Below are positions 1-64,000 of a stretch of 64,000 nucleotides of DNA, in pieces. Under the pieces are notes generated by a model. That model was given only the letters and a program-made list of their open reading frames with translations, did no database searches and was not told the DNA's origin. The position numbers and the translations under genes are program-made. Source of the stretch: Saccostrea cucullata. Taxonomy: Eukaryota. The DNA lies in the NCBI RefSeq assembly GCF_032062105.1, contig NW_026930396.1, positions 186,001-250,000 of the forward strand. Direction: 5' to 3'. Within the stretch, counting starts at the first letter, position 1, and each line of letters begins with the position of its first letter.

Positions 1-4
1 GCTC

Positions 5-823
5 TGTGGCAACGCACTTTGAGAAAATTACGCACTTTGAAAAATTTTTCAAAGTGCGTTAAGAGTATACATAAACATTTTCTAACCATGGGGACATTTA
101 ACGCACTTTGGAAAAAATATGCATAAAGCAAAAATTCTAGACTTATAGATTTTAGTAATTGAAAAAATCAATCTGTAATAATTATGTCTTTCGAAAAACA
201 TTTTGATTTACATGTACTCATTTAACTCATTGAGAACAAGGAAAAGACGAGTAGAAGGTCTCTCAACCCAACTCTTTTTTTCTTCTTATACATTGTACAA
301 TGTACATAGCTGTCGGAAGCAAATTGAAAGTGGATCCCCCAAGGTAAGCCCCGATTTTCAATGCTTATATTATGTATATCTTTGCAAAACATTTGTGTGA
401 CTAGCTCCCCCAACCCCCGGTACAGATGTCTATGCTACACCCAAATGTATGTATTTGCATAACTGGTATGACGTTGAAAACTTTTAATAAATTTTAGTTT
501 ACATATATAATGCATGAAAACTGGAAAAAATTAGGTACAGTAAAACATTTAGGAGAGAAAATGTTTTCAAAATATGGAAAAATCACTCCCTTTCACATCC
601 TGAAGTGACCTCGTCACGGATGAGTTATCAAACAGATTCAATTATTTATCATACCTACGATTTGCAAGCCATACATATTTTTTCAAAGTGCGTTAATATG
701 GTCGATATTAACGCACTTTGAAAAGAAATTTTATTTTTTCAAAGTGCGTTGATTCGGTCCCAAATTTAACGCACTTTGAATTTTTTTTTCAAAGTGCGTA
801 ATTTTTCAAAGTGCGTTGTAACA
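5..823. mobile_element. Non-autonomous TIR element (MITE-like) with TGT...ACA ends and repeated AACGCACTTTGAA subterminal motifs
   Basis: The left end TGTGGCAACGCACTTTGAGAAAATTACGCACTTTGAAAA (5-43) is the near-perfect reverse complement of TTTTCAAAGTGCGTAATTTTTCAAAGTGCGTTGTAACA (ends 823). The left flank ..GCTC and right flank ATGCTC fit a 6-bp TSD cut by the window edge. Confidence 0.75.
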
Positions 824-1069
824 ATGCTCTTGCGTATCGAATCATCTGAGAGATATAACTCCAGTTGCAGGTGATGAAGGTGTAGTCAGGGCAGCTGACG
901 AATGAAAAGTTTAAGTCATCACCTTTATCATAAAGCTTTGTAGTTAGATAACCATTAACGTCTTTTGCAAGTATAATATCTAAATATGAAACGGGTGTGT
1001 CAGACTCTGTGGTATCTGTAATTTCAAGCTTACCAGGATATATCGTATCGACATAAGAATAGAAATAAC
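824..1069 (-). mobile_element. Penelope-like retroelement RT fragment (3' part), interrupted by other elements
   Basis: Translation YVDTIYPGKLEITDTTES..SYLDI..TTKLYDKGDDLNF..YISQMIRYARA matches the other RT copies in the window. It continues upstream at about 2580. Confidence 0.8.
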
Positions 1070-2579
1070 AACTAGGAGACTTATTGTTCAAAGAACAATA
1101 AGAGGTCTTTCCACCTTTTGAATTTCAATTTCATTTAATATTTATCTATTTAAAATTAAATTTCATAAAAAAGAAGACAATGAATGGCTTAAAAGAAGAA
1201 AAAAAAATGAAAATGATTTTTTTTTTTAGGTGACCTTGACCTTTGACCTTCAAGTCATATTCAAGGTCAAAGGTCAAGGGTCACATTGTAATTAACCCCA
1301 TGTCTCTATGACTTACAGTTTTAAAGTTATAAGGTTTAATAGTAAGCACAAAAGAATTTAAGGGCAGTAACTCGTTCAAGGAGTCACCAGATCCTTTTGC
1401 ACTTGAACATAAAAGTTTTGCCTAAAGTCCCATAAGACATTAGCGAAGTTTTCATGTCTTTGCGGTTTACAGTTTTGGAGCAATAGCAATAAAAATGTTT
1501 TTTCGCACAAGGGGCAATAACTTTTAATAGGGTCAATCTTAAGGGACAAAAATGAAATCTTTGACACAGTTTTAAGAGTACATATTAATGATGCATAGAC
1601 ATTAAGCATATGTTAAAAGACAAAAAAGATATAAAAAGAGATAAATTTCTCAGTTTTGGAATGACCTTGACCTTTGACCTTTACATGAATTTTAAGCTCA
1701 AAGGTCAATGAATCTTATGCAGTTGGTCTCATGTCTCTACATTTTCTCTTTTTAAAAATTTTTTAATTATTTGTAAAATTCAAAGACTTTCAGGGGCAAT
1801 AACTCATTGAAGAAGTCACCGAAGACTTTCGCAATGAATAGATTCCAGAATCCTCTCAATTAGTCGTAGACTTTAGTTAATGTTTCATATTTGTACGGTT
1901 TACGGTTTCGAATTAGTAGCAATAACAAGGTTTTTCGCGCAAAGGGCGATAACTTTTAAAAGGTTTAATTTTAGGGGACAAGAATGAAACCTTTGAAACA
2001 GTTTTAAGAGTACATATTAATGATGCATAGACATTAAGTATATGTTGAAAGACAAAAGAGATACAAAAAGAGCTAATTTTCTCATTTTTGAAATGACCTT
2101 GACCTTTGACCTTTACATGAATTTTAAGGTCAAAGGTTAAAACTTATGCAGTTGGTCCCATGTCTCTACAACTTCTTGTTTTGAAAATTTTTAATTATTT
2201 GTAAAATTCAAAAAGTTTCAGGGGCAATAACTCATTGAAGGGGTCACCGAATACTTTCGCAATGAATAGATTGAAGAGTCCCCTTAATTAGTCGAAGACA
2301 TTCGTAAAGGTTTCATACCTCTGCGGTTTACGGTTTCTGAGGAGTAGCGATAACAAGCATTTCTTGCGAAAGGGGCAATAACTTCGAAAGCAGTCAAGGT
2401 TCATTTACGCAGGGTCAATTGCAAACATCTTTTATGCAGTACATTCCTATGAACTATAAATCTTTTCGATATATCTTCAAACAAAAAAAACATGCGGCGG
2501 AAAAATAATAAAAAAAAAAAAGAATAATAAACAGAAGAATATCAATAGGTCTTTCCACAGAAAGGTGGAAAGACCTAAT
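1070..2579 (-). mobile_element. Helentron-associated (HINE/DINE-1-like) non-autonomous element with about 430-bp internal tandem repeats
   Basis: Terminal hairpin CTTATTGTTC-AAA-GAACAATAAG (about 1080-1102). The subterminal motif AGGTCTTTCCAC occurs at about 1103 and about 2547, with its inverted partner GTGGAAAGACCT at about 2565. The internal unit recurs (TGACCTTGACCTTTGACCT at about 1232, 1662 and 2094). The element splits an RT fragment. Confidence 0.7.
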
Positions 2580-2910
2580 TAATTGACAATACGTCGTCGA
2601 TATAGCTAAAGGGCCACAGCAAGCGTTTTCTTCTGGGGATTCCAATAGTTTGTTGGAAGACAAGATCTCCAAAAACCACATATATATTGTCAATCAGAAA
2701 CTCAAGAATCCTTTTAATATCAACTTCAGAGTACTTGTATGTACAATAAGAATGTTTTTTAACAAAATAATTTTGCAAATGACCAATGACAAGGTAGATA
2801 AATTTACGAGTTTAAATTTTATTGGAAAAAGCAGCTGTCAATGATATCAAAAAGCCTGGACTTTAACTTAGCGTGGGAAATGGTTATTTATAAAGTTGAT
2901 TGTTAGAAAA
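2580..2910 (-). mobile_element. Penelope-like retroelement RT fragment (5' part)
   Basis: QNYFVKKHS..YSEVDIKRILEFLIDNIYVVFGDLVFQQTIGIP...YIDDVLSIN, containing the RT catalytic YIDD motif and an internal deletion. Confidence 0.8.
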
Positions 2911-4272
2911 CAATATCATTTCAAATTTTCTTACAATTTTACGTAAGGTTGCATACACATAACTTTATTTAAAATCACTTTTTTTTTCTTTCACTTCTTT
3001 CACTTCTTTAACTACTGCTGTTAATCTTTTCTTGGAGAAGAACATGATCAGATAGACAGAACATTCCGTTTTCACATTGTTTGGAAAAATCCTAACAATT
3101 TGTATGAAAAAAAAAGTCAGCCAAAATACTATACAATGATTGGTTATATTTCATACTCGTAAGAAAACCGTTATATAAACGAAGAAAGAATTTTCAAAAT
3201 ACTGACTTTAGATGAGATTGTTGAAATATCTGTAACATTAACTTATTTGTCTATGGCCTGCAGCGGTTTAGAAATTGATCGTTCTTGGAGCATCCATGCT
3301 TTGAATTATCTAGTAATTTTGGAGACGTAAAAATACTAGTTTCAATTTATTATCTATTTATTTAGTTTCGTTTTTGTCCATGACATTATATAACTGGCTT
3401 TCAGTACAAAATATCATCGATTTAATAAATATGCAATAGCAATCCAAACATACGTTGTCGCTCGGGGAATCGTTTGTGAAATTGCAATACTCTGGGAAAA
3501 ATCATTGTCATCAAAACTTTGATATTTTTTTCTCATCTAATATTGTATGCCTTCATTACTTTTTATAATCTTTAATGTACAGTATTAATTCTGCTTCGCG
3601 TTGATTATTCAATATGATCTAAAGGCTATTACACAGCGTTACTAGAGCAAAACTTGAGGTCATATCCTGAAGAAGTTAATTGTAGATTGTTAATGATTTC
3701 GAATACAGAATATCTTCAGATTACTTAAAACCCAAGTCCTCCGATCCCTTAAGCCCTATTGTGGTCAGTTTCATTAAACTTTTCATTGAATTCAGTTACG
3801 GAATGTTATATGGACATTCAAAATACTACCAAAGTTCTAATTTAAAACTCACAATGATTTTATTCAAAATATCTTTATCTATCTTTCACTTATACGCTTG
3901 AAAGAGATTAGAAAGTTCAGTGAAATCTTGATTTTACAGTTCTAATTAGAAACCTCAAATGAAAGTAAATGGTAAGGGCTAGGGATAACATTGTATGTTG
4001 GTCATTTACACGGCAATAAAATAGATAAGCTATCGGACTGGCTTTATGTTACTTTGTAAATAAAGATACTAGAAACTTTCAAGTGTAAAAAGCAGATGAA
4101 TTTCAGATCCATGTAGATTTGGATCACTGTAACAGAGAAAAAGATGGAATGAATATTTTTGTGTAGGGAAAGGAAAACATATTGATAGCTTTTAAAGCAT
4201 GTCAAATATGTTGTTTTGTTGCATTAGCCAACAAATTTTAAAGCAAAATGTATTTTTGAGACACATTTATGA

Positions 4273-4366
4273 CCCACTATCTAGCCAAGGGTTCCTTATA
4301 CGATACTCTCCTCATGAACTTATGAGGAGAGTATCGTATCAGAAACCCTTGGCTAGCGAAGATGGG
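4273..4366. repeat. About 90-bp palindromic mini-element (hairpin MITE)
   Basis: CTAGCCAAGGGTTCCTTATACGATACTCTCCTCAT-gaactt-ATGAGGAGAGTATCGTATCAGAAACCCTTGGCTAG is a near-perfect inverted repeat. Confidence 0.75.
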
Positions 4367-7300
4367 CCAATTCTGGAGTTATTCTTTTAGGTTACAATTT
4401 TGAAAAGGGTTAAGTATCTACTGTGATCGGGCAGATAGTGTGTGTGTTAGATATCTATAAGAATAAATATATCTTTCATAAATGTAATTTCTATATTCAA
4501 TAGAGGACAAAATTAATCCCATTACTGGCCTGAACCAAATACCATGGGGTTAATGATTCTGTATTTTGTTGATGGCTAATTAAGTGTTGATCATAATAAT
4601 GCAAATAGGTTTCCTGACATACACAAAGAAGATTTTAAAGTCATTTATGCCCATCTTCCTGATACTCGCACTAAAGGTTGCTCTGTTTGATGTAATATTA
4701 CACTATCTGATACCAACACAACACCGTTTGAAGTTGAAAAAGGTCATTTATTATCAAATGACAATTTTGTAAAACTATTACAAAAATGAAAATGTAGTTT
4801 GATAGATTTACATTTATAAACCTTGCAGTGATACCAATATTACATGTTCAAAACATTACTGTATAAAATTTTTACATCAAATATAAAAAAATAGCATTTT
4901 GTTAATGTACACATATAATCATTTTAGACACGTTAAAATCTTGGGTTCTGAACTACTTATAATTTTGTCATAACAATTTGCCCACTAGTCGTCCTTGAGT
5001 CAAGGAAAAAAAATTCAAAGGTTTAATGTATTCAGTTTATGATAACTTAATCGGCAGAAGCCTGAAGCATGAGCCATGAGGCATGAATTTCACAATTTCA
5101 AAAAATTGTAAGGGGGCATTCGGGGCTTTTAGTGTTTATCATAATCATGGAAATCGTTTGCATGGGAAAAGTCTATGAATAGAGAAAAACATTTTTTTTT
5201 CAATCTTATGATGTATTTTCAATATGACCGATAGCCTTAAGGTCTGAAATCTATGAAACTTCATTTTTGTGTACTTATTTTTATAATCATGCCAACAGTT
5301 TATCTGCAAGAGATAGAGGAGTAAAGAAGATTGATTTTAAAATATTTTTAAAAAATATTTATTCATTTAAAATTCAAAATCGGTCTAACCTTGGATTATT
5401 ATAGAGCCTGAACACTGTAGGAGTAGATGATTTTTTTTAAATTAAATGTCGACTTATTTTATCATACCGACAGCTTATCTGCTATATTCCCAGGTGTGAA
5501 GAAGATCTTCGAAGATTGCATTAATTTTCTAGGTTTTGGCCCGTACCCTCAGGCCCGCAGGGGGACAGAGACCTTATAACAGGAAGTTAATTGTGTCGTC
5601 TTTATTCGTGAATGCTACATTCATTTATATGCCAAAATTGGTTGAAATTGTTTCAGCATCTGAAAATTTGATAGAATTTACAACCATCAGATGGCGTACA
5701 ATACCAAAAAAACAAGTTTACCAGTAATCATAATCATAAAAATTAATAGTCTTGAAGAAGTTTTTATTCGAACTTTTTGTGGCCGACACAATTTTGAAAC
5801 TCTATAAAGAACATTACATTGTATCACATTTCATGTACTCAATGGTGCATAAAAAAGGATTTCCTATCTGATTTGAAAACAGCTTGTTTTTCATTTTCAA
5901 AGGAGTGTCAATGGGTAAAAGAATCCATAGCTGAGATATAATATTATCGTTCATTTGAGTTTACAGCAGATGTTCGGTTGTTGTAACTTGTTGAAATAAC
6001 AGGCTGCGTTAACCTTATGAGTTAGCATATTCTTTAAATATACATTAAAAATAGTTCCCCAGTTCTCCATTTCAAGGGAACGCCGTTGCAGAAAGTGGTA
6101 GATTGAGTGAGGGCATTTTACAAGAAACTGGATATTCTTTAAAAATGTAACGCTATTATTTTTTTTTTATGAAAGTCGTGCATTTTAGGGAGGAATATAC
6201 AAGTATGCAATCCCTTTACAGACCAGTTCCGCGTTTGAAAATTTAGAGTATGAATTACAAGAGACGTGACACATTGTTAAGAAGCTTAACGGCTTACTTA
6301 TAGGCAGTCATCATTTCATTATTTATATACCTTTATTGTCGTATTGACAATGACACACCAAACATATTGGCCAATCCAAAGAATTTAAAAACACAACCTT
6401 TCTCAGTTGTTATATGAATTAGGGCAGAACTATTGTGAATTTTTAAATAGCTGTAATTTCTTCTTTGTTATCTGTGAAATGAAAAGAAATGAAGTCTGGC
6501 CCCTTTTTTGACTTCGAAATGATATTTGATGTAGAGACGATATGCTATGAGCCCGACACTTCTCTATCGTAAAAGACTGAAAAGTTATTGAAATTCTTCC
6601 TCTTACTTTATACAGCGATACAGAAAAATGTTGTCAAAAACAACCAACAAATAGGTGTTAATCTTAACTTAAAAACAATATTAAGAATTAAATACAGCTT
6701 GTCCTTCATTGTATCCTAGGTATAGAATCAGAACATTTCTCCATCGTTTAGCATTAAGGAAAGGAGGTAAACAGAACGGAATTTTTGCTCTCAATGTCTT
6801 AATTGAAATAATTTTTTTTCAATAATACAAAGCAAATGTACATCTTTCAGTTATGTTGAGGTTGAAAATCGTTTCAAATACTGAGATTAATCTTCATTGT
6901 TAGTTAAGTCCTATTTCTTATTATAAAATTAAGGTGTAACCAGGTGATTCCCTGTTCTTTCTGTGCTCTGATGTGTTGAATTAATTTTTTAAGACATATA
7001 TAGAAAAGCCATATGCATAAATTGTCATTTGCATACATAACATTAAACATCCTATTGATTGCAGACGACAAACTCGATTTAAAACACTCAAAAGCAACTA
7101 TAGCATTAATCGTAAATTTGTATGTATTGCAACGTTTCACACGTTAATATTGTCACCCAATGTGAAAGATTTGAATCAAGTAGTGTTTCATTAAAGTTTT
7201 CATTACACTTTTCTTTATCAAATGTAAACAAAACAAACCTTGGTTCCATTAAGTGCAGTAGCCATTTAGAAACTGGTTAATCAATCCATTGGAAGATTAT

Positions 7301-8916
7301 ACGGTAACTTATTACGGTGCTCCTCTCTCCGGGGCGTGTATACCAGTTTATAAAGAGTTGGTATATGTGTAAATATTCTTAAATTACCCGAAAAATCCTC
7401 AGGTAAACTTACAGAAGCGTGGATTGGTAACACAATAGTCTTATCACACGACTGCTCAACAAATCCAATTGACGGTCCACATTAACATAAGCACTTTTAA
7501 TCAAATATGTTTTAGTTATCACTAATTAATTTAACGACTACTTCTCCGCCATTTTTTTAGGTGAATACACCCAGGTTCTTCTGAGTGGAACTTTACACAG
7601 CTTTTTTCCCCTGAATTTCAATAGTCCTACCGTATCGACCCAAATTCCTTATGAATGAATGACAGGCATTTAAACGAAACAAGTCCAAAACACGTTAAAA
7701 CTGACACAATGAGAAACCAGCAGATTCCGAGGTTCGATCGAACAGGTAGAAGTGATTGGAACGAGGGAAAGGGAAAGACCGATAACGGGAATAAGGAGAC
7801 AGATTTGACCTGGCGTGGACAGGGAAAGGAAGTTTATGTTTTCTGACGACCGGGGCATTAAGGATACATTGTATACACTGATAGCACAAGGTGTCAAAAA
7901 CAGATAGGCGGATCTAATGTCGATTGGAGAATACAAACTTGTAGTTAATTTTAATGTACATGTATATATGGGGATTGTATATAGAATACGTTGAAAATGA
8001 AGCTTTTTTCAAATTGAATGACCCAAGATATACTAAGTAGAGTTATTGTCAACTAAAATATTTGTACTGACAATCTATTAAGTAAAAACAGTTTTATTGT
8101 ATTAAATCTTTATCGAATAATTTTGTTAGTTTGTTCATTCTTTCTAAAATCATTGCATTGGTCTATACATTTTATGGACAAACGTTGTAAATTGTTATAT
8201 TGTATAATTTCATATTAAATTTTAATAAAAATAAATTAGACACCAATGAAAATTCATTTTTTGTGTTCTAAGTTATCCGACCCATAATAGCCTCAGATTC
8301 AATGAATCTGAATGCATAACAGATATATAATGGCTGAATACTCAGTATATGTAGACTTGATCTACATTCATTAATTGATTACTGCTCAGATAATTACCTT
8401 TTTTGAAAATTTCTCCTGGTGAACCCTTTTCTATAATAAACTCCTTTGAATTAGTTTCAGAGTATTTTATACAGGATGGATATTTAAGTTTAGAAAATTG
8501 TATGCCCTTATATGGGTCGGATATCTTAATTGATTGTAATCATTTTTATTTTGGTAGTTCAGAATATATTTTCTAATGATGCCTTCGGGGAACCTAAACA
8601 CCTTTAACATTTATTTTTTATTTACAATTATTATTGAATTACAGCAATGAATATTATTTACATTATTATCGGCCGCAGCAGCGGCCGATCTATTTGTGGT
8701 TGTGTTAGAAAGTGCACATGGGGAAATGAGACGTTATTTTTTATTACTTCACTTAAAATATTTTTTAAATGAAAACAAGTCAAAACATGAAGAAAAAAAA
8801 TATCTTAAAAATTTGCTTTAAACTTAGCATTAATTGTTGTTGTTATGTTTCAATTTCATTATCATTTCTCATCAGATAATTCATAATTTATTGTTATATA
8901 AAAAATGTTTACAATA

Positions 8917-10270
8917 TTCAATTCATTTATTGACAACACCATCATACATTGGCATATAGTCATGAATACAACAATTAACATACATAAAATAAAATATCAA
9001 AGAAAGCATATCAGGTTTGTTGAAGGTTTTCTTTCCTAATATCAAAGCACTTTTTCAAAAAGTTACAAACTCTCCTAGCAGTTCTAATACTTGTAGGATT
9101 GATAATGTCAATAATAGGGTTTTCCTTCATGTAACATTGTGCATTGAATATATCGTAATATTGTAATCTACATTGATCATAACTAGGACAATAAAGTACA
9201 AAATGGTTTTCATTTTCAATAAAAAATTTACAAAAATGACATACACGTTTTTCTCTAGGAATAGGTGGCCTTGAGTATCTCCCCATTTCAATATGTAGAG
9301 TATGAGCACTAATTCTTAGTTTTGTTAGGATTGTCCTTTCAGATTTCTTCAATGGTAATTCTAGATAGTCTTGTAATTTATATTCATTTAAATCAATTAT
9401 ATTACTATAAAAAGTTAATTTCCCAGAATTTGATTTAGAAATGTTCTTTAATTGTTCACTGATCTTGATTCTATAATGTTCATCTAATTTATATTTAAAA
9501 GTTTTATGTGATATGTCCAATGAGGGTAAAGACAATTTCTGTTGTAGAGTATAAAGCTTTCTTTGCCAAGATATTCTAGATCCCAGTGTTTTATCTTCCT
9601 TAAATGCAGACACCACTAACTGGTCATTATAATCATTTTCTCTCTCTAAGTTTTTCAGTCTTAAATAAAATTTATACATATTTTCATAACACAAATAAAA
9701 TAGTGGGAACTGTCCCAACTCATATAGAACAGCAATATTAGATGATTTTCTATGAACACCTAAAATGTCTTTAAAAATCTGGTGTTGTATTTTTTCAAAT
9801 GGAAAGTGATCTGAGGATAATAAATCACATTTGTAGTCTGCTATCCAGATTTCAGAACCATAAGTTAAGATTGGAGTAATCATAGATCTATAAAGTTTAA
9901 GCATTGTCTTTACAGAAAAATTTGTATTAGCTGGAAAATTGGTTTTTATAGCATAATAAGCTTTTCTAGCTCTTTCTGACAGTTGTTCTGCTGAGAATTT
10001 CATTTTTCCATCAGATTTAAACACCAGTCCTAAATATTTATACTGATTTGTTATTTCTATACGGCTATGATTATAGTAAAACCAATACTCATTTTCACAA
10101 TTTGTACTTTGAGAAAAAATCATAATATTTGTTTTTTCCATGTTCACACACAATTTCCAATCATGACAATATTTACCTAAAATATCTATACATTTCTGTA
10201 AACCACTAGGTGTCTCAGATACAAGAATAAGATCATCAGCAAAAAACATGTTGTTAATAGGCATTAACTC
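8917..10270 (-). mobile_element. 5'-truncated non-LTR retrotransposon (LINE, RTE-X-like) with an open RT C-terminal ORF
   Basis: The 417-aa ORF (10264-9011) begins at the RT FFADD motif and has YKYLG, PILTYGSEIW and the C-terminal LRISAH..GRY..CxxC..ENENHF..C zinc motif. There is an AATAAA plus a (TGAAT)-type tail. Candidate TSD TACAATA at 8910-8916 and 10271-10277. Confidence 0.88.
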
Positions 10271-12618
10271 TACAATAGATACTCCCCAGCTTGGGAGTGT
10301 GTAAGATATGAAAGGAAATCGTCATGATTTTCCGGATAATAATGACGTGGTAAAAGTGCACGGTGAATAAAAATTGAAAAGTTTTTCAACTAGTAATTTT
10401 TTTTTGAATATGCTCTGTAGCTGCAAATGACACAAAGATATTTTTTGTACATTTTGCACCGCGGCTTACAGCATATAGCCTACTCGCAGAAACCATGGGC
10501 ATTATCATGATTATCGCGTGACCAAAATCCAGGGTATCAACTCATGGTCCTACATCTTCATTTTGATGACAATAAATTCTTATCATTTATCGTTGACTTT
10601 TTTTTTTAATCGACGAATTAACATGAGCAAGTTCGGTAAAATGTCTATTTATTTAATTTTTAAAATATTTAATTTGCTTTGAAGACGGCCTGAAATAAAA
10701 TGATTCAACTATTTCACCTTTGAATATCTTGATAAGTTTTCCTTGCATGGACGCTTTTAGAATTGTGAAAGAATTTCTTTTAATGCTAAACTTTGTTTGC
10801 GGCCGATTTGATGCTTTGCATCAATTTTACTTGTCTTATATTTCAAATGCATTTGATAAAGTCAAATCCATGCTCTTGTCAGGGTATAAATAGTAAATTG
10901 TCAATAGTGGGTAGGAGTGGGGTTCTGTTGATAAAATCTTTGACTCTGGGGTTGAGGAAATCATCCCCCACTACCACGGACAGACTCACACACTCTGTCT
11001 AAAGGTATCTCATTTGTGAGACATGCGTGTTCTTCTGTTGGGTAAGCACCGCACAAAGCGAATGTGAAAGACTACATATATATTAGTGTGAACTTCGTTT
11101 CAAGCTAAGTGAAAGAATGACTAAAACTTTGATCTAAAAAATTGTACATGTATGTCGAAAATAATAAAGTAAAATTTAAAAAAGACATTTCATTACTGTA
11201 CTGAACTTGTTTTTGACCTTGGTTTGAAATAAGTATGTACTTACATGTATCATTATTAATATCAATAAATTGAAGAATAATATTGAAGTGAGTACATTTA
11301 AAACGCACCTATTGTACATGTAATCCTTATAAACGTTATAGTTTGAAAACATATTTGTTTTGTTTGATATTGTTTGATGTAAACCAAAGAAACAAATAAA
11401 AATGTTTTTTTTTTCTCGGTTTTTATTATTTTATTTTTATATTTTGAACTATAAATATGATCCAAGATGAATGAATAACTAAGTAACACAAAAGTAAGAT
11501 TCTAAAGAAAATATAGGAATTTTGATTCTTTACTATTTTGTTTAACAATAAATAGCATGGACCTCTCCTTTATTCCACCAACCCCTATCCATTCTAATTC
11601 CCTCAAATTAAATACATTTGTCAGAGGAAGGTTCGATAACTCCTGTAGAATCTGATAAATTAAATATAAGATGTAAATACATTCAGGTCATCAGGTTATT
11701 TTCATGCACCATATACATAAACTAAAATATTAAAAATTCTTTATATGTTTGATTTATCAGCAAGCTCCATTTATCAAAAGACTATCTTTAAACTTTAAAT
11801 TTTACCCCTTTTCAAAAATTTACATATATATGTACTATAACATGTATAAGGTGTATTAAAAAATATATCAAACATTGTTTTCATCAACAAAAAATGCAAA
11901 TGTAATTTTGAAAATCATGCAAAAAATTTAATTTACGTACAACCTGTAGTTTTCTGGATAACACAAAACTCCTGTTATAACTTGCATTCACATCTGTACA
12001 CCGCTTATCTTGGGTAAGTCAACAATATGGGGGACATAAACAGAATATATTACACGGTATCAGAGGGTACAAGGTTCCTATGGTGTATAAGTTTTATAGT
12101 ATCCCCATTCACAATCACGTGCGCCAATTATACGTACCAGAATAACGATTTTTTCAACTGTATACACGAGATTTCTTCCTTATGATATCTATATAGGTTT
12201 AACATTCGCCGGCGAAATGAAATCTGCTGATTGAGGTGTGAACTTCCTGGCTACTTCTCACCTGTGTACGGGAAACTGTAATGTGTTTCACAACACCAAA
12301 GAATCTCAGGTAAATATTGTGTTGGAGAGTCTGAGCATATAAAGAGAATTGTATGTGTAACCCGAAAAAGGAACTTTGTACATTTCGTTTTAATATAATT
12401 TCAGCGTGAAATGTTTGCTCAAGGGTAAGTATGTATAAAAAGGCGTGTCAACATAAACTCTATACGATATTATACCTGTGTATGTTGATAAGATGTCATT
12501 TATTCAATTATGTCCTTACTGCCTTCGACGTTTTTTTCACAAATGCATATTCCAACCCCATACAATTCATGTATTTTGAAAAAAAAAACACTTTTTTGTT
12601 CGTTTATAAAAACAGTTG

Positions 12619-13285
12619 ATGACAGCCGAAGTAATGTCTCCATCAACAACAGTCTTATCGACAAACGAAACAGCAACAACAACAACAGGAACAACAATAA
12701 CAACAACAACAACAACAACAACACCAAATACCCCGGCACATCACGGGCTTCCAGAGGAAGACGTCGAAATCATCATCATCGTCATTTGTATCGTGGCTGC
12801 CATTGCTCTCTCTGTTCTTATTTATACACTATACAAGAAATTAAGGTAAAAACTCAGCTGTTTTCGATTTCAACTTCATTACTCATGTAAACAAGTGTAA
12901 ACAAACTAAAGGGGGGGGGGGTAATAAGTTCTTTGTTTTTCAAATGTAATTTTTGATTTTCCACAGATACTCAAAATCGTGTGTGAGGTTGAAGAATTTA
13001 ACTAGACGAAGATCCTCCACAACTGGAAGTCATCATCCACTGGAGCCTGATGAAGTGGAAGATCTCCCGCCCCCGAGAACTGAACGAGAGTTGTTCTCTA
13101 TTGGTGACAATGACGACATTGATACACGATTAGGTGGAGCAGCGCCAGACGATGGATATTTCTTTGATGAAATTTATGAGAAATCAGCATTTGTTGACGA
13201 AGTCACGAACTCTTCATTAAAAGAACTTAGAATTCCAACAGAAAATGACAATGTACCAGATTTATTATTTAGGTCACCTCGGTAA
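12619..13285 (+). CDS. Small single-pass membrane protein (about 181 aa) with a Thr-rich ectodomain, TM helix and acidic Tyr-containing tail; 2 coding exons
   Basis: Exons 12619-12845 and 12967-13285 join in frame through a GT..AG intron (phase 2; 546 nt total). Poly-Thr stretch, then TM IIIIVICIVAAIALSVLIYTLY followed by KKLR. A likely upstream UTR exon is at 12405-12424. Confidence 0.72.
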
Positions 13286-26661: not shown

Positions 26662-27704
26662 TTCCACTCTATGGTTTTGAACAAATCAACAATGCGGTGT
26701 CTTTAATATCCTCAGTCTATGACTATTTTTACTTCCTGAATTTCAAGCAACATTTTTATACGGTTAACTGGACGTAGTTTATGTCCATATGTGTATCTGT
26801 ACTTTTAAAATCTAAATGATTACTCACTGAGTAACAAACAAAGGTAATGAGCAGAGTCTTATAATGTTTGTGATTTTTTTTTTCAGAGCACCTGTGCATT
26901 ATTCACTCAAAGTCTTCAAAAACTAACAAAGAATCGACAACCTATCAATACAAATTTGATCCAGTTTCATTGTCAATTTAAACTCTATGTTCAATGTGTT
27001 TTTTAAAACTTCTTTTTCGTGATTTCGGCTGGCTTGTCGGGTACGCTTGCCTTAACGAAGCCCCACATGCTTTTCATCCTATGTAACTCTATCGTACAAA
27101 ATATATTTCCCCCTTCCCATGTGTCTTTCTATACAGTTCTTTATCATTTTATTTATTTGCAGAAATCAATGAACATGAAGTAAATGTTTTCATAGTACAG
27201 ATACATGTATATAGAGTAAACTTACAACTTGAGGTAACAATTGTAACAAATAGCTCATTTTATTGCTAGTTTTTATTTTTTTACTCGCAAGATCTTTTGT
27301 AAATCGTTCGCTGAACTTTAATTATTGTGGGAAATAGGTTGTATTAAGTGTTGAAAGGTCCTATCTATTTGTGCTATTGATTTTAATAAAGTTTTCTTCA
27401 AGAGTTTCAAGTATCCACAACTAAACCACTCCTAGAATATCTTTAGGAATCCAGTATAATTCAGTAAATAATGATAATTTAAATTTGATTTGTTTTGCTG
27501 TGAATATGAAAAACTTGCTAGTATTCAAAACTGCCATATAATTTTGAAGAATATCTTCCTCAGAAAAGATAATAAAGATGGATTTACATTTAAAAAATTA
27601 AATCCAAGCTCCTCTAAAATACTACTGAAATAATGAGTTTTACAAACAAAAACAATGTTGTCACCTGCTTTGTCAAGGGGGACCCGTAAATACTGACCTA
27701 ATTT

Positions 27705-28350
27705 TCTAATTTATATGAAGCAGAATTTGTCCAAAATCTTCTACGTGAAAAGAAGAAAAAACCTGCTATGGCTGCCTTCAACTCGACATTTAAATATATC
27801 GACGACGAATATCAATTAACAATAGTTATTTCCATTCACACGTCGAAACGACATATCTCGGTAAGCTTGAGATAAAAGATACCACAGAGTTTTGCACATC
27901 TGTTTCATATTTGGATATTTTACTTGAAAAAGACGTTAATAGTAATCTAACAACAAAGCTCTATTATAAACGTGATGACTTTAATTTTTCTATCGTCAAC
28001 TTCCCTTACTTATGCAGCAATATACCTTCATCACCCGCATACGGAGTTTATATATCTCAGTTGTTTCAATACGCAAGAGCATACTATACACATGTGAACA
28101 ATTTCTAAAACGAAGTAAATTAGTGACAAATAAGTTGATGAAACAGGTATATCAGCAGTCTCATTTAAAGTCATCTTTTGGATGTTATTACGTCATCCAT
28201 TAGGAATGGAAATCACCATTGTTAATTGACAATACGTCGTCGATATATCTAAATGTCCAGTTGAAGGCCACGACAAGTGTTTTCTTCTTTACACGCATAA
28301 GATTTTGCACAAACTCTGCTTCATATGAATATAAGAAATAGGTCTGCTAA
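27705..28350. mobile_element. Penelope-like RT fragments in inverted arrangement (+ about 27705-28190, - about 28190-28350)
   Basis: + strand LDILLEKDVNSNLTTKLYYKRDDFNFSIVNFPYLCSNIPSSPAYGVYISQL, immediately followed by a reverse-oriented YIDDVLSINN segment. Confidence 0.8.
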
Positions 28351-28633
28351 GTCTTACGCAATTTGATTTATTCTAATAAATATACAAACACTTTCTTAAC
28401 ATAAGTTAAAAATCCTTTTGCCTCACATAAATTTAACAAACTCCGGTGTCGGAGATGGTATACTAGTATTTAGACTGCGAGATTACTTTAAAATTTTATA
28501 AGATGAAATGGACGAGAAGACTTAGTCTCATGTTTCTAAAATAATTTTAATTCTAAAAAAATAATTTTAAATACAGATCATTTAAGAATTATCTAAAATT
28601 AATTTTGTGTGTGTGTTTTAATAGTGAAATAAT

Positions 28634-28790
28634 CAGGCTTGGGGCAAATTACATTGAAAGTAATGCATTACCATTACCATTACTTCAACAATTTGGGCAT
28701 TAAATTACCATTACCATTACTCTATTTTCTTAAAGTAATGCATTACATTACCATTACTTTAGTAAAGTAATGCATTACCATTACTATTAC
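28634..28790. repeat. Clustered (AGTAATG)CATTAC short repeats, probable end of a DNA transposon
   Basis: CAGGCTTGGG start followed by many CATTAC/AGTAATGCATTAC units. The matching other end was not found. Confidence 0.4.
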
Positions 28791-29907
28791 TTTTGGAGGT
28801 TTTTAAAAACAGAATTTTATACAAAACTTTGCGATGTGTTTTTCAAATGCATGTATCCACCCCTTTCAAAACTAAACATGATAATTAAAATTTGATTTCA
28901 AGTTTTTGTATATATTACAATGTCATTAACTTACAATCAAAGAAAGTTCAAAGTTCTGAATTGTCAGTTTTGTAACACATATACAATATCCACTTTTTAT
29001 GTAACTATTGAAGTCATGAAGTAATTTAACTTTTGGGGCACTTTAACCCCTGCCTAAAATATCTAATAATAAAGCATATAGGCTTTTTTGATTAGTACCG
29101 TATGAAAAAAATAAATGCATTGACAAACTTTTTGAAAAAGTAGACAGAATGTACATTTTGATCTGCTAAGCACAGTAAAGCATAGAATGCCTGCATGGCT
29201 TCTATTTTTTTTGGTACAGTGGAATTTTTTCATGGTCAGTACAAGGTAAATCAGCTCAATTAATGTTTTATAAACACAGTCAGGAGAAAAGGACTGGTAA
29301 TTTGGAGCACTTCTCCAAACATTACATTGGTTTAATTGTTACATAACCCAGAGGCCTAGTGTGTTTTGGTGACACTCTACTATTCAAAAGGTAGCAATTA
29401 TCAGTTTACAGTGTACGTTTATTAGTGTATCTCATATGCGATAAAAAAAAAAATCTTTTAAAACTATTTTACATAATTCTTTGAAATCAATTCTTATCTG
29501 GAATAAGTTTGTAAACTTAAATGTAAGGTAGGTGTACTTTCAACAGCTAGAACAAAAAGTGTATTTACATGTAAATAGATACACTCCTGCTAATCGATCA
29601 ATTGCACAACCAGCAGTTGTGTATAACAATCAAAAGAGATCGATTTCCGGTTGTGCATTTGATGCAAATAATTCCAGTACACAGGTTGTAAAAAGACCCG
29701 ATTCAGGCAATAATTGATATTTTTATTAAAATATAAGAATGTGATTCCATGAGCAATTTATTTTTCTTTAATTTTACACTCTCATAAAATGCAGTGATTG
29801 TCGATTAGCGACTATATTTATTTCGAAGTAAGGGCTGGTAGAGCGAAAACGCTGATTGAAAATAGTATTCGACGACTTAAATTGACTCAAATAATTATTT
29901 ACATGTA

Positions 29908-31169
29908 CGAAGGCTGTTCAATAAATAATGTCATTAACTCGATGACATACAACATAGAAATCATATGACATTAAGCTTGACTTTCTCTCATTATTGAATC
30001 TTTAATGAATTGATAACAGTTTATGTAACCACTTTTCATCACAAAGTTTCATTGTGGGAAGCTGGAAATCAAGGGCTATTCTAGACAATGTATTAAAAAT
30101 GAATGGTAAAGAATCAGTAAACCATAAGAGTGAAATTAAACCCTTCATTAAAGCTGCTGTAAAACTTCTAAAGAATTCCAAAGTGATATTTACTGAAATA
30201 TGTGAAATTTACAGCAACCAGCTGTTTTATACACACATTAGCAAGTGGATTTTAATGAACAAAAATGATAAACTAGGCATCAAAAATGGGTACCGTCCTT
30301 GGCTACAAGGATTTACAGCAAGCAATGTACTGTTTGCGAAAATTTATGGGGTAGTTCACAATGTTTTAAAGAAACATTTAACAGTAAAAAAGTTTAATGC
30401 TCAAAGGTCACTCTATGTTGTGAAAAAATAGGAAAAACAACAGCATGTAACAATATCTAAACAATTATTTTTAAAAATCAAAAAATTGTATTTCTCCACA
30501 TTTGTCTGAAATTCAAACAGATAATGAAACTTGAATCAATTGCTTTCAATCCTCAAAACAAATTAACATTAAAAAGATGCACTTGAAAAAACAGCAAAAA
30601 CCTGAGAAGAACAAAGAATTGCAATAGCACAAAAACAGGTTTAAATGCTTCTTAAATATTAGTGGTCTTGTTCAAATTCTTATTCTGGGAGGCAGATCAT
30701 TTTCTGAAGGAGTCTAGAAAGCAAAATTTTGGCAAAAAAATCGAAAGGTTTATTAGAAGAAGGAACCAGAATCGGGAATCCACTACATTGAATTTCTTCA
30801 TGACAGCGTCCAAACCCAAAGGCCATGAAGAGTAAGGAGTTTTGGGGTGAAACAGAACGTTAATGCTTTGTCACTTCAACAATATTCATTAGATCTTTCA
30901 ACCTTTGACTTGTTTTATTTTCCAAACTTGAAAAATCACCTTTCAGAGAAAAAAAAGTACAGGAAATCATAGGATCTGCCATATTCCAGTATACAAAGGG
31001 CCATACTCAAAATGTGTTCTAAAAAAAAATAAAAATTAAATAAAAATGTTACGGACATGTATTTTAATTAAAAGAGAATATTTAATTGAAACCATCAAGA
31101 ATAAATCGTTGAAAAACATTTGATGTTTCTTTCTGAGCATCGATGACATTATTTATTGAACAGCCCTCG
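29908..31169 (+). mobile_element. Degenerate mariner transposon (about 1.26 kb)
   Basis: TIRs TA|CGAAGGCTGTTCAATAAATAATGTCAT and ATGACATTATTTATTGAACAGCCCTCG|TA. Relic HTH in ORF 30054-30431, LHDS (LHDN-like) at about 30797, and YSLDLSTFDL..FPNLK (YSPDLAP.D-like) at about 30883. Confidence 0.88.
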
Positions 31170-32613
31170 TATTTATTGATTATATACCCCGTATGACATT
31201 TCTGTACATATATTAATTTTTTCTCATTTTTCCTTCTTGTTCTTGCTGGTACTTAGACATCTCACACATTTTTTTCATCATTTCCCCCCTTTCTTTATTT
31301 CTTTCTATTTTTTTATACATATTTTGTACGCATCCTTTTCCCTCTAAATGGTTAACTTTCCTTGTTTGTATATCTCCTATATATTCTATTTTTTTTCTAC
31401 AAGAACATCCACTCTATGTCTACCTATCATCTCGCATTATTTCTTTATTTTTGAAATTGTTTTAAAAAATACTTTTAGCCTTTTTTTAAATTTGTTATTG
31501 AATTGAATTGTGTTAAATGTACAACGAAATTGTCACGTCACCCCCTCCCCCTTTAGCAAAAACTTGTTACGTAAAATGAATTGCTCATCTTGTTTTTTTT
31601 TTCTCTCTTTCTCACTTCCGTGATATTGTCCGTTATTTTGTCTCTATCTCCTTTCATGATTGGTTCAAACATATGTTCTTGTTATCAATGCATATATTTT
31701 CTTTTACCATGTTCTTTTGTTCCAAGAATTCTTACTGACTCTTCATTTGTTTATCCCATTTAAATTTTCTTACAGGAACTTTAATATTTGAGAGTGCTGT
31801 AAAGTTTATTTCTGGCATATTTTTTCTTTTGGCATAATCTTTTCTTTGCCAAATTATTATTAACAAAAGAATATATTTATGTTAGAATACAAAGTAACTT
31901 GTAGGTAACTAACCATCTTGAACATCTTGAATGTACCTATTAAGAATCTGATGGATGCAATTTTATGCACTAATTAGTATTTTTTTTATAATTATCTCCC
32001 GGAGAAAAAGTCATCATTAAGTTTTCTTAAACATTGAGTTTATCTCCCGATTTTACATTCTTGAGAGTATAAATGATATGTATCATGCAAGCTTTTTGAG
32101 AGATCTTTGCTGTAATTATGTTAAATGTTTACAGTGTCGCTTCAACAAAATATTTTAAAATGCACAAAAAGACGAATTTCTTCCAAAGTACTAAGTCATT
32201 TAATGTGTAGTATATCTTTTGAGAAAAGTTAAAATTACTGAGTCTTTTAATATTTTTATGTAAAATACATTTTCACTCAAAAATCGTCCTTTCCTTTTGT
32301 ATAGTTTTTTTTTTTATTTATCCCCCCGGATTTTAATGCTTGTTCTCTGCTCGCGCCATCAGAGCGTTTCATGTTTCCCTCTTTAAGCTACTGTGATAGA
32401 TAACTAGGTAACATTTATAGCGAAGATCGTCATTTGTCAAAGATGTCACCCACCATACACATTAATAGCACTTTCTTGTAAGCACTTAAAAAGACAAGAC
32501 AAAATGTACCAATTTCTATGACTTATGTTACGTCTACTAGTGTATTTTAAAAACCAGTTTTTATTAATAAATCATGTACCTATCACTCCAATTGAAAATA
32601 TTTGGAAAAAATG

Positions 32614-32617
<4 letters not shown>

Positions 32618-32667
<50 letters not shown>

Positions 32668-32680
32668 CTCTCTCTCTCTC
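32618..32680. repeat. (TC)n/(TTTC)n microsatellite
   Basis: Directly visible. Confidence 0.95.
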
Positions 32681-32869
32681 AGGAATGGGTTTGTTCAGTT
32701 TTCAAGCGTTTGCAAAGGTTGATATGGAATTTTATTCATGAAAAACTTTTTTAACGTTATGAAACCCAAAATTAAACAGAAAAAGAAAAACATGTAACAA
32801 GTCTTCCTGTCTGTTACTCTTTTCTGTGTCTGGTTTCCCTGTCATTTTCCTTAACTATAACTAATTGAT

Positions 32870-33460
32870 TTTCCGTGGGTACCAACTGAGTCCCCTTTTA
32901 AATAAACCTTTTTGCATTCATATGAAACAAAATATTCAAAATTTTATACATGAGAAGAGGGAAAATTCTTGCTGTGGCCTTCAACTCGACATTTTGAGAA
33001 TCTGGCACACCAGCCTCAACAGGGTTTATATCTCTCAGTTGATTTTATATGCAAGAGCATGCTCTATGTATAAACAGTTTCTAAAATGATCTAAGTTATT
33101 TACAAACAAGCTGATGAAACGGGAATATCAAGAGTCTCAGTAATTGTAAGTCATCAAGTTCTTTGGTCGATACAAGACCTTTTCAGTAAATACAGTCAGT
33201 CTCTAAGTCAAATGCTGACTGAAGATATTCATTCTAATTTTCAGTCAATTATTTACATATCGAATTGTCGACAGATTTTTCTGTTAATTCCCGATCATGA
33301 CAAGGAGCACAGAGAGGGTGTGACCAGTCGGCAAGGGATGCTTACTCCTCCATGGCACCTGATCTCCCCTCTGGTGTTATACAAGTCCCTGTATACTCTG
33401 CTCCCGATTTTTATTGTTTACTGGGCTTGAAATTGAACACCATTTTAATCTCCAAATATT
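32870..33460 (+). mobile_element. Old, internally deleted Penelope-like RT fragment with 3' motif
   Basis: VYISQLILYARACSMYKQFL plus the CGATCATGACAAGGAGCAC...GGCACCTGATC 3' motif. Confidence 0.75.
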
Positions 33461-34749
33461 CAATTAAATAGCTTGAAGCATTAGCTGGACTATCGTATGT
33501 GCATAACACTATTCGAGAGAAGTTCGGAAAGATCAAGGTCATTTGCAATTAGAATGAACGCTAGGTTGGTGTTTTACATATGTAGTCAGTCGTGTTTTTC
33601 GTACATCTTGTCTCATGGTAAAATGTTATAGTTATGGCAAACCAATGATGACAATAATTCAAACATTGTTTTTTTTTTTACTCAAGAACTCGAGAATTTC
33701 AGAATGACTTTTTCATTATTCATATCAAAAACATGTTTTACAGGTTTGAAAACAGGACTGCTTTTTAAAAAATGTGAAAAAATTCTTAGAATTTTTAGAA
33801 AAAATCTTTTGTAAACATATTAGTCAGTTGATTTCCTATAAATGATTTTTAACCAATATGTTTTTTTCTTGTATTCTTGTGAGACAAATACGATAACCTT
33901 TCTAGGCCTTACATACGGACGCTATATTCGGTAATTGATAATTATAACCTTTGATCGTCATTTTTTTTTTTTTTCTTTTTTTTTTTTTGACAAGCTTACC
34001 TTTGATGAGAAACATTCCTGGTCATAAAAGTTCATATATATATTCATTCTTTTCCTTTCGATTTTACTATCTTTTTATTTCTAAATAGTTAACTAGCTTG
34101 GTCCAAGTTAATTATGATTTTTTTCTTTTGTTAGTGAAAAGACTGCTTGTTTCGAATGTTAATAATTCTAATTAAGAAAACTAAAAATTGTTAATGTATT
34201 CAAATAATGTGCAGCTCGGGTTGTGATTAAAAAACATGCAACCTTCATAAATTGTAGATTAGATTTATAGCAGTGTTGTAGCTCTTTTATGAAATTAGAA
34301 TTGAAGGCAAGCAAAATTTATATTAACGTCGATTTTGAATGATTATTTTCGATATTAGGATTGTGGTCTCGCTTGCATTGTTAAGCGCAATTACCTAAAA
34401 TTAACGCATTATATGTTGTTCAAAGAACATTTATAAAGAACATTTATAAATAACAAGTTTCTGATCCCACAAGTATGCAAATTAGACAAAGACACGTCAT
34501 ATATTTTACCTCCCGAGTGATTTGTAGGGAGAGAATACCGGCATTATAAATTGAAATAATTTCATTGTTTTTACAGATTTTCATACGTAAGGGAACGGAA
34601 CTCCTCGGCATTGATACACTAATTGTGATAGATTGTTTGTTCCGTAACACGCCCTTTTTTACCAAGACAGGTTTAATTATTCGCTTGCCAGTAATACACA
34701 TTGCACGACCTAATTCATTACGTGTGTAAAATATCATGAAATTGAGTGG

Positions 34750-35593
34750 TATATAGGAATTAATGAGGAGTTCTTGTTTGGAAAGATACTTGGAATAATG
34801 TATCGTTGGTGTTCGAGAGAACTTAATGACGGTTCCTATACTATATTACATTGATTATATAAACGTATTAAAGAATGTGTTAATATTAACAGGTAAGTTA
34901 CATATATTAATCAATCTTACTTTTTCCATCTAAATCTATTATTGAATATATACATTAACTAATTTTGATAATTTGACAATGATCAATACTAGTATGTTGC
35001 ATGTGTACTAAGAGGTCCTAGATATACAGTTATACTCGTGTATTTATCAATCTCTTGTATCGTATTCATAATCTTTAATCAGAGAGAGAGAGAGAGAGAA
35101 AGAGATCAATGACTGGGACTGGAAATAAGTTCATCGCTCCAGCAGACTAGAACTTTAACAACCGGTTGATGTCAAGTTCATCACCGATTGCTTTAAAGCA
35201 CAATATGTTTTAATATAATTAAGTGATGTCTACTTTCTCTGATTAAAACAATAGATCACACAAATTGAGAAAAATCATGCAAATAAGTATATACTATATG
35301 AGCAATTTCATTTTTTACGTATTTCTAACCTAGATATACACGGCAAATTGAATATTCAAAATGTTCTCCGCAACTATTTTTCGACAGAGAAATATACCGA
35401 AACATACTTTTTTTTCCTCTGCAGTTTCATGGTTCTAATGTAATGAATAAAAAAAACCTTGAAATTTTGGATTGTAGTTTGGCATTGACGAGAGCTCGAT
35501 ATCAAACATATTCTCCTTTGCAGCTCATTGTTAATGGTTCTCTTTTATTTTTCAGAATGTTTTGAATTGGAAGAACTGATTTTTTAAAAAAAA
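34750..35593 (+). promoter_or_regulatory. Putative TATA-like box, non-coding first exon and 5'UTR intron of the glycosyltransferase gene
   Basis: TATATAG at 34750. Consensus donor CAG|GTAAGT at 34892/34893. Polypyrimidine acceptor TCTTTTATTTTTCAG ending at 35555, 38 nt before the ATG. Inferred without transcript data. Confidence 0.5.
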
Positions 35594-37582
35594 ATGAAGA
35601 GGAACAAAAGAGTGTTTATATTCTTTGGAATTTGGATTTTACTTGCCTTCATCGCCATCTTATTAAACGTGTTAAACGTGGATTGGACCAAAACAAACTA
35701 CATAAACGCCATATTCATCATTGTAGTACTGGGTGTTTTACAGGGAAGCGTCATGGAATTCCCCATGCAAACTGTGGCTACATTATTGATAGGTGGAGAA
35801 ACTCGAGACCCACAGAGAGCCAAGTGTGACAGGTTCACTATTCTTTTGAATTACAATCTTCTTGCTCTAAGTAAAGACGAAATTGACGATTGTTTGGATA
35901 ATATGTTCCAAGCTTTTATGGGGAACCTAAGTCATAATGTCTCCGCAGTCCTTGTTAGTGCAACTGGGGCACAAGAACTTAAAGACTATGAAATAGAAGT
36001 TGTACAAAAATACAGATCCCTCATATATGATCACTTATTCCAGGAAGGAGTATCCTTTGCTGAAGAGGATTTTGATTCAATCAATCCTGCACATTTGGAA
36101 CATTTGTGGAAATTATACGAAGATGTGGAGAAATCTGTCTTTATTACAGAGTACTTGCATGATATTTGTGATCGCTTTGCGCGTGAATTTATGGTTATAC
36201 ATCGTGTCAGTCGCGTGTTACGCAAGTGTGGACAGTACCAAGACTTAATGCTTCTATCGGAAGGGGATGACCTGGCTTTTACATACTGCGACAAGGAATT
36301 TTATGGTAGGGATGCTAGACCCTACTCCGAGCCTTTATTCCACGATTCAGAAGACGTGAACAACATTTTTGGTAGAAAGTTTGACTATACTTTAGTGTTG
36401 GACGGTGATACTGGTGTACCAGATGGGTGTGTTTATGAGTTATTGTCCATTGCTGCAGCAAATCCTGAGCGAGGAATCATACAACCTGCCATCAAGCTAT
36501 ATTGCAATGACACAGACACAATTTTCATGCACATAGAAGCAATGAGACAATCTATCTATGAACCCATGACAAATGCAGTGATGGCTTTGCTTGGTCAATC
36601 AGCTTACTTTGGGAAGGCAATGATAAAGAATAAAATATACATAGAGAGAGTGATTGGGACAAGAGAGAATCTAATAGAACGAGTTCCTGTCGATGTTTTG
36701 AGTCATGACACTTTTGAGGCAGCATTGTTGCAACCTTTGTATGCGGGTTCGGCATATCTTCTAGAAGCACCTTCTTTTAATTTTGTTACATGGAACATTA
36801 GAGAAAGACGCTGGAATCGAGGAGAAGTGCTTTTAGCGATGTATTTTTGGAAAAATGCTGTGGGGAGGCTTATGAGATGGATTCAAAAGCAAATGAAAGG
36901 AGATAAGTTTAACCCTACAAAACTTCGTACAGAATCTCATCTCGATTTTGTGAGCAGTTTTATTGCCTATGCCGCCCTTAGACAGATGATGATGAAACCA
37001 TTCTTACTATTTTATGTTCTTATTCACATTAGTGTACATCTTCGATACAGATACGCTTCAATCATAATAGTCATGTTTCTGGTTCTGGTATTTCCAAAAT
37101 TTGCAACGTGTAATAAGAAGAACTATAAATATGTCATTATTGAAACTATCGCATCTATTTTACAATTCACACCAGAGGCAATAGTGGGTTGTGTCCGATT
37201 TGTGAAAGCTGTACAAGCGAATCTTGGTGCTAATGTTAAATGGATTCCTCAGAGGGCGGTAGAAGACGAATTCAGAGCGTCCAATTGCTTTATATCCAGT
37301 CTCAAACATCTTTGGGGATATTCAGTTTTTGCTGTTGTTTGTAGTATAATTATTGCACTATTTGTGGAACAAGCCTTATTATTGTTGGTCATGTTTACCA
37401 CATTATTTTTTCTTCCACTTTACACGGGTGTAACGTCACTTCCTCTGAAAAAAGAGGAAGAACGCCATTTTTACAAAACTAATGTCGAAATTGCTACTGG
37501 TGCTGCACACACTCCTGGAATTTACAGATCAGTTAGAGATTCTGAATTTGTTAACAAAGGTGCAGATTTAGATACTGTGTGA
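35594..37582 (+). CDS. Membrane GT2 glycosyltransferase, OpgH/MdoH-like (glucan biosynthesis glucosyltransferase H; beta-1,2-glucan synthase-like), 662 aa
   Basis: Uninterrupted ORF with 2 N-terminal and several C-terminal hydrophobic helices. Motifs in order: RKCG, VLDGD (DxD), ANPERGIIQ, YFGK, VLSHDTFEAALL, RERRWNRG, WIPQR. These parallel OpgH RKxGN, VLDADS, ANPNAGIIQ, YWGHN, ILSHDFVEAAL, RDRRWCxG and W..QR as recalled. AATAAA at 37718. Confidence 0.85.
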   Translation: MKRNKRVFIFFGIWILLAFIAILLNVLNVDWTKTNYINAIFIIVVLGVLQGSVMEFPMQTVATLLIGGETRDPQRAKCDRFTILLNYNLLALSKDEIDDCLDNMFQAFMGNLSHNVSAVLVSATGAQELKDYEIEVVQKYRSLIYDHLFQEGVSFAEEDFDSINPAHLEHLWKLYEDVEKSVFITEYLHDICDRFAREFMVIHRVSRVLRKCGQYQDLMLLSEGDDLAFTYCDKEFYGRDARPYSEPLFHDSEDVNNIFGRKFDYTLVLDGDTGVPDGCVYELLSIAAANPERGIIQPAIKLYCNDTDTIFMHIEAMRQSIYEPMTNAVMALLGQSAYFGKAMIKNKIYIERVIGTRENLIERVPVDVLSHDTFEAALLQPLYAGSAYLLEAPSFNFVTWNIRERRWNRGEVLLAMYFWKNAVGRLMRWIQKQMKGDKFNPTKLRTESHLDFVSSFIAYAALRQMMMKPFLLFYVLIHISVHLRYRYASIIIVMFLVLVFPKFATCNKKNYKYVIIETIASILQFTPEAIVGCVRFVKAVQANLGANVKWIPQRAVEDEFRASNCFISSLKHLWGYSVFAVVCSIIIALFVEQALLLLVMFTTLFFLPLYTGVTSLPLKKEEERHFYKTNVEIATGAAHTPGIYRSVRDSEFVNKGADLDTV

Positions 37583-37764
37583 TTATTTTATTATACATGT
37601 ATTTCATTACGTTCATTTATGAATATTCATACATCTTTGCCTTCTGTGAGTAATATTTTACTTTTTAAAACAACTTAAAATGTAATTTGTTAACTGTTAG
37701 TATTTTGTGCATAACAAAATAAATGTATTTTAATAGTGTCGTTTTTTTAATTTCTTATTTTTGA

Positions 37765-48118: not shown

Positions 48119-50024
48119 CACAATAAAATTACACTCCATTCAGACGCATCAGCTATAAATTCAGTCAATGATTTTTGTTTCTGGACAAATTAAATATGTT
48201 TATATCTGGTTTCTTAAACAAAGCTGAACACAGTTGAATTAAGTTAGACTAAAATCTTTTAGAAATGTGTGATCCTTTTTGAGAAAAAATACAAAGAATT
48301 CACAGAGTATACATTTTAATATAAAGGTTTTCTTTTGTTAAACATGTTCAAGAACAATGACAAAAATGCAATCATTGCCAAAGAAATTACAAGTGGGGTA
48401 AAGGAGGGAAGAAAAATTGGCCTCTTTAAAAACTGAACATAAAGTAACCTGAATTTTGTTTTTTTTTTCAAAAAATGAGAATGTAAATATTTAAACTAGT
48501 ACAGCAAAACACAATACATGAAATTCAGTAGATTTTATCAAATTTGCCTATTAATAAAAATCATATAACAATAAAAAAGATCATGTGACCATCTAGGAAC
48601 AATTAATTTGCAAAGAAGGGATACCCCAAGATTTATGTTTTGACCTTTTATTAATGCTGAAAGGTGTCTATAAATACAATGCCAAGCAAGCTACATCTAT
48701 GTGATACATTGAGCATTTACTAAAATTAAGCTACAAGTGTGCAACATGCCTGCTTAACTAGAGTCTGCTTACAAACTGTTACTTTTCTCATGTTTAAAAA
48801 TATTTAATCAATTAATTTATCAGTATACATTGTATAATCATCATATCTCTCTTTTTTAAAAAAAATATCTTTAGATCATCTTAAAGGAAATTGGAAGAAA
48901 AGGAAAGTTTGATGAGTGTGTTACTTTGTCCATGTACCTGTTAAAATGTAACTTACATGTAGAACAATCTTACATTTGATGTAAATGATAACATGAATAT
49001 CATTAACAATAGTCCAACATTCTTATACATTCCTGATGTCTTGTGTATACATGCAAAATAATATCACTTATATACAAATTCAGGTCTTTTTTAAAATTCA
49101 CATTAATTTTATTCTGCACTTACTGCAATTAAGCATACAATGTTTATAACATTTAAATATCCATCTTGTTTAGCTTCTCTTGCCATTAACATGTTTTTTT
49201 TTTTTTCTACATCACAGTCTAAATAGAGCAACATAAATTATAATATTGAAGTAAACAGCTTCATAACAAACACTTCTTTACTATATGACTTCCTCGTTTC
49301 CTCTTCTCTGTATTTGACAAAGAGCTTTCACTAATACATGTACCACTCTTAAGAATATACACTATCACATCTGGTGTAGCATAGTTTTACATATACTGAA
49401 ATTCTAAAAAAGGAAAGAAAAAAAAATGTTTTTCCTTTTTAGAACACTATAGGTAAAGTCTTCTTCTGAACTTGGAATTATTTTTACATTCAAAGGGGGA
49501 TAAATCTAATCTGTTTTTTTTTTTATTCAATTTTAAAAACTATACACTTTTTCATCTAAGACGCTGGATTGTTCAAAAACAAGCTGTAATGCATTTGAAA
49601 CCATGGTATTTGTAAAACATGACTGAAACATTCATTCATAAATTAAAGTCTGATGCACAAAGACATTATTCGATAGCTTTAAAGAAGGGGAAGAAAACCT
49701 TTTAATTACTACAGTATTTGTAAACTCCATCATGAAACCTCATTAAAAGTCAGCTGACAGGCCAATTTTTAGATAAGTCTTTACTATGTAACAGTACAAT
49801 GTATATGCATTTTTTAATATTACTTGTTGACAGCTTAAGACAATTCTATCATTGGAAGCAAAGACAGATTTTTCTTTGGGAATTACTTTTGTATAAACCT
49901 ATAATCTTAGTTAGACCTAGCATAGCCTAACATTTACTTTCTCCTTAGTAACATACATGTATTATTTTCATTTCAAATGCCAAAACTTTGCAAAAAAAAT
50001 TAATTTCAAAAACTGCTATCAATG

Positions 50025-50783
50025 CAGGGGCGTAGCTTGAACTAAAGTTCTAGTGAGGCAAAGCTAAATTGTGGCTGGGGGCCGGTCTGGGGCCACCTTA
50101 GGCCCCCCAGTAGGTCCAGGGCGGAGTCTTGTGGGAGGTTCAAGGGGGCGAAGCCACCAACGGAAATTGAATAGTTGGTTTTAGTATGTTAAAATGACAC
50201 TTGTCCTGGGCAGAAATATTGTGATTTTTCCGGCTTATTTTATGACTTTCAGCATTCATATGATACTATATGTACATACTGTATTTCAAAGTATTTAATA
50301 GAGTATAAAAATGTTTATTCTACCTTTTAACTCGCTTTTGGAAAAAAATTACATATTTTATTTATTTGTTTATTTATTTTTGAAATATGTAAATATGATT
50401 GAATTTGGGCATCATCTGAAAATATAATAAAATTAATAATTAGTTTACAGGGTTTGTGAAATACTTGATGCCGATTCTAGACTTTCATCTTTCCTTTTCC
50501 ATAGAAAGGATGTCAACTTTGCCTGCCCTTGTTTTTGTGATCCATATATATTTTCCCCAAAAATGCTTTTAGGTCTTAGAACTATAGAGCCTGATCTCAT
50601 AATGTTTGACCCAGAACCAGTACAATAATTTATAGATTTATTTAAATGATAAATAAAACAATTAGGTTTTAAGAAATAAATTAAATATTTTCTGCGATGA
50701 ATTATTGATTATGGGAAGGGGAATGTTGCTCAAAAATCTAGTGAGGCAATTGCCTCATTGCCACAATGGAAGCTACGCCCCTG
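50025..50783. mobile_element. Non-autonomous DNA transposon, TIR CAGGGGCGTAGCTT, 5-bp TSD CAATG
   Basis: CAATG|CAGGGGCGTAGCTT ... AAGCTACGCCCCTG|CAATG. Confidence 0.85.
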
Positions 50784-53700
50784 CAATGTATAGATATATC
50801 CAACACAAGCTATGTGTCTCCCAATTATTTTCCAAAATAGGAAGTTGAAAACATGTAATGTATTACAATTATTTGGTTGTAATTAAAGTACTATACAAGT
50901 AAATCTATGTTTTCATTCACTTAATATGGCACTAGTGCTTCTCCAAAGATGTAAACATATATATCTTCCTCTTTCATGTCTTCTATCTTTACATCTTTTA
51001 ACCATAATTACATGTACAGTTATAATTGACTTCTATTTTCATTCACAAACTACAAAAATTAATCTGTTTAAACTTTCATATATCATTCTGTTCATATATT
51101 AATACATATCTAGTACATCCATAAAACATTAATTTAGATTATTTTCCTTAATACATATAGAAATTTCCAGGGAATTTAACTTCCTCAATTTCTCATAATC
51201 ATTGAAAAAAAAAACCTGATCACAGCTAGTACACATTTATACAGAAAGCTGACAATTCTCTGTTATTTTAACAGGAAGAAGACCATGTATGGCACTTAAT
51301 CCAGTTCATGCTATTTATTCTACTTTACAAATATTTTGGCAATTTCTTCCAAACAGGCCAGAAAAAATTAAAGATTACAATTTCTCATGTGTAATACATT
51401 CTTGATGGTGTGTGGTGATGTGCATTTCTTTAATTATAAACTTTCATTTTTGGACAAGTTTTGTTAATAAAAGTAAAAACACTGTTAAAGTTTTCATGTT
51501 AAAGTGAGAAACGTCTATGAGTGGACATGCTTATGAGTGGACATGCTTTGAGGTGTTGGGATATGTTATGAAACTGACAAAAGGAATAATTTTTCAAATT
51601 GCACTTTAACCATGCACAGAACGACATACAAATGTGATTGAACATATTTTTGACTCATCAAAAATAAGGGGTTTTTTTTTCCTGTCATTACTTTTGATTT
51701 CATTTTTTGTCTTAATTTTTATACAAGTATAGATTTAGAAAGAATTCAAGTATGATTATTGAAAACAAATCCTTTCATGTTGTTGTCCCAACTCTACTTC
51801 TTAAGTGATAGTACATGTATGTTACAGTTTCATTTAATAAAAAAATATCTTTTGAATTTTTCTAAAAACCAGTAATAAACTGATGAGTTGTTAGTAAAAA
51901 AAAATCATGAATTTTTCCAAGTCATAAGTTGATGAGTTACTAGACTCTTGCACGTCAAAAACTCAAAATACATTTACCGGTACCTCAGGTTAACAGAGCT
52001 ATTGCATGGTTATTTACAAGTGATAATACCAGTAGGAGTTGAATAACAAATACTGTATGCACTAACTATACTGCAATCTCATGAAACCTACCATTCTAAG
52101 GATCTTTTATATTCTTTTAAAAATATTTTCTAAAACATTTTTTTCCTCAAAACTCATTATAGTGAAATAATGCTTTAAAGAAATTATAAATTGTAAAATA
52201 TATGATGACACTTAAAAAAAAACACATGGACTTGACTGTCTCATAAAGTGTAGATAAAACATGGAGGGTGAGAACGAGTTTTGAAATTCTCAATGCATAT
52301 TCTTGACTGATTGGTAGATGTTTTATGTAGTCATGGTAACATGCATGAAGGCAGCTGATTGGCTCTTTATCTGTGGGAGTAACAAAAAGCACTTATTCAG
52401 GTATTATGAAAAAGCCAGACAGGATCATATATGGTTTGATTCTTGGTTTTCATTGGTCATCTATCTTCTACCTGCAAAGTGAAAAGAACAACTGTTATTC
52501 CATTAAACAGCAAGACTGACAAGATTTCTAAACAGACACATTATGAACTTTAAGTTAAAACTTGATTATAAAATTCAAGAATATCACATCCAAGGATTCT
52601 GATATCATAGCCAGGGCAGGAGAAAATATTCAGCAAGAGCTTTCCAGGAAGTTATTTATAAGATATTTTATAATTTACTGAGAAAATAAAACTTGTTACT
52701 TCTCATATCACAATGTTATACTCTTTTTTTAAATATAAAATGTTGGTAATAATACAAAAGCTGTATGTCAGATTGCATATATAAACATGTATCAATTTCA
52801 TAATGTTGTCAAACACATTGATCACAATTATCTATAAAGTTCTTGTATAACCATATAATCAATAACAACAACCCCCTAATAATATTGTATATTGTGTGTC
52901 CACCCACACCACTAAAGGCCGTTTCTCATCAATCAAATCAATATTGAAACCTGTCCAATACACAAGAAGGACAATGATAATTAATGGTTGTATGTTGTGA
53001 GAGGGGAAAATGGCTTGACATGAGTCATTTCATTGTTGATATTTACCTAGTATTACCTACTGTATGCCATACATTCTATAATTCATTTAAAAAAAGAGGC
53101 TCATGTGTCACATATAATTGATATATTAAACTTCGATCACCCATTGTGGCCCCTCCATAGTCCTAGAAGTCATCATATGAACCATCTAAATCTACACTAT
53201 ATAAAGATTTGACCCTATCAATATGATGGTTTGTAAGAAGATTTTTCCAAAATATTCTTGTGTAAAAATTTGGTTGCCCATTGTGTCACAGTGATCCCAC
53301 CCTAACAGGGGAGCCTTTGGCTCAAGTGTGCTAAAAACAAGTCATGAATTCACATTCAATGAAATAATGATCTGAGATATTCTTGTTGCATTCATACCAT
53401 GTTATATGTATTTTAGATCTATCAGATTTATAAACAGGGAAGGACATCATATTTTACATCAGTATTGCAAACACTTAAGTGATTTACATTTTCTTTTCAA
53501 AGGCATAAAAAAGTACAAGCACTTTTCTCTGATGGAGATAACTTCGAAGTAATTGAACAAAAAACCTTCCAGTACGCAGTACACATTCTTAAGTACATGC
53601 ACGGCATGTCACACATTTTTGTACATGTGGGAGATTCTCCTGTGTACATGTTTACATTATTTAAACCTGTAATCAGAGTACCAGTATGTGTGGGAAATTT

Positions 53701-55572
53701 TACTCTAGTAGGTTTTATAATTACACTATGTACACATATGCTTACAATATACACAGAGATTCCTAGTTTAGCCTATGATAATCTTGGTAAACAGGGTATG
53801 TTTATAAACCCATGGATTAGAAGTAGTTGTCACTTCCTAATCTGACATTCCACAGAATTTAATCCCCTCTGATTATATTCATGTAAATCGGATCGAGAAT
53901 CATTCCCTTCCCAGCAGTCCTCTCTGTCACTGAATACAAACTAATACGCCTTTTGTCACTCATCAATAGCTATAGCTTTATCTGTTTACTGATTATAATT
54001 ACATGCATAATACAAGAATTAAAATGTAATGAAAAATGTGCACTTCAAACATCAGCAAACACTTAGATATACTGTATGCAAAAATACTTAACATTTCAGT
54101 CAATTTACATCATGCAGATATACATGTGTTCATTAAGCAAGTTTCTATGAAATAAAATCTACGTTTTGGTTTTTTTTTTCCAAATATGACTTTGCGTTCA
54201 GTGTCTTAATGGTTCAGATAGATGCTACTATTCAAAACCTACTTAGTACAGACATGCACATAATATTCAACAGTACATGTAGACATTTTTATTAAATTAA
54301 TAATGAAACACTTAAGAATTCCTGTCAGTTTCTCAACATTATGCCTAGAAATTTGGAAACATTCTGTAAACAGTACAAAGTGTTTGTGCAAAAAAAAATA
54401 ATTCTGTCTTAGTTTGGATACCGTTAATTCAATGAAATCATATAGCTCATATTAATGTGGATGAAGCATTTGCACAACTAAATATGTATTAAAGAATTTT
54501 TTTTTATTAATGTCCTGGCAAATTGTAATTAAATGCTGAATTATCATTTACATGATTAAAATATCAGCTATTTTAAAATGAGAATTTTTAATATGAAGCC
54601 CAACATGTATACACTGTCACATGCTCAAAGAGGATTCATTCACAAATTTCAAATCATAAATCATACTATATATGTATACATTAATACAAAATCTTTCAGT
54701 CATGTACATCAGTGTGTTACTGTGTATTGATGTTGACCTTTTATCGTGTGTATTAGTCAAATCGGTGATGAATAATGCAACTGTATCCTTTTGACTCCTC
54801 TCAAGTACACTGTACAATATGTCCTGATTTAATTTCTTGTGTACTGTCCTCATTTTTCACTTGTCATTACAATAAATGACAGTAGTGAAGACGTATCGTG
54901 TGAAGCACTCATACAATTTAAGTGATTAAACAATTAAAATGACCCAAACTCCACCTCCAGTATTCTGAATAAATATTGTTTTAAATCAACATTTTTAAAA
55001 TTGCAAGTTGTCTGTGATCAACTCTGTCATGTATTTGTGAAATGACAATTGACCATAAGCATTCATCAAATGTGGTAAAACAATAGATAAAAATCAACAT
55101 CTAAACTTTCTTCCTTGACTTTCAGATATTTATAGGTCTACGTATTTCATAATATTTATAAATTAACTTAGCAACAGTAAAATGGCAAAAAGGACTTTTT
55201 AACATGTTTAATTATAGTTAAATTGTGAACACATAAAGATGTTTACTGCATGTGAAACTAAAATGACAAACATTGTAGACTTAACACACAGCTTAAGTTA
55301 TGAATCCCTATAATTGTTGGAGAGCTCTTAGTATCTGTTCTCTTCCTGAAATCTTTGAAAAAAAGGACAAGTACAAAAAGACAAGTACATAGTGGGTGTT
55401 TAGATCATCTAGAAAAGAAAAAAAATATACAAGTATGAAATGCTCTGCATAGCACATGCAAGACAGGAAGCTAGACATGGTATTATCATTAATCACATAA
55501 ATGACATATTCCAGATTTAATCTAATTTCATTCAGTGGAAACTATGAATGGCAGAATCCCCAATTACCTTTT

Positions 55573-56118
55573 TCACAAAACCACACAACGACAGCATTTT
55601 GCCTTTTCCTTCACTGGACTAGTGTTCATTTCTCGGACAATTTCTATAAAGATCTCATTCACATTTTGAGTAATTTTAGCGGAGGTTTCCAGAAATGGAC
55701 ATCCCCACATTTGTCCCAGAGCCTCCCCCTCTGAACGTGGTACTTCACGTTGATGATCCAGATCTGCTTTGTTTCCAACTAATATCATGGGTATATTTTC
55801 AATTCCTTTGACACGAATGATTTGTTCTTTCATAGTTTTTATGTCTTGGAACGTTTGAAGACTTGTTATACTATAAACAATGACGAAACCTTGTCCATTT
55901 TTAATGTACAGATCTCTCATGGAGGCAAACTGCTCGGTACCAGCAGTGTCTAAGATTTCTAACACAGACGGAGCAGAATCGACCTCTATCTCCTTTCTGT
56001 AAAAGTCTTCGATCGTTGGGTCATATTTTTCCATGAAAGTCCCGGATACAAACTTCACTGTAAGGGCACTCTTACCAACACCACCACTTCCCAGAACTAC
56101 AACTTTGTACTCCCGCAT
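55573..56118 (-). CDS. RAP2: Ras-related protein Rap-2 (intronless CDS, 181 aa)
   Basis: [20 protein letters not shown], effector [11 protein letters not shown] (Rap2-specific F), [31 protein letters not shown], and C-terminal CCRCVVL CAAX. Confidence 0.97.
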
Positions 56119-56342
56119 GTTGATTTTGATTTAGTGTACTCTGAGAAATCGGTGTCGAAAAACAAGTTCGACAATCAAAAAGTATTTTTTGAATGACTCA
56201 TCGCAATAACTTCTTCATATTGTGAAAACTGGTCTTTAAGATCGAATATATTTTCCCTCTGAACTTTTTTTCTTGAAATCACAGATATGTTAAAACAAAG
56301 AAATTAACTTCACAAGTAAGGGATAGGCCTCTTTCACCTTCT

Positions 56343-56352
56343 CGCCATTTTG
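56343..56352 (-). promoter_or_regulatory. YY1-like motif (CAAAATGGCG) upstream of the Rap2 CDS
   Basis: CGCCATTTTG on the + strand about 225 nt upstream of the ATG, where the sequence turns from UTR-like to AT-rich. Motif match only. Confidence 0.4.
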
Positions 56353-57543
56353 GGTGGGCGATGGTGCTTATGTACCTTCAAAACAGAAAAGTTCTACTAA
56401 AGGGCGCATAACTCTGCAGATATAATTTTTCAATTGTAGGCTTAATATTTGTTTCAACTTTGTTTTTAATTTTAGATACTTGTTTTCCCCCTCATAGTAA
56501 AACATGATAAACGAAAAAAGGAAGAAAGAAAGAAACTATTTTGTTTGATTAATTGGTGCTGTAAGGACAAGCACAGAAAATTCCAGGATTTGAACATTAA
56601 AACGAAAGCTACTCCCCCCTTTTCCCAAGAAATAGGGATGTTGAGTTCTGAAAATTTACTCTTTTTTGGCTTGTCGGTTCTGCAAATCCTCCAAACTTAC
56701 ACTTTGTAAATCGTACAAGATGTACCTGATATAGCTCTCTTGCCAACACATCAAGACAGATTTTTGCAACACTAGATAGTAGATATATATATATATATTT
56801 AAAAAAAAAAAAAAAAAAAACATGCTCAACTTTAACACCACCTTTCAGAGCAGCTAAAATTATTTCAATTTATAATGTATTCTCGCTTTTAATAAACACA
56901 TTACCGTGTTTTTAAATTTCAAAAACTAATTGAAACTGTCAATACAAAACTGTTGTACAAAAGTGAAAATTATAATTATTATCATCTCAATCGGATGTTT
57001 AATATTATTTAATTTCATCTTAATTGTAAAATACTATATTTATTTTCATTTTGAAATCTTATATTTAATAAATTTGATGTAGTTAACAGGCGCGGATCCA
57101 GAATTTTTTTTGGGGGGAGGGGGGTTCCACTCAAGTCTATAAAAAATCCAACCCAGAAATATTTCTTGAGAAGTAAAAAAAAAATAAATAAATAAAAAAA
57201 AATAAATGAATTTAAAAAAATATTAAAAAAAAAAAAAAAAAACAAACAAACAAACAAAAAAACGGAAATATTCATTTCCCAAAAATGAAAAACTTGAAAC
57301 CTAATTCGTTGGCGCGGGGGAGGGGGGGGGTGTGACATTTAAAATTTCATACCAGTGACTTTTCATAAAAATTTCGCTTAGATCAGTGTTTTCGAGGAGG
57401 AATCAGCGTTTTCTTTGCGGGGGGGGGTTTGTTTAAGTCTGTAAAACGTCAGATATTTCGGACTATGTCACTACATATCTATATGTAAACAATTTACAAG
57501 CATATATTGAATCTCACATACATAGTATATATGCAAGTTCATA

Positions 57544-58229
57544 CAGATGTGTGCCAAAAGTGAAGGTAATTTTTTTTTTCTATATATTTCACTGAAAACT
57601 ACATATTGTAACATCACTGGTATAACAACATTTCTTGACAGATTTTATCACAAATTTCTTGATAATCCAAGAAATTGTTGTAGCTGATAAAAACATTTTT
57701 TATCTGATCAGCATTGATATTTTAAAAATATTGTAATTTAACTGCGACATGAATTTTTAAGTCACATACTTTATTCAAAATATGATGTCAACAGATTGAA
57801 ACTGCCTTATCACTCATTTCATATTTCGCTCTGCATAACGTTTTCGAAACTGCAATTCTTTATCGTAAACAGGTTTTGATTACAATTTTTAAGTGTGCCA
57901 CAAAATAAAACTATTTCAAATGTTGACATTTGAAAGAAATTCAAATAAGATCACATGACTGAATCAGCAAGATGGTAGATCACCGTTGACGTCCGAGGTT
58001 ATGTGCGAGGTACGAGTCATCCGAGGAACTCCGAGTGTACTTACAAAGAATTCAATATATAGTCAACATTGAACTTGAATTTTAGAACTGACGTGAACTA
58101 TCTTTTTAAACTGGACAAAAAAGGACTATTTGCCTATGATTTGAAAAAAAAGTTGTTTTCAATGGAATATATAGGGGGGGGGGGGTGCTAGAGCAAAATG
58201 AAATTATCTTCACTTTTGGCACTCAACTG
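57544..58229. mobile_element. Tc1/mariner-type MITE
   Basis: TA|CAGATGTGTGCCAAAAGTGAAGGTAATTT ... AAATTATCTTCACTTTTGGCACTCAACTG|TA. Confidence 0.82.
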
Positions 58230-58710
58230 TACTTCTATAATTAATTCATGTAATTAATCATGATCGATACTGTACATCTGATAATCAGATAATTGATGTT
58301 ACGTACAGAAATATTTAAGCAAAAATAGAATTCTCAGAAATACACAATTAATACTCAGGAAGAAGACAAGATTGATGATAGCATCGTGAACAAAGAATAA
58401 ATTAATGTGCGCTAATTTTTTAAGTTCAGCTTCGATTACAAACGTAAATATATTTTCGATATATTTAATTGAGAGGGTAGTGGATTAATCCAGAGACATA
58501 TAAAACCATTTTATATGTCTCTGATTAATTCTACGTAATTTTGTGAACGTTCTGACAGGCTAGTCGTCGGAGATTTACGGAAACAACCGAACATCTCGTT
58601 GAACGAGAACTTTGTGAACTCTTCTGTGTGGAGGTGAGATTTTCTGTCACCGAGATTTCCGGTCTGTCGGTGCGAGGGCTGTCTGGGCGCAGATTGTTTT
58701 ATAGATCAGA

Positions 58711-61700
58711 ATGGTTGTAGAGTGTGTGCACTTGGAGGCCGATGCCTATATGGTGTGTTTAACACATGCATTATCGACAGAAAGAGAAGAAGTAATGGGA
58801 TTACTCATAGGGGAGGTAATATTACTAAATGGCGCAGTGACCCAGTTTCTCTCTCAGCTGATCAGCTGGAAGCCGGTCAAGCGTGGAAAATATATACATT
58901 AATTAAGAAGAAAAGCGCCTAAACTCATACTGTTTAAGCAAAATACTTTACATATAAATTTCTTTAAGTATGCCATTTGACATATCAAGCTTCTCGTTGT
59001 TTAATTTAAGAAGGCAAACAGGTATCATGTTAAAACATGAAGAAAGACATGCATGTTTCATGTTATTAAAGCTTTTTTCTGTAGGCCTAATGCATTCTTT
59101 TAGGTTGATGAAAATCGTGCCCTACACATATACTCTGTTATCATGTTAAGGAGATCTGACAAACAACCGGACAGAGTGGAAATCTCCCCGGAGCAACTCT
59201 CGGACGCCTCCAGCAAAGCAGAGGTAATTCTTATCTTTCAGAATAATCAAGACAGTTCATTCTTTGGTAAAAAGAGGGTCATTAGGAGATATGTAATTTG
59301 GTGTTTATCCGAGAATTCTTATGAGAGGTAATACTGCAGGGCTCTCGATTCTCTAAAATTGGGGCCGTTCAACGGCCCCGTTCCCAATGCAAAAAAGGTA
59401 CCTTTTTTCCCAAAAGAAAGGTGTAAATTTCCCAATTTCCATCCAGAGTAAAATATTAATTAAAAAATAAAAGTCCATCAAACCTAATCGCAAAAAAAAA
59501 CCGCAAACAAAACACATTTGCAAATGAAAGTGAAACTGTACTACTATTTTATTTGTTCGCGCCAAATGCATTCGTAAACTGGTTCGGGGAACCAGGTTAT
59601 TGTTTTTACAAAAATGTACAACTATAGTGCAGAGTATCTTGTTAATTTAGACAAAAACCAGCATTTTGGTTTCAAAAATAGACATTTCATTTAAATATTA
59701 GTAAGCTGCACCTAGAAACATACCCGCGCTTCATTTTCAGTCTGCTGTAGGTAAGCAGAGTTGCCCATGTGATCGAGGAAATTCGGGACTATGTGACTAG
59801 CGACTGTCACGCAGTAAGACATATAACCGCAATATCAACACTCAAAGATAGTAATGACAAAGCTAAATATGTGCTTTCATAAATAGCCTACGTACCCATG
59901 TTTGTTCTTTTTAACTGTTTATTCAAACCAGAGTTAGCATTGATAATAAAATGCAATGAATTTGTGTTGTCCAACTTTTCCCAAAATGACGATAATTTTC
60001 CCAATTTGAACGGCCCCGGCCCCAGTCCCAAAAAGTGGTGTGAGAGCCCTGTACTGTTGCTATAGCAGTATAGTTGATTATAGAATAATCTGTCTGTGTA
60101 ATAGGACAGGCTGTCATCAACTTTAAGGTCGATGCATGAATGAAATCATATCAGTTTTAAATTTAAGTTTGCCAATTTATATAACAAGCTAACAATCCAT
60201 CCACCATCACTCTCAATCTATGCAAAAGACATCGGACTTGACCAGTGTGCAGTGCCTCTGGTTCGATGCAACATTTTTTATGGAATGTCTGCATGACTCT
60301 CAGTCTTGAAGGCAGTGTCTGGTTTTGAGCTTTACTTTTTTGACGCAGAGTCATTAAAAGGTTTGGAAAATATTACACAAATCCAAGTACGATGGACCGT
60401 CTACATTTGAATACTTTGCTAGAGAAGAATAAAATATCAATTATAATATTACATGTACTAGTACATGTTTAATAATTAAGTTGTCCTTGGTTCCGCATTT
60501 TCACATGTTTTTCTTTTTTACATAAGTATTTCTTGGTCTTACAAAAAATGGGTTTGGCCTTTTGTGTTCATTCATTACAACAGACCTGATGTTCTATGTT
60601 ATCCAAAAACTTCTGCATACTAGACAGCACTCAGTTAACTAGATCCACATTAAGCCACCTTCCTGGCCTTAATCCTGGAAGTCTGGAACCTTTCACTGTG
60701 CCAGAGTGATTCTCTCAGCTTACCGGTAGTCTACAGTCAATGGACAAAAGTATTTGTCATTTTCAAAATGGCGTCTTAGTTTATGTTCACAACAGGTGTT
60801 TTAAACGGGAAGATTTGTATACTTAAAATTGAAGTTACTTACCTAATATTTGGTCAGATTTCCTTTCATACGGATTACTTCTTTAATCCGGTCTGGAATG
60901 GATGCGTAGAGGCTGTGGACGTATTCCAAGGGGATATTTTCCCCCACTTGTCTAATTGCTTTAAACAGCTGAACATGACTTTCAATAGTTGCAGACATGC
61001 CTTTAAGCTCTGTTTTGATCTTCAACCAATTTTTTCAATCACATTTAAATCTGGAGACTGAGCTGGCCAATCTGTGCAGTAAATATTATTTTCGGTCATG
61101 TAGTTTTTCACTACAAGAGCCCTATGTACGGGGGCATTATTGTCTTGGAAAACATAGTCTTTGTTCGGAAAATGTCTGGCAATTAGAGGCCATGAATTAT
61201 TGTCAACTATTTCCAAGTTGAGAGCATTTATATTACCTTCGACAGATACAATAGTTCCCATACCATCAAAACACATGCATCCCCAGATCATAAGTGTTAC
61301 CCTCCTTTTCGATGGCAGACAAATCAAATGGGGACTGTTCGCTTCGGCGTCCTTTCTCCATACATATACGTGGTTATCTGTCCTGATAACAATCTGACTC
61401 TCATTGCAAAATGTATATTTTTTCCATTCTTTATCACTTTTCCAGTTTTTTCGTTCTCGACACCATTTTAACCGCTTTTTTCTGTTCACACGTCAAACCA
61501 CCATAGTTTTCCTTGCACGTTTCCTTTTGTACCCTTCTTCACATAATTTTCTAAATACTGTTTTTTCACTAAATTGTCTTCCTCTTCCTTCATTCAGTTT
61601 GTTAAATCTGTCAAAGTGTCCCTTCTGTTTGCCTTAGCGAGACGACTCAACTTCGTCTTGTCCCGAGTTGTAATCAAAAGTCAACGGCCAGATCTTGGCA

Positions 61701-63935
61701 AGTTTTCTACATTACCCAGTCTGTCAAATTTATTTAAAATACTCATGATTGTTGACCTTGGTATACCAAACATTCTCACCAATACTGCTTTATTTGGAGT
61801 GTGGTTTGCAGATTTTATGAGCATTTCTTTTACCTCAGTGCTCAACTTGACTGATTTTCGCTCCATGTTTTCATGTGATGTTTTCAAGTGTTTACAGACA
61901 AATAAATGACAAAATGACGTCACAAAATCATAATTTCTCCAGTCTCTTTATTGAAAGTTTCATTCTATTTCGTTTGTTCAATAAATAGCGCGAGTGAAAA
62001 ATAGTCAAGAAATACATCGCGATTAATCCAACGCCAATAAAAATGACAAATACTTTTGTCCATTGACTATATGTATCATATAAGGCACAGGTCATACCAG
62101 CATTTTTGACATTCGAACCTGTCTCTGTAACAAAGTAAAGATACTGCATGCATGCATGACTGCTATTTACATGTACCAGGCAGCTGCTTTAAATACACCG
62201 TCAGAAACTTGTCTGCAGCTAAGCTTCTCATCCAGGAATGACCAGTTCTCTATTATTGTTCTGGTCAGCTCAGCTATGTTGCAAGGACTTATGGGTAGAT
62301 AAGACGTACTGGTAAAAATCATAAAAATCGGGAAATTCAAAGGTACAAATGTAAAACTGAGATTGTTACAGGTATGGGAAAAAAAACATAGCAACATGGA
62401 ATATCAGTAAATACTGTATTCATCCAAATAAACACCTGGGCACTTTGAAATATATAAAAAAAGGCTACAAATCTAACAGGGGAAGGTGGGGAAGGGTAAA
62501 TTTAAAACACACTGAATATTTACAGTAAAACTCAGTTATAATGAAGTCACTGGGACCTATGAAATTACTTCGTTGTATCCATAATTCTTTATATCCATAT
62601 AAGGAATTCGTTAAATTTGTATAGCTGGGGATCCAAAATAAATTTGTTATATCCATGAATTCGCAATATCCGTGTTCGTACTAAGCGAGTTTTACTGTTT
62701 TAGTTATCAAAGCACCACAGTATTTAAGTTTACTTTATCATTAGGAGTTATACCTTTTTCATTCTGAAAAATGGATTTTTTTCTTTTATTACATTGTACT
62801 TCTAACTTATTGTATCAGGACACAGAGTTATATTGTCTGTCAGTATCATGATATGTATTGTATTGTGAAGTCATCCATTGTAAAGTCCAGCCTAATCCTG
62901 TGTTATTGTAAGTCTAGCCTAATCCTGTGTTATTGTAAGTCTATAATCCTAAGTCTAGCCTAATCCTGTGTTATTGTAAGTCTAGCCTAATCCTGTGTTA
63001 TTGTAAGTCTAGCCTAATCCTGTGTTATTGTAAGTCTAACCTAATCCTGTGTTATTGTAAGTCTAGCCTAATCCTGTGTTATTGTAAGTCTAGCCTAATC
63101 CTGTGTTATTGTAAGTCTAACCTAATCCTGTGTTATTGTAAGTCTAACCTAATCCTGTGATATTGTAAGTCTAGCCTAATCCTGTTTTATTGTAAGTCTA
63201 ACCTAATCCTGTGTTATTGTAAGTTCAGCCTAATCCAGTGTTATTGTAAGTCCAGCCTAATCCAGTGTTATTGTAAGTCTAGCCTAATCCTGTGTTATTG
63301 TAAGTCTAGCCTAATCCTGTGTTATTGTAAGTCTAGCCTAATCCTGTGTTATTGTAAGTCTAGCCTAATCCTGTGCTATTGTAAATCTAGCCTAATCCTG
63401 TGCTATTGTAAGTGTAGCCTAATCCTGTGCTATTGTAAGTCTAGCCTAATCCAGTGTTATTGTAAGTCCAGCCTAATCCAGTGTTATTGTAAGTCTAGCC
63501 TAATCCTGTGTTATTGTAAGTCTAGCCTAATCCTGTGTTATTGTAAGTCTAGCCTAATCCTGTGTTATTGTAAGTCTAGCCTAATCCTGTGTTATTGTAA
63601 GTCCAGCTTAATCTTGTGTTATTGTAAGTCTAACCTAATCCTGTGTTAGTGTAAGTCTAACCTAATCCTGTGTTATTGTAAGTCTAGCCTAATCCTGTGT
63701 TATTGTAAGTCTAACCTAATCCTGTGTTATTGTAAGTCTAACCTAATCCTGTGTTATTGTAAGTCTAACCTAATCCTGTGTTATTGTAAGTCTAACCTAA
63801 TCCTGTGTTATTGTAAGTCTAGTCTAATCTTGTGTTATTGTTAACAGAGACTAGCCCAGCAGTACAGCAAGCCTTTGAGAGTTTTAGGGTGGTACCATTC
63901 TCATCCCCACATCACTGTCTGGCCATCACATGTTG
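58711..63935 (+). CDS. BRCC3: Lys-63-specific deubiquitinase BRCC36 (JAMM/MPN+), exons 1-3, continues beyond the window
   Basis: Exons 58711-58815 (VHLEADAYMVCLTHALSTEREEVMGLLIGE), 59104-59223 (..MLRRSDKQPDRVEISPEQLSDASSKAE) and 63848-63935 (RLAQQYSKPLRVLGWYHSHPHITVWPSHV). JAMM HSH motif. GT-AG introns in frame. Confidence 0.95.
59337..60051. mobile_element. Non-autonomous DNA transposon, TIR CAGGGCTCTC, 5-bp TSD TACTG
   Basis: TACTG|CAGGGCTCTC ... GAGAGCCCTG|TACTG, with a subterminal repeated AACGGCCCCG..CCCA motif. Confidence 0.8.
60734..62069 (-). mobile_element. Tc1-like transposon with a frameshifted DD34E-type transposase pseudogene, in BRCC3 intron 2
   Basis: About 30-bp TIRs CAGTCAATGGACAAAAGTATTTGTCATTTT flanked by TA. 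ORF pieces: HTH..LPRSGR (61923-61681), WGC..FQDNNAPVH..WPAQSPDLNVIE (61489-61022) and SIPDRIKEVIRMKGNLTKY (61025-60843). Confidence 0.93.
62523..62697. mobile_element. Short pogo/Tigger-like MITE
   Basis: TA|CAGTAAAACTCAGTTATAATGAA ... TTCGTACTAAGCGAGTTTTACTG are imperfect TIRs. Confidence 0.7.
62879..63840 (+). repeat. 27-bp minisatellite (TGTAAGTCTAGCCTAATCCTGTGTTAT), about 35 copies
   Basis: Directly visible head-to-tail array with few variants, ending just before the BRCC3 exon 3 acceptor. Confidence 0.97.
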
Positions 63936-64000
63936 GTAAGCACTGATACTCAGCATAACATGAAAAATAAAAATCCAGAAATGCTCTTCTCATCTTGAAA

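What the first reader, a model, noticed from the sequence alone, without database searches (positions are those of the whole stretch)
35594..37582. Bacterial-type beta-1,2-glucan synthase (OpgH/Cgs-like GT) encoded in an animal genome
Seen: an intact 662-aa multi-TM ORF with the ordered motifs RKCGQYQDL (about 36221), VLDGDT (about 36394), ANPERGIIQ, YFGK, VPVDVLSHDTFEAALL (about 36695), RERRWNRGE (about 36799) and WIPQR. Established: processive GT2-fold synthases use D, DxD, a catalytic-base motif and QxxRW. The LSHD..E plus RxRRW/RxHRW variant characterises bacterial OpgH/MdoH (osmoregulated periplasmic glucans) and cyclic beta-1,2-glucan synthase Cgs/NdvB. It differs from animal chitin synthase (GEDR/QRRRW), hyaluronan synthase and tunicate cellulose synthase (TED/QxxRW). 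The protein mixes OpgH-like features (ANP..GIIQ, EAAL, W..QR) with Cgs-like ones (F.GK, VP..LSHD.FE, RW.RG[DE]). Inference: a horizontally acquired enzyme that lets a mollusc make beta-1,2-glucan or a related polymer. I know of no established biosynthesis of it in animals. Possible roles are osmotic adaptation, mucus or shell matrix, or microbe interaction.
Basis: partly seen in the sequence, partly recalled or inferred. Interest (0 to 1): 0.92.

Follow-up and report, generated by a model that had tools for sequence, protein, structure and literature searches.

The report
Oyster gene for bacterial-type glucan synthase
Oysters and most other molluscs, acorn worms and a ribbon worm carry an old, spliced and conserved gene for a membrane sugar-polymerising enzyme whose only studied relatives are the bacterial beta-1,2-glucan synthases, which suggests these animals make a polysaccharide not yet described in them.

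Summary
The ORF and motifs are real. It is a single-copy, spliced (5'-UTR intron 34893-35555), expressed Saccostrea oyster gene under purifying selection, not contamination. [quoted passage not shown] It is a member of neither. It belongs to an unstudied third branch (K[CP]GQYQD...DxD...SHD...RW) found across bivalves, gastropods and cephalopods, in hemichordates, a nemertean, probable diatoms, dinoflagellates (inserted into ABCC exporters) and giant viruses. No member of its subfamily was found in 185,579 prokaryotic genomes, and trees reject a direct bacteria-to-animal transfer. The metal, catalytic-base and acceptor residues are kept, but the first UDP-binding Asp (Cgs D527) is Ala, and the Cgs primer Tyr, cyclase and phosphorylase are absent. 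Best reading: an active synthase of a linear beta-glucan, most likely beta-1,2 (about 0.45); donor and linkage are unproven. NCBI already auto-names some orthologues 'OpgH-like'; I found no paper on them. The scan had noted this same stretch once (s1-725461), not on other DNA.

The parts
34579..34892 (+). 5'-UTR exon (true start not determined; 34579 is where the RNA contig piece begins)
   Evidence: table 8: run X2 record 9 covers 34579-34885; donor CAG|GTAAGT
34893..35555 (+). 663-nt GT..AG intron in the 5' UTR
   Evidence: one contig joins 34885 to 35589 with 41 letters between (7+33 expected), no depth at 34964-35554; ends GT/AG
35594..37582 (+). single-exon CDS, 662-aa OpgH/Cgs(GT84)-like membrane glycosyltransferase
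35618..35755 (+). N-terminal transmembrane helices 1-2 (aa 9-54)
   Evidence: hydropathy; AF2 helices H3-28, H36-53
35957..35965 (+). S122-A123-T124: place of the first GT2 Asp (Cgs D527, OpgH 'LSD'), here Ala
   Evidence: A in 80/88 family rows, never D
36221..36247 (+). RKCGQYQDL, family signature; K211 aligns with the KxG Lys of OpgH (KSGN) and Cgs (KRGK)
   Evidence: K211 invariant
36395..36412 (+). DxD metal/UDP motif D270/D272 (= Cgs D624/D626)
   Evidence: PMC10901819
36683..36730 (+). SHD motif with putative catalytic base D372 (= Cgs D739)
   Evidence: PMC10901819
36800..36826 (+). RERRW acceptor motif, R406-W407 (= Cgs R773-W774), R409 (= Cgs R776)
36977..37435 (+). C-terminal membrane part: TM3-4 (about aa 462-506), interface helix and WIPQR gating-loop region (aa 511-562), TM5-6 (about aa 572-614)
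   Evidence: AF2 secondary structure, hydropathy; TM count of six is inferred
37718..37723 (+). AATAAA, likely polyadenylation signal
   Evidence: RNA contig piece reaches 37595; cleavage site not shown

Best explanation
An active, membrane-embedded, inverting processive glycosyltransferase of a third branch of the OpgH/Cgs superfamily. A cytosolic GT-A domain sits under about six TM helices. It binds a nucleotide-sugar (most likely UDP-glucose) and a divalent metal through K211, D270/D272 and R406; D372 activates the acceptor hydroxyl and W407 stacks the terminal sugar. It repeatedly adds glucose to give a linear beta-glucan, most likely beta-1,2 as in both studied relatives. There is no cyclase, no phosphorylase and no primer Tyr, so the product should be linear and primed otherwise (de novo or on a lipid). 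It leaves either through the TM bundle (OpgH-like) or via a separate ABC exporter, as the dinoflagellate ABCC fusions suggest. Likely use: a secreted mucus or matrix glycan, or osmotic/microbe-facing glycan. Shown: gene, splicing, expression, conservation, fold, residue mapping, distribution. Inferred: activity, donor, linkage, export, role. The gene has passed vertically through molluscs; animals most likely got it early from another eukaryote or via giant viruses, not straight from bacteria.
For: AF2 model pLDDT 94. Best PDB match Cgs 8RF9: Foldseek E 4e-16, TM 0.62; VIA Z 23.6 over 515 residues vs BcsA 18.1, HAS 16.3. Profile hits only Cgs in PDB sequences. hhalign 98.4% to E. coli OpgH, 97.7% to a Cgs-type GT domain. 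Atlas TM 0.71-0.74 to OpgH/Cgs-like clusters. K211, D270, R406 invariant and D272, D372, W407 in 86-87 of 88 rows spanning 24-79% identity. 16 of 17 listed congener differences in the CDS are synonymous. Both characterised relatives make beta-1,2-glucan (PMC10901819, PMC11842490). Dinoflagellate copies lie between the halves of an ABCC/MRP transporter, paralleling Cgs plus its ABC exporter.
Against: Only 23-29% local identity to OpgH and far below NCBIfam cut-offs (47 vs 419 bits); linkage often changes across such distances in GT2 enzymes (own knowledge). The first UDP-coordinating Asp is Ala in the family. No GH144, OpgG/OpgD or GH94 partner found in the genome (exon-wise search, GH162 not testable). 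No report of beta-1,2-glucan in animals was found. Expression was low in the two raw-read runs (depth 0-5).
Confidence: 0.45

Rival explanations
1. Active processive synthase, but of another polymer: a beta-glucan with 1,3 or 1,4 linkage, or another sugar from another nucleotide donor (the base pocket has lost its Asp). It could be the unknown maker of the sulfated beta-glucans reported from gastropod mucus glands (charonin sulfate, Buccinum hypobranchial glucan sulfate; recalled from memory, not verified here).
For: First Asp replaced in all three subfamilies of this branch; long branches to OpgH and Cgs; no beta-1,2-glucanase partner found; one Batillaria gene model is fused to a GH128 beta-1,3-glucanase domain, though this may be a model artefact.
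Against: SHD/RW motifs, N-terminal helix pattern and TM layout match the two beta-1,2 synthases better than any cellulose, hyaluronan, chitin or FKS synthase. The mucus glucan papers could not be retrieved.
Confidence: 0.3
2. A non-processive or short-chain glycosyltransferase that glycosylates a lipid or small molecule, whose product is then exported by an ABCC/MRP-type pump.
For: The fused transporter in dinoflagellates is ABCC/MRP-type, a class that exports conjugates, not a bacterial Cgt/NdvA. Weak GT21 hits in sister-subfamily proteins. Cgs's compact TM bundle has no export channel (PMC10901819).
Against: Full RW acceptor motif, interface helices and gating-loop region of polymer synthases are conserved. 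Tandem 2-3 GT units per fusion suit chain building.
Confidence: 0.15
3. A catalytically weak or dead pseudo-enzyme retained as a sugar-nucleotide sensor or scaffold (E. coli OpgH has a moonlighting role in cell division).
For: Loss of the first Asp; a few paralogues have lost catalytic residues (P0040 SHE, P0075, third unit of P0190); PMC11389396 notes the enzyme-independent role of E. coli OpgH.
Against: DxD, catalytic Asp, Lys and RW are near-invariant over animals, protists and viruses, which is not the pattern of a dead site.
Confidence: 0.07
4. On origin only: direct bacterium-to-mollusc transfer, or bacterial contamination of the assembly.
For: CDS has no intron; all named relatives with known function are bacterial; rare bacteria carry a sister subfamily.
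Against: Spliced UTR intron; GC3 0.35 like neighbouring host genes; animal neighbours; orthologues across Mollusca following the species tree; no GTDB member of the subfamily; AU p 2e-37 (with bacterial sister subfamily), 0.001 (OpgH), 0.0009 (Cgs).
Confidence: 0.03

Closest known systems
[quoted passage not shown]
   Same: Closest solved fold (Z 23.6, model 1-630 on chain 402-993); compact TM bundle; DxD, SHD catalytic Asp, RW and second Arg, F.GKG motif, similar helix after strand 1.
   Different: Stand-alone 662-aa protein without NTD, GH189/GH144-like cyclase or GH94 phosphorylase; D527 is Ala; the primer Tyr694 loop insertion is absent; 15% structural identity; AU rejects a clade with Cgs.
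OpgH/MdoH (GT2, linear beta-1,2-glucan backbone of osmoregulated periplasmic glucans)
   Same: Stand-alone membrane synthase of similar size and layout; ANP..GIIQ, SHD..EA, RW, W..QR; hhalign 98.4%; NCBI auto-names several mollusc orthologues 'glucans biosynthesis glucosyltransferase H-like'.
   Different: Scores far under NCBIfam cut-offs; KCGQYQD instead of KSGN; PIC/PxY.ED motif and the LSD Asp absent; GKG instead of WGHN; no opgG/opgD partner; AU rejects a clade with OpgH.
Horizontally derived animal polysaccharide synthases: tunicate cellulose synthase (CesA), and chlorovirus hyaluronan/chitin synthases as a virus precedent
   Same: A microbial-type processive GT2-fold synthase domesticated in an animal lineage; relatives also in giant viruses.
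   Different: Different GT branch (Z 18 to BcsA vs 23.6 to Cgs); spread over at least three phyla; nearest relatives are protists and viruses, not bacteria. The tunicate case is from own knowledge.

Membership tests
GT2-fold processive membrane synthases (superfamily) | GT-A domain docked under a TM bundle with interface helices | tested here: met
   AF2 model and fold searches
GT2-fold processive membrane synthases (superfamily) | DxD, catalytic Asp and (Q/R)xxRW | tested here: met
   D270/D272, D372, RERRW 403-407
GT2-fold processive membrane synthases (superfamily) | First Asp after strand 2 that coordinates UDP | tested here: not met
   A123; never Asp in 88 rows; Cgs D527 (PMC10901819)
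OpgH/MdoH | Score above a curated MdoH model cut-off | tested here: not met
   best 47 bits vs 419
OpgH/MdoH | KxGN, LSD and WGHN motifs | tested here: not met
   KCGQ, VSA, FGK
OpgH/MdoH | Branches with OpgH | tested here: not met
   AU p 0.0012; four OpgH references only
OpgH/MdoH | OpgG/OpgD partner in the genome | tested here: not met
   PF04349 not found, control rang in E. coli; exon-wise search, so absence is not proven
OpgH/MdoH | Makes linear beta-1,2-glucan from UDP-Glc | not testable with these tools
   needs biochemistry
Cgs (GT84) | GT84 domain fold with D624/D626, D739, R773 | tested here: met
Cgs (GT84) | Fused cyclase (GH189) and GH94 phosphorylase domains | tested here: not met
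   662-aa protein ends after the TM bundle; PF10091 and PF17167 not found in the genome
Cgs (GT84) | Autoglucosylated primer Tyr694 in the IF1h loop | tested here: not met
   three-residue insertion carrying the Tyr is absent; model has a continuous helix 310-333
Cgs (GT84) | Cyclic beta-1,2-glucan product | not testable with these tools
   not expected without a cyclase
Animal chitin / hyaluronan / tunicate cellulose synthases | GEDR or TED catalytic motif with QRRRW/QxxRW, and best structural match among these enzymes | tested here: not met
   SHD motif; chitin synthases TM 0.25-0.27, HAS 0.33-0.43, BcsA 0.38-0.47 vs Cgs 0.62

The most novel reading that the evidence does not exclude
Molluscs, hemichordates and nemerteans make beta-1,2-glucan, a polymer so far known as a bacterial product, with a conserved synthase from an undescribed eukaryote and giant-virus branch of the OpgH/Cgs superfamily; dinoflagellates have built it into single-chain synthase-ABC exporter machines. 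This would be a previously unrecognised animal (and marine-eukaryote) structural or mucus polysaccharide pathway over 500 million years old.
Probability: 0.4. Interest if true: 0.9.

Novelty: new variant of a known kind. Interest (0 to 1): 0.72.

Why it matters
Animals are thought to have few polysaccharide synthases (chitin, hyaluronan, glycogen, glycosaminoglycans, tunicate cellulose). A conserved extra synthase in a whole major phylum implies an uncharacterised glycan in oysters, mussels, scallops, snails and cephalopods. If it is beta-1,2-glucan, animals, microalgae and giant viruses become marine sources of it, which could explain the wide spread of beta-1,2-glucanases in marine bacteria (PMC12102758 notes such groups). 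Whatever the linkage, the single-copy, single-exon oyster CDS makes the question directly testable, and the branch offers a minimal Cgs-like enzyme with an altered donor pocket for mechanism studies.

Tried and rejected
Contamination: rejected (intron, host-like GC3, animal neighbours, orthologues in dozens of molluscs). Ordinary eukaryotic GT2 (chitin, HAS, CesA, FKS): rejected by fold ranking and motifs. Membership of OpgH or Cgs proper: rejected on cut-offs, motifs, domains and AU tests. Single-sequence PDB search gave only chance hits. Pfam gives only E 0.04. Partner enzymes PF10091, PF04349, PF17167 not found in the genome; PF11790 search uninformative (no control rang); no GH162 model available. 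Bacterial sister-subfamily loci L029/L031 and the viral locus L008 show no glucan-pathway neighbours among the genes scanned. The Polinton-like elements around homologue P0110 (L060) were considered as evidence of viral delivery and set aside: such elements are common in animal genomes, the gene there has its own intron, and AU rejects animals+NCLDV; they were only observed, and the two exons of that gene were not joined. Seven literature searches on this enzyme type found no paper on these animal proteins; the hemichordate genome paper's main text does not mention it and its supplement is not held. Old papers on gastropod mucus glucan sulfates could not be retrieved. The bootstrap ('careful') tree did not finish in two runs; only SH-aLRT trees are reported. 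L058 was a mis-trimmed 20% hit and was dropped from later trees; P0040, the third unit of P0190 and L050 were left out because they lack SHD.

Full report
Observation. Pfam sees only a weak GT2 group-2 match (E 0.04). NCBIfam gives eight MdoH models, best E 1e-12 over aa 259-410, but at 47 bits against a cut-off of 419.

It is a real oyster gene. The genome is 1.17 Gb and holds one copy. The protein clusters with Saccostrea echinata XP_061171787 (98% identical), so the host is a Saccostrea rock oyster. The window also holds a TRIM gene, a Ras-family GTPase, an LDL-receptor repeat exon and animal transposons. GC3 is 0.35 against 0.37-0.40 for two neighbours. A contig from a run of a related oyster (X2, record 9) joins 34579-34885 to 35589-36699 with 41 letters between, which fits a 663-nt GT..AG intron at 34893-35555 in the 5' UTR. 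Oligo-dT raw reads of two other runs cover the CDS thinly (depth 0-5) and not the intron. Of 17 listed differences inside the CDS, 16 are synonymous (the table was truncated, so this is a sample).

Distribution. Full-length homologues at 50-91% identity occur in oysters, pearl oysters, scallops, clams, unionids, abalone, limpets, caenogastropods and octopods, often with paralogues, and at 48-52% in three hemichordates. A divergent copy is in the nemertean Tubulanus (P0207). No named hit from annelids, arthropods, echinoderms, chordates or cnidarians was among those listed, but many hits carry no taxon name and the search is word-limited. Outside animals the same signature occurs in compact eukaryotic contigs that I read as diatoms from their gene content (not confirmed by a taxon label), in dinoflagellate transcriptomes (Gymnodinium smaydae, MMETSP), and in giant viruses (L008 with NCLDV capsid, topoisomerase and PCNA). 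A pattern scan of 185,579 prokaryotic genomes found no member of this subfamily (exact-pattern scan, so divergent members can be missed). A sister subfamily (KKPGQYQD) is in five bacterial MAGs (Elusimicrobia, Omnitrophota, Gammaproteobacteria) and in Noctiluca. A third, more distant one is in Tribonema and Ectocarpus.

Structure. AlphaFold2 on an 88-row alignment gave pLDDT 94, pTM 0.92: two N-terminal TM helices, a cytosolic GT-A domain, interface helices and four further membrane helices. The best solved match is the GT84 domain of Agrobacterium Cgs: Foldseek E 4e-16, TM 0.62; VIA Z 23.6, rmsd 4.0 over 515 residues, against 18.1 for BcsA and 16.3 for hyaluronan synthase. The family profile hits only Cgs among PDB sequences (E 4e-11). 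No OpgH entry appeared in the PDB searches, so the fold ranking cannot separate the two; by profile comparison they are about equal (98.4% E. coli OpgH, 97.7% Cgs-type), and predicted OpgH and Cgs-like models score TM 0.71-0.74.

Active site. Using the Cgs residues of PMC10901819: D624/D626 = D270/D272, catalytic base D739 = D372, R773 = R406, R776 = R409. K211, D270 and R406 are invariant; D272, D372 and W407 are kept in 86-87 of 88 rows. Two departures matter. First, D527, which coordinates UDP in Cgs and is kept in OpgH (LSD), is Ala123; it is never Asp in the family and is also non-Asp in both sister subfamilies. Second, the primer Tyr694 of Cgs lies in a three-residue insertion that the family lacks. 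The cyclase and phosphorylase domains are absent, and GH144, OpgG/OpgD and GH94 were not found in the genome (exon-wise search).

Domain fusions. In dinoflagellate-type proteins one to three copies of the whole synthase unit sit between the two halves of an ABCC/MRP transporter. The transporter is eukaryotic ABCC, not bacterial Cgt, so this is an independent coupling of synthesis to ATP-driven export. It suggests a cytosolic product needing an exporter, as for Cgs, whose TM bundle has no channel (PMC10901819). One related protein is fused to a formin FH2 domain. These are hints from other organisms; the oyster protein stands alone.

Phylogeny. Three trees (142 rows LG+G4; 56 rows LG+C20 PMSF; 29 rows; SH-aLRT only) agree. 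The oyster gene sits in a mollusc orthogroup that broadly follows the species tree (oysters with pearl oyster and scallop; Imparidentia; gastropods; cephalopods), so it was inherited vertically from a conchiferan ancestor at least. Mollusc and hemichordate copies group together (91-93, not starred) and then with the diatom-like and dinoflagellate copies (95-99). Giant-virus copies come next, then the bacterial/Noctiluca subfamily. OpgH and Cgs are long outgroup branches. AU tests reject animals+bacterial sister subfamily (p 2e-37), animals+OpgH (0.0012), animals+Cgs (0.0009) and animals+NCLDV (0.0014) (LG+G4, few outgroup rows, long branches). The nemertean copy and P0110 fall outside the main animal group on long branches, so one early gain with many losses and several transfers both remain open. 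Ultimate bacterial ancestry of the branch is likely; the immediate donor to animals was more likely a eukaryote or virus.

Mechanism. Shown: gene structure, expression, constraint, fold, residue equivalence, distribution. Inferred: a metal-dependent inverting synthase adding glucose from UDP-Glc at the cytosolic face, D372 as base, W407 holding the chain end, giving a linear beta-glucan, most likely beta-1,2 (0.45) because both studied relatives do so. Rivals: another linkage or donor (0.3), a lipid or small-molecule glycosyltransferase tied to ABCC export (0.15), a pseudo-enzyme (0.07). The role (mucus, matrix, osmotic or microbe-facing glycan) is a guess from the animals that carry it; I have no tissue data.

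Known or new. NCBI pipelines already label several orthologues 'glucans biosynthesis glucosyltransferase H-like', and the ESM Atlas has an unnamed mollusc-dominated cluster. I found no paper that describes them, and a 2025 paper still introduces beta-1,2-glucans as produced by bacteria (PMC12102758 abstract); the library lacks most subscription journals. The protein works like an OpgH/Cgs synthase but fails the membership tests for both, so I class it as a new variant of a known kind. Interest 0.72; 0.9 if beta-1,2-glucan synthesis in animals is shown.

Noticed in passing
P0190-P0196 (dinoflagellate-type proteins, 1439-3301 aa): One to three complete synthase units inserted between the two halves of an ABCC/MRP transporter; the third unit of P0190 has lost SHD. 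A striking synthase-exporter fusion in its own right.
   Followed up: partly
P0200 (1569 aa): Family member fused to a C-terminal formin FH2 domain, recalling cytoskeleton-linked chitin synthases; organism unknown.
   Followed up: no
L008:10001-11803, L012, L013: Giant-virus (NCLDV) genomes carry the synthase; L008 lies near capsid, DVNP and another GT2 gene.
   Followed up: partly
L015, L016/L027, L028-L031: Sister subfamily in rare bacteria (Elusimicrobia, Omnitrophota, Gammaproteobacteria MAGs), often fused behind a second GT2 domain or inside giant proteins of 1800-3300 aa.
   Followed up: partly
P0083 (Batillaria attramentaria model): Synthase fragment joined to a GH128-type domain (PF11790); may be a gene-model artefact or a neighbouring gene.
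   Followed up: no
P0026, P0036, P0047, P0056 and P0038, P0040, P0046, P0073: Locus tags suggest tandem expansions in the freshwater bivalves Sinanodonta (ACJMK2_005017-005022) and Dreissena (DPMN_165331-165335); one Dreissena copy has SHE instead of SHD. Could bear on an osmotic role.
   Followed up: no
L060:8045-11668: Homologue P0110 in an unidentified host has a coding intron and is flanked by Polinton-like elements (protein-primed polymerase B, DJR capsid, A32 ATPase).
   Followed up: partly
L002 and L005: Two similar copies of the locus in one metagenome, each beside a divergently transcribed 457-459-aa secreted protein with a GDPHF motif; looks like homoeologous loci of a diatom.
   Followed up: no
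window 41894-44113 (+): Single-ORF TRIM gene (RING, B-box, NHL), 739 aa.
   Followed up: no
window 55573-56118 (-): Single-ORF Ras-family GTPase, 181 aa.
   Followed up: no
window 25262-25702 (-): Exon with LDL-receptor class B repeats, part of an LRP-like gene noted earlier in s1-725430.
   Followed up: no
window 37769-39412 and 9011-10264: Degenerate retroelement pieces: two similar copies right behind the gene, heavily covered by repeat-derived RNA reads, and an RT ORF at 9011-10264.
   Followed up: no
window 45039-45405: Two tandem tRNA-like units (probably a tRNA-derived SINE) that account for the GC peak at 45-46 kb.
   Followed up: no
window 61022-61489 (-): DDE_3 transposase fragment (Tc1/mariner-like).
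   Followed up: no
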